A DNA stretch of 64,000 bases from an uncultured Planctomycetales bacterium. Lineage in GTDB: Bacteria; Omnitrophota; Gorgyraeia; Zapsychrales; JANLHA01. The stretch covers positions 310,358-374,357 of the forward strand of contig CAZAXH010000001.1 in assembly GCA_964489065.1 (NCBI GenBank), in the 5' to 3' direction. The notes under the pieces were generated by a model, which worked only from the letters and a program-made list of their open reading frames with translations, searched no databases and was not told the DNA's origin. The translations under genes and the position numbers were made by a program. This document shows, one piece after another, positions 1 through 64,000 of the stretch (position 1 is its first letter; the number at the start of each line of letters is the position of its first letter).

Positions 1-356
1 AGGCAAGTTTCCACGTAAGGGATGGCTTCCAGGCGGACTTCCGATATGGGTTGCTGGCATTCCACACATAATCCGTACGTGTCTTCTTCTATCTTTTTTA
101 ACGCTTTATCAACCTTCTGCAACAGTTCCCGGTCATTCGAGGCTAATCCCAAGTTGAATTCCCGGTCATACATGTCCGTGGCGAAATCCGCCATATGCAG
201 GCCATGCCCCCCGGAAAGTTCCTCAGCAAGTTCTTTGGATTCCGGAGTTTTGCCGCCCGTCATATTTTTGATATCATGCACAATTTTTTCTTTAATTTCC
301 AGAAGCATCTTCCTGTAAGCTTCTTTCTGCTTTTTATTCAACCTGTTTTCCGTCAT
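1..356 (-). CDS. DksA/TraR family C4-type zinc-finger transcription factor (partial; 3' end runs off the window)
   Basis: Manual translation of the minus strand from ATG at 356 gives MTENRLNKKQKEAYRKMLLEIKEKIVHDIKNMTGGKTPESKELAEELSGGHGLHMADFATDMYDREFNLGLASNDRELLQKVDKALKKIEEDTYGLCVECQQPISEVRLEAIPYVETC with no stop before position 1. The CxxC-x17-C spacing is typical of DksA/TraR. It is not in the ORF track because it has no stop within the window; the plus-strand ORFs 22-318 and 195-377 are its antisense. Confidence 0.55.
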   Translation of the reverse strand, partial: MTENRLNKKQKEAYRKMLLEIKEKIVHDIKNMTGGKTPESKELAEELSGGHGLHMADFATDMYDREFNLGLASNDRELLQKVDKALKKIEEDTYGLCVECQQPISEVRLEAIPYVETC

Positions 357-486
357 TCCCTATGTCTCCTTTTATAACTTCCCGCCATACAGGGAGAAGA
401 ATCCATTTGAACCGAAACTCGACATTTTACCTATAGCCAAGTATACAAGACGCATCGCAGAAATCAAAATCCTGCACACACCCCGA

Positions 487-3315
487 TTACGCAACGTCAA
501 CCTGCCCATCACGAATCATGGCCTCAACGACCGGCAAACAACGTTCACATAATTCCGGATGTTCCCGGCTCTGCCCCACCTGCAGGCTATAGTTCCAGCA
601 GCGAACACATTTGTTTCCCTGCGCCTTCTGGATAAGAATGGCTGTTTTTGGAAACTCCTCATGGACGCCCTGGCTCACGTGATCCACCGGCTGGACTTCA
701 ACCTGGGATACGATAAAAACCTGCGGGAGAATGGCCTCCAAAGCTTTCAGGGTTTCGGCGTCCCGAGGGCTGGCCGTTTTAAATACAATCCTCGCTTCCA
801 GAGAACTGCCGATCACCTCTTCGCGGCGGCTGTCTTCCAAGGCTTTAAGGACATGCGGCCGTATAGTTTCCAAGAAAACAAACCTTTGCTCTAATTGTTC
901 ATTGCGCCAGGCTTCCGGGCAATCCGGCCACCGCAAAAGATGTACGGACGCCAAGGCCGTTTGCGGAACTTTCGGCATAAGCTGAAACACTTCTTCAGCC
1001 GTAAAACTCAAAACCGGAGCGATACAACAAACCAAGTGGTTAAGAATATAAAAAAGAACAGTCTGGGCTGATTTTCTCTCCCTTGAAAAAGCGTGAGAAG
1101 TATACAGTCTATCTTTAAGGATGTCAAGATAAAAACCTGACAATGTCTCATTACAGTAAGAATAGATAAATTTATACGCCTTGGCAAACTCAAACTGCCC
1201 GTAAGCGTCCCTAATATCAAGCGCAACGTGTTGAAGTTTATGCAAAGCCCACCTGTCAATTTCGACTAAATGATCATAATCCACAATTTCTTCCTGCGGG
1301 TTAAACCCATCAAGGTTCCCTAAAAGAAAGCGGATGGTATTACGGATTTTCCGGTACGCATCAATCACCCGGTCCATGATCTCTTTGGACAAACGGATAT
1401 CATCATGATAATTGCTGGAGGCTACCCACAAACGGAGAATATCCGCGCCATTGGTCTTGATCACATCCTGTGGGGAAATCACATTCCCTAGGGACTTCGA
1501 CATTTTCCGGCCCTGCCCGTCCATAACAAAACCATGCGTTAACACGGCCTTGTACGGCGGCCGCCCTTCCATGGCTACAGCCGGGATTAACGACGACTGA
1601 AACCATCCCCTGTGTTGATCCGACCCCTCCAAATAAAGATCCACAGGGATTTTTCGACCCAGCATGGGGCCGACGACCGCCTGATGGCTGACCCCGGAAT
1701 CAAACCAGACATCCAGGATGTCAGATGTCCGTTTAAAAACACGCTTTCCGCAGTCCGGGCACGTAAAGCCATCCGGGAGAAGGTCATTCACATCCTTACT
1801 AAACCACACATCCGTCCCTTCCGTTTTCGCCATACGGGCAAAATGATCAATCACCTCCGGGTAAAGTTTATGTTCCCCGCCGCACCCTTCACATTCCAAA
1901 GCGGGAATCGGCACGCCCCAGTGGCGCTGGCGGGAAAGGCACCAATCCGGGCGGCAATCAATCATGCTGGTAATCCGCTCCTGCCCCGGGGCCGGGATCC
2001 AGCGGACTTTTTCCTGAACCGCCCGGCGCAATTTGCCCCGCAGGTCCTTGTGGTCGATCTTCATAAACCACTGGTGCGTCGCCCGGAAAATAATCGGCTT
2101 CTTGCAGCGCCAGCAGTGCGGATAGCTATGACCAATCGTTTCCGAAGCCGCCAACAATCCCCGAGCCTTTAAATCCTGAATAATCCCTTCATTGGCTTTA
2201 AAGACATGCTGTCCGGCGAACGCCCCGGCTTCGGCGGTAAACAGGCCCCGGTCATCGACCGGCATAAGGATATCCAGGTGATGCTCCAGCCCGGCCTCAT
2301 AATCCTCCTGCCCATGACCGGGAGCGGTATGAACCAGCCCCGTACCGTCTTCCCGGGTCACATAATCCACTGCGACCACCCGGCAATTCTCTTTTAATCC
2401 AAAAGGATGCGTGTACAACAATCCCTGCAGCGCCTCCCCCGGGACTTCCTGCAGGACCTGATATTCCGTAACGCCGGCTTTCCCCAACACACGTTCACAC
2501 AGGGTCTTTTCCAGCACCACCATCTCTTCCCCGATGTCAACACAGACATACTGAAAAGCCCGGTGTACCGCCACCGCGACATTCGCCAAAAGCGTCCAGG
2601 GTGTGGTCGTCCAAATCACAAGAGACAAAGGCTTCTCTTGCGGCCATTTTCCCAGGGCCCGCGGATTGTTCACTAAGAATTTAACATAGACGGACGGAGA
2701 ATTGTGGTCTTCATATTCCACTTCCGCCTCCGCCAAAGCGGTTTCGCAATTCGGACACCAGTTCACCGGTTTGAGCCCGCGGTAAATGTATCCGTCTTTG
2801 ACCAGGCGGGAAAAGGACTCCAGGATCCAGTACTCGTATTCCGGGGACAGGGTAAGGTACGGCTTCTCCCATTGCCCCAGGACGCCAAGCCGTTTAAACT
2901 GCTCCCGCTGGATACCGACATATTTCATCGCATAGTCATGCGCTTTCCGTCGAAAATCGACCGTATCCACCTCCGACTTGCTTTTCTTCAATTCCTTAAA
3001 CAATTGGTGCTCAATCGGCAGGCCGTGGCAATCCCATCCGGGGACATATAACGCGTCATACCCCTGCATGGTCTTCATCTTCACGATAATATCTTTTAAA
3101 ATTTTATTTAACGCATGGCCGATATGAATATTACCGTTGGCGTACGGGGGCCCGTCATGCAAAACATACGGTTCGCAACCGGCCCGCGCCTCACGGATCG
3201 CGGCGTGCAATTGACTCTTTTCCCACAGGGCGAGCCACTGCGGCTCTTTTTTGGCCAGTTCAGCCCGCATGGAAAATTCGGTTTTAGGCAAATTAAGGGT
3301 CTTCTGATAATTCAT
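487..3315 (-). CDS. ileS: isoleucine--tRNA ligase
   Basis: 942 aa with HIGH motif (PYANGNIHIGH), KMSKS motif, the CP1 editing region and a C-terminal Zn-binding Cys cluster. It starts at an ATG. Confidence 0.95.
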   Translation of the reverse strand: MNYQKTLNLPKTEFSMRAELAKKEPQWLALWEKSQLHAAIREARAGCEPYVLHDGPPYANGNIHIGHALNKILKDIIVKMKTMQGYDALYVPGWDCHGLPIEHQLFKELKKSKSEVDTVDFRRKAHDYAMKYVGIQREQFKRLGVLGQWEKPYLTLSPEYEYWILESFSRLVKDGYIYRGLKPVNWCPNCETALAEAEVEYEDHNSPSVYVKFLVNNPRALGKWPQEKPLSLVIWTTTPWTLLANVAVAVHRAFQYVCVDIGEEMVVLEKTLCERVLGKAGVTEYQVLQEVPGEALQGLLYTHPFGLKENCRVVAVDYVTREDGTGLVHTAPGHGQEDYEAGLEHHLDILMPVDDRGLFTAEAGAFAGQHVFKANEGIIQDLKARGLLAASETIGHSYPHCWRCKKPIIFRATHQWFMKIDHKDLRGKLRRAVQEKVRWIPAPGQERITSMIDCRPDWCLSRQRHWGVPIPALECEGCGGEHKLYPEVIDHFARMAKTEGTDVWFSKDVNDLLPDGFTCPDCGKRVFKRTSDILDVWFDSGVSHQAVVGPMLGRKIPVDLYLEGSDQHRGWFQSSLIPAVAMEGRPPYKAVLTHGFVMDGQGRKMSKSLGNVISPQDVIKTNGADILRLWVASSNYHDDIRLSKEIMDRVIDAYRKIRNTIRFLLGNLDGFNPQEEIVDYDHLVEIDRWALHKLQHVALDIRDAYGQFEFAKAYKFIYSYCNETLSGFYLDILKDRLYTSHAFSRERKSAQTVLFYILNHLVCCIAPVLSFTAEEVFQLMPKVPQTALASVHLLRWPDCPEAWRNEQLEQRFVFLETIRPHVLKALEDSRREEVIGSSLEARIVFKTASPRDAETLKALEAILPQVFIVSQVEVQPVDHVSQGVHEEFPKTAILIQKAQGNKCVRCWNYSLQVGQSREHPELCERCLPVVEAMIRDGQVDVA

Positions 3316-3396
3316 GGCGTCATCACATTCTCTAAAAATTGTCCTTATGCTTCCCCTCCGGGGAAAGAGATGAACAGCGGCAGGGCCGATGTCCAG

Positions 3397-4257
3397 TTAT
3401 TCCAAAGGATGCCCGATGAATATCTCCAGTTGTTTCTTTTTGTCCTCGGGGATCAGGGCCCGGTCGGTCACCACGGAATACTTCAAAACGCCGGACGCGC
3501 TGAATTCTTTCAAAGCGCCAATCCCGGGGATCGCCCGTTCCAGAATTTTACGGGCATTGCTGACATTCTTGTTTAAATTCTCAATAATCATGTCCACGGT
3601 TACAGAATCGTGCGATGGATGCCAGCAGTCATAATCCGTCACCGCCGCCAAGGTCCCGTAGGATATTTCCGCTTCACGCGCCAGCTTGGCCTCCGTGAGG
3701 TTCGTCATGCCGATGATGGACATGCCCCAGCTGCGGTACAAGTTGGATTCCGCTTTGGTTGAGAATTGCGGCCCCTCAATATTAACATAAGTGCCGCCGT
3801 CGTGAATAACGCAGCCCGCCTCCCGGCCCGCTTTCAGAAGCGCCGTGCGGACTTCCGGAGAGAACGGCTCAGCGAACGGAATATGCCCGACCATCCCGTC
3901 CACAAAAAAAGTGTCGGCCCGCCTGCCCTTTGTCCGGTCAAACAACTGGTCCGGGACGACAAAATGCTGGGGCTCGAGTTCTTCTTTCAGGCTCCCCACC
4001 GCCGAAACAGCGATGATCGCGCTGACACCCAATTTTTTCATGCCCCAGATATTGGCCCGATAATTGATCTCGCTGGGGGAAATCCGATGCCCTTTCCCGT
4101 GACGGGGCAGGAAAACCACGTCCACGCCCTGGAACCGGCCTATCACAAAATTGCACGACGGTTGGCCGAATGGGGTCAGCATCGACCGTTCATCCAGCGT
4201 TTCCATCCCGTCCAACTGATACAACCCGCTTCCACCGATAATCCCGACTTTCGCCAT
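3397..4257 (-). CDS. mtnP: S-methyl-5'-thioadenosine phosphorylase (purine nucleoside phosphorylase family)
   Basis: 286 aa. The N-terminus MAKVGIIGGSGLY...LTPFG is typical of MTAP/PNP family 2 enzymes. Confidence 0.8.
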   Translation of the reverse strand: MAKVGIIGGSGLYQLDGMETLDERSMLTPFGQPSCNFVIGRFQGVDVVFLPRHGKGHRISPSEINYRANIWGMKKLGVSAIIAVSAVGSLKEELEPQHFVVPDQLFDRTKGRRADTFFVDGMVGHIPFAEPFSPEVRTALLKAGREAGCVIHDGGTYVNIEGPQFSTKAESNLYRSWGMSIIGMTNLTEAKLAREAEISYGTLAAVTDYDCWHPSHDSVTVDMIIENLNKNVSNARKILERAIPGIGALKEFSASGVLKYSVVTDRALIPEDKKKQLEIFIGHPLE

Positions 4258-4319
4258 GGGGGCCTCCTCGTTTTATAACCGGCAAATCCTCATCATTATT
4301 GTATACCCAGCCGGACGCG

Positions 4320-5108
4320 TCACTGCCTGAGCTGCTGGGACCGGCGCTCCGCCGCCTCAAGCGCACGCGTAAATATCATCTGGATTTTATATTTATCAAA
4401 CACATCCATGGCCGCCTGGGTGGTCCCGCCTTTGGATGTCACCCGGGCCCTTAACCCGGCCACCTCCTCTTGCGAGGCCAAAAGCAGGTGAACACTGCCC
4501 TGAAGCGTCTGGCAAACCAGCTGACGGCTAAGCTTTTTGTCCATGCCTAAAGACGCCGCGGCCGTCATCAAACATTCCGCGAATAAAAACACGTACGCCG
4601 GTCCGCTGCCGGAAACCGCGGTCACAGCGTCCATCCATTGTTCCTCCACCTCCGCCGTGGCGCCGACATATTCAAATATTTTGCGGGCGGCCCGAATGTC
4701 CCCGGCACGCGCGTGCCGCCCCCGGCACAGCGCCGTCATACCCTCTGCGATCACGGCCGGCATATTCGGCATCGTCCTCACCACCCTTGCTCCGGACGGC
4801 AACCCCTCTTCCAGGAACCGGGTTGTCAGGCCGGCGGCGATAGAAATCAGCAATTTGTCTTTAGCCCAAACGCCTACGATATCCGGAAAAACCGACGCGC
4901 AATCCTGCGGCTTAACCGCCAGGATGATAATATCCGATTCTTCGACCAGAGCCGGTAACGCTTTATTATCGACGCGGTACTTCCGCTTCAAAATCTTCGC
5001 CTTGGCAGGGTCTTTCTCACAAACAGCGACCGTGTAATGCCGGTAAATCCGGCTTATAATCGCGGTCCCCATGTTCCCGCCGCCGATAAATCCGACGCGT
5101 TGTTTCAT
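4320..5108 (-). CDS. proC: pyrroline-5-carboxylate reductase
   Basis: 262 aa with an N-terminal Rossmann motif GFIGGGNMG and a C-terminal P5CR dimerisation region. Confidence 0.85.
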   Translation of the reverse strand: MKQRVGFIGGGNMGTAIISRIYRHYTVAVCEKDPAKAKILKRKYRVDNKALPALVEESDIIILAVKPQDCASVFPDIVGVWAKDKLLISIAAGLTTRFLEEGLPSGARVVRTMPNMPAVIAEGMTALCRGRHARAGDIRAARKIFEYVGATAEVEEQWMDAVTAVSGSGPAYVFLFAECLMTAAASLGMDKKLSRQLVCQTLQGSVHLLLASQEEVAGLRARVTSKGGTTQAAMDVFDKYKIQMIFTRALEAAERRSQQLRQ

Positions 5109-5131
5109 AATGTCCTCACCCTTTCAACAGA

Positions 5132-5827
5132 TTAACCAAATATCGCGGTCCCGATCCGCAGCATGTTGGCGCCCTCTTGAATCGCGAGGGCATAGTCATG
5201 CGTCATGCCCATAGACAAATATTTCATTGAAACCTGCGGAACCCGCGCGAACCGCTGCGCGGCCCGGTCACGGATATCCCGGGCGGCGCTGAAACAAGAC
5301 CGGATCACGGCTTCATCCTCGACAAACGGTGCGATGGTCATGACCCCGTTAATGCAGACATAATCCAACCCGACCATCTGTTCCATGAGGTCAAGCGCCT
5401 CCCCTGCCGGAACGCCGAACTTCTGTTCCTCACCCGCGCAATCAACCTGAATCAACACATCTGCCTTCCGCCCCCGTTTACGGGCTTCTTTGTCGATTTC
5501 CTTCGCCAAACGCAAACTATCCACCGACTGAATCATATCAAAAAGATCCAAAACAGCCTTGACTTTATTCGTCTGCAGATGCCCGATCATGTGCTTCCGG
5601 ACCGCCGGCAGCAATTCCCCCAAAGCCGGGAATTTGCCCTGAGCGACCTGCACTTTATTTTCCCCGATATCGGTCAAGCCACAGCGAACCGCCTCCGCGA
5701 TCCTGTCCGCATCAGCGAATTTCGTAACTCCGACCAAAACAATTTCGTCCGGATCACGCCCACAGCGACCACAAATCTGCGCTATGGCGGTTCGGAGAGA
5801 GTCAAGCTTTTGCTTAATCATTGCCAT
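5132..5827 (-). CDS. YggS-family pyridoxal-phosphate homeostasis protein (alanine racemase N-terminal fold)
   Basis: 231 aa with a GVTKF...GENKVQ signature resembling YggS/PLPBP. Confidence 0.75.
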   Translation of the reverse strand: MAMIKQKLDSLRTAIAQICGRCGRDPDEIVLVGVTKFADADRIAEAVRCGLTDIGENKVQVAQGKFPALGELLPAVRKHMIGHLQTNKVKAVLDLFDMIQSVDSLRLAKEIDKEARKRGRKADVLIQVDCAGEEQKFGVPAGEALDLMEQMVGLDYVCINGVMTIAPFVEDEAVIRSCFSAARDIRDRAAQRFARVPQVSMKYLSMGMTHDYALAIQEGANMLRIGTAIFG

Positions 5828-5907
5828 AAACTAGCACAAAAGCCCTGATGCGTCAATGGATAAAGCAATCGAGCCTATCAGCTTTCAGTAATTAATACTA
5901 ATTTTAA

Positions 5908-6870
5908 TTATATCTCTAATACAGCGGAAAGGGGGCGGTGATCAGACCCGGGGAGAGAAAGAACATCCCTCTGAACAACAGAAATGTCCTCGCTGACCAG
6001 GATATGATCCAAAGGGATCCGCAGAAGAGCCGGGAGGTAAAACGGCCAGGTGGGCACGATCCCCTTCCCCAGAGAGGAATCCTTAAGCCTCGCGGCTGTT
6101 TTTAACATCCCAAACCAGGAACACCACGGAGCCATGTTCAGGTCCCCCACAACGATACACGGCCGGGGATCAGCCTCAATCTCCTGACGCAAAATTTTTA
6201 ACTGTTCGTTACGCCAGCCCCAGACCTTTTTCCCCATCGGAGGCGTTGGGTGCGTGGCCCAGATAACGCATTCTTTCCCCCCCTGTACAATAACACAACG
6301 GATCGAAGGCAGGCGGGGTTCGCCCAAAAACCGGACATCCATAGACATGACCGGGACCTTGGAAAAAACACCCAGGCCAAAACAGTCACTCCGGGGCACC
6401 ACTTTCTGAAAGAGATATTCCTTAAGGTAAGGCGTCAACGCCTCATAAAGCGGCGCGCTGATCTCGGAGATCACCAGCACATCAGGCTTATCCTTCAATA
6501 AAACAGACACGATGGCGTCATAATTAAGGTTATCCACGTTCACATTGGCATAAGTCACCCGGAGCGGATGGGCAGCCGGCGGCTCTTCTGAAGAAGAGGC
6601 CAAACCCGGGCAGTACGCCAACAAAGGAAATCCGGCGATCAGGATGACGAACACGGAAATAACAATAAGGATATTTTTCTTCCACCAAATTAAAAACGGC
6701 AGGCTCAAGATAAGGAACCCGACCTGCTGCACCCGGAAATGGCTGAACAGATCAAGAAACCAAAACCACCGGCCCAGCCAGCCCAAAGCCGGCCCGGCCA
6801 AGGCCAGATAGAAAAAAATCCAGGGGAAATACCTTGAGGGAAGTTGACGGCGCTCTTTCATGAAAGCCAT
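5908..6870 (-). CDS. endonuclease/exonuclease/phosphatase (EEP) family protein with N-terminal transmembrane segments
   Basis: 320 aa. Several N-terminal hydrophobic helices are followed by an EEP domain ending in the characteristic GSDHRPL motif. The ATG start was verified. Confidence 0.7.
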   Translation of the reverse strand: MAFMKERRQLPSRYFPWIFFYLALAGPALGWLGRWFWFLDLFSHFRVQQVGFLILSLPFLIWWKKNILIVISVFVILIAGFPLLAYCPGLASSSEEPPAAHPLRVTYANVNVDNLNYDAIVSVLLKDKPDVLVISEISAPLYEALTPYLKEYLFQKVVPRSDCFGLGVFSKVPVMSMDVRFLGEPRLPSIRCVIVQGGKECVIWATHPTPPMGKKVWGWRNEQLKILRQEIEADPRPCIVVGDLNMAPWCSWFGMLKTAARLKDSSLGKGIVPTWPFYLPALLRIPLDHILVSEDISVVQRDVLSLPGSDHRPLSAVLEI

Positions 6871-6901
6871 CCGTTTACAAAAAAAACTTTAAGCCCTGCA
6901 C

Positions 6902-7052
6902 GGAACACGCCGCCCATGGGCCCTATGAACAATTCGCTGTGCGAAAGGATCCGGCTTTTTAACATGCCCACGGACATCCCCAGAGCGGAAAATGTTGTTA
7001 ACGGCTCCCGTTCATCCGTCGGCCTGCCCGCGGTCGTCTGCGGAGGCGGATA
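6902..7052. repeat. Copy Z of a ~150-nt intergenic palindromic element family (copies X, Y, Z)
   Basis: It shares the blocks ggaac / GCCCATGGGC (6912-6921) / gaaca..ttcgct / ttaacat / ggacatcccc / agcagaa / ttgttaac / ttcatcc / cggcctgcccgcgg / ggcggataa with the copies at 34080-34222 and 40756-40915. It lies about 100 nt upstream of the EEP gene start and overlaps the last ~13 codons of the 7012-7746 ORF. Confidence 0.6.
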
Positions 7053-7746
7053 AGACCCGGCGCCCGTTAACATCCTGAAGGATAATTTCCGGGACAACCC
7101 GAAACAGGTCGCCCTGTTGGATTTCTTTGGCCAGGCGTTCCTGCTGTGCCATATTAGAAACCTCATAAAGGGGGGTCTGGCTCATATCATTGATGACAGC
7201 GATCTTTTTACCAGGTTGATTATCCAGGGCTTTATAAAGCCGCCGGACATAAAGATCCATTTTTTCCGGCGGATACGGGAACACTTCGACCGCAGCCTTA
7301 AATATAATCTTCCCCCACTCTTCTTCCCCCAATTTCTGCATCAGGGCATACAGGGAACTGTATTTCAGCAGGCGCTGCTGGCCAGGCTTCAGTCGGCGGG
7401 AATGACTGAGAAGCATATGCGTCAATTCCTGCGGATTAAATGTCTTTAATTCTTTATGCACATCAAAATTCAGGAGGTTAAAATGATAAACCCCCCGCAC
7501 CGCCGCGGAAGCGGCTTCCACGCTGCGGTTCAGCAAATCCAGGCAGGATTCCCACACGAATTTCTCATCGCTGCGGATCACATTCACAGCGATGACGGTA
7601 TACGCTTCCCCGCCCTCCTGCGCTTCATACAGCTGAATGTAGCTGGGGAGCAGCCCTTTAAACCGGATCAGGTCAAACGACGGCAAGGTCACAAACGTTG
7701 GACTCGCCGCTATATCAAATTCCACCAGGTTGAGCATAACCATCAT
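7012..7746 (-). CDS. hypothetical protein
   Basis: 244-aa ORF starting at an ATG (MMVML), with no recognisable motifs. Its C-terminal low-complexity tail overlaps repeat copy Z. Confidence 0.5.
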   Translation of the reverse strand: MMVMLNLVEFDIAASPTFVTLPSFDLIRFKGLLPSYIQLYEAQEGGEAYTVIAVNVIRSDEKFVWESCLDLLNRSVEAASAAVRGVYHFNLLNFDVHKELKTFNPQELTHMLLSHSRRLKPGQQRLLKYSSLYALMQKLGEEEWGKIIFKAAVEVFPYPPEKMDLYVRRLYKALDNQPGKKIAVINDMSQTPLYEVSNMAQQERLAKEIQQGDLFRVVPEIILQDVNGRRVLSASADDRGQADG

Positions 7747-7873
7747 CCTTTGCCAGGCATTCCCTCAAAAGCCCAAAATTCCCGTGAAGGGTAGGACGGC
7801 CAAACATTCTTATCCGGCACCCTGTTAACACAACACAGGGATTCCTATCAAAGGCACCAGAAACAAGGCGCTG

Positions 7874-8632
7874 TTAATCGTTCCGGTCTGTATACCAGTC
7901 ATAGTTTGCCCGCCGGTAAGTTTCATCCCTGCGGTCCTGGGAATCTCTCCGGTAACGATAAGCGTCGTCCAATATCCTCTGCGTATCCTGTTGCTGTTGT
8001 TGCCAGATTTGGTACCGCTGCCGCCAATCTCCGGTGTCCTGGGCGGGAGACGGCTGCTGATAAGCCTGCTGCGACGGGACCGACAGGTTCGCCTGCTCTA
8101 GAGATGCGGGAATAACCGTCAACGTCAGTCCAAAGGCAAGCAGGAGGAGCAGGATAGAGGATCCCGCCACCCAGACCGCTGTTTTGGGATTTTTTTGCAC
8201 ATAATTCTGAATGAAAGAAGTCCCGCCTTTCCACGGCCGATACCCCCACATCACAAAACGGTAAGCCGCCGCATTCAAGGGAGACAACCCCGCAGGTTCA
8301 TCCCCGGCCTTCGGGTCTGTCTTAACCGGGGCTTCCTTGCTCCGGGAAACGGATTCTCTGGAATCGAAGCGTTTGGGTAAGGGCGGAGGCGCAGGCTTGA
8401 GCGGCGGCGTTTTGGGAAGAGGCGGCGGTTTCATATAGTCCTCAAGCAATGGGCCAAAAACCTCCTTAAGTTCCGCGACATCATCCAAGACCTGCCATTC
8501 CTCCATTCCCTTGCACCACACAAGGGTTTCCTCCGTGATCTTCCCTTCCACGATCTTCTGTTTAATCGCCTCTTCCTTAAGCGGCCCGACCTCTTGATGA
8601 TCAATTCCAAAAAAATATTTTTTCTTAAGCAT
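7874..8632 (-). CDS. GYF-like/DUF4339 domain protein with Pro-rich linker, one TM helix and a Q/R/D-rich tail
   Basis: The N-terminus KKYFFGIDHQEVGPLKEE...TLVWCKGMEEWQVLDDV matches the DUF4339 (GYF_2) pattern. A PPLPKTPPLKPAPPPLPK linker and a hydrophobic helix follow. A strong GGAGG SD lies upstream of the ATG. Confidence 0.65.
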   Translation of the reverse strand: MLKKKYFFGIDHQEVGPLKEEAIKQKIVEGKITEETLVWCKGMEEWQVLDDVAELKEVFGPLLEDYMKPPPLPKTPPLKPAPPPLPKRFDSRESVSRSKEAPVKTDPKAGDEPAGLSPLNAAAYRFVMWGYRPWKGGTSFIQNYVQKNPKTAVWVAGSSILLLLLAFGLTLTVIPASLEQANLSVPSQQAYQQPSPAQDTGDWRQRYQIWQQQQQDTQRILDDAYRYRRDSQDRRDETYRRANYDWYTDRND

Positions 8633-8754
8633 ACAACCCTCCTCTAATTCCGTCCCTGAAAGAACAGTAATATTTTACCGGGATATTCTAAGCTCAACGG
8701 GGCCTCTCCCGCCAGCATAAATTATTTCCCAAGCGAACCGGGGCAGGATACGGG

Positions 8755-9216
8755 TCAATCCCCGAAAGTGATCTGGGCCATATGCGCCGACAATTTCAGG
8801 GCGTCCAGGAAATGGCGGGCCGGCAGTTTATTCTTAACAACCAATCCCATAATACAGCCGCCGGAATAAGCGGTAAACAACGCGACATCCTGATTTTCAA
8901 AATTCAACGACAAAACATAATCCGAGGTAAATGTTAAATCATGGAAAGAAGGCGCCGCCTCACCGGAAATCTGCGCGCGGCCAATATCCATCAGGTTCAA
9001 CGCCAACTCCTGAGCCGGCCAATCGGGATGTTCTTGAATCAGCCGGACCTTAATCTGGCGGTAATCCGGGAGAATCCGGTTACAAAAATCCATAATCTGC
9101 TGGCCGTACGTGTTATCCCCCAAAACCGCGGCAGGTTCAGACGGATCCCAGTCCCCGGCCTCTGCCCGCCCTATCATCAAGACCGGCCCTAAAATCATCG
9201 GGATAAAAAAGATCAT
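8755..9216 (-). CDS. secreted hypothetical protein (signal peptide)
   Basis: The ORF track gives 8755-9354, but that overlaps the upstream gene. An internal ATG at 9216 (MIFFIPMILGPVLMIGRAEAG) gives a signal peptide and has a GAAGGG SD 8 nt upstream. A C10 tract (G10 on the coding strand) lies 14-23 nt upstream of this start. Confidence 0.5.
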   Translation of the reverse strand: MIFFIPMILGPVLMIGRAEAGDWDPSEPAAVLGDNTYGQQIMDFCNRILPDYRQIKVRLIQEHPDWPAQELALNLMDIGRAQISGEAAPSFHDLTFTSDYVLSLNFENQDVALFTAYSGGCIMGLVVKNKLPARHFLDALKLSAHMAQITFGD

Positions 9217-9268
9217 TAAAAGGCCCTTCACCGCCCCCCCCCCTACACGCCCGGCCGTATACAAGGCG

Positions 9269-9640
9269 TTATGCGCCGCCGTCTTTGACCAGCCACTCTT
9301 TAGCCGCCTCCAAATCCTTAAACCTCTCCATAGAAAGCCCGGAATAACTGGCAATCATATTCATGAGAACACCTTTAAAGCCGGTTACCCCGACCACCGC
9401 TGTTTTAACAACGCTATTCTTGACTTTAACCGCTGATTCTTTCAGGCTGGAGATCGCGTCTTTGGTCCCGGTGGACCCCTCCACATTGACCAGAAGCAAA
9501 ACAGTCCCCCGGGGCTCACGGCAGGCGAGTTCGTTAACATGGGCTATTTCCGCTTTCTGTTCCTCCGAATCCGAAGGAAACCCACTGTAGTCCGCGTAAA
9601 GAATGCGCTTATTTTTATGTACGATCCAGCCTGATTTCAT
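9269..9640 (-). CDS. STAS-like (anti-sigma-factor-antagonist fold) small protein, putative
   Basis: 123 aa. The pattern LLLVNVEGSTG...VVGVTGFKGVLMNMI...EAAKEWL resembles the STAS/SpoIIAA-like fold. This is a weak, motif-level call. Confidence 0.4.
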   Translation of the reverse strand: MKSGWIVHKNKRILYADYSGFPSDSEEQKAEIAHVNELACREPRGTVLLLVNVEGSTGTKDAISSLKESAVKVKNSVVKTAVVGVTGFKGVLMNMIASYSGLSMERFKDLEAAKEWLVKDGGA

Positions 9641-9736
9641 CGGTAACGCCTTTCGTTAAAATATTATGGGGAACTTCAATAACGGGATCGCCGGCTCAAC
9701 AGGCCGGGGCTCTCATCTCCCGGGAGGATCACAGGT

Positions 9737-10147
9737 TCAGGATAAAAATTTTTTAAAGGCGACCGGCAGCCCTAAAGCACCCTCAACAAAAGTCTCCACA
9801 ATATTATTAGGAAAATATAACGGCTCTGGCCCCAGCTTCATCCAGGTGCGGACATGGGCCTCGTGACCTACCTCAATCCTGATATTTTCCAACAACCCCT
9901 TAGAAAGAGTGCCCATGAGGCGAGTCTGGAGCTGGTCAAATTTTTCTCTGCTTTGAGGATTAAGCAGCATAAGCGGCGTGGTCACGCTGAGAGACAAGCC
10001 GTCCGCCTCTTCCTGAGCGACAATGGTAAAGACCAATCCCTCGCTGTTTCTATATTGAACATCCATCCGGTCTTCCCGGAAAAAAATCGGAGATCCGCTA
10101 AACCGGCTTTCCAAATAATGCTCTAATGATTCTAAATTCGCGCTCAT
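9737..10147 (-). CDS. YbjN-like (putative sensory-transduction regulator / T3SS-chaperone-like fold) protein
   Basis: 136-aa acidic protein whose size and pattern are reminiscent of the YbjN family. Low-confidence family assignment. Confidence 0.4.
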   Translation of the reverse strand: MSANLESLEHYLESRFSGSPIFFREDRMDVQYRNSEGLVFTIVAQEEADGLSLSVTTPLMLLNPQSREKFDQLQTRLMGTLSKGLLENIRIEVGHEAHVRTWMKLGPEPLYFPNNIVETFVEGALGLPVAFKKFLS

Positions 10148-10283
10148 ATCCGTAGTTGGGCCCGGGGACCCCCATAAAGGAGACCCGGAATTTAATTCCC
10201 GCTGAATTTAACTTTTTTATTATATATCAATTGTTTCTTTATGGAAAAATTAAATGCTGGAAAAAAACAACCGGCCTTCCGCT

Positions 10284-10592
10284 TTATTTTAAAATAAGGT
10301 TTAATAAAACGGCCGTCCCGGCGACCCACGACAAAACCATGATCCAAAACCATCTCTGTTTCTCCCGGGCAAAAAAAGACAGTTGCTGCGCCTCGCCGCC
10401 CGGGGCCTGCCTCTCCGGCCCCATGACTAAGTCCCACCAGGCCTCGACGTTGTCACTGCGTCTGTTCTTAAACATTTCTTTCCGCGCCCGCCTCCATTTC
10501 AACATAAAGAAAACATAAATCGCCGCCGGCAGCGGATAAAACACCACGCCAACCGCCAGTAAAAACACGGCCTTGTCCTGTATCAACGGCAT
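10284..10592 (-). CDS. small membrane protein
   Basis: The start was moved to the internal ATG at 10592 (MPLIQDKAVFLLAVGVVFYPLPAAIYVFFML). There are two predicted TM helices. The upstream part of the ORF would overlap the AddB-like gene. Confidence 0.4.
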   Translation of the reverse strand: MPLIQDKAVFLLAVGVVFYPLPAAIYVFFMLKWRRARKEMFKNRRSDNVEAWWDLVMGPERQAPGGEAQQLSFFAREKQRWFWIMVLSWVAGTAVLLNLILK

Positions 10593-10671
10593 GGGACTCC
10601 TTCCTTTAAACCGCCTTCCCCGCGCCCCGGGAAAACCAGAAGACCGGGCACAGCCCCGGGCAAGAGGGATA

Positions 10672-13479
10672 TCAACACATCGGATCATTCACAAAAGGGA
10701 CATCCGCGTTCAGGATTTCTGCCATCACATAATCCAGCGCCCGCAAAAACCCCTGATTGATCCTTTCGTAATCGTCCGCCATAGAATGACGGATCAAGGG
10801 GGACAGCTCTAGCGTCCGGAGATTATAAAACGCCGCATTTAGCCGGTCCCCCGGGAAATATTTCTGCAGATAATAAAAATACAACGGCAGTTGAAACGAC
10901 CTTACGTTCTCATAAATAGTCTGTCGGGACAGCGCCATTCTTTCAATAACTTCGAGTCCTCGCGGCAGGGGGTCCACGGCGCCGGTCTTGTAATCCAAAA
11001 TCATGACCGTCCCGTCGTCCAAGCGGTCAACCCGGTCAACCCGGAAGACGAAAGCAAAAGAGCCGGAGGAGAGCGGTATCCTATCCGCAAAACGCTTCTC
11101 GATAAAAAGGATTTCCTTCACCTTCCGTTCCGGATTCTCGCATTCATTGCGCAAAAAAAGATCCAGACGGGTTTCCAGCACGGCCTTCAGCAGAAACGCG
11201 TCTGATTTCATGGAGCGCGCGAACGTTTTTTCAAAAAACCCGCGAAAAGACTCCTTAAAATGTCGTTGAAACGACGCGTTCAGGACCGGCTGTTTGCCGA
11301 CAAATTTTTTGAACGCCGCCTCCAGAAGGGCGTGGACAAACGTCCCCACTTGCCGGTTTTCCGGCTCATCCAGCAAATCTTCTTTCTCTTTTAAACCAAG
11401 GACATAATTCAAATAGAAATCCATCGGGTTACGAAGGTAGGCATTAAGACTCGACGCGGAATAAGACATGCCCCGCAGGAGACTGATCATCTCCGGCGTC
11501 TTCACCACCGAAGCCTGGCTGGAAGATGCGTCGACGCGGAACCCCGGGGTAAACACCGGGAGGACCCCCCTTTGCCCGGCCTTCTTTTCCGCCTCCCAAA
11601 TCAGTTCCTCGACAAAACGGCTCCGTTCCTTATCCCGGCTTTCCTGGTAAACCAAATGCACGGTCTTGGCCGATGAAATCAGGCGCATAAACTGATATCG
11701 CTGAATTTCCTCCTCCTGTTCGAGCCTGTCTAAATTCAGGCTGATCATAACCTCCCGGGGGATCAGCGGCTCGTAGAGATTCACCCGAGGGAGGACCCCC
11801 TCATTCACATCCATAACAATAACGTGTTTGAAATTCAACGCCCGGGTTTCAAACAGCCCCAAAATCTGCAGCCCTTTCAGGGGAGAACCTGAAAAGGCGA
11901 CAATTTCCCGTTCTATCTTCTCGGCAAATATTTTAAAAAGGTCTTCCGCCGGGAACCTCTCCCCGGAAAAAACGGAGAGCCGGAACTCATCGGCGACATC
12001 ATACATTTTCCCGGCGATTTTCAGATTTAAAGGATACCGGCTCAAGGCGCTGGCCCGGAGCAGCAGGTCTAAAAAAGTTTCCAGGGAGGACGAAAACCCG
12101 GAAAAATTTTCCAAATTTTCCCAGAGAGCGAACAGCTTTTCATGAAGGGCGGCCACCACACTTCGCAACTCGGCGTTCGTCACGCCGATCCCCATCCCCG
12201 TCAGGGTTTCTCCGGCGAGGGCATAAAGATCCCCGTCCGCCTCCACCTCCGCCAGGGAGATAAAAAGCATGCCGGACACCGGCGTTTCATATTTGCCGGT
12301 TAATATTTCCTCCAGCTTATGGACCAGGACCCTTGTGATCACGGGCGGCCCGGAGAGACGCAAATTTTTCACCAGCGGATGCCGCAAAACCTTAAGGTAA
12401 TCTTTCGTATAATAACGCCCTTCCTTCCGGGAAAGCTGCGCCTGAAAAACCTGAACAAACAGGGAATACAAGGAACTTCGTTTTAAAGGGTACCCCATGG
12501 ACACATTAAAATTCTTTAAATGCGCAGCTGTTTCCGAAAGCAGCGGGATCACGTGATCCGCTTCCGGCAGGACAATCACCGTCTCCTCGATCTCATTGAT
12601 ATTTTTAAGAATTTCACGCACCAGGCCGACCTGAGAATGCAGGTCAAACCCGCCGTAAAGTTTCAGGTCAAAAGCCGGGGAAGGGACAGTCTCCCCTTCC
12701 CGGATCGGGCATTGAAAAGAGTGGGTAATCCTCTCCAGCACAGGCCATTTCCTCTCGTCACCCTGCACTATCACCCTCGCTTGACCGCGGGCCCAGAGAT
12801 CCTTCATAAGTGTTTCTTCCGCCCGGTTGAGATAAAACACATTGCAAAACCAGATCTCGTCAAATTCCGGGAAATCCGTCTCCGGAATCATATGCGCCGC
12901 CTGCAAATACTGAAACCCCCGGGAGTACCGTTTTTTTTCAACCATGTCCTCATGAACAGCCTGACGGAGCGTAATGATACTCTGCAACAGCCGGTTAATG
13001 CTGTCCGGGACATCATAGCCGATTTGAGCGTGGGCCTTGACATTGTTCAGGGCGCTGTTCTCCACCATCTCGAGGTCCAGCTGTTCAATAAAATGCAGAA
13101 TTTCCCTGGCCCAGGGCAGAAACTGCGCAAAAGCGGCCCGGTCTTTCAAAATATCCGGGACCAGTTGAGCGGCCAGGCGGAATATTTCATAACACTGGTC
13201 CATCTCCATGCCCGCCGTGATGAGTTCCGTTTTCCTGAGCACGTACCCGACGAAAGCGTCGATGGTAAAAAACTTCGGGGGGATAAAAGCCGTTTGAAGT
13301 TTTTGAGCCAGGGCGCGCTTTAAAAAAGATTCCGGCCGTTTCCCGCCAAACACCAGCGCCAAACGGCTGAGGTCTTTTCCCCGCTGAATATACTCCGCGT
13401 CCAGATATTCCGCGAGGCTGTCGATAAATGGCTCGCAAAAAGAAAATGTCACAACCCTGTTTATATCGCCGCCGGTCAT
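10672..13479 (-). CDS. AddB/RexB-like helicase-nuclease subunit (PD-(D/E)XK nuclease family)
   Basis: About 935 aa from the ATG at 13479 (MTGGDINRVV...), which lies 4 nt after the AddA stop. The C-terminus has the PD-(D/E)XK motif (ILDYKTG). No C-terminal Fe-S cysteine cluster is present, so it is RexB-like. It has an operon arrangement with the UvrD-type subunit. Confidence 0.8.
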   Translation of the reverse strand: MTGGDINRVVTFSFCEPFIDSLAEYLDAEYIQRGKDLSRLALVFGGKRPESFLKRALAQKLQTAFIPPKFFTIDAFVGYVLRKTELITAGMEMDQCYEIFRLAAQLVPDILKDRAAFAQFLPWAREILHFIEQLDLEMVENSALNNVKAHAQIGYDVPDSINRLLQSIITLRQAVHEDMVEKKRYSRGFQYLQAAHMIPETDFPEFDEIWFCNVFYLNRAEETLMKDLWARGQARVIVQGDERKWPVLERITHSFQCPIREGETVPSPAFDLKLYGGFDLHSQVGLVREILKNINEIEETVIVLPEADHVIPLLSETAAHLKNFNVSMGYPLKRSSLYSLFVQVFQAQLSRKEGRYYTKDYLKVLRHPLVKNLRLSGPPVITRVLVHKLEEILTGKYETPVSGMLFISLAEVEADGDLYALAGETLTGMGIGVTNAELRSVVAALHEKLFALWENLENFSGFSSSLETFLDLLLRASALSRYPLNLKIAGKMYDVADEFRLSVFSGERFPAEDLFKIFAEKIEREIVAFSGSPLKGLQILGLFETRALNFKHVIVMDVNEGVLPRVNLYEPLIPREVMISLNLDRLEQEEEIQRYQFMRLISSAKTVHLVYQESRDKERSRFVEELIWEAEKKAGQRGVLPVFTPGFRVDASSSQASVVKTPEMISLLRGMSYSASSLNAYLRNPMDFYLNYVLGLKEKEDLLDEPENRQVGTFVHALLEAAFKKFVGKQPVLNASFQRHFKESFRGFFEKTFARSMKSDAFLLKAVLETRLDLFLRNECENPERKVKEILFIEKRFADRIPLSSGSFAFVFRVDRVDRLDDGTVMILDYKTGAVDPLPRGLEVIERMALSRQTIYENVRSFQLPLYFYYLQKYFPGDRLNAAFYNLRTLELSPLIRHSMADDYERINQGFLRALDYVMAEILNADVPFVNDPMC

Positions 13480-13483
13480 GGCC

Positions 13484-16400
13484 TCATACCCCCTCCGTCC
13501 CAGGAAACACCACTTCTTCGGCCGTGTCTGCATCAAGGTACAGCAAAAATCCCCGGACGATTTTCTCCGGAAAAAGCTCCGCAACAAGCCGCATATACGC
13601 CCGGACCTGCTGCGGGTAATCCTCTCCCGCGTCCCGGGAACTCTTAAAGTCCGCCACCCATATTTCACGCGGGCCAAAAATAAGCCGGTCTATGCGGCGG
13701 GTTTGCCCCTGGCGGTCAACCGTTTCCCATTCCTGGAACACCTCCCCTTCCTTAATATAAAAAAACGGCCGGATCTGTTCCGCCAAAATAAAACGGCAAA
13801 CCAAGGCCTGATAATCCAAGCCATCTCCTATTTGAGGATAAAGGACGCGGGCCTGCCGTATGGCCAACGCCACCGCCTTTTCGGCATCCAGCCCGTTGAG
13901 GTTCCCGACAAACGACAGAACCGCGTGAACAATATCCCCCCGGAGGACGGCCTGGCGGCGAAGAACCTTGTCCCCGTCTAGGAATTCATCCTTCAAGTAA
14001 GTGAGCCAGTCCTGGTAAACCGGCGGGGACAGGAGCAGGCGCGTCTGTGTCCGCTCCGCCTTCCGCTCCTGCCGCAAAGGGGACCCCGCCTGCATACAGT
14101 CATCGGGAAACAAAAACTGCGCCGGGTTAAACCCGGTTCCGGTCCTGTTGGGGACAAAAACATAAAGTTCTTCCGAAGCCCGGGTCAAGGCGACATAAAT
14201 GCTGTTCAGCTCGAAAAGGAACGCCCGGATATATTCCTCCCGCCAGATATCATAAAGCGGACCGGAAAATTTCAGATATTTCTCTTTAATACGCAACAGC
14301 CGTAAAAGCTGCTCCTTGAAATCCAGCACATACGACAACTGCCCCACCCCGCCGCCGGCCCCGACCTTGATCCTCATCCCCAAAAAAGGAATCAGGACAA
14401 CCGGAAATTCCAGTCCCTTGGCTTTATGAATCGTTAATATTTTGACCGCATTCGCGTCCGTCATGTGTACGTAAAGCTTCTCATTCTCCATTTCGTCGAA
14501 CTTTTCCAGAAACGAAGCGACATCCGTATAATTTTCTTCCTCTTCCTTGATCAATTCCAGAAACCGCATGACAAAACCCTGCTGACCGGGGAAACGCGCG
14601 AATACGTCAAAACGATGCAGGATACTGATCATGAGCTCGTATAACGGGTAAAGCCCCACCTGACGGAAAAACTCGTCAAACAATTCATCCCACGCCTGCG
14701 GGAACCTCTCCCGGAAATCCCGGTAGAGGACAAAATCCTTTTCCGCGAGCATCTTCACGCGGATCTCCAGGAGGTATTTCTGGTAAAACTCTTTATTGCG
14801 AGCACCGTCAGCCAAAAACAGGTCCCCCAGAATAAACCTGGCAAACGCGCTGTTATCAACGGGAGAATGAAGAAACTTAAGCAAAAATATTAAGTCCTGC
14901 ACAATCCTATTTTCCCGGATATTCATCGTACGCTCCGACTGCACGGGGATGCCGGCTTCCGTCAGCCATCCGGTCAACAATTCAATTTCGTCATTGCTCC
15001 GCGTCAAAAGCGCGATGTCCTTGAAAGGGAAGCGGCGCTGCGCGTCTTCAATCCTCCCGATCACCATCTCCCGGATCATCGAGTCCCGATCTTCTTTGCG
15101 GTCACTTACGACAATTTCCACGCGTACCACCCCGGCCTCCCGGCCCGGGATATGCGATTGCCGGCTGAAGCCATACACATTCTCCAGCATCTGGAATTCC
15201 CTGTCCGTAAAAATAACCGGGGTCTTTTTTTTCTCCTCTTCAAACTCCTCCTTGGCGGCGATAAACCGGCGCAGGTTTTCCAGAGAAAAAATCCGGTTAT
15301 TAAAGTCCACAAGCGCCTTCTGGCTGCGGTAATTATGCGCCAGTTGTTCCCGGCACACGTTAAAATGCGCAAACTCCCGCTGAATCGCGTCAAACAATCT
15401 TATTTCCCCTCCCCGGAAGCCGTAAATAGCCTGTTTCTTGTCTCCCACGTAAAACAAGGACCCTCCGGTTGACAACGCCTCCTCAACCATCATCTTAAGG
15501 TTGCTCCACTGCAGGAGGCTGGTGTCCTGAAATTCATCCAGCAAATAATGATGAAACCGGGTCGCCAGGCGGTAATACAACTCTTCGACGGTTACGGCCC
15601 CGTCGTCAAAAAGGACCCTCGCCTTTTTGTTCAATTCCTCCAAAAACAGCAGATCGTCCTTCCGGGCTTTTTGCTCAAAATCCTCTTTGATATGCCGGAA
15701 AATTTCGACATAAGGGTCAAAGACCGTTAAAGCTTCTTCCTCGCACAGGACCTTAAGACGCGCGCGGATATCGTCCCAAAGACGGTAAGCTTTATCCGGA
15801 GGCGCAGCACTTTTTTTAACCGGGAGCTCATCCCGGGCAAAAAAATCTGACACCCGGTCAAAATCAAATCCGTTCTGATATTGGGCCAGAAATTTTTCCA
15901 GGCTCTTTAGAAACCGGCCGTCAAGCGCCTCCCCGGCCTGCGCTTGAAGCTCCCGCATCAAACCCAGGATGCCCTTTTTATGCTTCAGCCGTTCCTTGTC
16001 CGTCAGCGCGGAATTCTGAAACTCCTGCCCGTAAGTGTTGCTCTGTTGATACAATCCGGATAAAAGGGCCAGAATGTCTTTTTTAGGAAACCAGCTTGAT
16101 TTATTCTCAAGGAAAATATACTGGGAGAGGAAACGCTCAAAAACCGCTCGAATGCCAGGGTCCTGCATCGCCCGGTCAACCATCTGGTCCAGGCTGTATT
16201 CCACGTATTCGAAAGCGTTGGTTTTGATTTTAAAATGAGCCGATAACCCGATCTTAAACGCGCATCCCGACAGAAGGGCATTAATAAAACTGTCGATCGT
16301 CTGCACCTGAAAATAATTATACTGGTGGACGAGGGCTTCCAGAATCGCATGCGCCTTATCCCGGGCCTGCCCCCGGGATAAGCTTAAAGGTTTAAGCAAA

Positions 16401-16663
16401 GACTCCTCTTCTCCGGCGGGGAGCTCATCCAGCGCCATTCTTTTCAGGAAATCGAGAATGCGGCGTTTCATTTCAAAAGCCGCCTTATTGGTAAAGGTAA
16501 TCGCCAGGATATTCCGTAACGAAACCCTCTGGAAGCTTCCGGGACAAGCCAGGAGCAATTGAACATACCGCTGGGCGAGCGCGTAAGTTTTTCCAGAGCC
16601 GGCGGAAGCCTCAACCACCCGCACCTCGGGGAAAGAGAACATTTTCAAGGAAGGCTGATCCAT
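13484..16663 (-). CDS. addA: AddA/RexA-like ATP-dependent helicase-nuclease (UvrD/PcrA helicase plus C-terminal PD-(D/E)XK nuclease)
   Basis: Walker A EASAGSGKTYALAQRY, UvrD-family helicase motifs, and a C-terminal nuclease motif (VADFKSS...YxxQ). The ORF-track start at 16699 is TTG; the first ATG is at 16663 (MDQPSLKMF...). Confidence 0.85.
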   Translation of the reverse strand: MDQPSLKMFSFPEVRVVEASAGSGKTYALAQRYVQLLLACPGSFQRVSLRNILAITFTNKAAFEMKRRILDFLKRMALDELPAGEEESLLKPLSLSRGQARDKAHAILEALVHQYNYFQVQTIDSFINALLSGCAFKIGLSAHFKIKTNAFEYVEYSLDQMVDRAMQDPGIRAVFERFLSQYIFLENKSSWFPKKDILALLSGLYQQSNTYGQEFQNSALTDKERLKHKKGILGLMRELQAQAGEALDGRFLKSLEKFLAQYQNGFDFDRVSDFFARDELPVKKSAAPPDKAYRLWDDIRARLKVLCEEEALTVFDPYVEIFRHIKEDFEQKARKDDLLFLEELNKKARVLFDDGAVTVEELYYRLATRFHHYLLDEFQDTSLLQWSNLKMMVEEALSTGGSLFYVGDKKQAIYGFRGGEIRLFDAIQREFAHFNVCREQLAHNYRSQKALVDFNNRIFSLENLRRFIAAKEEFEEEKKKTPVIFTDREFQMLENVYGFSRQSHIPGREAGVVRVEIVVSDRKEDRDSMIREMVIGRIEDAQRRFPFKDIALLTRSNDEIELLTGWLTEAGIPVQSERTMNIRENRIVQDLIFLLKFLHSPVDNSAFARFILGDLFLADGARNKEFYQKYLLEIRVKMLAEKDFVLYRDFRERFPQAWDELFDEFFRQVGLYPLYELMISILHRFDVFARFPGQQGFVMRFLELIKEEEENYTDVASFLEKFDEMENEKLYVHMTDANAVKILTIHKAKGLEFPVVLIPFLGMRIKVGAGGGVGQLSYVLDFKEQLLRLLRIKEKYLKFSGPLYDIWREEYIRAFLFELNSIYVALTRASEELYVFVPNRTGTGFNPAQFLFPDDCMQAGSPLRQERKAERTQTRLLLSPPVYQDWLTYLKDEFLDGDKVLRRQAVLRGDIVHAVLSFVGNLNGLDAEKAVALAIRQARVLYPQIGDGLDYQALVCRFILAEQIRPFFYIKEGEVFQEWETVDRQGQTRRIDRLIFGPREIWVADFKSSRDAGEDYPQQVRAYMRLVAELFPEKIVRGFLLYLDADTAEEVVFPGTEGV

Positions 16664-16749
16664 AGGCCGTATTATATCGCATCCCCTGCCCGCCCACAAC
16701 TCCTGTCCACATTCGTTGCAGCGCTGGGCAGACCTCTTCCTTGCCGGGC

Positions 16750-17499
16750 CTAGGCGCGAACTCGCTTAATCAATCCGGACAACTGGTCATAATGCGACCC
16801 TTTCCAATACACCTTGCGGCAGGACTGGCAGGAATAAAATCGGGAACACACCTGTTTTACCATGTCCGGAAGCTGCCCCACGATATTTTTTTTGGCCACG
16901 CATACGATGCGGCCGTTGCATTCCAGACAACGGCGGAACGGCCGGATCCGGGGAAAAAGGTGATATTTTTGCAGCACTTCTTTCAACTGACGCCGGGGAT
17001 CGGGGGACCGAACCCATAAACCGGACCGGACCGACCGATTCTTCAAAAGGCCGACATCCCGGGTGAGGACGATGCGGTCCTCCGCTGCGGCGATCCGCAC
17101 GATTTCAGCGTCAGGGAAATCTTTTTTATAAACACAATCAAATCCAAGCAAACGCATGTGCCGGACCAGCTTTCCCAAATGCGAATCGATCACAAACCGG
17201 CCCGGACAGCGCCGGGGCCGCAGATGTATGAGGGAAGACGCATTAACGTTAAACCCTTCCGGATAAACGGACAGCCGGTCCCGGGCCGTTATTTGATACC
17301 CAAACGTCCTTGAGCGCCTGTTCACCAGGATAATATCTATTTCCGGATGCGGAACGCCCTGGGCTTCGACCGCGTCCTTGACAGACGGCCGCCCCTTGAC
17401 GGTAACCGAAAACGTGCGGTGCCGCTTGTCCCGGGGGAGGAAATCATTCAAATCCCCGTAAAAGCGGATAGAAAACTGGGTCGCAATGAAAGAAGCCAT
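16750..17499 (-). CDS. Mut7-C RNase domain protein (ubiquitin-like N-terminus, PIN-like nuclease, C-terminal Zn ribbon)
   Basis: The N-terminal MoaD/ThiS-like segment, the Mut7-C family pattern and CLECNG...CQSCRKVYWKGSHY (Zn ribbon) are present. The ORF-track start is TTG; the ATG is at 17499. Confidence 0.7.
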   Translation of the reverse strand: MASFIATQFSIRFYGDLNDFLPRDKRHRTFSVTVKGRPSVKDAVEAQGVPHPEIDIILVNRRSRTFGYQITARDRLSVYPEGFNVNASSLIHLRPRRCPGRFVIDSHLGKLVRHMRLLGFDCVYKKDFPDAEIVRIAAAEDRIVLTRDVGLLKNRSVRSGLWVRSPDPRRQLKEVLQKYHLFPRIRPFRRCLECNGRIVCVAKKNIVGQLPDMVKQVCSRFYSCQSCRKVYWKGSHYDQLSGLIKRVRA

Positions 17500-17609
17500 A
17501 CAACACCATCCTACCCTCGGGAACAAGGACTGTCAATGCGGAGTATTGCGTAAAAATTTTTTCGCGCCGGACGACGGAAAAATGAGAGACATAAACCCCA
17601 GAGCCAGCT

Positions 17610-17760
17610 CTGGGCTCAATGAACCGCAGCAAGCTGCTGGGTATTAAACCCATATCCTTCGGCTCGTTCGCTTGGGCTCTCTCGCTTGAAAGATCAATTC
17701 GCATTTTCAGTTCACACTCCCTTGGGTCGTGTAAACTGAATGCTCATTGAATAAAAACAG
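17610..17760. repeat. Copy A of a ~170-nt direct-repeat family (A/B) with internal 7-bp inverted repeat TCAATGA...TCATTGA
   Basis: Blocks gggctcaatgaaccgcagcaagctgctggg and ctcccttgggtcgtgtaaactgaatgctcattgaataaaaacag are shared, with the same spacing, with 21728-21892. It lies between the BtuB-like stop and the Mut7-C start and is followed by a C10 tract at 17801-17810. Confidence 0.6.
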
Positions 17761-17826
17761 CCCCCCAGGCCTGCGCGAGGCATCAGCGCTGGGAGGCTGT
17801 CCCCCCCCCCGGATTCGTCCTCAAGC

Positions 17827-19830
17827 CTAAAAGCTTAACTTCATGCCGACCAGGACATTCCTTTCCGCAGCCGGATAATAATCTTTCGTGTCAGAAAAAG
17901 AAGATTTCACAATATACGTGTTATACCGCTCATTAAACAAATTGTTCAAAGACAAAAAAATCTCCACCGGGTCTTTGCTCCAGCTGACCTTCGTGTCAAC
18001 CACAATATACGGTTTCCCGGGCGTGGTCGCGTTGGAAACGTCATTAATCGCATAACGAGACCCGACGTACCGACCCGTCAAAGATACCCCCCAGCATTTC
18101 CAAAACTTAAAACGGGTCCCGGCATTGAATTGATACACCGGCACCCAGGGAATCTGCTTCTGCGCATGGGGCCCATCTTTAAATGTCGCGTTCTGATAGG
18201 TATAATTCATAAAAATATCCCACTGCTCAACAGTATCGTCCTCCACCCAGTGCAGCATGTTGACCGTCTGCCCCAATTCCAGCCCGACGCGACGGGTAGA
18301 GTCGTAGTTCTCATTGGCAAAGGTCGAGGGGTCATAAAAAAGCTCGTGCTTGATATCCATCACATAGGCCGTGGCGTCAAGCTGAAGGACACGGTCAAAA
18401 TCATGACGGATCCCCACTTCGTACTGCAGTCCTGTTTGCGGGTCCAAGGACGTATTCAGCCCGCTGAAAGAGCTGTACCATTCGTCGGTGGATGGGAAAC
18501 GGAATGTCTGCTGGACGGAAACATTCACGTTGGAACCGGGAGCATATTCATAACGGCCCCCTATCTGGGAAACACTTTCATCCGGACGCTGATTCTCGTA
18601 AAAAGGGGTTCCGCTTTTCTGGTCAAATGTGTAGTGCGCTTTTTGGTAGCGAGTCCCGGCTAACAGAAACATTTTGTCCGTCAGGCCATATTCCGCGGAA
18701 ACATAATATCCCAGTTCCCTTTTGGAAATGGTCAATTCATCTGAATTCCCGGCGCTCCCCAAGATATCATTATCAACGTCATAATAATCCAACCCGAAGA
18801 CGCCTTTCAGAGGGAGGTCCTCTTCCAAAGAACCCAGGACATAACGCGCGTTGATCCCATAACTATCGATCCCCCGTTTCGTAGCGAAATCCCCAAACTC
18901 GCTGGTCAGCATGGCATACGTATCCCGGTTACGATAATTAAAATCCACAATCGCGTTCCCGCGCGCCCAGCCGTCCACGGGCGGCGCCCAATCCCAGGAT
19001 AACTGAAAGTTCCTGTCCTTGGTTGAGGCGTAATTTTCTTCATCAGCAGAGCCCCTCCGGCCCAGCCGCTGCAGTTCCTCTTCATTTAACCCTCCCGGCA
19101 TGCCGTAATCATCCTCATGCCACGAGGTGTTCACCGTCAAAGAAATATCCTCGGAAAAACGGTAGCCCACGGCATTGACAAAATCTTTATACAAAAGGTC
19201 GCTGTTGGAACGGTAGCCTTTTGTATCAAAATATTTCGTGAGCAAAAAATAGGAAAGCGGACCCCGGCGCCCGGAAACCGTTAAGTCTTCGCTGGTCGTA
19301 TTATAACTTCCGTGATTGCCCCCCAAAGCCCCGGAGATTTTCCCCTCTCCTTCCTTCTTGGTTATAATATTGACAACCCCGCCGACGGCATTATCTCCGT
19401 ATAAAACCGAGCCGGCCCCTCGGGTGATTTCAACACGGTCAATGGCTTCCAGCGGGATCTGCATAGGGTCAAAACCGGAATTATCAATGGAGTTCATTTT
19501 GCGGCCGTTCAATAAAAATAAAATATTATTCTTGGCGGTATCTCCAAACCCGCGAATATCTATAGTCGACACCTTTAAAGCGGTTCCGGGCTCATACATA
19601 AATATCCCGGCCTTCTCCTCCATGACCTCGCTCATGGAACGGCTGGGTGATTGCGCGAGATCCTGAGGCGTGATCACCATAATGTCTGATGAAACAGCGT
19701 CCGCCTGTTGCTCCATACGGCTGGCGGTGATAACGATCTCACCCAGGTCCATGTCCCGGCCGAATACCGCTGAAGCCCCCCCCCCTAAAAGACATATGAT
19801 AAGAACAACAAAAAAATTTTTCCGAAACAT
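17827..19830 (-). CDS. btuB: TonB-dependent outer-membrane receptor, cobalamin-type (BtuB-like)
   Basis: 667 aa with a signal peptide, a plug domain, a beta-barrel and a C-terminal aromatic residue (…MKLSF). It sits directly downstream of a cobalamin riboswitch with a terminator. A G10 run (plus-strand C10 at 19776-19785) encodes GGG inside the signal peptide. Confidence 0.85.
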   Translation of the reverse strand: MFRKNFFVVLIICLLGGGASAVFGRDMDLGEIVITASRMEQQADAVSSDIMVITPQDLAQSPSRSMSEVMEEKAGIFMYEPGTALKVSTIDIRGFGDTAKNNILFLLNGRKMNSIDNSGFDPMQIPLEAIDRVEITRGAGSVLYGDNAVGGVVNIITKKEGEGKISGALGGNHGSYNTTSEDLTVSGRRGPLSYFLLTKYFDTKGYRSNSDLLYKDFVNAVGYRFSEDISLTVNTSWHEDDYGMPGGLNEEELQRLGRRGSADEENYASTKDRNFQLSWDWAPPVDGWARGNAIVDFNYRNRDTYAMLTSEFGDFATKRGIDSYGINARYVLGSLEEDLPLKGVFGLDYYDVDNDILGSAGNSDELTISKRELGYYVSAEYGLTDKMFLLAGTRYQKAHYTFDQKSGTPFYENQRPDESVSQIGGRYEYAPGSNVNVSVQQTFRFPSTDEWYSSFSGLNTSLDPQTGLQYEVGIRHDFDRVLQLDATAYVMDIKHELFYDPSTFANENYDSTRRVGLELGQTVNMLHWVEDDTVEQWDIFMNYTYQNATFKDGPHAQKQIPWVPVYQFNAGTRFKFWKCWGVSLTGRYVGSRYAINDVSNATTPGKPYIVVDTKVSWSKDPVEIFLSLNNLFNERYNTYIVKSSFSDTKDYYPAAERNVLVGMKLSF
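19776..19785 (-). repeat. G10 homopolymer (plus-strand C10) inside the btuB-like signal-peptide coding region
   Basis: The minus-strand codons uua ggg ggg ggg gcu encode L-G-G-G-A of MFRKNFFVVLIICLLGGGASAVFG. Confidence 0.7.
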
Positions 19831-19848
19831 TTTTTTCTCCTTTCGTGC

Positions 19849-19883
19849 AAAAAAAAACTCTCAATCGATAAACCGATTGAGAG
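19849..19883 (-). terminator. Intrinsic terminator forming the expression platform of the cobalamin riboswitch
   Basis: Minus-strand RNA CUCUCAAUCG-guuuau-CGAUUGAGAG is a perfect 10-bp stem followed by U9. It lies immediately upstream of the RBS (AAAGGAG) and ATG of the TonB-dependent receptor. Confidence 0.65.
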
Positions 19884-20060
19884 TGCACCCGTCTTACTTA
19901 GTCTCAATATATCCGTATTCCTATACTGTCTAACGCAGTATAAAAACACTTGAATATACCGGTAGGTGTTCTGGCTTCCGGGCAACGCTTCGCTCCGGTT
20001 ACAGCGGCGGGACCACTCCTGAATCACACAGGATTTCCCTATTTCATCTTCGGGTTTCCC
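19884..20060 (-). promoter_or_regulatory. Cobalamin (AdoCbl) riboswitch aptamer
   Basis: Minus-strand RNA reads ...auaGGGAAauccuGUGugAuuCAGGAGuGGUCCCGCCGCUGUAACCGG...GGAAGCCAGAACACCUACCGG. This matches the conserved GGGAA, GGUCCCGCC(A/G)CUGUAA and B12-box (AGYCAGGnnACCUGCC-like) elements. It is followed by the terminator and then the TonB-dependent receptor gene. Confidence 0.7.
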
Positions 20061-20179
20061 TCGAAGACCGGCATAATAAAAAAGAACTCAAAGAACGGCA
20101 TTCCCGTAGAATGCGACGTGTTTGTGTTTCCCCAAAAACACGTTTTCTCCACCAGCGGCCGGAGAAAGATCCCGTTCTG

Positions 20180-20689
20180 TTATGATCGGGAAGGCAACAA
20201 AATTGCGGCCAAGCGGGTATTCCTAACCGAAAACGCCACCGCTTCATACAAACCGCAAAACAAAACTGTGTACACGACCGTGCTTAAAAGACTATTGCGG
20301 AAAAACGGGATCGCAGCCACGTAGCAGGAAATAAATCCTTCGGCTGTCTTGGGGTACATCACCAGCCAAGCCCCGAAATTCGTTATAAGAAAATATAAAA
20401 CAGCGGCTAAAACCCCGGCTCCCAGCAGGTTTGAAACATGCCTGCGCCCCCGCATTTGATATCCCAGCCAGGCTATAAGGATAACGCTGCCCCAGGTAAA
20501 AAAGACAATTTCGTGCAGGCCAAGAATTAAATCCGAAATAACCATAAGGATGAGCGGGGTCATCCAGCCACTCTTCTTGCCCAGATAAAGCCCTCCAAAT
20601 AAAGCCAGCGCGATCACCGGAGTAAAGTTGGGCCAGTGGATAAAAATTCTGCTCATAACGCCAAAAAGCAATATTGCGAAAGCCAACAT
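20180..20689 (-). CDS. small polytopic membrane protein (5-6 TM; possible vitamin-transporter S-component-like)
   Basis: 169-aa hydrophobic protein directly upstream of the B12 riboswitch/btuB unit. There is no confident family match, so any functional assignment is only inference from context. Confidence 0.45.
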   Translation of the reverse strand: MLAFAILLFGVMSRIFIHWPNFTPVIALALFGGLYLGKKSGWMTPLILMVISDLILGLHEIVFFTWGSVILIAWLGYQMRGRRHVSNLLGAGVLAAVLYFLITNFGAWLVMYPKTAEGFISCYVAAIPFFRNSLLSTVVYTVLFCGLYEAVAFSVRNTRLAAILLPSRS

Positions 20690-20849
20690 ATCAGTCCTCC
20701 TGAAATAAATTATTATAACAAACTTACGGGTTATTCTATCTCATTGTCCTTCCCCCGACAAGGAAAAAAAACAAAAACTAACCTCCGCGCGTTAATAGAT
20801 TTATTATCCTGATAAAAGATCTCAAAAAACCCGGGGGCCGGCGGTAAAA

Positions 20850-21524
20850 TCATAACGGGTGGGAGAAAATAACATCCGCATTAGGATCCATGAACACGTT
20901 CACCCGTTCCCGGCGCTCAATAAAGACAGAGCGCACGATATCCAAAAAATCCGATTCTGTTTCACGCTGCTTCTTCCCGGAGGTAATTAAAGTAAAGATA
21001 TAAACAAAATCCCCTTTTTGGGTTATATAAATCACGTACAATTCATCATAATCCAGGACAAAAGAAAAAATCCCCCATTCTTTACCGCTGAATATTTTTG
21101 TGTAAGGATAATCCCTGATGCGGAAGGTCCGGCCCTCCTTCTTTTCATACATATTTCTCACTCGGGGAAGGAGACCGTAATAAGCATAATCAAAAGGCTG
21201 GGCCCCGTAAGGGTTGCCGACATCCACATGCAGCTTGATCTCCGCCCGGCCAAGATTTCTACTCTGCCGTTTCTTTAATGTTAAAACCGCCTTGTCCGCC
21301 GAAACAGACTTTCTCCAGGAAGGGGGGATAAGAACCTGATACCCGAACCGTTCATTATAATAAATCTCCGGCTTCGTGTTGGAACAAAAGAAAGGGAACA
21401 GAATCAGCATACACAGGAAAACCAAAAAAACAACATTCTTGTTTTCCAAGACTTTCTTAACAAGGGGGCGGAACTGGGGATATTGATCTAAAAACCGTTC
21501 AACGGTTTGCATCATAGGAATCAC
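20850..21524 (-). CDS. hypothetical membrane-anchored protein
   Basis: 224-aa ORF with an N-terminal TM segment. The ORF-track start is GTG at 21524, and ATG codons lie at 21515 and 21512. Confidence 0.45.
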   Translation of the reverse strand: MIPMMQTVERFLDQYPQFRPLVKKVLENKNVVFLVFLCMLILFPFFCSNTKPEIYYNERFGYQVLIPPSWRKSVSADKAVLTLKKRQSRNLGRAEIKLHVDVGNPYGAQPFDYAYYGLLPRVRNMYEKKEGRTFRIRDYPYTKIFSGKEWGIFSFVLDYDELYVIYITQKGDFVYIFTLITSGKKQRETESDFLDIVRSVFIERRERVNVFMDPNADVIFSHPL

Positions 21525-21727
21525 TCATGCTTTTTGTGTCCAGGGATAGAAATCCTGAAGCAAATCCGTTACATCATATCTCAATGTGTGTTGAAACACA
21601 ATAAAAAACTTAAGGAGGCGTTCAGGAAAACGTCCTATTGCCAGAGGCTGGCTGAAAGGATAAAACGAACAGACGCCGGAGAGCAGAAGAAACAAAAAAC
21701 ATTAAATCAAAGGTATAAGCAAGCTTT

Positions 21728-21892
21728 GGACTCAATGAACCGCGGCAATCTGCGGGGGGGGGGGGGGGGGGTGAAAAAACATACCTTTGGAGCGTTCGAA
21801 TGGCAAACACGCCCCTATTCAAATACTATTTTTATTTTAAACTCCCCTCCTTGGGTCGTCGTGTAAACTAAGTATTCATTGAATCAAAACAG
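21728..21892. repeat. Copy B of the ~170-nt direct-repeat family (A/B); contains a G18 homopolymer
   Basis: ggactcaatgaaccgcggcaatctgcg and ctcccctccttgggtcgtcgtgtaaactaagtattcattgaatcaaaacag match copy A at about 85% in the conserved blocks. G18 lies at 21754-21771. Confidence 0.6.
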
Positions 21893-21946
21893 ACCGGTTA
21901 TTGAATCACGGGAATATCTTGCAACGGAAAAAGGGTGACGAATTCA

Positions 21947-22822
21947 TTACATCAGGACGCCGTAACATTGACCTGCCGGGCATCCGTCACGCAAACATGT
22001 GCTAGATCCCGCGCACCCGTCACGGAAGAAGTACCCTGGGTCGCACACACAGGTGTTCCCCACCGGATGCGAATGAGGTGGGCATTCACATCCCCAACCG
22101 GTGCCGGAAGGGACATATCCTGGATAACATTCGGCTTGGCACTCCGGTGGGTCAGTGCATCCGCCGTTGGGGACAAAAGTCACTATTGTGTTGCCTATCA
22201 GATCGGTTTGATCATTGGGACAATACGCCGCAAAGTTCAGCATCAGGGGCGTGACAATGTTCCCGGCGGTATCGATGCAATAAAAAATACAGCTGGGATG
22301 AGGCGGGTCAGGACAGCCTACCTGGCCCGCACAGACATGCTGGCACACCAAATTCACCGTGGCCGGGCCGGACGCGTCTCCCCCGCATTCATTCCGATAC
22401 TGCATTTCTCCATTCGGACAGCCAGCCAGGATCCCGCAAACTCCGGTTTCCGCCCAGTCAGTACAGCAATAATCCCGGTACTGACAGTCCTCAACACCCG
22501 CGGGATATCCTGGAAGAAACATCTCACATCCCGCGGGGAAACAGTCTCTTTTCATATACATCTGCCGGGGGTCGCACGGCCCGCCACCGCATATTATATC
22601 AATAAGATTTGTACAAAAACATTCAGGGACTTCGACATTCGGGTCCCCCTGGACCATCTCTTCCTTAAATGAATCATCCAGATCATCTTCAATATTTTTA
22701 AACAAAGCGTTAATGGACCGAGTCACGTAAGGCCCCATGACAAGAATGCCAATCATAACCAGGGTAGCAACAGTAACATACTCGATCATGGATTGGGCTT
22801 TTTTACTGTTCAGGCAGGCCAT
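21947..22822 (-). CDS. cysteine-rich secreted protein with Flp/TadE-like (class III signal peptide-like) N-terminus
   Basis: 291 aa. The N-terminus MACLNSKKA-QSMIEYVTVATLVMIGILVMG fits the G/A|xxxxEY prepilin pattern, with E+5 and Y+6. It is followed by a ~240-aa domain with about 40 Cys in CxC / GCxCPPH / CVCDPGY-type motifs. An AAGGA SD lies 9 nt upstream of the ATG. Confidence 0.65.
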   Translation of the reverse strand: MACLNSKKAQSMIEYVTVATLVMIGILVMGPYVTRSINALFKNIEDDLDDSFKEEMVQGDPNVEVPECFCTNLIDIICGGGPCDPRQMYMKRDCFPAGCEMFLPGYPAGVEDCQYRDYCCTDWAETGVCGILAGCPNGEMQYRNECGGDASGPATVNLVCQHVCAGQVGCPDPPHPSCIFYCIDTAGNIVTPLMLNFAAYCPNDQTDLIGNTIVTFVPNGGCTDPPECQAECYPGYVPSGTGWGCECPPHSHPVGNTCVCDPGYFFRDGCAGSSTCLRDGCPAGQCYGVLM

Positions 22823-23016
22823 AAAGAATGATCCTTATAAAAACGTATAAGAATTATAGTTGTAATAATTATAGCACACTTCCATCTTTAAACAAAACAA
22901 TGATTTATATTTTCAGGAAACATATTTTAACTCAATATTCTACAGGACATTAGCACGCCCAGGCCCACGGGAAACATAAAAAAGCACGCCATTTTAGCGG
23001 TGAGCACAATTTCTTC

Positions 23017-24066
23017 TTAATGCGGCTCTGCCAACGCTCTTATGGAATTGCTATAAAAAGCCTTCTCTTCCTCAAGGCCGAGTCTGCCACAAACATCCAC
23101 AAGGGCCTCAAACCGCCGGACAGGATCCTGGTTCAGCCCCCACATTAATTTTCTCAGGCACACCGGGCAAAGGCACACCGGCCTTGCATCCGATTCCATC
23201 CGGTGGTTACTCCCGTTCATGTTGCACTCAAAAAAAACACAATGGTGCATTGAAAACATGTGCCCTATTTCATGAACCCCGGTCTTAATCGTCCTTAATA
23301 AACATAATTTTCTGGCTTCACGGCTCTCCTGAGGATCGCCGTTACGATAAATCGACCATACTCCAACCCTGTCGGGAAGCGAGGCCTGGCCAAAGACAAA
23401 ATTCCAGCCCTCTCCCGGCCACAAATCTTGTGAGGCAAACCCGATCAGACAAAAAGCATCCTCAGGTTTTAATGGTTTCAGAAGAGACTCGATGACATAC
23501 GTGGTCAAAATTTGCGGGTCCCCGGTCTGGGGATGAATCCGCCGGGCCTCCGCCGGCACAGCGTCATTCCCGATGGCGGGCAGGAACTTTACCGGCAGTG
23601 TGTAATAGGCCCCGATAAACTCCGCTGTCTCCTCGAGGATACGCTTCCGTTCTGCATCAAAATCGCCGATAAGGACAATATAAATGACATGGTGAAGGGC
23701 ATCCGGGAGCACCGGGCTAGAAGCGGTATAATCACTAAAATCCTGCCCCGGCTCCGAATGAACCGCCAGCCAATCATAAGGCCCGGGCGCAACCTTAAGC
23801 CGGTGCAACGGGAACAGCCTTAAGAAAACGTCGGTCGAATCAAAATTCCGCCCGGCATCATCGTTGACAGGGGGCGAAGGAAACGCAGCAGAAGGGGAAA
23901 ACAAAGACTCGGCCGGAGATAACGGTTCGGCTAAAACCGTTTCGCCTCGAGGGGACAAACAGAAACCAGAAGCGAAAAAAAGCATATATCCCAGAACCAG
24001 GACGAATACCCGCCCTCTTTCCTTTCGAAATGCTTCATTTCTTCTGTTAACCCGGGTAGCGCCCAA
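23017..24066 (-). CDS. archaemetzincin-like zinc metallopeptidase (peptidase M54) with signal/lipoprotein-like N-terminus
   Basis: HEIGHMFSMHHCVFFECNMNGSNHRMESDARPVCLCPVCLRKL has the archaemetzincin HExxHxxGx3Cx4CxMx17CxxC signature. The ORF-track start is TTG, and an ATG at 23985 gives MLFFASGFC.... Confidence 0.75.
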   Translation of the reverse strand: MGATRVNRRNEAFRKERGRVFVLVLGYMLFFASGFCLSPRGETVLAEPLSPAESLFSPSAAFPSPPVNDDAGRNFDSTDVFLRLFPLHRLKVAPGPYDWLAVHSEPGQDFSDYTASSPVLPDALHHVIYIVLIGDFDAERKRILEETAEFIGAYYTLPVKFLPAIGNDAVPAEARRIHPQTGDPQILTTYVIESLLKPLKPEDAFCLIGFASQDLWPGEGWNFVFGQASLPDRVGVWSIYRNGDPQESREARKLCLLRTIKTGVHEIGHMFSMHHCVFFECNMNGSNHRMESDARPVCLCPVCLRKLMWGLNQDPVRRFEALVDVCGRLGLEEEKAFYSNSIRALAEPH

Positions 24067-24129
24067 AGCAAAATTCCATCCCTTCTCCTATTATACAATT
24101 TCAATACCCCTAGACAAAGAACCCCGACT

Positions 24130-25446
24130 TTATTTTAACAGCAAATTCAGGGTTTCAGCCAAATCTTTATCAACCGTCAGCAAAAATTGATATTCTCTTC
24201 TAGCAGAATCAAAATCTTCTATCTTGACATAAGAAAAACCTAGCTGATAATGGGCCTGCGTGTGGTCAGCATCCACGGCCAGGATATCCTTAAAAGAACG
24301 AATGGCTTCCTTATATTTTGAAAGCTTAAGAGCAACCAGGCCCAAGGAAAAAAGAGCCTGGACATTCTGGGGTTCCAAACGCACTGCTTTCGTGAAAGAA
24401 GCCTCCGCCTCCTCATATTTCTCCAAATGCTCCATCTGGATATCCCCCAACCGCCGATAAAGATCCGCCGCCTTATACCCGTGTTTGACAGCGTCCTGAA
24501 AAGAGTGTTCCGCATCCGCCATCCTCCCGGCTTTTTGATAAGCGACGCCCAGATCATAATAAACTTCGCTTTCAGATCCCCGGATATGGCAAGCCTTCCG
24601 GAACGCCTCAGCCGCTTCCAGCGCGCAGCCCTGGCTTAAAAGCGCACGCCCCATAAAAACATATGCCTGCGGGTGAATGGGATCCAGCGCAATGGTCTGA
24701 CGGAACAGCTTAACCGCCTCCGGCCAATTTTTCATCATCAAATACGTCCGGCCAGCCTCGAAAACAAATTCCACTCTGCGGGGCTCTTCCGCGATGGCCC
24801 GTTTTAAAAAATGCAGGGCATCCGGATAGCGCCCCAAATGACGATACGCCAAGGCTAAATTATAATACCCCTTGGCGTTCGCCAAGGGCGCATGCTGTCC
24901 CAGGAATTTCTTCATCACAAAAACAATTTTTTTAAATACAAGATCAGAAACGAACTGACTCCGGACTTCCAACATCGTTAAGAACCCGACATAAGATCCG
25001 ACCGCAACCAGGTTGAAATAAAGACGAAAGCAATACTGCAGCATGACCACATACCAATGGCTGAGTTTCATAACCACAATCATAGATAAAATGATGCAAT
25101 GAATAATCCCCAGCACGATAAAAGACATCCGCGCCCACTGCCGGCGCTCAAAAATCCCCCAGGCGCAGACCATAACAAAGATAATCCAGCCCACATGCGC
25201 GGTCCAGTGGTCGACGAGGTATGCTTGATAAAAATCAAACGGAAACACGGCCAGGGTGGAAACAAAAGGAATCAGCCAGGGGAAAAACTGTTTATGGATA
25301 AAATATGGCAAAACATACTGCAGGGCCAGGACAATCAGGTTGGACGTAAAAAGCAAAAACGCCACCATTCTGATACCGGCAATAGAACGGCTGGCACGCA
25401 TGCCCTCGAGAATCCCAAGACTGTATTGTTTTGATAATAACGGCAC
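24130..25446 (-). CDS. TPR-repeat protein with N-terminal multi-TM domain
   Basis: The N-terminal ~170 aa is hydrophobic (4-5 helices), followed by at least 6 TPR repeats. The ORF-track start is GTG, and the first ATG is at 25401. Confidence 0.6.
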   Translation of the reverse strand: MPLLSKQYSLGILEGMRASRSIAGIRMVAFLLFTSNLIVLALQYVLPYFIHKQFFPWLIPFVSTLAVFPFDFYQAYLVDHWTAHVGWIIFVMVCAWGIFERRQWARMSFIVLGIIHCIILSMIVVMKLSHWYVVMLQYCFRLYFNLVAVGSYVGFLTMLEVRSQFVSDLVFKKIVFVMKKFLGQHAPLANAKGYYNLALAYRHLGRYPDALHFLKRAIAEEPRRVEFVFEAGRTYLMMKNWPEAVKLFRQTIALDPIHPQAYVFMGRALLSQGCALEAAEAFRKACHIRGSESEVYYDLGVAYQKAGRMADAEHSFQDAVKHGYKAADLYRRLGDIQMEHLEKYEEAEASFTKAVRLEPQNVQALFSLGLVALKLSKYKEAIRSFKDILAVDADHTQAHYQLGFSYVKIEDFDSARREYQFLLTVDKDLAETLNLLLK

Positions 25447-25654
25447 GGTTGTTCTTGTTTTGTACTTGCGTTAGGGGGAACAATATTATGAACGGCTGAA
25501 GAACCCTCTGCACCCCAACCGTTTCCGCAACGCCTGCCTCATTATACTCTCAACACCTTCTAAACGCAGTGCTGAAATTTTGTTTTTTCTGCTTCCCTTC
25601 AGAATAAGCACAACATCTAAGACAGAGATTCCTCTTCCCGTTTTCCTGGAAGGG

Positions 25655-26161
25655 CTAGAAATCAGGATTTCCTTCCTCCCGCTGCTCTGAATTTTTCCTT
25701 TTCTTTTCTAGCACCTCTTCTATCACCTGTATCAGCAATTCCGTCGCAAAAGGCTTGGCGATATAGTCATCCACCCCGTACGCTTCACTCAAAGCTTCAG
25801 CGCTGCGCCCTTCCGGCAAAGAGCCTCTTTCGGCGACAACACGCCGGTTCGGTTCCCATTTAAAAGTATCCTGCTTTTTATGGTAAACCATCTCGCCGCG
25901 GCCAGAAACCATAATAATGGGGATATGTTTGGTTTGCGGATTCTGTTTTAAGGCCAGAGCGATATCGCTTCCCTTGCGCTGGGGCATCACAACATCCAAC
26001 AAAATGACTTCCGGTTTTTCGGCTTCAACCAAGGCTTCAACGTTCAACGGATCATTCGAAGCCACAACTTCAAATTTCCCGCTAAACTCCAAGTTCGACT
26101 TCATAATCATCGTTAAATCCTTTTCGTCGTCAACCATTAACAATTTTATCTTATCCGCCAT
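25655..26161 (-). CDS. response regulator, CheY-like receiver domain protein
   Basis: MADKIKLLMVDDE...DVVMPQRKGSD...IIMVSG has the receiver-domain Asp pocket and phospho-acceptor Asp. The start was set at the ATG at 26161; the upstream ORF-track extension has AT-rich atypical codons. A G9 tract directly abuts the ATG. Confidence 0.75.
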   Translation of the reverse strand: MADKIKLLMVDDEKDLTMIMKSNLEFSGKFEVVASNDPLNVEALVEAEKPEVILLDVVMPQRKGSDIALALKQNPQTKHIPIIMVSGRGEMVYHKKQDTFKWEPNRRVVAERGSLPEGRSAEALSEAYGVDDYIAKPFATELLIQVIEEVLEKKRKNSEQREEGNPDF

Positions 26162-26366
26162 CCCCCCCCCTTTTTTTCTAAAATTGAATATATTAGCATT
26201 TATAATAATATGAAAAGTTATAAAAATAAAGAGTTGCATTTATTAATTACATGAATACATGGCGTTATTAACACCCGGCAGCGCAATTTGTTATAGTTAA
26301 TCCCAAAATTTTATTGCGTCCTAAAACAATTTTTGTTAATGTATTCCTCACCGTGGGGGCAAAGAC

Positions 26367-26993
26367 ATGGTTTTATCCGAGAACTCCCTATCTGATCCTT
26401 CCCGCTGGGTCGATCTGTACGGGAATTATCTTTACCGTTATGCTTTGAGCCGCCTCAGAGATGAGGATGACGCCCAAAACCTTGTACAAGAAACTTTCTT
26501 AGCCGCGCTTAAAGCCCAAGATTCTTTCGCCGGGAAATCCTCAGAACGAACATGGCTCGTAGGTATCCTGAAGCACAAAATCATCGATCACATCCGCCGG
26601 GCCTACCGGGAGAAACCGGCTTCCGCCCTTCAGGAAAACGAGGAAATGGTCAACAGCTTTTTCGATATCGCTGGCCACCCCAAGCAGTCCCCTTCCGCCT
26701 GGATTCCCAACCCGGCAGAAATACTGGAAAACAAAGAATTCTGGATTGTCCTGCGGGCCTGTCTGCAGAAATTACCGCGGATTAATCAGGACGCTTTCTT
26801 ATTGCGCGAAATAGAAGAAATGCCTTCAGCCCTTATTTGTAAAATCCTAAAAATATCCCCCAATAATTTATGGGTGATCATGCACCGCAGCCGGACGCAA
26901 ATCCGCGCCTGCCTGGAATCCAACTGGTTTGAAAGAACCCCGCATACCCTACGTAAGGGAAAGGCCGGGACAACGACTAACCCAAAGAGCTAA
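26367..26993 (+). CDS. ECF-type RNA polymerase sigma-70 factor
   Basis: Sigma-70 region 2 (YGNYLYRYALSRLRDEDDAQNLVQETFLAA) and region 4 HTH are present. It is divergent from the response regulator across an AT-rich promoter region. Confidence 0.8.
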   Translation: MVLSENSLSDPSRWVDLYGNYLYRYALSRLRDEDDAQNLVQETFLAALKAQDSFAGKSSERTWLVGILKHKIIDHIRRAYREKPASALQENEEMVNSFFDIAGHPKQSPSAWIPNPAEILENKEFWIVLRACLQKLPRINQDAFLLREIEEMPSALICKILKISPNNLWVIMHRSRTQIRACLESNWFERTPHTLRKGKAGTTTNPKS

Positions 26994-27003
26994 GAGGACA
27001 AAA

Positions 27004-27258
27004 ATGCTGTCATGTAAAGAAACATCAAGGTTCATTTCCGAAGGGCTGGACCATTTTCTCCCGCCGTGGAAAAGGTTTCTTGTCCACACGCACTTAAAAA
27101 TGTGCCGCACCTGCGGTTATTACCGCCAACAAATCGTGGCGCTTAAAAAAATTTTCCCGCATTATCCCGGCCCAGGGGATTCCGATCTGTCTTCTTTCCC
27201 CTCCCTCCCAGAAGATTTCCGCAGGAAACTTAAACGACTCCTGGAGCAACAATCTTAA
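27004..27258 (+). CDS. putative zinc-finger anti-sigma factor (ZAS-like)
   Basis: Lies immediately downstream of the ECF sigma gene. MLSCKETSRFISEGLDHFLPPWKRFLVHTHLKMCRTCGYY contains the Hx3Cx2C ZAS motif. The start was set at the internal ATG at 27004. Confidence 0.55.
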   Translation: MLSCKETSRFISEGLDHFLPPWKRFLVHTHLKMCRTCGYYRQQIVALKKIFPHYPGPGDSDLSSFPSLPEDFRRKLKRLLEQQS

Positions 27259-27264
27259 AAAACC

Positions 27265-28005
27265 TTATCCCGCCTCGGCCTGGGCGTCTTTCAGACTGTC
27301 ACGTTTCAATTGCTCCGCCGGTATCCCGAACCAGATTTGCCTGCGCCCGACTTGGGTATCCTTCAAAAGAACCGCGCTGGCGCCGATAATAGCCCCGTCT
27401 CCGATTTCACAACCCGGCATAATCGTGGCGTGGGATCCGATCGTCACGTTTCTACCGATCTTCACTTTCTTCAGCTTTAACAGGCCCCTCTCCACGATAT
27501 GCCCGATGATGATGGCGCCACCGCCCACCACGGTGTTATCCCCGATCTCAAGAAGCGTGGCATCAAACACAAATTTGGAGTTAAACTGCACATTCCGTCC
27601 GAGTTTAGCACCCAGCAGCCGGAACAACAGGTTCGCGAAGGGGGTCAACAGGATAAAATCAATAAATGTAAAATTGATCATGAGATACAGGGAACTGATA
27701 AAAGCCCACTGCAGCGCCTGCCCGGAGAATAACGGATAATTGCCTTCTTGAAGACGCAGCCGGAACACAGTGCGGAAAGCACCGACCAACAGGATCAGCG
27801 TGAGGCCAAAAATAAAATACCCCGAAGCAAGGCTGCATCCCAGAAAAAACATGCGCACAAAAGGCGTTGTCCTTGCCGTTGCCTCCCAGACCCTAAAAAC
27901 CAGCGTCAGTCCCGGAACCAAAGCCAGGCCGAAAAATAAAGCGCCCATACCATACATCAGAATCGTAAAAATCACCTGCCCCCCCACTATCATCCAGGAC
28001 TTCAT
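27265..28005 (-). CDS. membrane-anchored left-handed beta-helix (hexapeptide-repeat) acyltransferase
   Basis: The N-terminal ~150 aa has multiple TM helices. The C-terminus carries hexapeptide repeats (GDNTVVGGGAIIIGH...IGRNVTIGSHATIMPGCEIGDGAIIGASAVL). Confidence 0.6.
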   Translation of the reverse strand: MKSWMIVGGQVIFTILMYGMGALFFGLALVPGLTLVFRVWEATARTTPFVRMFFLGCSLASGYFIFGLTLILLVGAFRTVFRLRLQEGNYPLFSGQALQWAFISSLYLMINFTFIDFILLTPFANLLFRLLGAKLGRNVQFNSKFVFDATLLEIGDNTVVGGGAIIIGHIVERGLLKLKKVKIGRNVTIGSHATIMPGCEIGDGAIIGASAVLLKDTQVGRRQIWFGIPAEQLKRDSLKDAQAEAG

Positions 28006-28068
28006 ACAAACTCCTCTCTTTAACGATTCCCCGAATTCACAAACAGCTCCCGCCGCAGAAGGGCTCGC

Positions 28069-28812
28069 TCACAGCGTCTTCTGCCACCAGGCCCGCATCG
28101 CCGCCACGGTTTCCTTTTTATTCTCTTTGATCAGATATTCCGCATGCGGGCCGTTCTTGACCAGCAGCATTTTCTTAGAAGCGTTTGTTTTATCAAACAA
28201 AACCTGCGCGTGCCAGGGTTTAATAAGCCAGTCAGCGTCCCCGTGTATATAAAAGACCGGAATAACAATCTTGGAGACGACCTGCACCGGCTTTTCTTTC
28301 TTAAGCCAGAACGGCCCCGGGCGTACCCCTTTCCCGATCCGCCCGTCGCCGATGAGATTGTAAACAATATCCGTTTCCACGTTTAACTCCCAAAAACGGT
28401 AGTCTATTTTTTCAAATTCCGTCGGCGCGCTAACCGAAATCAGGCTATGAATGAGTTCCGTCCTGGAGGCGACAATCAGACTAATGGCGCCGCCCAAGGA
28501 AAAACCGATCACCCCCAGCCGGTCATAGTCCCGCGCTGCCTGCCGGAGAACCGCTTCCAAGTCCATAGGCTCTTTGGTCGTCCAGTAAAAGAGGCCCCCG
28601 CTCTTCCCGTGTCCGCGGAAATCCATGATGATCACATCATACTGGTCGTGATGAGCCCGGCCCAGGCTTTTAAGCAAAACCGCTTCCTTGCTGTTAAAAA
28701 AACCGTGCGCAATGATCACCGCCTTTTTATGCCCGAAGCGGTAATGGTCATAATGGACATCCTGTCCGTCGGCAGCGCGCACAACGCAATGCAAAGGCTG
28801 GGGGAGTGTCAT
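28069..28812 (-). CDS. alpha/beta hydrolase
   Basis: GHGKSGG and the nucleophile elbow GFSLGG are present. The start was set at the ATG at 28812, overlapping the upstream stop by ATGA (translational coupling). Confidence 0.75.
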   Translation of the reverse strand: MTLPQPLHCVVRAADGQDVHYDHYRFGHKKAVIIAHGFFNSKEAVLLKSLGRAHHDQYDVIIMDFRGHGKSGGLFYWTTKEPMDLEAVLRQAARDYDRLGVIGFSLGGAISLIVASRTELIHSLISVSAPTEFEKIDYRFWELNVETDIVYNLIGDGRIGKGVRPGPFWLKKEKPVQVVSKIVIPVFYIHGDADWLIKPWHAQVLFDKTNASKKMLLVKNGPHAEYLIKENKKETVAAMRAWWQKTL

Positions 28813-31800
28813 AGGGTTCCCTCCTCCTGTGTCAATGACAAAGCCAAACGCTTGACCGCTCCTAAATCCAATTTCCCGGAACCTAACAAAGGAAAATCCT
28901 CCACACGATAAAACGCGGTCCGGGCAGGGATCCACAGCTTAGGAACGTCCGAAGCGTTGAGCTCCTCCAGGACACGATCCGCATCCAACGCAGCCCGGCA
29001 CAGCACAATCAGGCGCTCGCCCTTCTTAGAATCCGGAACAGCGGTCACGACGCAAACCGGTTCCTCCGCTTTTAAAGCCATATGAATCCTCTCTTCCACT
29101 TTAATGTGGGGGACCATCTCCCCCCCTATCTTGCTAAACCGGCTCAGGCGGTCTGTGATCGTAATAAACCCGTCTTCGTCAAGCTTGGCGACGTCACCGG
29201 TCATATACCAACCATCCCGGATAACCGCGGCCGTCTTTTCCGGCTGATTCAGATATCCTCTCATGACATTCGCCCCCTTAACCAAGAGGAGCCCTTCCTC
29301 ATCCGGTCCCTTGCCCTGCCCGGTTTCCTGGTCCACGATTTTCACCGCAACCCCCGGCAAAGGCATGCCGATGGTTCCTGGTTTGTGAGCTTTTTGAACC
29401 GGGCCTTTTTCCTCATAGTCCGGCAGATTCAGGGAAACAATCGGGGACAATTCTGTGCACCCGTACCCTTCCATCGGTTCGAGGTTAAATTTTTCACGAA
29501 AAGCCTGCGCGATACTCTGTCTTAATTTTTCCGCCCCCACGACCACCAACCTCAAACTCTTAAAATCGTCTGCCTCACAGCGACGGGTATACGCGCTCAA
29601 AAACGTTGGCGTACACATCATAATCGTGGCCCGATACCGGCGGGCCAAGTCCCCGACCACTTTGGCGTCCAGAGGATTGGCGTGATAGGTGACACCCATC
29701 CCGCAAACCAGAGGAAACCAGAGGGCCGCCGTAAAGCCAAAAGAATGGAAAAACGGCAAAATGCCAAGCACGGTGTCCCGGCTGTCAACATTAAAAACCT
29801 GATAAAGCCCCTCGAGATTGCTTGTGATATTCGCGTGAGTCAGCATCACCCCTTTAGGGTCACCCGTGCTGCCGCTGGTAAACATGATTGTGGCCAAATC
29901 ATCGATCGAACGGTTTCTTCTACGGCCGAAAATCATCTGAAACGAAATCCAACGGGGATAAATAATGGACTTAAAGACCGCCAGCGCTTTATGTTTCAAC
30001 CTGATGGAAGACAGCACGTCCTCGATAAACAGCGGCTCCGCGGGGATCTCAACACCGGTCTTCTCGACAAATTTCCGTGAGGTGATAACGGTCCGCATGC
30101 CGCATTGCTGAACGATAGACCGCAACGCCTCTCCAGAGCTTGTATAATTCATGTTAACCGGGGCTTTTCTCAGCATGGACACGGCGATATTCACCAGGGC
30201 CGCCCCAACCGAAGGAGGAATCAAAATACCAACAAACTTCTCCTTTTGAAACCGGGATTTTAATCTGTCAGACAGGGAAACAGCCGCCACCAGGGCCTGG
30301 CCGTAAGACAAAACCCGTCCTCCGGAATCAGACATACAAAACTGATCCGGATGATACCGGGCTTCGCGCCAGAAGGCTTCCGGCAATGTCCAACGCTCCT
30401 CAAGCCGGTAAGGAAACGCCTCGGCCCCCAACTCTCTCACCCGATTACGCACTTCAAAGGCTGTTGTCTTGGCCGGCAACGGCTTCCCAAACGTCACCGT
30501 CAGAGGATAAGGGATAACTTTGGGAATCTTGTAATAATAACGACCTCCCTCAAAACTAAAAATACTACCCCAGATGCGGTCCAGATGCACGGGCACGATC
30601 GTGCAGTCAATGCCGCTCATGATGTATTCCAGGCCTTTATTAAACTTGAGGATATTGCCGATCCGGGTCAAACGGCCTTCCGCGAAAATGCACACCAGTT
30701 CCCCGTTTTCCACTGCTTCCCGGGCCAAACGCAAAGACTTCAATTGTTCTTTAGGCCCGTCGGCGTTTGAGATCGGGATGCTCTTAGCCAGGCGGAAAAG
30801 CGGGTTAAAAATTTTTGTCTTATAGACATCCCGGCCAATCATAAACCGAACAGGGCGCTGAATAGAAACCAGAATGACCAGAGCATCCACCAGCGAAACA
30901 TGATTGCTCACCAACAACGCCCCGCCTTGCGAAGGCACATTCTCTTTATTAACCACGCGTATCCTGTAAATCGTATGCGTAAGAAGCCAAACCACAAAAC
31001 GGACCAGGGCATAAGGAAGCAGCCGACAGATATAAACCGCGCCGCAGGCCGTCAAAAGTCCCGCGACCACAAAAATATGAGCGGCATTAAAATGAAGGAT
31101 ATCCCGAAAAACATAAATCGCCAAAGATCCCACAAGGATGGCGGAGAAAGACAAGAAATTGTTTACCGCCAAAAACTGTCCCCTCCGGTCTTTGGGGCTT
31201 TCCTGTTGAATCAGGGTGTTCAACGGGATCATGTAAAACCCGCTGGACAGCCCCAAACAAAGCAGCGTCACCGCGACGGCGACATAAGAATGGTAAACAA
31301 ACCCGAGTTTAAGGGAAAAAACAACTAGGCCGATTGCGCCTAAAGGAACCAGCCCCAGTTCCACTTTTTCATCAGAAAACTTTCCGGCGAGTATACTGCC
31401 GGCTCCAATCCCGGCGGCGAGGATGATCAAAAGGATGCTTGTCGCCAGATGATCAATCTGCATAATTTTTCTGGAATAAAGCAGGATATTCAGATGGAAC
31501 AACGAGCCCAGGAACCCAAAAAACAAAAGCCCCAGGATGGAAAGATAAATCGTGCGGTTGGTCCTGATCAATTTCAGATTAACGGAAACGTCCTTCCACA
31601 TGTTCCATTCAAATGCCCGCCGGGCCCCGGAAGCCGGCACCGGGCAAACAAAGAAGCTAGCCGCAAGGCCGATCACGGAACAGGCCATGAAAACCCAGGA
31701 GGCCTGGTACACATCCGGTTGCGTCACGTAAACAAGATATCCTCCCCCGGCCTGGCCCAAAATAATGGCGGCGTACGTCCATAATTGAATAAGCCCGTTA

Positions 31801-32222
31801 CCTTCGGAAAGCTTTTCTTCTTCCAAAATTTCAGGGAGGATCCCGTATTTAGACGGGCTGAATAAGGCGCTCTGCAACCCCATGAAAAACAGGACGGTCA
31901 GCATCAACGCAAACCCGCCATCTTTCAACGCAAAAAAGCCAAGCACCATAATGAACAGCTCTAAAGCCTTCGTCGCCACGATGACCTGTTTTTTGCTGAA
32001 ACGATCCGCCCAATACCCCGCATAAGTCGAGAACAGCAAAAAGGGCAAAACAAAAATGGCCCCGGAAAGGGACAGATATAAAGACCCGCCTTGCTGTTGA
32101 GCGAAATGGTCCACGGCAATAAAAGCGATGACAAGTTTGAAAGCATTATCATTAAACGCGCCTAAAAACTGAGTCAGGATCAAAGCATAAAAGCCCTGTT
32201 TACGATAGCCTTGTTTCATCAT
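28809..32222 (-). CDS. triple-fusion lysophospholipid transporter (LplT, MFS) / 2-acyl-glycerophosphoethanolamine acyltransferase / acyl-ACP synthetase (Aas)
   Basis: 1137 aa. Residues 1-400 form a 12-TM MFS domain. This is followed by a PlsC-type acyltransferase motif HVSLVDALVIL (Hx4D), then an AMP-binding domain (TSGSTGDPKGVMLTH, ...GYGCTE...). Confidence 0.8.
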   Translation of the reverse strand: MMKQGYRKQGFYALILTQFLGAFNDNAFKLVIAFIAVDHFAQQQGGSLYLSLSGAIFVLPFLLFSTYAGYWADRFSKKQVIVATKALELFIMVLGFFALKDGGFALMLTVLFFMGLQSALFSPSKYGILPEILEEEKLSEGNGLIQLWTYAAIILGQAGGGYLVYVTQPDVYQASWVFMACSVIGLAASFFVCPVPASGARRAFEWNMWKDVSVNLKLIRTNRTIYLSILGLLFFGFLGSLFHLNILLYSRKIMQIDHLATSILLIILAAGIGAGSILAGKFSDEKVELGLVPLGAIGLVVFSLKLGFVYHSYVAVAVTLLCLGLSSGFYMIPLNTLIQQESPKDRRGQFLAVNNFLSFSAILVGSLAIYVFRDILHFNAAHIFVVAGLLTACGAVYICRLLPYALVRFVVWLLTHTIYRIRVVNKENVPSQGGALLVSNHVSLVDALVILVSIQRPVRFMIGRDVYKTKIFNPLFRLAKSIPISNADGPKEQLKSLRLAREAVENGELVCIFAEGRLTRIGNILKFNKGLEYIMSGIDCTIVPVHLDRIWGSIFSFEGGRYYYKIPKVIPYPLTVTFGKPLPAKTTAFEVRNRVRELGAEAFPYRLEERWTLPEAFWREARYHPDQFCMSDSGGRVLSYGQALVAAVSLSDRLKSRFQKEKFVGILIPPSVGAALVNIAVSMLRKAPVNMNYTSSGEALRSIVQQCGMRTVITSRKFVEKTGVEIPAEPLFIEDVLSSIRLKHKALAVFKSIIYPRWISFQMIFGRRRNRSIDDLATIMFTSGSTGDPKGVMLTHANITSNLEGLYQVFNVDSRDTVLGILPFFHSFGFTAALWFPLVCGMGVTYHANPLDAKVVGDLARRYRATIMMCTPTFLSAYTRRCEADDFKSLRLVVVGAEKLRQSIAQAFREKFNLEPMEGYGCTELSPIVSLNLPDYEEKGPVQKAHKPGTIGMPLPGVAVKIVDQETGQGKGPDEEGLLLVKGANVMRGYLNQPEKTAAVIRDGWYMTGDVAKLDEDGFITITDRLSRFSKIGGEMVPHIKVEERIHMALKAEEPVCVVTAVPDSKKGERLIVLCRAALDADRVLEELNASDVPKLWIPARTAFYRVEDFPLLGSGKLDLGAVKRLALSLTQEEGTL

Positions 32223-32499
32223 GGCTCACACTCCCTTCCTGGATGATTTTTTATATTATAAATGGCTCATTCCCGGTTTTAAAATAAATCGTTGAATAAA
32301 ATTACGCTTTTCAAAACACATGTTTTCCCGGATAAAAGCCTCCTTTAAGAAAGTCCTTTCCTTTAAGTATTGCTTGAACGACCCTTAATCTCACTTGCTT
32401 ACAAGGAATTCCTATTAAAAGCAGGAAAGTCATGTTCAACATTTGAGTTTTCATTACAATCAATGTATCCATAAATATTTGAATGGTTAATCTTATAAA

Positions 32500-32535
32500 C
32501 AAAAAATTATCCCCGTTCCAGGGGAGTGAATCTTG
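32500..32535 (-). terminator. possible intrinsic terminator after the SET/SpoU operon
   Basis: Minus-strand CCCCUGGAACGGGGAUAAUUUUUUG forms a short GC stem followed by U6, about 30-60 nt after the SpoU stop at the edge of an AT-rich (~35% GC) intergenic island. This is weak. Confidence 0.3.
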
Positions 32536-32562
32536 ACCCACATAAAGTTTACCATTCAATAT

Positions 32563-33093
32563 TTAATCTGTCAACCTTTTAAGCCGGGCCCGCAAGTGAT
32601 AAACGACAATCCCGAAAGCCACGCCGACATTAAGAGAATTTTTTATCCCCGCCATATAAATATCAACAGCGGCATCCGCCCAGGCGATCACCTGTTCATC
32701 AATCCCCTCAATTTCATTGCCGATGACTAACGCCACCGGGCCCGAAGGCTTAAATTGATGATATTCCACGCTGCTATCCATCTGTTCCAAAAGGACAATC
32801 TGGTACCCGGATTGTTTTAACTCGCGGACCACGCTCAAGGCGTTAGGATGATATTCCCAGGGAATCCGGGATTCCGCGCCAAGCGCAATCTTACAAATCC
32901 CGGGATGAGGAGGGCAACCGGTGATTCCACACAACCATATTTTTTCTACCCCTGCGCCGTCCGCAGAACGGAATATCGACCCCACATTATACAAACTCCG
33001 GATATTCACGCAGACCACCGTCACGGGGAGCGCCACGTCACGGCTCCGGATGGTTTGGCGTTCAACAATTTCCTGATGGGAGAGCTTCCGCAC
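32563..33093 (-). CDS. SpoU/TrmH-family RNA 2'-O-methyltransferase (TrmL-like short form)
   Basis: SpoU methylase core (VALPVTVVCVNIRSLYNVGSIFRSADGAGV...VALVIGNEIEGI...NSLNVGVAFGIVVYHL). The ORF-track TTG start at 33162 overlaps the SET gene by 58 nt. A GTG at 33093 with an AAGGA SD 9 nt upstream lies 12 nt after the SET stop and is preferred. Confidence 0.7.
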   Translation of the reverse strand: MRKLSHQEIVERQTIRSRDVALPVTVVCVNIRSLYNVGSIFRSADGAGVEKIWLCGITGCPPHPGICKIALGAESRIPWEYHPNALSVVRELKQSGYQIVLLEQMDSSVEYHQFKPSGPVALVIGNEIEGIDEQVIAWADAAVDIYMAGIKNSLNVGVAFGIVVYHLRARLKRLTD

Positions 33094-33104
33094 GAATAAA
33101 ATCC

Positions 33105-33632
33105 TTAAACAGACGAGGACATCCCTTGTTCCCTTTTCTGCCGTCTCTTCAGCCGGGGCCAATATTTCTTATCCAGGATATACCCCACGCAGCCTTCGGA
33201 TCCGCAATAGCACCGGTGATCCTCATATTCATCAAAATCATACCCATAATTATAAGTAAGCTCTTCCCCTGGCTGAATATTTTTAATAGAAATAATCCAA
33301 ATATGCCCCCGGATATTCTCGGCCTCACAGTTGGGGTCGCACGCGTGATTAATGAACCGGGCCGTATTATAAGGGACATCCCCGTCCAAATCCTGTTTTT
33401 TGTTTAAATCAAAGATATAAACAGCGCCGTTTTTTTTATTCTTTTTATGCCGGCCCAGGGGAATTTCCGCCCGTTGTTGAGCTTCCGCTTTGGATATCTT
33501 TTCCCCCACATACTCAATAATTTTTGTCCCGGCTGGAATCGAAATCTTGGCGTAGACCCCCTTATTATGAATTTTTGAAGCTTTAACAATAACATAGGGA
33601 CTCGTTGTCTTTTCCGGTTGCTGACACGGCAT
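33105..33632 (-). CDS. SET-domain protein-lysine N-methyltransferase (bacterial SET with post-SET Cys cluster)
   Basis: NHACDPNCEAENIRG...ELTYNYGYDF...CYCGSEGCVGYI shows the SET signature motifs (NHxCxPN, ELxxxY) and the post-SET CxCx4C. A GGAGG SD lies upstream of the ATG. Confidence 0.75.
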   Translation of the reverse strand: MPCQQPEKTTSPYVIVKASKIHNKGVYAKISIPAGTKIIEYVGEKISKAEAQQRAEIPLGRHKKNKKNGAVYIFDLNKKQDLDGDVPYNTARFINHACDPNCEAENIRGHIWIISIKNIQPGEELTYNYGYDFDEYEDHRCYCGSEGCVGYILDKKYWPRLKRRQKREQGMSSSV

Positions 33633-33688
33633 CCTTCCTGTCCTCCATTTTAATTATTAAACCACACTTACCCGTTCCGACTCAACGG

Positions 33689-34180
33689 TCACCCATCTGC
33701 TGCGTCCTGAATAAACTGATTAATACAGGCCGAGAGACGATCCACGTTCAGCAAAGCCAACTGCAGAAGGTGCGCCTGTTCCTTATTGACTTCTCCAAAC
33801 AGACGGTCATCCAACTGTGAAAGGCTCTCGTGGATCACGGTAATGGGTGTCCGCAAATCATGAGACACCCTGGCGATGAAATCCTGTTTAAAACAGGCCG
33901 CTTCCCGCAAGTCATGCTCCTGCCGGGCGACCTGTTTTTGAAGTTGATCTAAAAGCGTTTTCAGGCGCTGGATTTCGTCTTCCAAGTTTAAAGGCCACCT
34001 TTCCGTTCTTTCTCCAACACGTCCAGCATCGTCATTGTCTGCCAGGCAAAAACTGACGATCCCGAAGGTCAAAAACAAAGCCCACCCCTTGGGCGTGGGT
34101 CCTACTTCGCCGGAAGGATCTAACGCGTTAACAGACGTGCGAATATCCCTAAAGCAGAAGGACTTATTAACCTCTCGCAT
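33689..34180 (-). pseudogene. HisKA (DHp) domain-only ORF, probable histidine-kinase remnant
   Basis: FIARVSHDLRTPITVIHESLSQL is a clear H-box, but there is no HATPase_c domain. The first ~40 codons lie inside the conserved non-coding repeat copy Y, and there is no internal Met. Confidence 0.4.
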
Positions 34181-34222
34181 TCATTCACGGGCCTGCCCGC
34201 GGCCTTCGGCGAAAGCGAATAA
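34080..34222. repeat. Copy Y of the ~150-nt palindromic element family
   Basis: Aligns with X and Z: ccttgggcgtggg / gcgaatatccctaaagcagaaggacttattaacctctcgcattcattcacgggcctgcccgcggcc / gaaagcgaataa. It overlaps the 5' part of the HisKA ORF. Confidence 0.6.
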
Positions 34223-34297
34223 ACGCAAGGGCTTTTTATTCTAATAAGCCGAAAACCCTTTGACAAGGCAAATATTTTTCTCTTCTTGCGCCGTCTT

Positions 34298-34340
34298 CCC
34301 CCAAAATGAAAGGGGAGCGGCCCCTGTGCGCCACTCCCCC
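34298..34340 (-). terminator. intrinsic terminator downstream of gapA
   Basis: Minus-strand GGGGAGUGGCGCACAGGGGCCGCUCCCC (GC-rich hairpin) is followed by UUUCAUUUUG, about 30 nt after the gapA stop. Confidence 0.55.
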
Positions 34341-34367
34341 CAAAAAACTTCCTGCCCTCATCGACGT

Positions 34368-35378
<1,011 letters not shown>

Positions 35379-35423
35379 TCATTATGTTTATAAATTAATT
35401 TGTCTTAATATTTACGCCAACTA

Positions 35424-36431
35424 TCAATCCAGGGGGTTGTGGCGTAAGGCTCCCGCCGCCACTCCTGGTTCGGTGCGCACGACATAGAAGCCGGTCCCCC
35501 ATTCAAAACCGGCCACGCGGCTCAGCTGCGGCACGATCTCGATATGCCAGTGATAACTCTGATTTTCCTGATAATTCACCGGCGGTACATGCAGATAAAA
35601 ATTATAAGACGGATCATCCAGCGTTTTCTTCATCCTCTTTAAGACCTCCCGCAAAGTAGCCGCCAGCTGGGTGCGGTCATGATCCGACAAATAGCAGAAA
35701 TCCGAAGTATGCTCCGTGGGCAGAATCCACGTTTCAAAAGGATACCTCGGCACATAAGGGCAAAAAGAAATAAACGCGTCGTTCTCTACGACAATCCGCT
35801 CCTTCTCCTGCCGTTCCTGGTCTATAATATCGCAATAAATGCACCGACCGCGGAATTTAAAATAATCCAAAGAGCCTTCGAGTTCTTCAAGGACATCGCG
35901 GGGCACAAGCGGCAGGGCGATGATCTGGCTGTGCGCATGTTCAATGGACGTTCCGGCCGACTGCCCGTAATTTTTAAAGACCATGATATACTTGAACCGC
36001 CTGTCCTTAGCCAGGCTGACGGACCGGTTTTGAGCGAGCCGTATAACGTCCACAATTTCGTTGACGGACAAATCCGCCAAATCACGGTCATGATCCGGCG
36101 TTTCGATCAGGACTTCATGCGCGCCGATGCCGTTAGAAACATCATAGAGACCATACCCCCGTTTATCCAGCTGTCCTTCGATGCGTAAAGCGGGAAATTT
36201 ATTTGAAACAACGCGAGCCGTCCAACCGGGTTGATTCGGAGCCGCCCCGGGATGACGATTCGCATCGACTTCCGGTGGCGTCAGACTCTCCCGGCCCGGG
36301 CAAAATTGACAGATGGCTTTGTGCTTGCGCTCATGGGTTTCCTGATCATAACGGTCGGCCCCCCAAGACTCCTCTTTATCCGCCACGATCGCCCAACGGC
36401 CGGTAATAGGATCTCTCCGAACTTCACTCAT
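35424..36431 (-). CDS. galactose-1-phosphate uridylyltransferase-family (GalT, HIT superfamily) nucleotidyltransferase, canonical paralog
   Basis: Zn motif CQFCPG, active-site SIEHAHSQI (HxHxQ with the nucleophilic His) and a second-half HWHIEI. The start overlaps the upstream paralog's stop by ATGA. Confidence 0.75.
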   Translation of the reverse strand: MSEVRRDPITGRWAIVADKEESWGADRYDQETHERKHKAICQFCPGRESLTPPEVDANRHPGAAPNQPGWTARVVSNKFPALRIEGQLDKRGYGLYDVSNGIGAHEVLIETPDHDRDLADLSVNEIVDVIRLAQNRSVSLAKDRRFKYIMVFKNYGQSAGTSIEHAHSQIIALPLVPRDVLEELEGSLDYFKFRGRCIYCDIIDQERQEKERIVVENDAFISFCPYVPRYPFETWILPTEHTSDFCYLSDHDRTQLAATLREVLKRMKKTLDDPSYNFYLHVPPVNYQENQSYHWHIEIVPQLSRVAGFEWGTGFYVVRTEPGVAAGALRHNPLD

Positions 36432-37450
36432 GGCAGTTCCACCTCCCGCAGAAATTCCGCGGTGTCTTCAGGGGGAATCGAGCAGATATGAAACCCCGAC
36501 CCCTTCTCAAACCCCGCCACACGCGTTAAACGCGGCATCACCTCAATATGCCAATGATAATCCTCTTCAATCGTCGGCCAACGGGCCCCCCGATCCTGGC
36601 TCCGGAAAGGAGCGGTATGAAGCACATAATTGTACGACGGGTCATCCAGGCCCACTTTGAGCCGGGTCAGAACCTCTTTTAAAATCTTCGCCAAATCCCC
36701 TTCCTTCCCGGAAACCCCCTTGACAAAATCACATTGATGTTCCTTGGGCAGCAAACATATCTCAAATGAAAAACGCGGAGCATACGGGGCGATGGCGATA
36801 AAATGCTCTGATTCCGTCACCATACGGGTTCTGTCCATGCTTTCCTGCCGGATTAAATCGCAGAACAGACACCGGTCATGATAATCAAAATATTTTTTGG
36901 CCCCGGCCATCTTTTCTTTGACCGCCAGCGGATTAACAGCTGAAGCAATGATCTGGGAGCGGGAATGTCCGATATTGCGGCTTCCGGCCGCCCAGCCATA
37001 ATTTTTATAAGCGATCACATAAAGAAAATTTCTATTCTTACTTAATTCCTGCATACGGGTTCTATAAGCCTGAAACACGGCGCTGATCTGCGCTTCGCTC
37101 AAATCGGCCATATTGGCGATATGTTCCGGCGTTTCAATGACGACTTCATGCACCCCGTAATCATTGATAACATCATAAAGCCCGTGGCCCCTGCGTTTAA
37201 ACTGCGGCGCCATTTTTAACAGCGGGGTTCCGCTGGGGGTGACCCGGACTTTCCAGGGGCTGGCCACGCGAGGGTCATCGTTGGGAATGGCGTATATTTC
37301 CGGCTCCTGGTTATGACAAAAAGGGCAGGGCGCATTATCATCGTCCATGGCCTCGCGCTGCGGGTCAATAATCGTGCCCGGACGCCTAGCCCGTTCCGTT
37401 GATATAATGACCCACCGCCCGACAACCGGATCTTTCCGTAACTCTGGCAT
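36428..37450 (-). CDS. GalT-family paralog with Arg in place of the nucleophilic histidine (HSRSQ instead of HxHxQ)
   Basis: It aligns with the downstream paralog throughout (CPFCHN Zn motif, YHWHIEV). At the catalytic position NIGHSRSQII replaces SIEHAHSQII. Confidence 0.7.
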   Translation of the reverse strand: MPELRKDPVVGRWVIISTERARRPGTIIDPQREAMDDDNAPCPFCHNQEPEIYAIPNDDPRVASPWKVRVTPSGTPLLKMAPQFKRRGHGLYDVINDYGVHEVVIETPEHIANMADLSEAQISAVFQAYRTRMQELSKNRNFLYVIAYKNYGWAAGSRNIGHSRSQIIASAVNPLAVKEKMAGAKKYFDYHDRCLFCDLIRQESMDRTRMVTESEHFIAIAPYAPRFSFEICLLPKEHQCDFVKGVSGKEGDLAKILKEVLTRLKVGLDDPSYNYVLHTAPFRSQDRGARWPTIEEDYHWHIEVMPRLTRVAGFEKGSGFHICSIPPEDTAEFLREVELP

Positions 37451-37657
37451 AATTCAAATAATCCCCTTTAAGCGATTCACAATGTCAAATCCCTGCCTGC
37501 GGCCTTCCGGCCACTGTCCCCTCCACAGGCTCCGCCCTTAAAGTCAACGAATTATATCACAAAGGGAATATCATGCAAACAAAAAATCAGGAGATCTCCC
37601 CGCCCAGATAGGATATCTTCCCCGTCTTCAGCTTATGCCCCGCGTCAGGAGACCCTT

Positions 37658-40600
37658 TTATGAAGCAGCCTGCTTTCTTTTCATCAACTCTTCCCGCTCC
37701 GCTTTAATTTTCTCCGCCATCTGGAAGGGGACTTCCGAATAAAAATTGGGCTCCATCGAAAACGACGCGCGCCCCTGCGTCAGGGAACGCAGGGCATTCG
37801 CGTAATTAAACATCTCTGACAAGGGGACATCGCAAAGGGCGGTTTTCTGTTTCCCCTGGACCCCCATATTGACGATCCTGGCCCGCCGGCTGTTTAAATC
37901 TCCAATGACCGCGCCAATAAATTCTTCCGGGACCGAACATTCCAGCTTCATAACCGGCTCGAGAAAAATCGATTTCCCGCGGCGCAGCCCTTCTTTCAAC
38001 GCGGTTTTGGCGGCCAGCTGAAAGGCGATGTCGCTGGAGTCTACCTCATGGAAGGACCCGTCAACCAAAGTGACCGTAAAATCCGTCACCGGGTAACCGG
38101 CCAGAATGCCGCTGGCTGCCCCCGCCCGGATGCCTTTCTCAATGGAAGGAATATATTCCCGGGGAATCACGCCGCCTTTAATTTTGTCAACAAACTTAAT
38201 GCCGTCCCCGGGCTTCTCACTGGGTGCAATATCAATCACGCAGTGTCCGTACTGCCCCCGGCCGCCGGTCTGGGAAATAAATTTCCCTTCCACATGGTCC
38301 GCTCTTTCCTTAATAGTTTCACGGTAGGCCACCTGGGGCCGCCCGATATTGGTTTCCAAATTATGCTCGCGTTTCATCCGGTCAATGATAATTTCCAAAT
38401 GCAGTTCCCCCATCCCGGACAACAGGGTCTGGCCGGTTTCATGGTCATAAGACACCCGCAGGGAAGGATCCTCATCCAGGAACTTCTTTAAAATAAACCC
38501 CATTTTGTCCTGGTCCGCCTTGGTCTGCGGTTCAATCGCCATAGAAATAACCGGCTCCGGAGCCTGGATGCTTTCCAATAGAATCGGATTGTCTTCGTCA
38601 CAAATCGTATTCCCGGATTTGGCTTCTTTCAAGCCGACCAGGGCGACGATCTCGCCGGCGCCCGCGCGGGATATGATTTCCTGTTTGTTGGCATGCATCA
38701 TCACGATTTTAGCCACCCGTTCCCTTTTCTCAAGGGAAGAATTGTAGATCGTCTTCCCCGATTCGATGACGCCGGAATAAACCCGCGTGTAAAACAATTT
38801 ACCCACATAAGGATCCGAGGCGATTTTAAAAATCAGGGCGCTCAAAGGCTCTTGCACGGACGGATGCCGCTGAACGGGGTCCCCGGTCCTAGGATGCGTT
38901 CCGGCCACCGGGGGTACATCAAGGGGAGAGGGGAGGTAATCAACGATCGCGTCCAAAACTTTCTGCACGCCGCGGTTTCGCAAAGCGGTCCCCACCAGGG
39001 CCGGGAAAAAGGCGTTTTTCACAACGCCCCGCCGGATGGCCGGGATGATGTCTTCCGCTGGGATATCCTGCTCCGACAGCAGCTTTTCCATAATAATATC
39101 GTCGCATGTGGACAGTCTTTCCAGAAGAGTCCGGCGGACCTCCTTCGCTTTTTCCTGCAATGCGGACGGGATGTCCTGCTCTTCAAATTTCATGCCTTCC
39201 TCATCTAAATAATGGATATATTTCATGCGGACCACATCCACAATGCCTTTAAACTGATCCTCTGCCCCGTCCGGAAGCTGAACAGCGGCCACGTTGGCTC
39301 CGATACGGTCCTCAATCTGCTGCAGAACACGGAAAAAATCCGCCCCCATACGGTCAATCTTATTAATAAAGAAAATCCTCGGCACATGGTACCGGTCCGC
39401 CTGCCGCCAGACGGTTTCGGTCTGAGACTGAACCCCGCTCGTGGCGCAAAGCACGACCACCGCCCCATCCAGGACCTTCAGCGACCGCTCGACTTCCACG
39501 GTAAAATCCACGTGTCCCGGAGTATCAATAACATTAATTTTCTTCCCCTTCCAGAAACAGGTCGTGTTAGCTGCCGTAATCGTGATCCCTCTCTCCTGTT
39601 CCTGTTCCATCCAATCCATCGTCGCGTTGCCTTCGTCGACCGTCCCCATCTTGTGAATAACGCCGGTATAATAAAGCACCCGTTCGGTCGTCGTGGTCTT
39701 GCCGGCGTCAATATGGGCGATAATCCCGATATTCCGTACTTCAGCGAGATCCTCATCCCCACCCGAGCTGACGGCGGCCGGTTCGCCTTCAGCCAGCGTT
39801 TCCTGCCCGGCAGGCTGCCCGTCACCTGTGGGCTCCTGGAGGCTAGCCGCGGCCGGCCCTGCCACCTCAGCGGCAAATTCCGGTTCCTGAAGGACCTCAA
39901 CCGGGGGCACTAATAATTCCTCCTCCCACATCCGGATATCCACGCCAAGCTGTTTCCGGACAAATAAAATTGCATCCTCACCTTTCTCCTTAATACGCGC
40001 TATGAGATTCAAGAGCTTCTCGCTTTTGTCCGCCGCCAGCTTCTTTCTCTCCCGGATCTTCTCTTCCACCTCCGCGGCTTTTTTTTGTGCCGTCTGCACG
40101 TCCAACCGACAGTCTTTGATTCCGGTCTCGGCGTCACGAAAAGCTCTTTCCCTCTGTTTAATTTTCTCTTCCAAAAGATTCACCCGTTCCGAACACTCCC
40201 GGGCCTCCTGTTCCTTTTTTTGGAGACTATCCTGAAGAGCCAGCCGCTCTTCTTTGGCCCGGCTGATCCCTTCATTCAAATGGTTGCGAATATGGTCAAA
40301 TTCCTGAATATAACGGCGTTCGCCGCGCAACGCCGCGCTGGTATTCTTAATGATCCTTTTCTTGTCCGTTATCAACGCCTTCAAATGATGATGCTGCTCG
40401 GTACACTCGCGCAATTTCCGCTCCAAATCATCATGCAGAATCGATAATTCCAGGGCCCGGTTAATGTCCTCCGTGGCCACGCCCTCATATTCAGACAACA
40501 CGTCCGCCTCCCCCTGAGAAGGGGCGCCTTTCCCTGATTTTACAGACGCCTCTTCCGTGCGGATTCCCACCCGGGTCAACAATTCGGACGTCGTAACCGG

Positions 40601-40726
40601 CTGATTGTAAACCGGCGCTGCGCGTTTGCGGATAAACTGTTCGACCTTTTTCTCTTTCCACATGAACCAGGCGATCGTTCCCAGTCCAACAACAATGCAC
40701 ATTGTTCCTATAAAAAAAATAATCAT
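37658..40726 (-). CDS. EF-G-like translational GTPase fused to an N-terminal transmembrane helix and ~300-aa coiled-coil region
   Basis: 1022-aa uninterrupted ORF from an ATG. Residues 1-23 are hydrophobic ([23 protein letters not shown]). Residues ~90-270 are E/K/R/L-rich heptad-like coiled coil, followed by an acidic Pro/Ala linker. From residue ~325 on there is a complete EF-G: the G domain [22 protein letters not shown] / DTPGHVDF / NKIDR, domains II-V, and the domain IV loop [10 protein letters not shown]. Codon usage in the extension is genome-typical. Confidence 0.8.
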
Positions 40727-40755
40727 AATAAAAAAATTTATTGGTTATCAAAAAT

Positions 40756-40915
40756 GGAACCCATGCCCATGGGCGTGATACTTACGAACACTTCGCTTCA
40801 TGGAATGATTTGACGTCTTAATATGCGTGCGGACATCCCCAAAGCAGAAGCCCCCTTGTTAACCTTTCGCTTTTATCCACGGGCATGCCCGTGGTCTTAA
40901 AGGCGGATAAAAATA
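40756..40915. repeat. Copy X of the ~150-nt palindromic element family, upstream of the EF-G fusion gene
   Basis: Contains GCCCATGGGC (40765-40774) and the perfect 18-bp palindrome CCACGGGCATGCCCGTGG (40877-40894), together with the blocks shared with Y and Z. It lies 30-190 nt upstream of the 40726 start codon. Confidence 0.6.
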
Positions 40916-40964
40916 AAAGAGGTGGTTTCTGGAAGAAACAAGCCGGCCTGACGAAACCGGGCCG

Positions 40965-41888
40965 TTAAAACCGCGTTCCCAATTCAAGCCGATGCCCCCG
41001 GATAAAATCTTGCGCCCACATGGCTTTGCCTGAGGCCCAATGGATCTTTTTCACACAAAGGCCCTGATCCCCGGTCTGAACAACAAAGCCGGAAGGGACG
41101 AACCGAACAACAGTTCCCGGACAGCCCTCACAGCTAGAGACAACTTCCGTTTCCAAAATTTTTAACAACCGCCCTTGATAATAAGTATACGCTGACGGCC
41201 AGGGCTGCAGGCCGCGCACCAGGTTATGGATGTGTTGCGCGGAGTGGTGCCATTCTATCTTCCCGAGCCCCTTTGTCAACTTTGGAGCAAAAGACACTTT
41301 CTTATTGTCCTGCGGGACGCATTGCGCCCGGCCGGACTGCACCGCTTGAATCGTGTCACTAAGCAAATCCGCACCCAGGCAAGCCAGCTTCCCCCGCAAA
41401 CTCACGGCGGTATCCGTGTGTTCTATGCCCAAACTGATCTGGGACAAAACGTCGCCGGCGTCCACGCGGGGACTCAGCTTAATAACCGTGACCCCGGTCT
41501 CCCGTTCCCCATTAATAATCGCCCAGTTGATCGGAGCCGCTCCCCGGTATTTCGGCAAAAGTGAGGCATGGACATTCACGGAAAAAAGCCGGGGGACGGA
41601 CAAAAGCGGCTTCGGCAGGACTTTGCCATAAGCGATCACGACAAAAAGATCGCTCTGGAAGCCCTGCAGCTCCCGGAGAAAAAGTTCGTCCTCAAGGGCC
41701 TCCGGCTGAAAGACCGGAATTCGATACTCCAGGGCGCACTCTTTTACCGGCGGGAAACAAGTTTTCAGCCCGCGCCCCTTCTCTTTATCCGGAGGGGCGA
41801 CGCACGCCATCACCCGGTGCCCGGATTTTATCAAGGCCCGCAAATTCGTGACGGCGAAATCATCGCTGCCGAAAAAAATAATTTTCAT
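40965..41888 (-). CDS. fmt: methionyl-tRNA formyltransferase
   Basis: MKIIFFGSDDFAV..., the formyltransferase core and a C-terminal domain. The start was set at the ATG at 41888, which has a GAAGGA SD. Confidence 0.85.
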   Translation of the reverse strand: MKIIFFGSDDFAVTNLRALIKSGHRVMACVAPPDKEKGRGLKTCFPPVKECALEYRIPVFQPEALEDELFLRELQGFQSDLFVVIAYGKVLPKPLLSVPRLFSVNVHASLLPKYRGAAPINWAIINGERETGVTVIKLSPRVDAGDVLSQISLGIEHTDTAVSLRGKLACLGADLLSDTIQAVQSGRAQCVPQDNKKVSFAPKLTKGLGKIEWHHSAQHIHNLVRGLQPWPSAYTYYQGRLLKILETEVVSSCEGCPGTVVRFVPSGFVVQTGDQGLCVKKIHWASGKAMWAQDFIRGHRLELGTRF

Positions 41889-41956
41889 ACGTCCTTCTTT
41901 CAAAGACATAGGGACAACCCTTCCTTAAACCCAAAAACTTCAAATCCTCCGCCCCC

Positions 41957-43813
41957 TTAAGGATCGACCTGCACTGTCATGATCAAACGGCTGCGCCTTT
42001 TTAAGGATCTCTGGACATCCCTGATCAAAGCGTGCGTCCTCTCCAAAGATAAAGTTTTGAGCATTATCATAAAACGGTATTGATCCCGCAACTTGGGACG
42101 GAAATCCGGCTGGGGCGCCAGGACCTCAAGACCGGGTTCCTGCCTGGCCAGCAGTTCTTCATACAGGAGCTGAATATGCTCCCGCACGGATTCCTCTTTT
42201 ACCCCCCGCAACGTCACCTCCAGCAAATGCCGGAAGGGAGGCAGACCAGACTCCTGCCGGAGTTTTAATTCCTTATTATAAAACGCTTGTGAATCGCCCG
42301 CCTTAACCGCCGCGAGGATATAATTATCCGGCTGATGCGTCTGGACGATAAGCCGGTCTTCCGCGGATTTCCGCAATCGTGTCAACAGGCCGAACGCCTG
42401 CTGGCCGCAGCGGAAGTCCGGGTGGCTCAACTCCGCGTCAAAATCAAGAACGACAACGGTGTGAAAAATCAGATCGTCCAGATAACGCCAGACAGCCTGG
42501 GTGGCGACAACAATATCGCCGCTTTGGGGAATCCGGCTGGTGTCTTTGTCCACCCGCACGACCCGGGCTTCCGGGAATATTCTGGCGCATTCACTCTCGA
42601 GCTTCTCCAGGCCGATGCCCCAAGACCGCAAATATTTTCCCCCGCAATACGGACAGACGTCCGGCAGAGGCGCTGTCCAGCCGCATAACGGGCAAACCAT
42701 ACTCTTGCGCTCAAAAAGATATGGTACAACAATGTCGCACCGCTGGCAACGAAAAGCCTCTCCGCAAGCGGAGCACCGGGTCACGGTGTTAAACCCCCGG
42801 CGGTTGAAATAAAGCAACAGACGCCCTTTCTGTTTCAGGACCTCCTGAATGCGGGTCTGCACCGGGTAGGACAAAACCGTTCTGCGCTGCGGCCGGTAAT
42901 TGGATAAATCAATAGCCTGCACCTGAGCTGAAAAATCCGGCATAAGAGACAGTGTTTCGAAGTTCCGCTGGCGCGCCTCATGCATCAATTCCGCGGAAGG
43001 CGAAAAAGAAATAAAAACAATCTGCACCCCTTCTATTCCGGCCCGCATCATAACGATATCACGAACGTGATAAAAAGGGCTCTGCTCCTGTTTGAAAGAA
43101 CGGTTGTCATCCTCGATAACCACGATAAGCCCCAAATGCTGAACAGGAGCAAAAACAGCTGACCGCGTTCCGACCACAATTTTTTTTTCTCCGCTTCTGA
43201 TCCCGGACCAGGCTTCCAATTCCTTTTTGGCAGAAAGGCGCCGGTCCAGCAATATGATATCGGGCCCAAAATCTTTCTCCAGCCGGAGTTTAATTCTTTG
43301 CGCCTGCAATACTTCCGGGGCCAGAACCAGAACACCCCGTCCTTCCTTCAGGAACGGCCCGATCCGGTCACAGAGCCAGGCCCAGCCGCGCTCATCCAAA
43401 AAGGCCTGACACACAACAGACTGTTCTTCTTTCTCAAAAAAAACAGAGTCCGGGACTGCCGGCAAAGCCCCTCCGCCATCCCAACAGGCCTTTTTCCGTA
43501 AGGCAGCCGGCAGGATCGATTCTATCGCTTCCCCCAGGGAACAGCCATAGAAACGGGAGAAAGCCCTGGCCAGGGTCAGGGCTTTCTGGTCCAAGGACGG
43601 GATGGCATCAAGAAGCCGGCTGATCGGTTTTAAAGCTCTTGACACGCCGTGCGTTTTAAACCCCACCACAAAACCCACAAGCGAGCGGCGGCCGAAGGGG
43701 ACAAAAACCCTCTGCCCTTCCGCAATGTTCTCCGCCATATCCGGGCTGACCGCATAATCAAAAGGCCCTTCCACCGGAAGAGGGACGACAATTTCGGCAA
43801 CAGTTCGCTTCAT
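41957..43813 (-). CDS. priA: primosomal protein N' (PriA) homolog with degenerate Walker A/DExH motifs
   Basis: The N-terminal 3'-DNA-binding region, a Cys-rich Zn-binding insert (CSACGEAFRCQRCD...CPLCGW...CPYCGG) and the C-terminal domain are all present. Where E. coli PriA has GVTGSGKTE, this protein has FLDERGWAW. IDEEHD is replaced by IEDDNR. Confidence 0.75.
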   Translation of the reverse strand: MKRTVAEIVVPLPVEGPFDYAVSPDMAENIAEGQRVFVPFGRRSLVGFVVGFKTHGVSRALKPISRLLDAIPSLDQKALTLARAFSRFYGCSLGEAIESILPAALRKKACWDGGGALPAVPDSVFFEKEEQSVVCQAFLDERGWAWLCDRIGPFLKEGRGVLVLAPEVLQAQRIKLRLEKDFGPDIILLDRRLSAKKELEAWSGIRSGEKKIVVGTRSAVFAPVQHLGLIVVIEDDNRSFKQEQSPFYHVRDIVMMRAGIEGVQIVFISFSPSAELMHEARQRNFETLSLMPDFSAQVQAIDLSNYRPQRRTVLSYPVQTRIQEVLKQKGRLLLYFNRRGFNTVTRCSACGEAFRCQRCDIVVPYLFERKSMVCPLCGWTAPLPDVCPYCGGKYLRSWGIGLEKLESECARIFPEARVVRVDKDTSRIPQSGDIVVATQAVWRYLDDLIFHTVVVLDFDAELSHPDFRCGQQAFGLLTRLRKSAEDRLIVQTHQPDNYILAAVKAGDSQAFYNKELKLRQESGLPPFRHLLEVTLRGVKEESVREHIQLLYEELLARQEPGLEVLAPQPDFRPKLRDQYRFMIMLKTLSLERTHALIRDVQRSLKRRSRLIMTVQVDP

Positions 43814-43946
43814 AACTTTCCTGAGTTAAAAACACCCATGATACCCGTATAAATACCGTTATAATACAACAAGGCGTTTATTCTTGCGGCTATCAGAAAC
43901 AGGGCTGATTCCTAATAGAGCAAAATTCAAAAAGCCTTTTTGTATT

Positions 43947-45029
43947 TTATTCTTGCAAAAGATGAATAATGTCTTTAACCGCCCCTGGCCTCGCCAGCAA
44001 CTGAACCCGGGCCTTAGCGGCGTCCAATGTTTGGGGGGCGTTTTTGAATCCACGGAGGGTTTGCGCAATCTGATCAACAGTCACACAGAGCCGGCCGACC
44101 CCGTAAGTATCCAGAACCTTAATGTTATTGATTTCCTGCCCCGGGATTGCGTTGAAAAAAACGAGTGGCAGGCCAGTGACCAAGGCCTCTGAAATCGACA
44201 ACCCTCCCGGTTTGGTCACCATAACATCCGAGACCGCCATCAACTCATCCATATTGTCAACCAGCCCGCACACTTTGACAAGCGTTTTCCTCTGCTGGCT
44301 TAATTTCTGATAAAGGGCTTTATTATGGCCGCAGACAACAATAAGTTGAAATCCGGACAATTGTTCAATGGTTTCTTCAATAGGTCCTATCCCGAATGAG
44401 CCCGTAGCGACCAAAACCGTCATCACCCCGGGCTGCAAAGCCAGCCGCGCCTTGAGCGCGTCAATGTCTTTGGGCTGAGAAAATTTTTCTGCCGTCGGGA
44501 TACCCGTCACCGCGATCAATGCGTCCGGGACACCCAACCGCAGCATTTTCCGTTTGGTCCAGTCTGACGCGACCGTGTAACAATCCACCCCCTCGCTGAT
44601 CCAAATCGAGTGGACATCATAATCGGTCACGGTGCAAACAATATTGGACGAAATCTTCCCCTTCCGTTTTAAATAACTCGCCACCTCAGAGGGAAAAAAA
44701 TGCGTAGAAAAAACACAATCAAACTGTTCCTGGATAAGAAACCTGGCCAGTGGCCGGGCATGAATCGTGTTTTGAAGACGCCGGAGAAAGCGGACCAAAG
44801 GCAAAAAAGCCGGGATGTCCAATAGGGAAAACAATATTCCCCAAAGCCAGGGAACCCGGCTGATCAAAAAGGTGTATGCCTGAATATAAATACGCTTATA
44901 AAAACGGCTTGTATAATCCAAGGCATCAACCGTGTGAACCTGGTGAGACGAAGAAAGCCCCTGGGAAATGGCTTCTGCGGCTTTTCGATGCCCCGCGCCG
45001 GCCGTAGCATAGATCACCAAAATTTTCAT
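43947..45029 (-). CDS. GT28-family glycosyltransferase (MGDG-synthase/UgtP-like diacylglycerol glycosyltransferase)
   Basis: MKILVIYATAGAGHRKAAEAI matches the MGDG_synth N-terminal signature, and a GT28 C-terminal domain is present. Confidence 0.7.
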   Translation of the reverse strand: MKILVIYATAGAGHRKAAEAISQGLSSSHQVHTVDALDYTSRFYKRIYIQAYTFLISRVPWLWGILFSLLDIPAFLPLVRFLRRLQNTIHARPLARFLIQEQFDCVFSTHFFPSEVASYLKRKGKISSNIVCTVTDYDVHSIWISEGVDCYTVASDWTKRKMLRLGVPDALIAVTGIPTAEKFSQPKDIDALKARLALQPGVMTVLVATGSFGIGPIEETIEQLSGFQLIVVCGHNKALYQKLSQQRKTLVKVCGLVDNMDELMAVSDVMVTKPGGLSISEALVTGLPLVFFNAIPGQEINNIKVLDTYGVGRLCVTVDQIAQTLRGFKNAPQTLDAAKARVQLLARPGAVKDIIHLLQE

Positions 45030-45068
45030 ACGTTATGGGTACGCCTTATTGATAACACGGGAAAGAGA

Positions 45069-45704
45069 TTATTTCCTTTTTGCTGTCGCCGGATTTTTGG
45101 GAGGTTGGGAAGCCGTCTGCGCCGGTTTCTGAAAACCGTTTTGAGCACAAATGATTTTAGCCGCGTCGTAAAGATCTTTGACAATATAATCCGGCTTAAC
45201 GATCCAGCCATTCATATAGCGCCGGTTCTCCCGCCCGGAAAGCACAAAAATCGTTTTACATCCGGCATTATATCCGGTTTCAATATCCTGTTTGGTGTCT
45301 CCGACAAAATATGTTTTTCGGGCGGAGTCCAGCGTCTTATCGACCGATTTCAGGGCGCGGCGGACCGACCCGATATCGGGCTTACGGCAGCTGCATCCCG
45401 CATCTGGGCGGTGCGTGCAATAATAAACTTTTTTGATCCTGGCGCCCGCATTTTCCACCCCGTTTATCATTTTGCGAGTGATCCTGTTTAACTTATCCTG
45501 GGAAAAAATCCCCCGGCCAACCCCGGCCTGATTCGAAACCACAAAAATAGTGTATCCTGCGTCCGAGAGCATTTTCATCGCATCCAGAGACCGGGGCAAA
45601 AAATGAAAGTCCTTAACCTTGGTCACATATTTCCCGTGCCCCGGGAAGACATTAATAACTCCATCGCGATCCAAAAACACAATCTTTAGTTCTTGTTCAG
45701 ACAC
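45069..45704 (-). CDS. gmhB: D-glycero-D-manno-heptose 1,7-bisphosphate phosphatase (HAD-IIIA family)
   Basis: The HAD motifs are FLDRDGVIN, VVSNQAGVGRG and GDTKQD. The protein has a basic C-terminal tail, and the apparent start is a GTG. Confidence 0.65.
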   Translation of the reverse strand: MSEQELKIVFLDRDGVINVFPGHGKYVTKVKDFHFLPRSLDAMKMLSDAGYTIFVVSNQAGVGRGIFSQDKLNRITRKMINGVENAGARIKKVYYCTHRPDAGCSCRKPDIGSVRRALKSVDKTLDSARKTYFVGDTKQDIETGYNAGCKTIFVLSGRENRRYMNGWIVKPDYIVKDLYDAAKIICAQNGFQKPAQTASQPPKNPATAKRK

Positions 45705-45729
45705 TGCTATCCTTCCCTTTCAGTCAAAA

Positions 45730-46500
45730 CTATCGTGGCTCTGTTTCGCTTCTCTTGATTTGCCAGTATTTGGCATAACTCATCAACTGATATAACGCCG
45801 CAAAATAAGCCACCATAAACCCCATAAATCCGTCTTTATACCCTCTTTTCCGGAAATACGATCGCATAAAACGATCCACCGTACGGCGAACCGCCCGGCC
45901 CAAAGGCATATTAACCTCTGTGCGAACCCACTTTCGGGCTTCTAACGTAGTCTGGCGGTTCAAACTGGCTAAAAAATGCTCAAAATCAGGATATCCCCGA
46001 TGAATAATCGCCTCTTTCAGTTCTCCAACCGGTCCATCGACATAAGCCCGGGGATGAACCTCCGCCTCTTCGTAACGAAAAAATTTCTTATTAAAAAGCC
46101 GGATTTTACTGGCCGGATACCAGCCGGCGTACCGCACCCAATAATCTCCGATATAAGTTTTGATCGGAATAGCCCAGGCTTTTATGGCTCCGGCTCTATA
46201 CAGCCCTGAGCAAAGTTCGGCCCGCAACTCTACAGAAACCTGCTCATCGGCATCCAGGCTCAAAACCCAATCATGTTGAGCCAAGGCATAGGCCCAATTT
46301 CGATGCCGCCCTTCGTTAAGCATGGTCTGCGTATAAACCCGGCTTGTATATCGCTTTACAACATCAATCGTGTGGTCAGAACTGTTATCATCCACCACAA
46401 GAATCTCGTCAGTCCAGCCAAAAATACTCTCACAACAGGCGCCGATGACGGTTTCCTCATTCTTGGCAAGAATTACAACTGTTAACGGAATTTTGGCCAT
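45730..46500 (-). CDS. glycosyltransferase family 2
   Basis: VVILAKNEE...VVDDNSSD...DADE has the GT2 DXD-type motifs. Confidence 0.75.
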   Translation of the reverse strand: MAKIPLTVVILAKNEETVIGACCESIFGWTDEILVVDDNSSDHTIDVVKRYTSRVYTQTMLNEGRHRNWAYALAQHDWVLSLDADEQVSVELRAELCSGLYRAGAIKAWAIPIKTYIGDYWVRYAGWYPASKIRLFNKKFFRYEEAEVHPRAYVDGPVGELKEAIIHRGYPDFEHFLASLNRQTTLEARKWVRTEVNMPLGRAVRRTVDRFMRSYFRKRGYKDGFMGFMVAYFAALYQLMSYAKYWQIKRSETEPR

Positions 46501-46741
46501 TTTGACAAAATCACTGTATAAGTATACAAAACGGCAAGATGAGAATCAATGCAAATAGCGTTTTTTTTAATGCGGGAAAAATAAGCAAAAGAAACCGGCC
46601 TGGCAGGCAGGAATCAATCATTACACCTTTATTAAACAGCTCTTCTGCAAAAAAATAAATAAAAAAATAGAATACGCCAGAAATACTGATTGCCTAAAAT
46701 AAAATGAGACAACAATCTCTCAATTTAATCGCAACAATCTT

Positions 46742-47848
46742 TTATCCCGCCATCACGTTCTTCAAAGACTGGCAGACATATTCGACCTGTTCTTCTGACA
46801 TGTGAGGGAACATCGGAAGAGACAAAATCTCATTGGCCACGCATTCGGCGACAGGGAAATCACCTTTTTGATAACCGGCATCCTCATACGCTTCCTGCAG
46901 ATGAACCGGTATCGGATAATGGATCAAAACCCCAACACCCTTTTTCTTCAGCTCTTCCAAAACTGCGTCACGGTTTTTAACTCTGACGGCGAAAGTTTGG
47001 AATATATGCGTCCGGTCCGGCAGGGTCTGCGGCAGCACCACCCCGGGGACATCCCTCAGGCGGTCCCGATACCAATCCGCGACCGTACGGCGCCTCTGGT
47101 TCCATTCATCCAAAAATTTAAGTTTAGCGGCCAGGACAACAGCCTGTACCGTATCCAAACGGGAGTTATACCCCTTAATTTTATGCTCATACCGGCCTTC
47201 CCGGCCGTAATCCCGCAACATAAGAAGCTCCTTATAGCAGGTTTCGTTGTCCGTCACCACCATGCCTCCGTCTCCGAAAGCGCCAAGGCTTTTGGTCGGA
47301 TAAAAACTAAAACAAGCCAAATCAGCCAGCGCCCCTACCTTCTGTCCTTTATAAACAGCGCCGTGGGCCTGGGCCGCGTCCTCCACGACCGTAATGCCGT
47401 GCGTCCGGGCCACGGCTTTGATTTCATCCATGTCAGCGGCTTGTCCATAAAGATGCACGGGGATGACAGCTTTGGTTCTTTTTGTGATCGCTTTCTGCAA
47501 AGACGCGCTGCTCATGTTATAAGTCGTTTCGTCAATATCAACAAAAACAGGCGTCGCCCCGGCATAAGAAACGCATAAAGCCGTCGCGATAAACGTATGC
47601 GTGGGAAGGATAACCTCATCGCCTCCCCCGATATCCAGGGAAGCCAAAGCGAAGAACAGCGCATCGGTGCCGGAATTCACCCCGACCGCGTACCGCACTC
47701 CGCAGTATCGGGCAAAATCCTCCTCGAACTGTTTTTCTTCCTGCCCCAGAATAAAGTTCCCTTTCCGGAATACGGCCTCAAGATTCACATCGATCTCGTC
47801 CTGAATCGCTTCATACTGCCCGGAAAAATCGATAAATGGCACATTCAT
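46742..47848 (-). CDS. DegT/DnrJ/EryC1/StrS-family sugar aminotransferase (PLP-dependent)
   Basis: MNVPFIDFSGQYEAIQDEID... and a conserved YPTKSLG-like Lys region. The start is the ATG at 47848, which has an AAAGGTGGA SD. Confidence 0.8.
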   Translation of the reverse strand: MNVPFIDFSGQYEAIQDEIDVNLEAVFRKGNFILGQEEKQFEEDFARYCGVRYAVGVNSGTDALFFALASLDIGGGDEVILPTHTFIATALCVSYAGATPVFVDIDETTYNMSSASLQKAITKRTKAVIPVHLYGQAADMDEIKAVARTHGITVVEDAAQAHGAVYKGQKVGALADLACFSFYPTKSLGAFGDGGMVVTDNETCYKELLMLRDYGREGRYEHKIKGYNSRLDTVQAVVLAAKLKFLDEWNQRRRTVADWYRDRLRDVPGVVLPQTLPDRTHIFQTFAVRVKNRDAVLEELKKKGVGVLIHYPIPVHLQEAYEDAGYQKGDFPVAECVANEILSLPMFPHMSEEQVEYVCQSLKNVMAG

Positions 47849-47926
47849 GAATTTCCACCTTTCTCTTAAATTAAACTGACCAGCCACGCCCCGGCAAGAC
47901 ACTGCCCGCCTAGAAGAACAGCGGCG

Positions 47927-49048
47927 TTACACTTGGTGCTGCCCCTTATCGCCAGGAAGCCTCGAGGCAGCGGCTGCTAAATTTTTTTCGATTTTTTCAA
48001 ACACGTCATCCGGCGAAACGCGGCTCAGACAACTCACATGCGTGCAATCCGCCCGATGGAAATACCGGTAACAGGGCCGGCAGATAATATTACAAGTAAC
48101 AACCTCATGCCCTTCGCGGGGATAAGGGCCATACACGGCTTCAGGAACCGGTCCGAAGACAGATACGGTGCGGGTGCCGACAGCCACCGCCATATGCAGC
48201 GGCCCCCCGTCATTCATCACCGCGACGGCACAGCGTTTCAATAAAGCCGCGGTCTGCAAAATGGTCGTATCCCCGCACGCATTAATAACCGGCCCGGCAA
48301 CCGTTGCCATCAGGTTGTCCGACAAGGCCCGGTCGTTCCGGTCCCCCAACAGTATAACTTTCGCTGAAAATTTTTCAATCACTTTATTAATCAGCCCGGC
48401 GTACGAAGCCACGGGCCACTGTTTAAAATAAGCATCCTTGCCCCAAGAGGCACCTCCGCCCGGGAAAAAAGCCACAACCGGAGCGCTTCCGTTCAGCCCC
48501 TGCTTTTTAAAAAAGTCCTCGGCCCATGTCCGGTCCTCAAATGCAAACGGTAGCTCCATATGCCGGGACACATTTTTCACGCCGGCCGCCTCTCCCAACG
48601 CCAGGTAATAATCAACGACATGCCGGTCTTCATAACCCGCCAGAGGAAGGGCCTGATTCAAGAAACAACTTCTTTTCTTATAATTGTATCCGATAATATT
48701 CTTAATGCCGCAGCACCATAACAAAAAATTAATGCCGCCATTCAAAGACAGGTCAAATGCGATATCACACTGCTCATTCCGGATGGCTTGAATAAAAGAA
48801 ATAAGCTTCAGCCAATACCGGCGCCGGGATTTCTTTAAAGCCGCGACAAAATCACTGCGCTCATAAATAATGACCCGGTCGACGCAAGGGTTCTGGGCCA
48901 GGGCTTCTGAGGCCCGCCGGTTGGCCACATAAAGGATCGAACAATCCGGATAGGTCTCTTTTATATTACGCAGCAGCGGGGTTGTAAATAACACGTCCCC
49001 GATGCCGAAAATATTGACAACCAATACTTTTTTTACGAATGGCGCCAT
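47927..49048 (-). CDS. glycosyltransferase family 9 (ADP-heptose-type heptosyltransferase)
   Basis: GT9 fold pattern (VLVVNIFGIGDVLFTTPLL..., C-terminal GNDGGPLHMA-like). The first ATG is at 49048. Confidence 0.7.
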   Translation of the reverse strand: MAPFVKKVLVVNIFGIGDVLFTTPLLRNIKETYPDCSILYVANRRASEALAQNPCVDRVIIYERSDFVAALKKSRRRYWLKLISFIQAIRNEQCDIAFDLSLNGGINFLLWCCGIKNIIGYNYKKRSCFLNQALPLAGYEDRHVVDYYLALGEAAGVKNVSRHMELPFAFEDRTWAEDFFKKQGLNGSAPVVAFFPGGGASWGKDAYFKQWPVASYAGLINKVIEKFSAKVILLGDRNDRALSDNLMATVAGPVINACGDTTILQTAALLKRCAVAVMNDGGPLHMAVAVGTRTVSVFGPVPEAVYGPYPREGHEVVTCNIICRPCYRYFHRADCTHVSCLSRVSPDDVFEKIEKNLAAAASRLPGDKGQHQV

Positions 49049-49137
49049 AGTCAAAGGACTTCTTCCCTAAAAATCAAAAACCAGGTGGACCCTGCCCCCC
49101 AAGGACGAGGATTTGCGGCCCGTTGAGCCGCAAACGG

Positions 49138-50199
49138 CTAACGCGCACCCGCTCCCTGTTGTTTAAAAACCTCCGCAACCGCGCGCACCTTCTGGGACTC
49201 TTCTCTCCGGCAAACCAAAACAGCGTCACGCGTTGAGACAATCACGATATCCTCCAAACCAATCGCCGCGACCGGGCACCCTTCCGCGCGGATAAAAACA
49301 TTCCGGCAGTCCCGTTCCACAGCCTCGCCGGATATGTGATTTCCCCGCTTGTCCCTCGGCAAGACATCATACAAGGCTTCCCAGCTCCCCACGTCAGACC
49401 AACCCATATCCGCCGCCGGAACGGAAACAACATTCTCGGCCTTCTCCAAGATAGCGTAGTCCACGGAAATATGCGGCAGCCGTGACCAGTTCGCAAGCAC
49501 AAAGGAATCCGGTTGATTAAACACTGTGTTATAAACATCGGGCAGGCAAGCAGCATATTCCGTCAAGATATTATCTGCCCGCCAGACAAAAATCCCGCTG
49601 TTCCAAAAATAAGTCTTCTCCTTGAGGTATTGCCGGGCGGTCTTAATATCCGGCTTCTCCACAAATTTTTCAACCGCCCAGAGGGTTGTTTTTCCCCGCC
49701 GTTGTTTCCGGCATTTCATATACCCGTACCCGGTTTCCGGGCGGCGCGGCACAATCCCCATCGTGACCAAGTATTGCTGCTCGGCCAGCGCAAACGCCTC
49801 TTTTAAATGACGGCACAAAGCCCTAGGGTTAAGGATCAGGTGGTCCGCCGGGAAGACAGCCAGGGCCGCCTCAGGGTTCTTTCTAAACAGCTTGGCCGCC
49901 GCCCAGCAAATCGCCGGCGCGGTATTTTTCCCGCTCGGCTCCAGCAGAATATTCCGGGATGGGATCTTATAGGGCCGGCTCTGCTGACGCACGATTCTTT
50001 TATAAGACACGCCGGTCACGATATAAATTCGCTCCGCCGGGATCACGAGGAGGATCCTTTCCAACGTCTTCTGAAACAATGTTTTCTCGCTTACTATATT
50101 CAAAAATTGTTTCGGCTTTTGCGGACGGCTCAACGGCCAAAAACGCGTTCCCGACCCGCCGGCTAAAATGACAGCATACGTATTTCGATGGAATGACAT
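49138..50199 (-). CDS. manC: mannose-1-phosphate guanylyltransferase
   Basis: AVILAGGSGTRFWPLSR...KQF nucleotidyltransferase motif, without a PMI domain. The start is the ATG at 50199, which has a GAAGGGG SD. Confidence 0.75.
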   Translation of the reverse strand: MSFHRNTYAVILAGGSGTRFWPLSRPQKPKQFLNIVSEKTLFQKTLERILLVIPAERIYIVTGVSYKRIVRQQSRPYKIPSRNILLEPSGKNTAPAICWAAAKLFRKNPEAALAVFPADHLILNPRALCRHLKEAFALAEQQYLVTMGIVPRRPETGYGYMKCRKQRRGKTTLWAVEKFVEKPDIKTARQYLKEKTYFWNSGIFVWRADNILTEYAACLPDVYNTVFNQPDSFVLANWSRLPHISVDYAILEKAENVVSVPAADMGWSDVGSWEALYDVLPRDKRGNHISGEAVERDCRNVFIRAEGCPVAAIGLEDIVIVSTRDAVLVCRREESQKVRAVAEVFKQQGAGAR

Positions 50200-50299
50200 A
50201 CTCAACCCCTTCATCAATGGTTTAATATCAAAAACACGCCGCCCAGAATATCCCCCGGCCCCGTCTTCCCTTCCCAAACACCCGGGGGGACCAAGACCT

Positions 50300-51058
50300 T
50301 TAGCACGGATCTTCTTTAAGGCCGATATATTCCGCGTTGATCCTGGCCACGCTGTTAAAAATATTGCTTTTAATATTCGTGCCCGGAGTCTCTTTCTGCA
50401 ACTGATAAATCATCTCCTTCATACGCCGCCTTTGAGTTTCTTCTCCAAAAGGGCACCGGTGGGTCTGCATCGGGAATCCGTTCTCCTCCGAGAACCTCCG
50501 GGTCATCCGCTCCTCCACATAACACAAAGGGCGGATAATCACACACTGTCCCTTAAACATCTCCTGCCGGGGCTGCATCGCGGAGATTTCCCCTTTATAG
50601 AAAAGGTTCAACAATATTGTTTCCACAATATCGTCTTTATGATGCCCCAGAGCCACTTTATTGCACCCGGTTTCCGCAGCAAGGCTAAAAAGCATCTTAC
50701 GCCTGTTCCACGAACACCAGAAGCAGGTTGTGCTGGCGCTCTCGTCCAAAACCTTCATCGCGCGGAAATAATACGGGACACTGAGGGATGCAAAGATGTC
50801 CTCCAATTGGGGCTTCGGCACCGCTGTGCTACAGGCCATATCCGTTTCCACATGCGCGGCCTTGATCTCAAAACAAACCGGCGACCAATCCCTGCGGGCC
50901 GCCAGCAAATGGAGAAGCGTGAGGCTGTCTTTCCCGCCAGACACCGCCACCAGGATCTTATCCCCTTCTTCCACCAGGTTATAGTCCCCGATAGCCTGCC
51001 CGATTTTCGAAGAGATAATCTGCCCCGTACGGGACATCTTGGCCCGGGATCGTTTCAT
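50300..51058 (-). CDS. PP-loop ATPase of the TtcA/tRNA-thiolation family
   Basis: The SGGKDS PP-loop and Cys pairs (CFWCSW, C...C) are present. The ATG at 51058 has an AGGTGA SD. Confidence 0.65.
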   Translation of the reverse strand: MKRSRAKMSRTGQIISSKIGQAIGDYNLVEEGDKILVAVSGGKDSLTLLHLLAARRDWSPVCFEIKAAHVETDMACSTAVPKPQLEDIFASLSVPYYFRAMKVLDESASTTCFWCSWNRRKMLFSLAAETGCNKVALGHHKDDIVETILLNLFYKGEISAMQPRQEMFKGQCVIIRPLCYVEERMTRRFSEENGFPMQTHRCPFGEETQRRRMKEMIYQLQKETPGTNIKSNIFNSVARINAEYIGLKEDPC

Positions 51059-51299
51059 AATATTCACCTAACATTCATCGGACAAAGGCCAGCCTTGGCA
51101 TTGCCCGCCCTCCAAGCCAGGGGGAAAAGATGCCAACAAACCTGATACAAAAATCATCTTCTTGTTGTATAATAGACCCATTAACTGCTTCAGACGCAGG
51201 GCGTTTTTGTTTATTCTGTATATTCTCGTTACAGAAGAGTTTATATTATAACAAGCTTTTAGCGTTTGGGATATAAATACTTCCAAACGATCCACGCAT

Positions 51300-52856
51300 A
51301 TGACACGGTCTCCCGGGGGCACACAACTGACTTTCTTGGATTTCGTTTCGCTGGCTTTTTCCGCCGGCTTCTTTGCCGTCACATATCTTTTTTTTGTAAC
51401 CACACTGGACAATTTCGTAAGCTGGCTCGGGATGGAAGACATTTCCGGGCTCGAATTTATTTTGGTCGACGCGGTTCCTGTCTGCGCTGCGATCTGGCTG
51501 AGTCTGTTGTTTGTCAAGAAAAAGATGAAAGTCCTGGCCGGGACGTCATTCATCAGCTTATTATTCCTGGCCATCCTTTACTTTGATATTTTCCGCAATA
51601 CCCAGGAACTGTTTGAACTCACAGAAAGCATGATGCGTCTCTGCGTAACCGCCATCGGAGCGTTTCTCGGCCTTTATGTGTCCATGACGTCCGGGGGCGA
51701 ACCAGCAGGTGATCTGCTAGATGCGTCTCCGCAAAGGGATATCGCCACTCACCCGCAAAAAATTTCTGTTTTTCTTTTTATGTTTTCGATCCTGTCTTTC
51801 CCCATGGTCTATTTAAGCTTCATCATATTTATTCTTTCTCCTTTGTGCCTGGCCTTATGGCTTCTGTTCCTGGGGCTGAATGCCACTTTTATGCCTCAAA
51901 TTCTGTGGATTCTCCTGATCGCAATCCAAACCGTGTGCCTTCTCATCACCTTTCAGACCATTCATACGACATTTATTCTCCAACCGCCGATTCAACCCGG
52001 CCTCCTCATTGACCCTGAAATGAACTCCTCCCTGAAGGACGTCGTTAAGGACGTCTGCACCGCCTTGCAGGTTCCCGAACCGGAAATGCTCGTTCTGCAT
52101 GCCGAGCCAAAAATCATCATTCGGAAAAGCAATCTTAACACATTTAGCGGCCTGCTCAAACAGCGCGCCCTCTGTGTCGGGCTCCCCCTGCTTTATATGT
52201 TAAACCCCGAAGAGCTGAAGGCCTTGATCGCATTCGAGCTGGCCCCCTTCGCCGGGCAGGACAAGCTTTACAGCGAATTCATCCAGCCCAGCTACCAGAT
52301 TTTTGCCGACTCCTTCGCCCAGATGGACAACGCCCTGTTAAAACTGCAGCGGGGCAAAGCGCAGCAGGGGATACTCAACTTTATTCAATTCCCTCATAAA
52401 TTTTTTCTGCAGATCATTTCAGGTCAATTCGCCCAGTTGGACAATTTCCTGACCCCCGCCCGCATGCGGCGCGCCGCTGTTATCGCCCAGAAACACTACG
52501 CCCCCGAAGATCTTAAACGCGCCCTGGCTAAAAAAGAGCATATTGACCACTACTTTAAAGACACGTTCGGGCACATGCCTTTTAGTGAAGCCAATATTTT
52601 CCGGCAATTCCATGCCATGATGCAGGAACATTTCCAGGGCACCCTAGATCTTAAACAGGACCCCATCATGAAAGACATTTTAACTGAAATTGAGCCGCTC
52701 GAGTTGAAGATATCCCTTATTTACCAGTACTTCCGTCACATCAACCGCTATTACAAAGAATTTTATCATCTGCTCAAAGAATTCCAGGGCATAAACATCC
52801 TGGAGAAAGAGCCGGCCGGCAAAGCTCCGGCCAGCCGGAAGAATAAAAAATCATGA
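51300..52856 (+). CDS. hypothetical polytopic membrane protein
   Basis: 518 aa with multiple hydrophobic helices in the N-terminal half and a soluble C-terminal half. It is translationally coupled (ATGA) to the downstream MORN-repeat gene. Confidence 0.5.
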   Translation: MTRSPGGTQLTFLDFVSLAFSAGFFAVTYLFFVTTLDNFVSWLGMEDISGLEFILVDAVPVCAAIWLSLLFVKKKMKVLAGTSFISLLFLAILYFDIFRNTQELFELTESMMRLCVTAIGAFLGLYVSMTSGGEPAGDLLDASPQRDIATHPQKISVFLFMFSILSFPMVYLSFIIFILSPLCLALWLLFLGLNATFMPQILWILLIAIQTVCLLITFQTIHTTFILQPPIQPGLLIDPEMNSSLKDVVKDVCTALQVPEPEMLVLHAEPKIIIRKSNLNTFSGLLKQRALCVGLPLLYMLNPEELKALIAFELAPFAGQDKLYSEFIQPSYQIFADSFAQMDNALLKLQRGKAQQGILNFIQFPHKFFLQIISGQFAQLDNFLTPARMRRAAVIAQKHYAPEDLKRALAKKEHIDHYFKDTFGHMPFSEANIFRQFHAMMQEHFQGTLDLKQDPIMKDILTEIEPLELKISLIYQYFRHINRYYKEFYHLLKEFQGINILEKEPAGKAPASRKNKKS

Positions 52857-54298
52857 AACACCCGGACAATATCATAATTTTTTTTGTGTGTCTTCTCCTC
52901 CTCCCCCTGCGTGTCGTTTCGGGGCAGGAACCGCCCTCCGACGGCTGGTTCACGATTTACTTTGACAACGGAGAAGTCCGGAAAAGAGGGAAATACACGG
53001 CGGGGAACCCGGACGGGCAGTTCGTCGAATTCTATGAAAACGGCAACCAGAAAACAGTCGCCCATTACACCGAAGGGAAGAAAAACGGTCGTTTTAACGA
53101 ATATTACGAAAACGGCCAAATCAAAGAATCGGTGGAATATCAAAATGACGTTCTCAACGGCGTCATAAAAAAAGCACTGCCTGACGGGCAAATCACGTTA
53201 TTGGCAGAATACAAGAAAGGAATTCTGGATGGGCCGTATAAAGAATTCTATGAGAACGGGATCAAAAAAATTGAAGGTGATTATAAAGGGGGCCAAATCT
53301 TCGGCAGCTACAAAGAATACTATGACAACGGCAACTTGAAAACAGAAGGATTTTACAATCAGGGAGAGTTGAACGGCGTTTACATGGAATATTTCCAAGA
53401 CGGGTCCCCGAAGCTGAAAGTCCGCTATAAAAACGGGCAGAAAAGCGGACCGGAAAACCGCTATTATCACAGCGGGGACATCGATTTTTATAATTACGAT
53501 AAAAACGTCCTCGAAGGGGCGGCGAAAGTCGTGGATGAGTCCGGCCAGATTTATATGCAAATGCATTATTCAGAAGGGGAGTTAATGGGGTATCGGATCT
53601 TCCACAAAAATTTTGCGCTCAAAGAAGAGACACTGCTGAAAGACGATCAAATTCATGGAGAAAGGAAATTTTACTACCCCAACGGTAAGCTCAAACTCTA
53701 CCTCAATTACACCGAAGGGGTTTTAAACGGCGTCATGCTGGAATATGATGAGAAAGGGCAGATGATAAGAGAAGCGAATTACACCAACGGCCACCTGGAA
53801 GGGCCGTTTAAAGAATACTATGGATCCGGCGTTATAAAACGGGAAGGTACGTACAAGACCGATCTTTTGGACGGGGCCGTAAAAGAATACTATACCGATG
53901 GTTATACTCACTACGTCAAACCCTACGCGCAGAACAAAGTCGAGGGAGTTGTGTGGGAATATTACCCCCAGGGAGCTCCTAAAGTGCAGTTCACGTTTCA
54001 AGACGGGCAACTGGACGGCTCATTCAAAATGTATTACGAGGAAGGGGCCATTCTGCAGGAAGGCGCTTTCCAGGACGGAAAACTGCATGGCCTAGTCAGG
54101 ACATATTATAAAAATGGCTTCATCAAAACAGAAGAAATTTATAATCAGGATACCCTGATACAAAAGCTGGAATTCAAAGAACGGTGGCAATCTTACCTAT
54201 GGGAACAGCTTGTCAATTATGTCCAATCCCGATGGAAAGAAAGCCGCGCTGCATTATCCACCCTGCCCATTCCCAAGTCTCCCTCACCCCAAAAGTAA
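52853..54298 (+). CDS. MORN-repeat (YwqK-like) protein with signal peptide
   Basis: Roughly 18 tandem ~23-aa repeats of the form YxNGxxKxxGxYxxGxxxGxxxEYY, with a hydrophobic N-terminal signal. Confidence 0.7.
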   Translation: MKHPDNIIIFFVCLLLLPLRVVSGQEPPSDGWFTIYFDNGEVRKRGKYTAGNPDGQFVEFYENGNQKTVAHYTEGKKNGRFNEYYENGQIKESVEYQNDVLNGVIKKALPDGQITLLAEYKKGILDGPYKEFYENGIKKIEGDYKGGQIFGSYKEYYDNGNLKTEGFYNQGELNGVYMEYFQDGSPKLKVRYKNGQKSGPENRYYHSGDIDFYNYDKNVLEGAAKVVDESGQIYMQMHYSEGELMGYRIFHKNFALKEETLLKDDQIHGERKFYYPNGKLKLYLNYTEGVLNGVMLEYDEKGQMIREANYTNGHLEGPFKEYYGSGVIKREGTYKTDLLDGAVKEYYTDGYTHYVKPYAQNKVEGVVWEYYPQGAPKVQFTFQDGQLDGSFKMYYEEGAILQEGAFQDGKLHGLVRTYYKNGFIKTEEIYNQDTLIQKLEFKERWQSYLWEQLVNYVQSRWKESRAALSTLPIPKSPSPQK

Positions 54299-54321
54299 AC
54301 CAGACACGCACTTATGCATCA

Positions 54322-54984
54322 TCAGAACCGCGTCCTCTCAGGGGTTCGTACGGAAAAATCTTCCACCCATATCAATTCACAAGCCCCCCAGCCGATATCT
54401 TCCCTGGTCAGGGACGTGGTCCATCTCCAGCCGTCGTCCCCATTGACATTCACGAGGTAGCCTTCGAGAGAAACCACCTGGCCTCGTTTGGCCTTTTTAA
54501 TCTCCCGCGCCACCTCTTCCCGGGCGGGGATAAGATGCATGTTGGCGCTGTGAATCTCCACGTCACGGCGCTGGATGACAGAGTTTCGCGTCCACCAGTG
54601 ATAAAACCGGTTATATTGATGGATACCGATTTTCTTCACAATCCTTCCATCCGACATCGGGCCCCATCCCAAAGCCAGGTCAACGGGGACCAAGCGGCCG
54701 GTTCGGCCCCAGCTATAATGCTTGGCCCCCAAAACAAGGGCTTCCAGTTCAAAAGAGGCCAGGGGGGTGATACGATACCCTCCATGTTCAAACGATGTCT
54801 CCCCGTCCAGGATTTTCTGCCGCGGGCAATCCGGCGCCACCTGCCCGTCTTGAAACTTAACCGGCTGAAACCGGTACCACACCACCGCCAAAATAAGCAG
54901 CGCTAAAACCAGGGCCGCCGCCTTCTCAACAGTCAGATGCCCGATCCGGTTTGAAATCCGATGTGATCGCCCGGGGATCATCAT
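54322..54984 (-). CDS. hypothetical membrane-anchored protein
   Basis: 220 aa with a single N-terminal TM helix and no recognisable motif. Confidence 0.45.
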   Translation of the reverse strand: MMIPGRSHRISNRIGHLTVEKAAALVLALLILAVVWYRFQPVKFQDGQVAPDCPRQKILDGETSFEHGGYRITPLASFELEALVLGAKHYSWGRTGRLVPVDLALGWGPMSDGRIVKKIGIHQYNRFYHWWTRNSVIQRRDVEIHSANMHLIPAREEVAREIKKAKRGQVVSLEGYLVNVNGDDGWRWTTSLTREDIGWGACELIWVEDFSVRTPERTRF

Positions 54985-55062
54985 CCCATACGTCTCCTTA
55001 AAATTAATTCATCCGCCCGCCGGCTGTTCTTGTATTTTAACATAGCCTCAGTCTGAACATAA

Positions 55063-56571
55063 TCATCTTTTCATGCGAAAAACCCGGTACTGGCTGTTTT
55101 GCCATATCTCGTCGAATGGAAGGAATCCGGCCTCCAGGGCGGATAGCAAATCCGCATCTATTCCCCTGTCCAAAAGAAGAAACCGGATATTCATCCCGGC
55201 TATACGCTCAGTCAAATGCCCCCGCTGAGACGGCTGGTTCCAGCGGTCAGTCCCGACGCGCCCCGTCATAAGAGCCAAAGTCCGCGGCTGCCAAAAAATG
55301 TAATGCCCGTCCGGAGGGATATTCTCTTTCACCCAAGAAAACAATTCCTGATTCGCTTTTCTATAAAGAACGTCATCCTGCCGCCGGTGCGTTATGGCCA
55401 GCGTACCGGCGTTGACCAAAATCATAACAACAAACCCGGCTTTCATAACCCGTAAAAAGGCCTCCCCGACAGGCCGCCGCCAACTCATGCCCGCCCCCGC
55501 CTCAAGCGCCGTCCGGATCACAACAAAAAGCAAGACACCCCAAACCGGAAAAAGAAAGCGTATAAATTCCTGGGGAGCGTTATCAAAAGCTGATAGGACT
55601 AAAAGCATGCCGCAATAAAAGGCCAAAAACGTTTCCTCAAAGGTCAAGGTCTTCGCAAAAGACTTTACCGCAAAGAAAACACACAGGCCGATGTAAAACA
55701 CCCCGGCCGCTCCATCCAGCAAAGGGGCCATTCCCTGATAGAGAGCCCGCATGATCCTGGTGTCGATGGGAAAACTCACTATCCACAAACCCCGGGTGAT
55801 CAACGGCACATTGGCTAAAACAGCCCGCGCCGCGGCCGCTGGATGTTCCAGCAGGATCTGGAGATCGCCCGGGGAGGAACCGATCGTGACGGCCAAAACA
55901 ACGGTGAGAGACAGGAAGGCCGTTCCCAAAATCCCGGCTGCCCTAAAATTCCTCCGAATCACCGCGAAATAATAAAACATCGCGCCAGCCAACGCAACCC
56001 CGGCGGCTCGAATGCAAAACGCGGCAAGCGTCAAGACCACCGCCAGCGTCAATGCGGCGGATGCTTTCCGCTGGCGGCCCTGTTCCCGCTGTTTTTCATA
56101 AAAAGACGCGGCCGTCAGCGAAGCCCACACAAAAAAGGCAAAGGGGATGTCGGATAAAACATTCTGTTTAAAATAAAAAAAATACGCATTCACCACAAAA
56201 AATAAAACGCTTAACCTTGCGATAGTTTCCCCGAAGTTCCTCCGGAATTTATCGTAAAGAAAAACCAGCATCCCGTACCAGAAAACGACATTCCAAATTT
56301 TCAAGAATTGAAAATTCACGCCGAACACGCGTATCAACGGGGCCAGCAACACAGGAAAGCCCGGGGGGAACAGGACGGGATTATCAAGCATAATGCCTTC
56401 AGCGTATCCTCGCCCGGCCAGGATATTGCGGGCATGCATAATATATTGCGCGAAATCCCCTCCCCAATTATGCCCGGGATGAAGCGTCAGCAGATGCCAC
56501 ACAAACGTCGCCGCGCAGGCCAGCATAAAGCCACGCCGGGATAATAAGCGTTCGCCGCCCGATTCAGCCAT
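55063..56571 (-). CDS. polytopic membrane glycosyltransferase (GT39/GT83, ArnT/PMT-like)
   Basis: 502 aa with about 11 TM helices and an N-terminal region typical of dolichyl/undecaprenyl-phosphate-sugar-dependent transferases. Confidence 0.55.
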   Translation of the reverse strand: MAESGGERLLSRRGFMLACAATFVWHLLTLHPGHNWGGDFAQYIMHARNILAGRGYAEGIMLDNPVLFPPGFPVLLAPLIRVFGVNFQFLKIWNVVFWYGMLVFLYDKFRRNFGETIARLSVLFFVVNAYFFYFKQNVLSDIPFAFFVWASLTAASFYEKQREQGRQRKASAALTLAVVLTLAAFCIRAAGVALAGAMFYYFAVIRRNFRAAGILGTAFLSLTVVLAVTIGSSPGDLQILLEHPAAAARAVLANVPLITRGLWIVSFPIDTRIMRALYQGMAPLLDGAAGVFYIGLCVFFAVKSFAKTLTFEETFLAFYCGMLLVLSAFDNAPQEFIRFLFPVWGVLLFVVIRTALEAGAGMSWRRPVGEAFLRVMKAGFVVMILVNAGTLAITHRRQDDVLYRKANQELFSWVKENIPPDGHYIFWQPRTLALMTGRVGTDRWNQPSQRGHLTERIAGMNIRFLLLDRGIDADLLSALEAGFLPFDEIWQNSQYRVFRMKR

Positions 56572-56801
56572 CCCGCGCAGCCCGTTTAATCTTTTCGATA
56601 AGGTTCTGTTTGAAATTGCCCGGCCGCTGCGCTGCGGGGCCCGCCGGCACCTCAGGATCAGAGCCTCCGCAGACGGGATGCTGAGCTTTGAGGGAAGAAG
56701 GGGGAAGAAACCGGGCCTGTTTTTTATGCCAGATTACCTTTTTTTTCTTTTGAGACATAACTGTCATCATGATCCCCGCTGCGGGGACCAAATAAAACGG
56801 T

Positions 56802-57125
56802 TTATAAAAAATCATATTTATTATCGTCGGTTACCACCCCATCCGGGCCATCGCCTTTGGACATCTCCTTTTCATACTGCAATTCCTCATCAACAACCGC
56901 GTGTTCCATCAAATAACATATTTCATTAAAGGTGTCCTTATGATGAAACTCAATATAATCCTGGATGAGTTTTTCCCGGATTTCGCACCGGCACACATCA
57001 TTGACAATAACCCGGTAATCCTGGTAATCCTCCCGGTATGTCACGTCGTTCAGAGAGCGTTTCAGGTTCGCTTCCTTGATTATTTCCTGGAGCAATTCTT
57101 CGACTTTATCTTCGCTTAAAAACAT
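56802..57125 (-). CDS. hypothetical acidic protein
   Basis: 107-aa ORF of unknown function. It overlaps by 14 nt a possible 83-aa basic/hydrophobic ORF at 56564-56815. Confidence 0.35.
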   Translation of the reverse strand: MFLSEDKVEELLQEIIKEANLKRSLNDVTYREDYQDYRVIVNDVCRCEIREKLIQDYIEFHHKDTFNEICYLMEHAVVDEELQYEKEMSKGDGPDGVVTDDNKYDFL

Positions 57126-57263
57126 GGCAGACCTCCTTAGCCCTAAGGCACAGATGCTTATTGAATAGCCTATCGAAATGCCCTGAATTTTTCAACCAAA
57201 TTTATCGCCTCCCGAATAAAACATACGGCAAATTCACGGCACGTCCCCGGTCTCTCCGGGCCG

Positions 57264-58751
57264 TCAATTCCAGGAAACAATGACCGGAGTCGGCCCAGGC
57301 AGGACATCCAGCGTGATGAATGTCCCGCGGATCGTCACCGGCAGTCCCCTCCCCTCCATCCAGGCGCCCGCGGAGGAAGGCTTCAAGGGAGAGGCGTTCA
57401 CAACAACAGTTAAAGGCATCCGGTAGACCGACTTGTCCAGGTTGTGATCCAAGACGAAAACAAGACGCCCGGGTTGGGATTTCAGGACGCGCAACCGGCT
57501 GGCCCGGCGTTCCGCCATATAACAATAAGTGTTGGCAAAGGTGTCCACCCATATCCGGTCTTCCTGTTCTTGAATATATGACAAATGGTCTTCCAAGAAT
57601 TCCATGGTAATCGGCTTGAATGTCATAACCTCCTCGGTCTGCACGGCATGGCATTCGGCGACCACCCACAGCCGCTTGATCAGCATAAAGTCAATAAGCC
57701 TGCGGCCGATCGCCGCGGAAAACTTATCCCCCCCGTAAACCGGCAAAAAAATATTATCATCAAGCTGCGATAAATAATGCCGCTCCCGGACGGCCGGATG
57801 AAGCCCCGCGACCTGGCGAACCCTTTCCGGGGTTGACTGGTCAAAAGGGAAGGCGAAAGAAAACGGAGGACAGCCGATCTTTTCCGTAATCAAGCGGTAA
57901 CTCTCCCGGATCTCGCTATCAAAAACATCGTCCGGCACCTGCATCAAATAACGATGGTTCATGGAATGGTTTCCGATCTCATGACCGCGCCCGGCCGCGT
58001 CTTTCCATTCCCCCCAACTGCCGTAATAAGGATTGTCCGGTTGATTCTCGGTCCATCCCGGGTTAATCAGCACGGTTGCTTTATAGCCGTATGTATCAAA
58101 AACCGGTAAGATCTTGGTATAAACGGTTTTAGATCCGTCGTCAAAATTAAAAGATATCGCGCACTGTTTATTATCTTTAAACCGCGCGACAGACACCAGA
58201 GGAAGCGCGAACGCGTTCCTGTTCTTTTGCCGGAAAAACGGCAGGGCCCGATCTAAGAAACCGTAGACCAGATCCCCCTTAACCTGGTATCGGCCCCCCC
58301 GCTCTAAAATCTCAAGAGCCTCCGCGTCTTCTCCCCGCCAAAAATAAATCTGGGCCAATAAGGAATACGCCCTGGAATTATTCGGCGCGTAGGCGAGAGC
58401 GTCCCAGAGAATCTGCCGGCCGGCCTCAAGATCACCCTGCCGCATGAGTTGAACCGCTTTTTTAGTTAATTGGCCGGAGTGATGACTGCGTCTTAAAAAA
58501 ACCCCCTCACGAAGCGCTTCTGGGGAATAAGGAGCGTCGGGGCCATCCTGTTCCGGCTGGCCGTAAGTAAAAAAAACCTGTTGCGAAACCCCCTCGTTAT
58601 CAGGCCGGCCGGAAGAACGCGGCCCCCCGGCATCCGGTATCCCGGAAGGAGCCTGAGCCAACGCGCATCCAGCGGTTAAAAAACACAATAACAAGGACGC
58701 CAGGATTCTCCCACCGCTAAAAGCCGCTTTAAAAAATTTATAATACAGCAT
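57264..58751 (-). CDS. polysaccharide deacetylase (NodB-homology) lipoprotein with TPR repeats
   Basis: The signal peptide ends in the lipobox LTAGC. TPR motifs are followed by a NodB domain (FNFDDG...NHSMNH). Confidence 0.75.
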   Translation of the reverse strand: MLYYKFFKAAFSGGRILASLLLCFLTAGCALAQAPSGIPDAGGPRSSGRPDNEGVSQQVFFTYGQPEQDGPDAPYSPEALREGVFLRRSHHSGQLTKKAVQLMRQGDLEAGRQILWDALAYAPNNSRAYSLLAQIYFWRGEDAEALEILERGGRYQVKGDLVYGFLDRALPFFRQKNRNAFALPLVSVARFKDNKQCAISFNFDDGSKTVYTKILPVFDTYGYKATVLINPGWTENQPDNPYYGSWGEWKDAAGRGHEIGNHSMNHRYLMQVPDDVFDSEIRESYRLITEKIGCPPFSFAFPFDQSTPERVRQVAGLHPAVRERHYLSQLDDNIFLPVYGGDKFSAAIGRRLIDFMLIKRLWVVAECHAVQTEEVMTFKPITMEFLEDHLSYIQEQEDRIWVDTFANTYCYMAERRASRLRVLKSQPGRLVFVLDHNLDKSVYRMPLTVVVNASPLKPSSAGAWMEGRGLPVTIRGTFITLDVLPGPTPVIVSWN

Positions 58752-58773
58752 AAAGATAAAATTTCAGCCGTAT

Positions 58774-59616
58774 TCAGGACAGACTTTTTTTAAGACGTTT
58801 AAACGTTTTGTACCGGACTTTTAAAATTTTCATCGGGTGCCACCAGAACGTCCGGTTAATGCTCTGCAGGTCGGCCCGGCTGAGCGTATGAGCCAAAACC
58901 TTATCCCTCATCACCGCGGGATGCGTCCCGAAATAAGCGGGGAACCTGGATAAATCCCCGAACGAATACATGTCCCGGTCATCCTGCGGACTCAAAGCCG
59001 CATACCCGATTTCCTTAGCGTTGCTCCGGCGCTGTGCCATAACGGCTTCGGAATGCACCCACCCGTAATGATAAAGAAGACAGCCCGTATTTTTCCTCCC
59101 GAGGGGACGGCCGTCTTTGCGCCGGAACCCGTAGGCGTCGCCGAACGACTCAACCTGCCCGTTATTGCGGATAATCCGGTCCTGTTTTTGATACCAGCCC
59201 CTATCAATCCGGTATCGGTAATAACTCCCGTAAAAATGCAGCCAGCGGAACCTTAAGGCATCCACCCCGGGCTCGTTCAAACAGGCTTTCATGCACCGCC
59301 TCAAAGCCGGCAAATCCTTCTCATGCAAGACCTCATCCGACTGCAAATACACCGCCCAGTCGCCGCGGCAAGCGGCCAAAGCCAGATTGGTCTGCTGGGA
59401 AAGGACCTCTTTGCCTAAAGACATATCCCAGCGGTTTTGCAGAATCTTGATTTTGGGGTCACGGACAGACCGGACAAGCCCCAAAGTATCGTCTTCAGAA
59501 TCACCAACATTAACGATCATTTCATCGCACAACGGCAGGACGGACAGGATAGATTCTACCAAAGGGTATTGAAATTTGACCGCATTGCGGGCAATCGTAA
59601 AGCCGCTGATTTTCAT
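58774..59616 (-). CDS. glycosyltransferase family 2-like
   Basis: MKISGFTIARNAVKFQYPLVESI...GDSEDDT. The start was set at the ATG at 59616, which has a GGAGGAAAG SD. Confidence 0.55.
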   Translation of the reverse strand: MKISGFTIARNAVKFQYPLVESILSVLPLCDEMIVNVGDSEDDTLGLVRSVRDPKIKILQNRWDMSLGKEVLSQQTNLALAACRGDWAVYLQSDEVLHEKDLPALRRCMKACLNEPGVDALRFRWLHFYGSYYRYRIDRGWYQKQDRIIRNNGQVESFGDAYGFRRKDGRPLGRKNTGCLLYHYGWVHSEAVMAQRRSNAKEIGYAALSPQDDRDMYSFGDLSRFPAYFGTHPAVMRDKVLAHTLSRADLQSINRTFWWHPMKILKVRYKTFKRLKKSLS

Positions 59617-59753
59617 GACTTTCCTCCTGCCTGAAATGGTTTCAGGAATCCTTGCGACAGTAACCCTACCGTTGCAAAGAACCCGGCCCAGGGTCAGCAT
59701 TCAAACAGCCCACGGCCCCTCACGTGTTCTGAAAAAAATTCAAAAGCAAAACT

Positions 59754-60920
59754 TCAAGCCGCGGAGCCTGCATGATGGCCACAGGCCAAAGTCCGCTCAA
59801 CATGACATTGATCTTTAAAAACCTTCTGGTACACCCGCCATGTTTCTTCCGCTGTCTTACGGAAGGAGAAATCCTCGGCTCTTTTTAAAGCGGCGGCTTT
59901 AAGCCGTCGCCGGTGTTCTTGATCTTGCATAATGCGGCGGACAGCTTCTGCGATCGCCTCTGGGGATTCGGGATCAATCATTTCCGCCGCACCGGCGGCC
60001 ACTTCCTCGCAGGCCGACCCCCTTGAGGTGATCACCGGCGCCCCGCAACAAAAGGCTTCCAGGACCGGGAAGCCAAACCCCTCGTAAAAGGAAGGGAACA
60101 CAAAAATATCCGCGCAATTATAAAAACAGCGCAAGTCTTCGTCGGATACAAATCCCGGGAAAAAAATATCCGCCCGCGTCTTCATGCCCGACAAACGCGT
60201 TTCCACCTGGCCCATCATCCAACCCGGCATTCCGACAACCACCAACTGGCCGTTAAAAATCCCGCGCCCCTTCATCAGTTCAAACGCCTCCAAGAGATGG
60301 ACAAGATTTTTCCGCGGCTCTAGGGTCCCCACGAAAAGCAGGAAAGGCCCTGTTACCCCCTTTGCCTGGACGGCCCTCCGGGCAGCATCCAGCGACTGCC
60401 CCTGCAGCGGGAAAAAAATGGTTTTATCAACCCCCTGATGAATCACCGACAACCGCCCCTGATCCACAGGGAAATACCGCATCAGGTCATTGGCCGTTAC
60501 CCGGGAGCAGCAGATAATATGGTCGGCTTTACGGACAACTTCCTGCATCTGCCGTTCGGAAACATCCCGCGTCTGGGGTGTATGCGCCTGGGGGAAAACT
60601 TTATAAATCAGGTCATGAACCGTAACAATGACTTTCCCTTCCGTAAAATCAATAAAATCAAGGCTCGGGGAGTGGTAAATATCTGCCCCGCGAAGGACCG
60701 CCCCCGCCCCGCGGTTGAAATAGTCGGCCTTGACCTTAAAATTTTTAAAAGGAAACCGGGGCGTCCGCCGCCGGAAATCCATGGCTCTTTTCCGGACGTA
60801 AAGCCAGTATTCATTTTCCCGGTCAATCTCCCCCAGGGAATGGACAAGGTTGAAGGCATACCGTCCGATACCCGTCATATTCTTTTTTAAAAACGAGCGG
60901 CCATTAATAGCAATACGCAT
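59754..60920 (-). CDS. glycosyltransferase family 4 (GT-B, retaining)
   Basis: Typical GT4 C-terminal domain (FLLFVGTLEPRKN...EGFGFPVLEA). The start is the ATG at 60920, which has an AGGGAA SD. Confidence 0.8.
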   Translation of the reverse strand: MRIAINGRSFLKKNMTGIGRYAFNLVHSLGEIDRENEYWLYVRKRAMDFRRRTPRFPFKNFKVKADYFNRGAGAVLRGADIYHSPSLDFIDFTEGKVIVTVHDLIYKVFPQAHTPQTRDVSERQMQEVVRKADHIICCSRVTANDLMRYFPVDQGRLSVIHQGVDKTIFFPLQGQSLDAARRAVQAKGVTGPFLLFVGTLEPRKNLVHLLEAFELMKGRGIFNGQLVVVGMPGWMMGQVETRLSGMKTRADIFFPGFVSDEDLRCFYNCADIFVFPSFYEGFGFPVLEAFCCGAPVITSRGSACEEVAAGAAEMIDPESPEAIAEAVRRIMQDQEHRRRLKAAALKRAEDFSFRKTAEETWRVYQKVFKDQCHVERTLACGHHAGSAA

Positions 60921-60976
60921 AAAGATATTCCCTGATTCAGGGATAACCGGGGACACAACCGCGTCCCCGCAGGATC

Positions 60977-62125
60977 TCACGCAGAAAATCCTTTGGATTT
61001 TAAAAAAGCCGCCATCCGTTCCACGACATAATCGAGTTGTGCCAGCCCGATATGCTGATGGATGCCGATATGAAACCCGTGATCCGCGCAATATTCCGAT
61101 TCCGGGAAATCCCCCAAATGATGCCCCAAGAACGCGTAACTCGGACATTGCGTCGGCATGGAATAAAACAAGTTACGGGAATCAACCCCCTGCTGGTCCA
61201 GGTAAGCGACAATCTCGTCTTTGCTGAAATTCAGCCCTTCCCTGAGAATGATCGAAAAGGCGTGCGGGCCGATCTTCTCTCCCTCGTCTTCTTTGATGCT
61301 GATAAAATAGTCGTTGAATTTCCGGAACCGCTCGATCAAATACAGGAGATTGCGCCGCCGGGCGCTGAGGATATCCTCAAAAATCCTGATATTCCCGATC
61401 CCGACCGCGGCTTCTATTTCATTCATTTTGGCCGAAAATCCTATACGCCGGAATTCAAACTTATTGACAATGCCGTGATTCCTCAGCGAGCGGACCGCTT
61501 CGGCCATCTGCTCATCATCCGTAATTACCATCCCGCCCTCAATCGAGGTCACGATATGGGCCGCATAGAGACTGAACGCCGCCATGTGTCCGATCGTGCC
61601 GATAAGCCGGCCCTTATATTCCGCGCCGTGGGCCTCGGCCGCGTCTTCGATAACATACAGCTTATGCTTTGCAGCCAGCGCCATCACCCGGTCCATATCC
61701 GCCGGTTTCCCCATCAAATGCACCGGCATAATCGCGCGCGTGCGTTCCGTAATAGCCGCCTCGATCTTATCAACATCAATGTTCAAGGTTTCCCGTTTAA
61801 CGTCCACAAAAACCGGCTTGAAGCCCGCCTGAAAAACAGCGTTCCCGGTGGCGACAAAAGACAAAGCCGGAACAATAATTTCGTCCCCCCGTTTAGCCCC
61901 GTAATCATAAAGCACCGCGAGACACAAGGCATCAGCATCCGTACCACTGGAAACTGCGATGGCATGTTTCCGTTGAAAAAGCCTGGCAAACAGTTCCTCA
62001 AACTCCGCGACATATTTCCCTCGGGTCACAAACCGCGTTTCTAAAGCCTTATCAATAAGCCCCCGGGCTTCCTCGGTTATGGAAACAGTGCCAAACGGCA
62101 CCCGGTACTGCGTCTTAACTTCCAT
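60977..62125 (-). CDS. DegT/DnrJ/EryC1/StrS-family sugar aminotransferase (second copy)
   Basis: Fold-type I aminotransferase pattern, paralogous to 46742-47848. The start is uncertain: ATG at 62125 or GTG at 62149. Confidence 0.75.
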   Translation of the reverse strand: MEVKTQYRVPFGTVSITEEARGLIDKALETRFVTRGKYVAEFEELFARLFQRKHAIAVSSGTDADALCLAVLYDYGAKRGDEIIVPALSFVATGNAVFQAGFKPVFVDVKRETLNIDVDKIEAAITERTRAIMPVHLMGKPADMDRVMALAAKHKLYVIEDAAEAHGAEYKGRLIGTIGHMAAFSLYAAHIVTSIEGGMVITDDEQMAEAVRSLRNHGIVNKFEFRRIGFSAKMNEIEAAVGIGNIRIFEDILSARRRNLLYLIERFRKFNDYFISIKEDEGEKIGPHAFSIILREGLNFSKDEIVAYLDQQGVDSRNLFYSMPTQCPSYAFLGHHLGDFPESEYCADHGFHIGIHQHIGLAQLDYVVERMAAFLKSKGFSA

Positions 62126-62223
62126 GCTCTGTTCTTTATGCGCGGCCACGATCTTTCCTCGCTTTCCCTGAAAAGGACGCCCATTGACATCCCCGCTGAG
62201 AATTCCGAACTTTCCCAGGTGAT

Positions 62224-62964
62224 TTAAAAAGATTTAAAATGCTTCCGGGCCTCCGCATAGCGCTGAGGAGTCCCGATATCCATAAAACCTGTTTGAATAA
62301 TAAAGCCCAAAAGCGGCGCCGTTAATAAGGCCGGGAAAAAATCCCTTTCCAAAGAAAATGTTTCTTGAGGCGGCAACAAGGAAAAAATTTTCCTGCTCAA
62401 ACAATAAACGCCAGCATTCACGTAAACCCGGTGCCCCCTGGGGAGCCGGACATCTCCTGAAAATTTCTCGCGGAAATCCATAATAATTCCCAAGGGATTG
62501 ACGACGACAGACCCCGTATCCTCACGCGGCGGAACTGCGGACAACGTCAGCGTCGCCAGAGCCTCTTTCCGGGCGTGAAAATCCAACAGGGCTCCGTAAT
62601 CCATATCACACAACGAATCCCCGTTCAGCAGCAGAAACGGATCACTTTGGATCAGGCCCGCCGCCTTTTTAAAGGCGCCGCCTGTTCCCAGGGGAGTCTC
62701 CTCTCTTGAGAAAACAATATCCAGCCCAAGGGGCTCCCGGATGAAATATTCTTCCACCGCCTGGGCCTGGTATCCTGTGCAAAGGATAATCCGGCGGAAC
62801 CCCTGACGGCGAAGCAGGGCCAGCATCAAAAACAAAAACGGCCGATCCCCGATGGCCGCCATTGTTTTCTGGGTAGGTCCGATCTCGGAGCGAAGCCGGG
62901 TCCCCAGGCCTCCGGCTAAAACCACCGCGTCTATCGTACCCGCCTGATTCACATCTCCCCCCAT
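62224..62964 (-). CDS. hddC: D-glycero-alpha-D-manno-heptose 1-phosphate guanylyltransferase-like sugar nucleotidyltransferase
   Basis: AVVLAGGLGTRL NTP-transferase motif in a short (246-aa) nucleotidyltransferase, lying directly downstream of the GHMP heptose kinase gene. Confidence 0.65.
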   Translation of the reverse strand: MGGDVNQAGTIDAVVLAGGLGTRLRSEIGPTQKTMAAIGDRPFLFLMLALLRRQGFRRIILCTGYQAQAVEEYFIREPLGLDIVFSREETPLGTGGAFKKAAGLIQSDPFLLLNGDSLCDMDYGALLDFHARKEALATLTLSAVPPREDTGSVVVNPLGIIMDFREKFSGDVRLPRGHRVYVNAGVYCLSRKIFSLLPPQETFSLERDFFPALLTAPLLGFIIQTGFMDIGTPQRYAEARKHFKSF

Positions 62965-62973
62965 CCGTACGTG

Positions 62974-63969
62974 TTAAACTTTCCCGCTGTAAGGCTGGTA
63001 AAAAATAATCTGTGAGCCCAAATCTTCGAACCGGAACGGAATCAGCAGGGATTTCTTAAGTCTTTCCCGGACCTTTTTCTGGCGCGCCGGAGGGACGAAC
63101 AAAAGAAGGAATCCTCCCCCACCCGCGCCGAGCAGCTTACCGCCGACGGCTCCCGCCTTTCGGGCCGCCGCGTACATATCATCCACAAAAGGGGTTGAAA
63201 TCTTGTCCGAAAGGCTCCGTTTTACCTTCCAGGCCTCGTCAAGAAGTTTGCCAAACGCCAGCATGTCGTTCGCGCTGAGGATATCGACCGCCTGATAAGC
63301 CATCTGATGCAAGGCCTTGTGTTCGGACGTTTTTTGGGGGATATTCCTGATCTGATGCGCGGCAATCTCAGATGCCGTCCGGGAAAACCCCGTAAAAAAA
63401 AGCATCAAATAATTCTCCAGCGTTTTCACCTTGTCGCTGCGGAATGTCACCCGCCGGACCTGAAAATCATTGACACCCCCGAACTCGATAAAATTGAATC
63501 CTCCGTACGCCGCCAACACCTGATCCTGGCACCCGACATTGTCCTGGCACATCTCCTGCTCGACATAAATGGCTTCCTTGGCAAGGCGCTCTTTGGTCGG
63601 CATAATCCCTTTAAGGGCGTAAAGGCTGTTTAAAAGCCCCACCGTAAAGGAAGAACTGGACCCCAGCCCGGTGCGGGCCGGGAGGTCGCCGTCATGATGA
63701 ATTTCTATCCCCTGACGGATCTTTAAAAATCTTAAAACTTCCCGCACCGCCGGATGGTCGATCTCGGAAATCTTCTTCACCAGTTCGGTTTTAGTGTAAA
63801 CGATACGGGACTTATGGCTGAAGAATGGCGGCAGATAGCGGGTGGTAATATAACAATACTTGTCAATCGTCGTGGCCAGCACGGCCCCTTTGTGCTTTTC
63901 ATACCAGGCCGGATAATCCGTCCCTCCTCCAAAAAATGATATGCGAAACGGCGTGCGGCTGATAATCAT
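62974..63969 (-). CDS. hddA: D-glycero-alpha-D-manno-heptose 7-phosphate kinase (GHMP kinase)
   Basis: GHMP kinase motifs are present (ARTGLGSSSSFTVGLL; C-terminal GAGGGGF). Confidence 0.7.
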   Translation of the reverse strand: MIISRTPFRISFFGGGTDYPAWYEKHKGAVLATTIDKYCYITTRYLPPFFSHKSRIVYTKTELVKKISEIDHPAVREVLRFLKIRQGIEIHHDGDLPARTGLGSSSSFTVGLLNSLYALKGIMPTKERLAKEAIYVEQEMCQDNVGCQDQVLAAYGGFNFIEFGGVNDFQVRRVTFRSDKVKTLENYLMLFFTGFSRTASEIAAHQIRNIPQKTSEHKALHQMAYQAVDILSANDMLAFGKLLDEAWKVKRSLSDKISTPFVDDMYAAARKAGAVGGKLLGAGGGGFLLLFVPPARQKKVRERLKKSLLIPFRFEDLGSQIIFYQPYSGKV

Positions 63970-64000
63970 AACGGACCTTTCGTGTTCTGAATTTAATTAA

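What the first reader, a model, noticed from the sequence alone, without database searches (positions are those of the whole stretch)
37658..40726. Complete EF-G fused to an N-terminal transmembrane helix and ~300-aa coiled coil
A single uninterrupted 1022-codon ORF starts with a hydrophobic helix ([23 protein letters not shown]). It continues through a long heptad-like E/K/R/L-rich segment and an acidic Pro/Ala linker into a full-length EF-G. The EF-G part has the G1-G4 motifs, domains II-V, and the domain IV tip loop [10 protein letters not shown]. Canonical fusA is ~700 aa, cytosolic and sits in the str operon (rpsL-rpsG-fusA-tuf). This gene is isolated between fmt and the GalT pair, so it is probably a second EF-G paralog tethered to the membrane. 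The extension uses genome-typical GC-rich codons, and there is no internal SD-supported start before the EF-G part. The architecture is real rather than an over-extended ORF call. A membrane-tethered translocase or ribosome-rescue GTPase would be functionally novel, for example localized translation or ribosome recycling at the membrane, or a ribosome-protection role. A copy of the palindromic element family sits in its promoter region.
Basis: partly seen in the sequence, partly recalled or inferred. Interest (0 to 1): 0.7.

Follow-up and report, generated by a model that had tools for sequence, protein, structure and literature searches.

The report
Membrane-anchored second EF-G in Omnitrophota
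This gene encodes a complete, normal-looking translation elongation factor G that is permanently attached to a membrane anchor by a long rigid stalk and a flexible linker; it is conserved in a clade of the uncultivated phylum Omnitrophota alongside the ordinary EF-G, an arrangement we found described in no paper we could search.

Summary
Window 37658-40726 (minus strand) is one uninterrupted 1022-codon gene. It encodes a TM helix (residues 1-23), a conserved juxtamembrane motif, one continuous 163-residue heptad coiled coil (85-247), an acidic Glu/Ala/Pro linker (276-325) and a full five-domain EF-G (326-1022).

It is not an over-extended ORF. About 30 homologues of 990-1185 aa share the architecture. 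The extension is under purifying selection (dN/dS 0.13-0.18; EF-G 0.05-0.06). No internal start is conserved.

The long forms form one clade (NJ bootstrap 86/100). They coexist with a canonical 700-aa fusA in the str/S10 operon: shown directly on one contig of a close relative, and suggested by equal contig lengths for two more genomes.

The EF-G core is not diverged. Every catalytic and domain IV motif is intact in 31/31 long forms, and no residue differs consistently from canonical EF-G.

The tether is borrowed. The same TM, coiled-coil and disordered-linker module exists as a large stand-alone Omnitrophota family with no Pfam or NCBIfam model. That family ends in a short motif (FLKLxPDIL) where the fusion carries EF-G.

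Most likely function (inferred): an active EF-G held at the cytoplasmic face of the membrane. NCBI annotations trim these genes to about 700 aa, which hides the architecture.

The parts
37658..40726 (-). Whole gene: 1022-codon ORF plus stop, encoding the membrane-anchored long-form EF-G
   Evidence: ORF; domains; full-length homologues
40658..40726 (-). Residues 1-23: N-terminal transmembrane helix, with no charged residue before it and KEKK...RKR after it
   Evidence: Kyte-Doolittle 19-residue mean 2.41; 26/30 long forms have one; AF2 helix 2-36, pLDDT about 90; K/R 0.18 before against 4.45 in the 15 residues after the helix
40562..40600 (-). Residues 43-55 ([13 protein letters not shown]): conserved juxtamembrane motif [VI][TS]x3-5LLxRxG[IL], shared with the stand-alone family
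   Evidence: alignment; short helix 46-52; found in 25/29 fused forms
39986..40474 (-). Residues 85-247: one continuous heptad coiled-coil helix, about 24 nm long if straight. The core has fixed length and no indels across the family
   Evidence: single helix 85-247, pLDDT 93-98; period 3.5, a/d hydrophobic 0.59 against 0.10, 0/500 shuffles; ungapped columns 200-355; dN/dS 0.07-0.10
39902..39985 (-). Residues 248-275: two short helices after the stalk (clade-specific, WEEELL motif). Contains the non-conserved internal Met266 and GTG273
39752..39901 (-). Residues 276-325: acidic Glu/Ala/Pro/Gly disordered linker, net charge -11. Length across the family is 56-197 residues measured from the end of the stalk
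   Evidence: pLDDT below 50; composition and length range; dN/dS about 0.3
37661..39751 (-). Residues 326-1022: complete canonical EF-G (G with G', II, III, IV, V). It is joined at its extreme N-terminus ([12 protein letters not shown])
   Evidence: 826 bits end to end to T. thermophilus and E. coli EF-G; all motifs intact; junction
40727..40964 (-). 238-nt fmt to EF-G spacer. It has an A/T-rich leader, no clear SD before the ATG, and promoter-like and terminator-like consensus matches
40877..40894 (.). Perfect 18-bp palindrome CCACGGGCA|TGCCCGTGG in the spacer. It is absent from the short spacers of L001 and L003

Best explanation
The gene encodes a second EF-G that is catalytically canonical and permanently tethered to the cytoplasmic face of the inner membrane.

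SHOWN: the protein has five parts in order.
1. A single N-terminal TM helix.
2. A short conserved juxtamembrane motif.
3. A fixed-length, continuous heptad coiled coil of about 160 residues.
4. A variable acidic disordered linker.
5. A complete EF-G joined at its very N-terminus.

Also SHOWN:
- The architecture is conserved in a monophyletic clade of Omnitrophota EF-Gs.
- It is under purifying selection throughout.
- It coexists with the ordinary str-operon fusA.
- The tether is homologous to the N-terminal three-quarters of a stand-alone Omnitrophota protein family, whose C-terminal short motif is replaced by EF-G in the fusion.

INFERRED:
- The topology is N-out/C-in.
- The coiled coil makes the protein at least dimeric and projects the EF-G heads roughly 25-45 nm from the membrane on a flexible leash.
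- There the protein performs ordinary GTP-dependent translocation and RRF-dependent recycling on ribosomes near the membrane. This gives a non-diffusible, membrane-proximal pool of factor, for example for ribosomes engaged in co-translational insertion. That would be relevant in a phylum that makes very long membrane-anchored proteins.
For: Architecture:
- ORF and domains.
- AF2 with the family alignment gives a TM helix, one 163-residue helix and a disordered linker.
- Heptad period of 3.5 in a single register over 155 columns, reached by 0/500 shuffles.

Reality of the fusion:
- 29 long forms of 989-1185 aa plus the window protein; 26/30 start with a TM helix.
- The coiled-coil core aligns without gaps.
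- dN/dS is 0.13-0.18 for the extension and 0.07-0.10 for the coil.
- No internal start is conserved.
- Codon usage is native.

Paralogy:
- Canonical fusA in rpsG-fusA-tuf-rpsJ and the long form lie on the same 305,891-bp contig.
- The long clade is recovered in 86/100 NJ bootstraps.

Active EF-G:
- TIGR00484 scores 993 bits against a cutoff of 659.
- 826 bits end to end to solved EF-Gs.
- Long and canonical copies from one contig are equally close to T. thermophilus and E. coli EF-G (821-822 against 848 and 795 bits).
- P-loop, switch I, DTPGH, NKxD and both domain IV loops are intact in 31/31 long forms. No column carries a fixed long-versus-short difference. 381 columns are at least 90% conserved in long forms, against 355 in canonical ones.

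Topology and compatibility:
- K/R count is 0.18 before the TM helix and 4.45 in the 15 residues after it.
- PDB entries 4wpo, 4wqf and related are chimeras with ribosomal protein L9 fused N-terminally to EF-G (EF-G begins at chain residue ~72). So an N-terminal fusion to EF-G can fold and be crystallised. That these are ribosome complexes is from memory.

Origin of the module:
- 221 representatives at E <= 1e-10 lack any G domain.
- AF2 gives the same fold plan for a stand-alone member.
- The FLKLxPDIL motif occurs in 78/158 stand-alone and 0/29 fused forms.
- Fused and stand-alone genes are adjacent in L004 and L032.

Phylum context: cells are about 0.2 um (PMC10066038). Giant proteins are 94% TM or signal-peptide bearing (bioRxiv 10.64898/2026.06.07.730766).
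Against: - No transcript, peptide or biochemical evidence for the full-length product was reachable.
- The canonical fusA of the window's own genome is not in the window. Its existence is inferred from relatives.
- Net charge after the TM helix is only modestly positive in some members, so topology rests on K/R counts and on EF-G's need for GTP and ribosomes.
- In a cell of about 0.2 um, a reach of 25-45 nm covers most of the cytoplasm. 'Localisation' may therefore not be the selected property.
- No operon partner is conserved beyond close relatives, so context gives no functional hint.
- The module tree does not resolve a single origin of the fused modules.
- In the window alone, GTG273 with AGGAGG upstream could yield a soluble product of about 750 aa.
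- The oligomeric state of the coil is not established.
Confidence: 0.5

Rival explanations
1. Retention or reserve device rather than a localisation device. The tether keeps a fraction of EF-G bound to the cell's own membrane. It would serve as a stored or partition-proof pool, perhaps released by cleavage in the disordered linker when translation must be boosted, for example on host attachment. Or it would stop loss of factor from an ultra-small, possibly host-connected cell.
For: The linker is long, disordered, poorly conserved in sequence and variable in length (56-197 residues), which suits a protease-accessible leash. The estimated reach of 25-45 nm spans most of a 0.2-um cell (cell size from PMC10066038), so spatial restriction is weak. 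According to the summary in PMC10066038, V. archaeovorus raises its ribosome content when attached to hosts.
Against: No protease site or conserved cleavage motif is seen in the linker. The fixed-length coiled coil and the conserved juxtamembrane motif suggest a defined geometry or docking function, not mere storage. Release has not been shown.
Confidence: 0.17
2. Ribosome-tethering or scaffold role. The EF-G part serves mainly as a ribosome-binding handle. It would bring ribosomes to a membrane site defined by the coiled-coil module, possibly as hetero-oligomers with the stand-alone protein, rather than supplying catalytic turnover.
For: The module is shared with a stand-alone family that carries a C-terminal recruiting motif in place of EF-G. 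Fused and stand-alone genes are adjacent in two lineages. The coiled-coil cores have identical length and register, so hetero-oligomers are conceivable.
Against: All GTPase and domain IV residues are fully conserved, and the core is as constrained as canonical EF-G. That is the pattern expected for a turning-over enzyme, whose ribosome binding is transient. A pure handle would tolerate loss of catalytic residues.
Confidence: 0.13
3. Annotation artefact. The real product is an ordinary EF-G of about 700-760 aa that initiates internally, as NCBI records annotate it. The upstream 265-325 codons would be untranslated or a remnant.
For: NCBI records of near-identical genes are annotated at 695, 745, 757 and 758 aa. 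The window has GTG273 with an AGGAGG 8 nt upstream. No clear SD precedes ATG1.
Against: The extension has dN/dS of 0.13-0.18, with a conserved TM helix, motifs and heptad register across homologues down to 16% identity. No stop codon occurs in any of about 30 long forms. Candidate internal starts are not conserved even at 96% identity. The same module exists as an independent, clearly coding protein family.
Confidence: 0.03
4. Specialised non-translocase paralog. Candidates are the EF-G2/EFG-II type, an spdEFG-type split of translocation and recycling, or a Tet(M)/Tet(O)-like ribosomal protection protein.
For: It is a second EF-G copy outside the str operon. Known EF-G duplicates are often subfunctionalised (PMC3150367).
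Against: It falls below the curated cutoffs for EF-G2 (531 against 890), Bacteroidota EF-G2 (469 against 1000) and tet_protect (402 against 775), and passes the EF-G equivalog model. It is 70-74% identical to canonical Omnitrophota EF-G with no fixed differences. Domain IV tip loops are canonical.
Confidence: 0.05
5. Exported, TonB/TolA-like topology (N-in/C-out). The coiled coil and Pro/Glu-rich linker would span the periplasm and EF-G would be moonlighting outside the cytoplasm.
For: The layout of TM helix, long helix, Pro/Glu-rich spacer and C-terminal domain resembles TolA and TonB (from established knowledge of those families; not tested by homology).
Against: K/R residues lie after the TM helix, not before it. 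There is no signal-peptide n-region. EF-G keeps every GTP-binding and ribosome-contact motif under strong constraint, which is pointless where there is no GTP and no ribosome. No sequence similarity to TolA or TonB models was found.
Confidence: 0.02

Closest known systems
Canonical bacterial EF-G (fusA; NCBIfam TIGR00484)
   Same: Five-domain core that aligns end to end with T. thermophilus and E. coli EF-G (826 bits). All G motifs, the catalytic His and the domain IV tip loops are present. It is 70-74% identical to the ordinary Omnitrophota EF-G.
   Different: It carries a 325-aa N-terminal TM, coiled-coil and linker extension. It lies outside the str operon. It is a second copy alongside the canonical gene.
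Known EF-G paralogs (EF-G2/EFG-II; spdEFG1/2; mitochondrial EF-G1/EF-G2)
   Same: A duplicated EF-G kept alongside another copy (PMC3150367).
   Different: Those paralogs diverge in the core sequence and split or lose functions, and they carry no membrane anchor. Here the core is undiverged and the novelty is an added tether. The protein scores below the EF-G2 cutoffs. The three EF-G and trGTPase surveys checked never mention a transmembrane, coiled-coil or N-terminal extension.
SRP receptor FtsY (works-like analogue, not a homologue)
   Same: A translation-associated GTPase held at the membrane through an N-terminal region: an acidic disordered A domain, with an N-terminal TM helix in some lineages. 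This rests on my own knowledge of the family and was not tested here.
   Different: FtsY has an SRP54-type NG domain and acts in targeting, not elongation. It has no coiled-coil stalk. No SRP54 domain is present here.
Ribosomal stalk (bacterial L7/L12; archaeal/eukaryotic P-stalk)
   Same: Same design logic. An oligomerising helical base, a flexible Ala/Glu/Pro-rich hinge and a terminal element that binds trGTPases together create a local factor pool (PMC7768734, listed). The stand-alone Omnitrophota protein has a base, a hinge and a terminal short motif. The fusion has EF-G itself at the end of the hinge.
   Different: The base here is a membrane anchor plus a 23-nm coiled coil, not a ribosome-bound dimerisation domain. 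There is no sequence similarity. The partner of the FLKLxPDIL motif is unknown.
Engineered L9-EF-G chimera (PDB 4wpo, 4wqf, 4wqu, 4wqy)
   Same: A protein fused to the N-terminus of EF-G (chain residues ~72-754 align with EF-G). It shows that EF-G tolerates N-terminal fusion.
   Different: It is an artificial construct made for crystallography, with no membrane anchor.
Stand-alone Omnitrophota TM/coiled-coil/IDR/FLKLxPDIL family (unnamed; 'hypothetical protein')
   Same: TM helix, juxtamembrane motif, a 155-column ungapped coiled-coil core with the same heptad register and motifs, and an acidic/Pro-rich disordered region.
   Different: The stand-alone proteins end in a short conserved motif and a charged tail, whereas the window protein ends in EF-G. 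Fused coiled-coil cores are more diverged (30% mean identity, against 43% among stand-alone cores).

Membership tests
Bacterial EF-G (TIGR00484 equivalog) | Whole-protein score above the curated equivalog cutoff | tested here: met
   992.7 bits against a cutoff of 659.4, profile positions 6-690 of 691
Bacterial EF-G (TIGR00484 equivalog) | Five-domain architecture: G (with G'), II, III, IV, V | tested here: met
   Pfam GTP_EFTU, EF-G_D2, EFG_III, EFG_IV and EFG_C all lie above their cutoffs. The alignment to 1dar and 4wpo runs end to end without large gaps.
Bacterial EF-G (TIGR00484 equivalog) | GTPase motifs (P-loop, switch I, DxxGH with the catalytic His, NKxD) and domain IV tip loops | tested here: met
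   AHIDAGKT at 337, RGITI at 379, DTPGH at 401, NKID at 455, GGRGQYG at 821, HEVDSS at 893. All are conserved in 31/31 long forms.
Bacterial EF-G (TIGR00484 equivalog) | Ribosome-dependent GTPase, translocation and RRF-dependent recycling activity | not testable with these tools
   Needs biochemistry
Bacterial EF-G (TIGR00484 equivalog) | Typical (not defining) context: about 700 aa, soluble, in rpsL-rpsG-fusA-tuf | tested here: not met
   1022 aa with a TM helix, between fmt and GalT. The str-operon copy is a different gene in relatives.
EF-G2 / EFG-II paralogs (NF009377, NF058620) | Score above the curated cutoff of the EF-G2 models | tested here: not met
   531 against 890, and 469 against 1000
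Tetracycline ribosomal protection proteins (NF012153 and subfamilies) | Score above the curated cutoff | tested here: not met
   402 against 775; subfamily models score 232-277 against 900-1425
FtsY / SRP-receptor GTPases | SRP54-type NG domain | tested here: not met
   No SRP54 family appears among the Pfam hits. The resemblance is functional only.
Omnitrophota TM/coiled-coil module family (unnamed) | N-terminal TM helix with almost no N-tail, followed by K/R | tested here: met
Omnitrophota TM/coiled-coil module family (unnamed) | Juxtamembrane motif [VI][TS]x3-5LLxRxG[IL] | tested here: met
   Residues 44-55, [12 protein letters not shown]
Omnitrophota TM/coiled-coil module family (unnamed) | Fixed-length (about 155-residue) continuous heptad coiled coil with the R+EF[ND]xI+ and LEEKI+ motifs | tested here: met
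   The module profile A1 (which includes the window sequence) scores 307 bits on the window ORF and 120-260 bits on independent stand-alone members. Ungapped alignment. Heptad test. [10 protein letters not shown] and LLEEKIK are present.
Omnitrophota TM/coiled-coil module family (unnamed) | C-terminal short motif (E/D)n-FLKLxPDIL followed by a charged tail | tested here: not met
   0/29 fused forms have it, against 78/158 stand-alone members. EF-G occupies that end.

The most novel reading that the evidence does not exclude
The fused EF-G and the stand-alone TM/coiled-coil/IDR/FLKLxPDIL proteins are two versions of one Omnitrophota-specific system: a membrane-anchored 'factor stalk'. Like the ribosomal L7/L12 or P-stalk, it would use an oligomeric helical base, a long flexible hinge and a terminal binding element to concentrate translation factors or ribosomes. 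Here that would happen at the membrane rather than on the ribosome. The stand-alone protein would recruit its partner through the short motif, and the fusion would hard-wire EF-G. Possibly as mixed coiled-coil oligomers, the system would sustain fast, processive elongation of membrane-docked ribosomes that synthesise the phylum's giant membrane-anchored proteins.
Probability: 0.12. Interest if true: 0.88.

Novelty: new variant of a known kind. Interest (0 to 1): 0.7.

Why it matters
EF-G is one of the most conserved and best-studied proteins in biology. It is treated as a freely diffusing cytosolic factor whose concentration and diffusion help set elongation rates.

This finding is a conserved lineage of fully canonical EF-Gs that are covalently tethered to the membrane by a rigid stalk of about 23 nm and a flexible leash, and kept alongside the soluble copy. 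It would be a natural experiment in spatial control of translation elongation and recycling in bacteria.

It makes several questions directly testable:
- Can EF-G work while tethered?
- Is factor supply limiting for membrane-bound ribosomes?
- How do ultra-small, possibly predatory cells that make enormous membrane proteins organise translation?

It also exposes an uncharacterised, phylum-wide membrane protein family whose C-terminal motif may point to the partner that EF-G replaces.

Finally, it shows a systematic annotation blind spot. Homology-guided start selection trims the extension in NCBI records, so the architecture is invisible in nr.

Tried and rejected
- The word-indexed search with the extension alone found only one near-identical fragment. 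The exhaustive profile search was needed.
- The pattern scan of genome contigs with alignment A1 failed because no stretch was conserved enough. A2 worked, but it is biased towards stand-alone members, so the 3 fused to 48 stand-alone ratio is not a frequency estimate.
- The look-up of the NCBI 757-aa call P0006 found no contig.
- The module phylogeny could not resolve whether the fused modules have one origin. The adjacent fused and stand-alone pairs are only 19-25% identical, so 'recent local duplication' is rejected. 'Ancient local origin' stays open.
- The search for fixed long-versus-short substitutions in the EF-G core found none. Subfunctionalisation of the core is therefore not supported.
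- Pfam, NCBIfam and PDB profile searches of the module give only generic coiled-coil hits: keratin, Spc110, SMC, Rad50 and EzrA, all below cutoff.
- Rfam finds nothing upstream.
- Literature: five searches and eight papers checked, with no description of a membrane-anchored EF-G. Kizina et al. 2022 is not held.
- Considered and rejected: an over-extended ORF, EF-G2 or Tet(M) membership, a periplasmic topology, and a cleavable signal peptide (there is no positively charged n-region).
- Not attempted: fold search of the single-helix model, which would return only meaningless coiled-coil matches.


Full report
OBSERVATION

Window 37658-40726 (minus strand) is a single uninterrupted ORF of 1022 codons that begins [23 protein letters not shown]. 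Pfam places GTP_EFTU at 329-600, EF-G domain II at 627-710, III at 723-795, IV at 797-917 and the C-terminal domain at 921-1006. It finds nothing significant in residues 1-325. NCBIfam's EF-G equivalog model TIGR00484 scores 992.7 bits against a cutoff of 659.4, over residues 326-1012. The EF-G2 models (531 against 890; 469 against 1000) and the tetracycline-protection model (402 against 775) fall below their cutoffs.

The flanking genes are priA and fmt upstream and two GalT-like genes and gapA downstream. They are 71-91% identical to Pfam-labelled genes in a syntenic relative. The window holds no other EF-G gene.

IS THE EXTENSION REAL?

A search with the extension alone found only one near-identical fragment, labelled Candidatus Omnitrophota. 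The full-length search showed that about 30 of the best 120 hits are 989-1185 aa long and cover about 100% of the query at 53-85% identity. They come from JGI, ENA, NCBI and Logan assemblies, including a 3.35-Mb contig. The ordinary ~700-aa Omnitrophota EF-Gs match only the C-terminal 68% of the query, at 67-74% identity.

Of the 30 long forms, 26 start with a strongly hydrophobic 19-residue segment (Kyte-Doolittle mean 2.1-3.2). The four exceptions look like 5'-truncated gene calls.

In an alignment of 25 extensions (A1), the region corresponding to window residues ~90-245 aligns without a single gap, although identity to the window protein there is only 16-28%. Motifs recur in it (R+EF[ND]xI+, LEEKI+K), and E186 is invariant.

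Codon alignments with the two closest relatives give these dN/dS values:
- whole extension: 0.13-0.18
- coiled coil: 0.07-0.10
- TM helix: about 0.2
- linker: about 0.3
- EF-G part: 0.05-0.06

Codon usage of the extension is native: GC3 is 0.61 against 0.59 +/- 0.02 for neighbouring genes, and the RSCU correlation is 0.81.

In-frame start codons before the EF-G part are not conserved. Met266, the start used in one NCBI record, is Ala, Leu or Thr in relatives. The window's GTG273 does have an AGGAGG 8 nt upstream, but that AGGAGG is the coding sequence of the conserved WEEE motif. The GTG itself is absent in relatives that are 96%, 85%, 81% and 80% identical. The over-extended-ORF explanation is therefore rejected.

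ANATOMY OF THE EXTENSION

AlphaFold2, run with the family alignment, predicts:
- a TM helix, residues 2-36 (pLDDT about 90)
- a short helix at the conserved SELLTR motif, residues 46-52
- a disordered stretch, residues 56-83
- one continuous helix, residues 85-247 (pLDDT 93-98)
- two short helices, residues 250-272
- a disordered tail, residues 278-330

The hydrophobicity profile of the family alignment peaks sharply at a period of 3.5 residues. A single register holds over all 155 columns, with 59% hydrophobic residues at a/d positions against 10% elsewhere. None of 500 shuffles reaches the observed power, and the window protein alone gives the same result. Position a is mostly L/I/V and position d mostly Leu, which is typical of parallel dimers but not decisive. 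A straight 163-residue helix is about 24 nm long (inference from 0.15 nm per residue).

The linker between the stalk and EF-G is rich in Glu, Ala and Pro and is acidic (median net charge -18.5; -11 in the window). Its length varies from 56 to 197 residues.

Charged residues are almost absent before the TM helix (0.18 K/R on average; median N-tail length 0). They are abundant just after it (4.45 K/R in 15 residues). By the positive-inside rule this predicts an N-out/C-in anchor with EF-G in the cytoplasm. That is also the only topology compatible with a GTP- and ribosome-dependent enzyme under strong constraint.

The junction is at the extreme N-terminus of EF-G. Canonical Omnitrophota EF-Gs begin M-x3-5-[PI]LK[DN][VL]-RNIGIIAH. 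The fusions read ...linker-L[KA][DE]x-RNIGIIAH.

THE EF-G PART IS CANONICAL

It aligns end to end with T. thermophilus and E. coli EF-G at 826 bits. Two paralogs from one contig can be compared directly. The long form (P0004) scores 821-822 bits to T. thermophilus and E. coli EF-G. The canonical copy (P0028) scores 848 and 795 bits.

In an alignment of 31 long-form cores and 84 canonical cores:
- P-loop, switch I, DTPGH, NKxD and both domain IV tip loops are intact in 31/31 long forms.
- No column carries a fixed long-versus-short difference.
- 381 columns are at least 90% conserved in long forms, against 355 in canonical ones.

The novelty therefore lies in the tether, not in the enzyme.

The best PDB match by score is an engineered chimera with ribosomal protein L9 fused to the N-terminus of EF-G (4wpo and related entries). 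So an N-terminal fusion to EF-G can fold and be crystallised. My recollection that these entries are 70S complexes was not checked here.

IT IS A SECOND COPY

Contig ERZ21869516:contig_29 (305,891 bp) carries a 700-aa EF-G within rplA-rplJ-rplL-rpoB-rpoC-rpsG-fusA-tuf-rpsJ-rplC.... About 90 kb away it carries a 1037-aa long form, 80% identical to the window protein, in the context priA-fmt-X-GalT-GalT-gapA. That is the same context as in the window.

A canonical EF-G at least 90% identical to that one lies on a contig of 3,345,229 bp, the length of the chromosome that carries long form P0003. Another canonical/long pair shares a contig length of 144,532 bp.

In an NJ tree of EF-G cores, all long forms fall in one clade together with two records whose starts were called inside the linker. 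The clade has 86/100 bootstrap support. Mean identity is 74% within long forms, 73% within canonical forms and 70% between them. This indicates one old duplication followed by equally slow evolution of both copies.

Synteny is kept only among close relatives. Distant long forms sit in unrelated neighbourhoods.

THE TETHER IS A BORROWED MODULE

An exhaustive profile search with A1 against 1.84 billion representatives found 385 proteins at E <= 1e-3, 221 at E <= 1e-10 and 88 at E <= 1e-30. The 148 new representatives listed, of 180-700 aa, contain no G domain.

They are complete proteins with this layout:
- TM helix
- the motif [VI]TPxxLLxRLGL
- sometimes the motif GTA[SA]LRLD
- the same coiled-coil core (...NRKEFNKVKDILEKELKD.KDK...KRVNQLEEKIKKLE...)
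- a long Pro/Glu/Ser/Thr-rich disordered region
- a short conserved motif, consensus (E/D)2-3-F-L-K-L-x-P-D-I-L, about 40 residues from the C-terminus; it is present in 78/158 stand-alone and 0/29 fused forms
- a charged tail

AF2 gives a stand-alone member the same plan: TM helix 2-28, short helix 45-51, one helix 95-252, then disorder.

No Pfam or NCBIfam model covers the family. Only sub-threshold generic coiled-coil hits appear, and sources name it 'hypothetical protein' or 'myosin heavy subunit'. Every labelled member is Omnitrophota/Omnitrophica or carries a generic 'uncultured Planctomycetales' MAG label.

The stand-alone gene occupies a conserved slot in three genomes: valS - QRPTase - x - Rce1-like - xanthine-dehydrogenase subunits - small ORF - NTP_transf_3 (opposite strand) - MODULE - cyclophilin PPIase - XdhC - PNPOx. 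Locus L004 is the same block with a long EF-G inserted just upstream of NTP_transf_3 and a 661-aa stand-alone paralog. In L032 a fused gene is followed 83 bp later by a stand-alone gene on the same strand. So the two forms coexist in one genome and are adjacent in at least two lineages.

Their coiled-coil cores are only 19-25% identical, and the module tree is unresolved. The fusion is therefore old, and whether it arose locally cannot be decided.

One complete chromosome (OY759724.1, 3,360,633 bp) has a stand-alone copy (L020). A canonical EF-G sits on a contig of that same length. No long form from that chromosome appeared among the top hits. The fusion is therefore probably not universal in the phylum (inference).

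HOW IT MOST LIKELY WORKS

Shown:
- the architecture
- its conservation
- the canonical state of the enzyme
- the paralogy with fusA
- the homology of the tether to a stand-alone family

Inferred: the protein sits N-out/C-in and forms at least a dimer through the stalk. It holds fully active EF-G heads roughly 25-45 nm from the membrane on an acidic leash. There they catalyse ordinary translocation and recycling on ribosomes near the membrane.

The fixed length of the stalk across both families, with no indel at 16-30% identity, suggests a spacer or ruler function. The conserved juxtamembrane motif suggests docking to something at the membrane.

Two facts about the phylum frame the hypotheses:
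- Cells are about 0.2 um across (PMC10066038). The reach of the tether therefore covers much of the cytoplasm, which favours 'retention' readings.
- Omnitrophota encode very long proteins, 94% of which have TM helices or signal peptides (bioRxiv 10.64898/2026.06.07.730766). That would make a membrane-proximal supply of elongation factor useful.

Rivals are a storage or regulated-release pool, a ribosome-tethering scaffold, a specialised paralog, an artefact and a periplasmic topology. The last three are contradicted by tested features.

COMPARISON WITH WHAT IS KNOWN

By membership the EF-G part is a bona fide EF-G. It is not EF-G2 and not a ribosomal protection protein.

By analogy the closest designs are these:
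- FtsY, a translation-linked GTPase held at the membrane by an N-terminal acidic or TM region. This rests on my own knowledge; there is no homology.
- The ribosomal stalk: an oligomeric base, a flexible hinge and a factor-binding tip (PMC7768734, listed).

Three EF-G and trGTPase surveys (PMC4342817, PMC3150367, PMC12172202) contain no mention of a transmembrane, coiled-coil or N-terminal extension. Two Omnitrophota genome papers do not describe it. Five full-text searches found no description.

One likely reason is annotation. NCBI records of these genes are trimmed to 695-758 aa and named 'elongation factor G' or 'GTP-binding protein'. JGI, ENA and Logan gene calls give about 1024 aa for the same cluster.

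UPSTREAM REGION

The fmt to EF-G spacer is 238 nt in the window, against about 55-75 nt in L001 and L003. It contains a perfect 18-bp palindrome at 40877-40894, which lies 72 nt after the fmt stop. Only two degenerate copies occur elsewhere in the window (30588 and 34186), against 0.27 matches expected by chance. A terminator-like hairpin with a T-run lies at 40774-40759, and a promoter-like match overlaps the ATG. No Rfam family matches. These features are unexplained, and nothing shows that they belong to the finding.

VERDICT

- The finding is a new variant of a known kind: a canonical EF-G with a new, conserved membrane-tether architecture built from a phylum-specific module.
- Function is inferred, not shown.
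- Interest is 0.7.

Noticed in passing
Proteins P0122-P0289; loci L007 10001-11233, L008 10001-11029, L009 10001-11182, L004 11651-13657, L032 5356-7182: A large stand-alone Omnitrophota protein family with no Pfam or NCBIfam model. Layout: TM helix, [VI]TPxxLLxRLGL motif, fixed-length ~155-residue coiled coil, long Pro/Glu-rich disordered region, and a C-terminal motif (E/D)2-3-FLKLxPDIL about 40 aa from the end. 221 representatives at E <= 1e-10. It sits in a conserved slot next to a cyclophilin PPIase inside a xanthine-DH/XdhC/MobA-like block. Function unknown.
   Followed up: partly
Proteins P0006 (757 aa), P0044 (745 aa), P0301 (695 aa), P0302 (758 aa): NCBI records of the long EF-G are annotated with internal starts, as ordinary-length 'elongation factor G' or 'GTP-binding protein'. 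JGI, ENA and Logan calls of the same >=90% cluster are 1024 aa. This systematic start-trimming hides the architecture in nr.
   Followed up: partly
window 40877-40894: Perfect 18-bp palindrome CCACGGGCA|TGCCCGTGG, 72 nt after the fmt stop, in a spacer that is 238 nt here but only ~55-75 nt in L001 and L003, which lack it. Two degenerate copies occur at 30588-30603 and 34186-34201 (the latter just downstream of gapA). It may be a terminator, a REP-like element or an operator.
   Followed up: partly
window 40759-40774 and 40722-40751: A terminator-like hairpin GCCCATGGGCATGGGT with a T-run lies only ~30 nt upstream of the EF-G ATG. A sigma-70-like match (TTGATA-18-TATGAT) has a -10 element that overlaps the ATG. 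No clear SD precedes ATG1, where the leader is A/T-rich. How the gene is transcribed and how translation initiates is unexplained.
   Followed up: no
window 39908-39910 (GTG codon 273) with AGGAGG at 39919-39924: An in-frame GTG with a well-spaced AGGAGG could give a soluble product of about 750 aa in this organism only. The AGGAGG is the coding sequence of the conserved WEEE motif, and the GTG is not conserved in relatives.
   Followed up: yes
window 35424-37450: Two tandem GalT-like (GalP_UDP_transf/DUF4931/DUF4921) paralogs, 40% identical to each other, with a 4-nt overlap (36428-36431). The pair is conserved next to gapA in relatives.
   Followed up: no
window 33105-33632 and 28809-32222: By synteny and size with L001 and L003: a bacterial SET-domain protein (175 aa) and a 1137-aa fusion of MFS transporter, acyltransferase and AMP-binding domains (lysophospholipid transporter/acyl-ACP synthetase type).
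   Followed up: no
L020 (OY759724.1, 3,360,633-bp chromosome) and P0033: This complete Omnitrophota chromosome has a stand-alone module gene. A canonical EF-G sits on a contig of that same length. No long EF-G from it appeared among the top hits, so the fusion is probably restricted to part of the phylum.
   Followed up: no
alignment of module cores: Coiled-coil cores of the fused forms are more diverged from each other (30% mean identity) than those of stand-alone forms (43%), yet they keep exactly the same length and heptad register. Length, rather than surface, seems to be the constrained property in the fusions.
   Followed up: partly

Follow-up and report, generated by a model that had tools for sequence, protein, structure and literature searches.

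A non-coding sequence of approximately 150 nt, present in three intergenic copies (X, Y and Z) in the 64-kb stretch of DNA analysed here (the window) and in a fourth copy between cmk and lepA of a sister strain, is on balance best explained as a non-autonomous mobile element that resembles the PATEs derived from the IS200/IS605 family, and whose several intergenic insertions would go back to the ancestor of a species-level lineage of Candidatus Omnitrophota. The comparison of filled with empty sites, a precise junction and neutral drift are the decisive evidence for insertion. The element is classified as PATE-like with moderate confidence, because it has neither terminal inverted repeats (TIRs) nor target-site duplications (TSDs), follows a one-sided, T-rich 4-nt motif, bears predicted hairpins near both ends, lies on what is expected to be the lagging-strand template and has no coding capacity.

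Four copies of a short intergenic repeat

A profile search of the window with nhmmer returned exactly three full-length matches, all on the minus (sense) strand, which correspond to copies X (match span 40740-40915, E = 2e-50), Y (34061-34227, E = 3e-48) and Z (6890-7058, E = 1.5e-47). These E values place the three copies far beyond chance, and a repeat search of the window also recovered the same family. The element that the initial annotation had described in three copies of about 150 nt is therefore real, with limits close to those given there (Table 1), and so is the common orientation that it had reported. No fourth copy was found by nhmmer within the 64-kb window, where everything beyond X, Y and Z scored E ≥ 0.015; the best remaining match (E = 0.015) is the palindrome of X, read on the opposite strand. 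Pairwise identities between copies are 64-73%, with a star-like pattern.

The window genome belongs to Candidatus Omnitrophota, and every homologue of its 1014-aa EF-G paralogue bears the name Candidatus Omnitrophota or Omnitrophica. A homologue with 98% identity to the protein upstream of Z is encoded on contig JAKQCK010000024.1 (619 kb) of assembly GCA_029559195.1, here called the sister strain, and over 17.7 kb the locus around it (L081) matches the window at 94.4% identity. The sister strain carries Z as well as the copy between cmk and lepA (the lepA copy), both on this contig and on the same strand. Since the lepA copy sits on the sister-strain contig with Z, the four known copies all come from one species-level lineage.

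We scanned GTDB genomes (one per species), metagenomes and viral contigs with a 20-mer from the most conserved block of the element, TTCYGCTYTRGGGATRTYCG. Only one of the 24 matches in GTDB genomes was real (L008), as was only one of the 36 in metagenomes (L046); both have the same sequence, which is that of the lepA copy. The viral contigs gave no matches. These negatives are weak evidence of absence, because Z of the sister strain has three changes inside the 20-mer. The negatives from metagenomes are also weak because the scan missed JGI contigs Ga0268387_1000133 and Ga0116236_10000019, which hold an identical lepA copy that matches the pattern, indicating that the contig collection is not exhaustive. 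A blastn search of plasmid and phage collections with X gave no match, and a search of the literature on repeats and non-coding RNA in Omnitrophota found nothing relevant.

In the alignment of the copies, the variable columns are spread over the three codon positions as 12/12/10, and there is thus no coding pattern in any frame, on either strand, which bears out the earlier view that conservation acts at the DNA or RNA level. Similar peptides of ~29 aa can be translated from a plus-strand frame of Z, Y and the lepA copy; Z and the lepA copy also have an open frame on the sense strand, where JGI called a 52-aa ORF. We rejected a protein-coding reading on this codon-position count and because two copies have no start codon, and X and Y contain frameshifts or stops; judged from the sequences, the likeness between the peptides is one of nucleotide conservation only.

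At the gathering threshold, Rfam placed no family on any copy, and its only match in the whole window was a cobalamin riboswitch elsewhere. With E relaxed up to 10, searches of X and of positions 6800-41000 gave no family that matches the other copies; the sub-threshold matches overlapping X, tpke11 (17.4 bits against a gathering score of 43) and ST7-OT4_1, are chance matches. Likewise, the covariance models of Rfam 15 for HEARO, group II intron domains and self-cleaving ribozymes did not match the element. We also considered, and dropped, a likeness to attC, dif/Xer sites, IHF sites, sigma-54 promoters, DnaA boxes and group IIC introns, whose consensus features are absent from the element.

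Table 1. Location of the element copies, of their structural motifs and of adjacent signals. Coordinates are those of the window unless a locus is named.
Feature	Position	Strand	Basis and context
Copy X, 154 nt	40754..40907	-	nhmmer; limits via homology to the Z junction; between fmt terminator and EF-G paralogue gene
Copy Y, ~145 nt	about 34075..34219	-	nhmmer; limits via homology to the Z junction; in 5′ UTR of short HisKA gene
Copy Z, 151 nt	6900..7050	-	nhmmer; junction against empty sites; between 244-aa protein of unknown function and EEP-domain membrane protein
lepA copy	L064:9813-9969		limits transferred by homology from the Z junction
18-bp perfect palindrome CCACGGGCATGCCCGTGG	40877..40894	.	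subterminal hairpin near the 5′ end of X
Palindrome GCCCATGGGC	40765-40774 in X; 6912-6921 in Z		exact-sequence location
Segment B (AUGCCCGUGGAUA), 5′ strand of covarying helix	40874..40886	-	alignment columns 36-48, hand-mapped; overlaps 3′ arm of the palindrome
Segment C (UGUCCGCACGCAU), 3′ strand of covarying helix	40823..40835	-	alignment columns 87-99, hand-mapped
3′ hairpin of X with GCCCATGGGC, then T-run; terminator-like	40749..40774	-	consensus scan only
3′ hairpin of Y (GCCCAAGGGGTGGGC), then TTTGTTTTTG; terminator-like	34070..34094	-	consensus scan only
Host promoter-like site TTGTCA-17-TAGAAT, directly upstream of Y	34238..34266	-	kept in L061-L063, which lack the element
TTTA directly 5′ of X, putative target motif	40908..40911	-	flank listing; empty site in L063 ..CATCATTTTTTA^AAAAC..
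TTTA directly 5′ of Y, putative target motif	34220..34223	-	flank listing; empty site in L063 ..CACTTTA^AGCC..
CTTA directly 5′ of Z	7051..7054	-	host sequence, Leu codon of upstream gene; empty sites GGGTTTTG (L091), GGGTTTTA (L092)

The window contains a second, unrelated family of intergenic repeats of ~150-200 nt, with copies 84-85% identical and the core ..AGTTTACACGACC..AAGCGAACGAGCCGAAGGATATGGGTTT..GCTGCGGTTCATTGAGYCCAGAGCT..; two minus-strand copies are at 17591-17763 and 21718-21895. At least one further copy lies near lepA of the sister strain (L064:21077-21216), where it is partly duplicated in tandem; this family has no Rfam match. The cobalamin riboswitch mentioned above (RF00174, 64.9 bits, 19944-20087, minus strand) is directly upstream of a gene for a TonB-dependent receptor (17827-19830), with a DUF6580/ECF-transporter-like gene (20180-20689) on its 5′ side, an ordinary arrangement for B12 uptake.

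Filled and empty sites, junctions and drift

In the nearest other species, each of the four orthologous sites lacks the element. As empty sites for X and Y we used three syntenic loci (L061-L063) whose EF-G paralogue is 80-85% identical to that of the window. The gap between fmt and the EF-G gene, where X lies, measures 75, 22 and 79 nt in L061, L062 and L063, respectively, versus ~260 nt in the window, and the flanks align in these loci with the element missing between them. Around Y, the GAPDH terminator and the promoter-like site TTGTCA-17-TAGAAT are kept almost base for base in L061-L063, which have a short, unrelated leader in place of the element. The gap between cmk and lepA is 220 nt in ten sister-strain contigs, which carry an identical copy, versus 58 nt, without the copy, in seven contigs of a species with a 92%-identical LepA. 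For Z, the empty sites were those of relatives L091 (87%) and L092 (83%), where the upstream protein ends in ..NGHRVLRRP and a stop codon, with the EEP gene following at -29 or +27 nt; in the window and in L081, the frame instead passes from ..NGRRVL into the element, which supplies the tail SASADDRGQADG and the stop codon. No copy of the element, not even a weak one, was detected in the 177 kb of loci from relatives.

The left junction of Z can be read to within a few bases because it falls in coding sequence: the element starts with TCCGCC (7050) and ends near GTGTTCCGT (6900). Comparison with L091 and L092 disclosed no duplicated host bases at Z; the junctions of X, Y and the lepA copy are consistent with a lack of target duplication but are blurred by divergence. 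The 5′ flanks of the four copies read TTTA, TTTA, CTTA and TTTA, the equivalent point of the empty sites has TTTA or TTTG (TTTA at the X, Y and lepA sites), and the 3′ flanks are mutually unrelated. The 5′ motif is proven to be host sequence at Z only, where it belongs to a Leu codon that reads TTG or TTA where the element is absent; at the X, Y and lepA sites, whose junctions are less precise, TTTA could be part of the element rather than its target. An inverted-repeat search of the four copies and their flanks found internal pairs only and no TIRs, and the termini, TCCGCC.. and ..GTTCCNT, are not complementary.

The same contrast between filled and empty sites would be left by a non-autonomous element that moved by another route, either through an IS110/IS1111-type recombinase, which is site-specific and produces no TSD, or as a decayed DDE-type MITE with eroded TIRs and TSDs. 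Eroded termini are conceivable because the copies are old and diverged, and there are short inverted matches near the ends, of CCACGGGC with GCCCATGG, invariant in all copies, and, by our own reading, of CCGCC with GGYGG. These matches are, however, internal rather than terminal, the junction of Z has no duplicated host bases, and a TTTA fixed on the 5′ side only is not the footprint of a MITE that duplicates TA. We regard such a route as unlikely.

Z is the one copy that can be compared between strains, and it is drifting. Between the window and the sister strain, 12 of its 151 positions differ (7.9%), as compared with 9.7% of third codon positions and 9.2% of intergenic DNA over the same 17.7 kb (first and second codon positions, 3.3% and 2.5%), indicating that Z changes at an essentially neutral rate. 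The most conserved block contains three of its changes, and a G-to-A substitution in segment B disrupts a pair of the helix described below. The filled and empty sites, the precise junction and this neutral drift favour the MITE-like repeat among the readings offered in the initial annotation. That annotation would have recognised a mobile repeat by copies at random positions and orientations, including inside genes; the mobile reading stands, but it was these three lines of evidence that decided it instead.

Folding and possible roles as operator or RNA

The palindromes had been put forward as paired operators of a dimeric DNA-binding regulator with a small regulon. They do occur where claimed, CCACGGGCATGCCCGTGG in X and GCCCATGGGC in X and Z, and the two are ~100 nt apart in X. 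The operator reading nevertheless finds no support, because the palindromes are not conserved between copies, are absent elsewhere in the window and belong to sites that relatives have without the element. Only X has the 18-bp palindrome in perfect form, with degenerate versions in Y, Z and the lepA copy, GCCCATGGGC is intact in X and Z only, and neither has a further occurrence in the window. Moreover, the copies have the full 150 nt in common, not the palindromes alone, and the relatives with empty sites keep the same genes. Operators of this kind are thus highly improbable.

The 5′ hairpin formed by the 18-bp palindrome has no covariation support across the four copies, with 85.7% of cells pairing and 446 of 500 shuffles doing as well. 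The best-supported helix is instead internal and joins segments B and C: 4 of its 11 pairs are changed on both sides across the four copies and 97.7% of the cells pair, a proportion that falls to 23-54% once the partner is displaced by 1-3 columns. In our tally of pair types, G:U accounts for 10 of the 44 cells of helix B:C, and the sense strand therefore fits the fold better. Segment B can alternatively pair with the first bases of the element (UUAUCCG), with 100% of cells paired and one double change, and in copy Y the 5′ end, segment B and segment C all carry a matching C-to-U or G-to-A change. The folding energies of the sense strand are unremarkable (z = -1.5 for X, -1.1 for Y, +0.6 for Z and -2.5 for the lepA copy). 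Two further pairings were considered: a GTTAAC/GTTAA helix was rejected, the lepA copy turning both partners to C:C, and an extension of the helix between the 5′ end and segment B into the 5′ flank holds in Y only and partly in X.

Helix B:C, with its double changes and its G:U pairs favouring the sense strand, could belong to a cis-acting, structured leader or attenuator RNA, as had been suggested initially. Such an RNA would alternate between two folds, the palindrome hairpin with the 3′ terminator on the one hand, and helix B:C with the 5′ arm of the palindrome paired to the 5′ arm of the terminator on the other, and would so tune read-through into the downstream gene. Segment B can indeed switch to the 5′ end of the element or to the other arm of the palindrome, terminator-like hairpins followed by T-runs close both X and Y, and a conserved promoter-like site shortly precedes Y. 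Like riboswitch and attenuator leaders, the element is found on the sense strand upstream of genes and has mutually exclusive helices. Unlike them, it is not kept at orthologous genes, being absent before the same genes in the nearest species; the genes that follow it, for the EF-G paralogue, the EEP membrane protein, the HisKA protein and LepA, have no common function; and it has no Rfam match. In addition, X is upstream of the promoter-like site of its gene, as located by consensus scan, the lepA copy has no T-run, the folding z values are not exceptional, and Z evolves at the neutral rate, its pair-breaking change included (purifying selection was examined for Z only). A constitutive function as leader RNA is thus disfavoured for Z only, and for X and Y the leader reading, though disfavoured, keeps a low probability. 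Of the structured leader, then, one helix with compensatory changes stands, and as an account of the element as a whole we find it improbable.

We give similarly little credence to the copies being paralogous genes for trans-acting small RNAs, or, in a variant, guide (omega) RNAs borne by PATEs for a TnpB or IscB nuclease encoded elsewhere. The discrete units of ~150 nt would suit such genes, as would the strongly conserved and apparently unpaired core CUUCUGCUUUGGGGAU and, in Y, a promoter-like site at the 5′ end and a terminator-like 3′ end; omega RNAs are a frequent cargo of PATEs (PMC10055086). Against this, no recognisable promoter of its own is present in X, Z or the lepA copy, the conserved core differs by three substitutions between the Z copies of the two strains, neither HEARO nor any other Rfam family matches, and the T-run that starts at the 3′ boundary of X and Y would leave no room for a flanking guide.

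Mobility and RNA function could also be combined in a mobile, self-folding RNA module, namely a PATE-borne omega-like guide for a TnpB or IscB of Omnitrophota or a portable attenuator cassette with a switchable terminator. The changes in helix B:C and the three-way change in Y would then reflect selection on an RNA with two folds. This combination is quite unlikely in our estimation.

Proposed PATE-like movement and possible consequences for neighbouring genes

For the preferred reading, that of a PATE-like mobile element, the known systems of reference are the IS605 superfamily and the protein-less PATEs. PMC4810608 and PMC10055086 describe these as lacking TIRs and TSDs, having subterminal hairpins and inserting 3′ of a 4-5-nt target, and the IS200/IS605 superfamily and PATEs as moving in the form of single-stranded DNA by means of a Y1 (HUH) transposase, which acts in trans. 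By analogy, the element would move as single-stranded DNA; a Y1 transposase supplied in trans would cut 3′ of the TTTA motif and would recognise the subterminal hairpins on the strand that serves as lagging-strand template. The compensatory changes of helix B:C may have arisen in active source copies that need the fold in order to move, with the resident copies decaying afterwards.

The plus-strand GC skew across the window is -0.09 to -0.15, which makes the sense strand G-rich, and the sense-strand skew is +0.11 to +0.15 in every locus fetched. All four copies lie on this G-rich strand, the sense strand of the surrounding genes. Where genes are co-directional with replication, the G-rich sense strand is the lagging-strand template. 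This same-strand bias is confounded, as the flanking genes all run the same way, and it would be equally explained by selection for transcription of the sense strand. With respect to the hairpins, one starts 13-17 nt from the 5′ end of the element and another ends ~6-10 nt from its 3′ end, and the two are dissimilar.

The element thus shares with PATEs its short length, the lack of coding capacity, TIRs and TSDs, the potential of palindromes near each end to form hairpins on one strand, the position directly after a fixed, T-rich 4-nt motif, the location of copies on the expected lagging-strand template and a lineage-specific presence. It differs from them in having unlike end hairpins, very few copies at 64-73% identity and its best helix inside, and no tnpA or full-length partner was found for it: Pfam scans of the window and the gene tables of the fetched loci disclosed no transposase gene, and neither the window nor these loci contain a full-length element with the same ends. 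For a MITE burst, four known copies are unusually few and their divergence is unusually high, and an internal helix as the best-supported one is a feature that the IS200/IS605 mechanism does not need; both count against our explanation.

Other families of repeats offer partial parallels. Correia/NEMIS, RUP, ERIC/IRU and BOX are likewise intergenic repeats of 100-200 nt that are co-transcribed with their neighbours, can fold extensively, are patchily distributed among close relatives and may bear promoter-like or terminator-like signals. Correia and RUP, however, have TIRs and TA duplications, neither of which occurs in the element, and classical MITE families usually comprise tens to hundreds of near-identical copies in both orientations. 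The REP and REPIN sequences associated with RAYT, an IS200-like Y1 enzyme, are similar in being palindrome-bearing, extragenic, possibly mobilised by Y1 and free of target duplications. A REPIN consists of two symmetrically paired REP units of ~25 nt, which together fold into one long hairpin, and is present in hundreds of copies, whereas the element is an asymmetric unit of 150 nt with a conserved, non-palindromic core, in which a stretch of 64 nt between the strands of helix B:C and the 3′ half has no mirror counterpart.

Insertion has plausibly had side effects on adjacent genes, to judge from the sequences. X is located between the fmt terminator and a promoter-like site, TTGATA-18-TATGAT in the consensus scan, whose -35 hexamer forms at the 3′ boundary of the element. 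In Y, the terminator-like hairpin and T-run stand between the conserved promoter-like site and the HisKA gene, where they could plausibly affect expression of this neighbour. At Z, the upstream protein now takes its last 12 residues and its stop codon from the first 36 nt of the element, and it is 9-12 aa longer than its orthologues. Such effects are the usual by-products of intergenic repeats and are not evidence of a regulon.

The distances to neighbouring genes had to be revised. X ends ~28-52 nt and Z 30 nt before the downstream start codons, not ~100 nt as first annotated. Nor does Y overlap the 5′ end of the HisKA gene: the 163-aa HisKA ORF (33689-34180, minus strand) is an artefact of reading through Y, as its orthologues have 99-100 aa. 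By our reading of the alignment, the gene in the window most likely starts at a TTG near 33985, after GAAAGGTGG; Y would then be in the 5′ UTR, ~90 nt before this start and behind the conserved promoter. Between Y and the HisKA start, positions 34028-34060 form an inverted repeat with 16-nt arms (ATCGTCAGTTTTTGCC and GGCAGACAATGACGAT on the sense strand) that is absent from the orthologous leader of L063; it could represent a further small insertion or belong to the 3′ flank of Y.

The EF-G paralogue downstream of X (37658-40726, minus strand) likely starts at the second ATG, at 40702, behind an AGGA sequence. It has a homologue (P0005) that is 96% identical. By our inspection, its N-terminal extension of ~320 aa consists of one hydrophobic helix followed by a charged region rich in Glu, Lys and Arg, and full-length homologues of 990-1100 aa recur in many Omnitrophota beside the ordinary EF-G of ~700 aa. 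The protein upstream of Z (7012-7746, minus strand) is conserved, with 232-244 aa and no Pfam domain, and is always encoded between a GYF_2-domain protein and the EEP membrane protein; it is confined to a few close relatives within Omnitrophota, with only 5 clusters among 5.8 billion proteins.

For annotation, the element matters in that it created a false HisKA ORF of 163 aa and added 12 residues to a conserved protein. It also calls for caution in motif hunting: intergenic blocks that looked like a regulon or a leader were shown to be insertions by the comparison of filled with empty sites and by the rate of change between strains. No long-standing question is opened by these results, whose value lies mainly in the annotation of Omnitrophota genomes and in a lead to an IS200/IS605-type system there. 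If our reading is right, this would be the first small non-autonomous mobile element described from Candidatus Omnitrophota, an uncultivated phylum in which mobile DNA has hardly been mapped.
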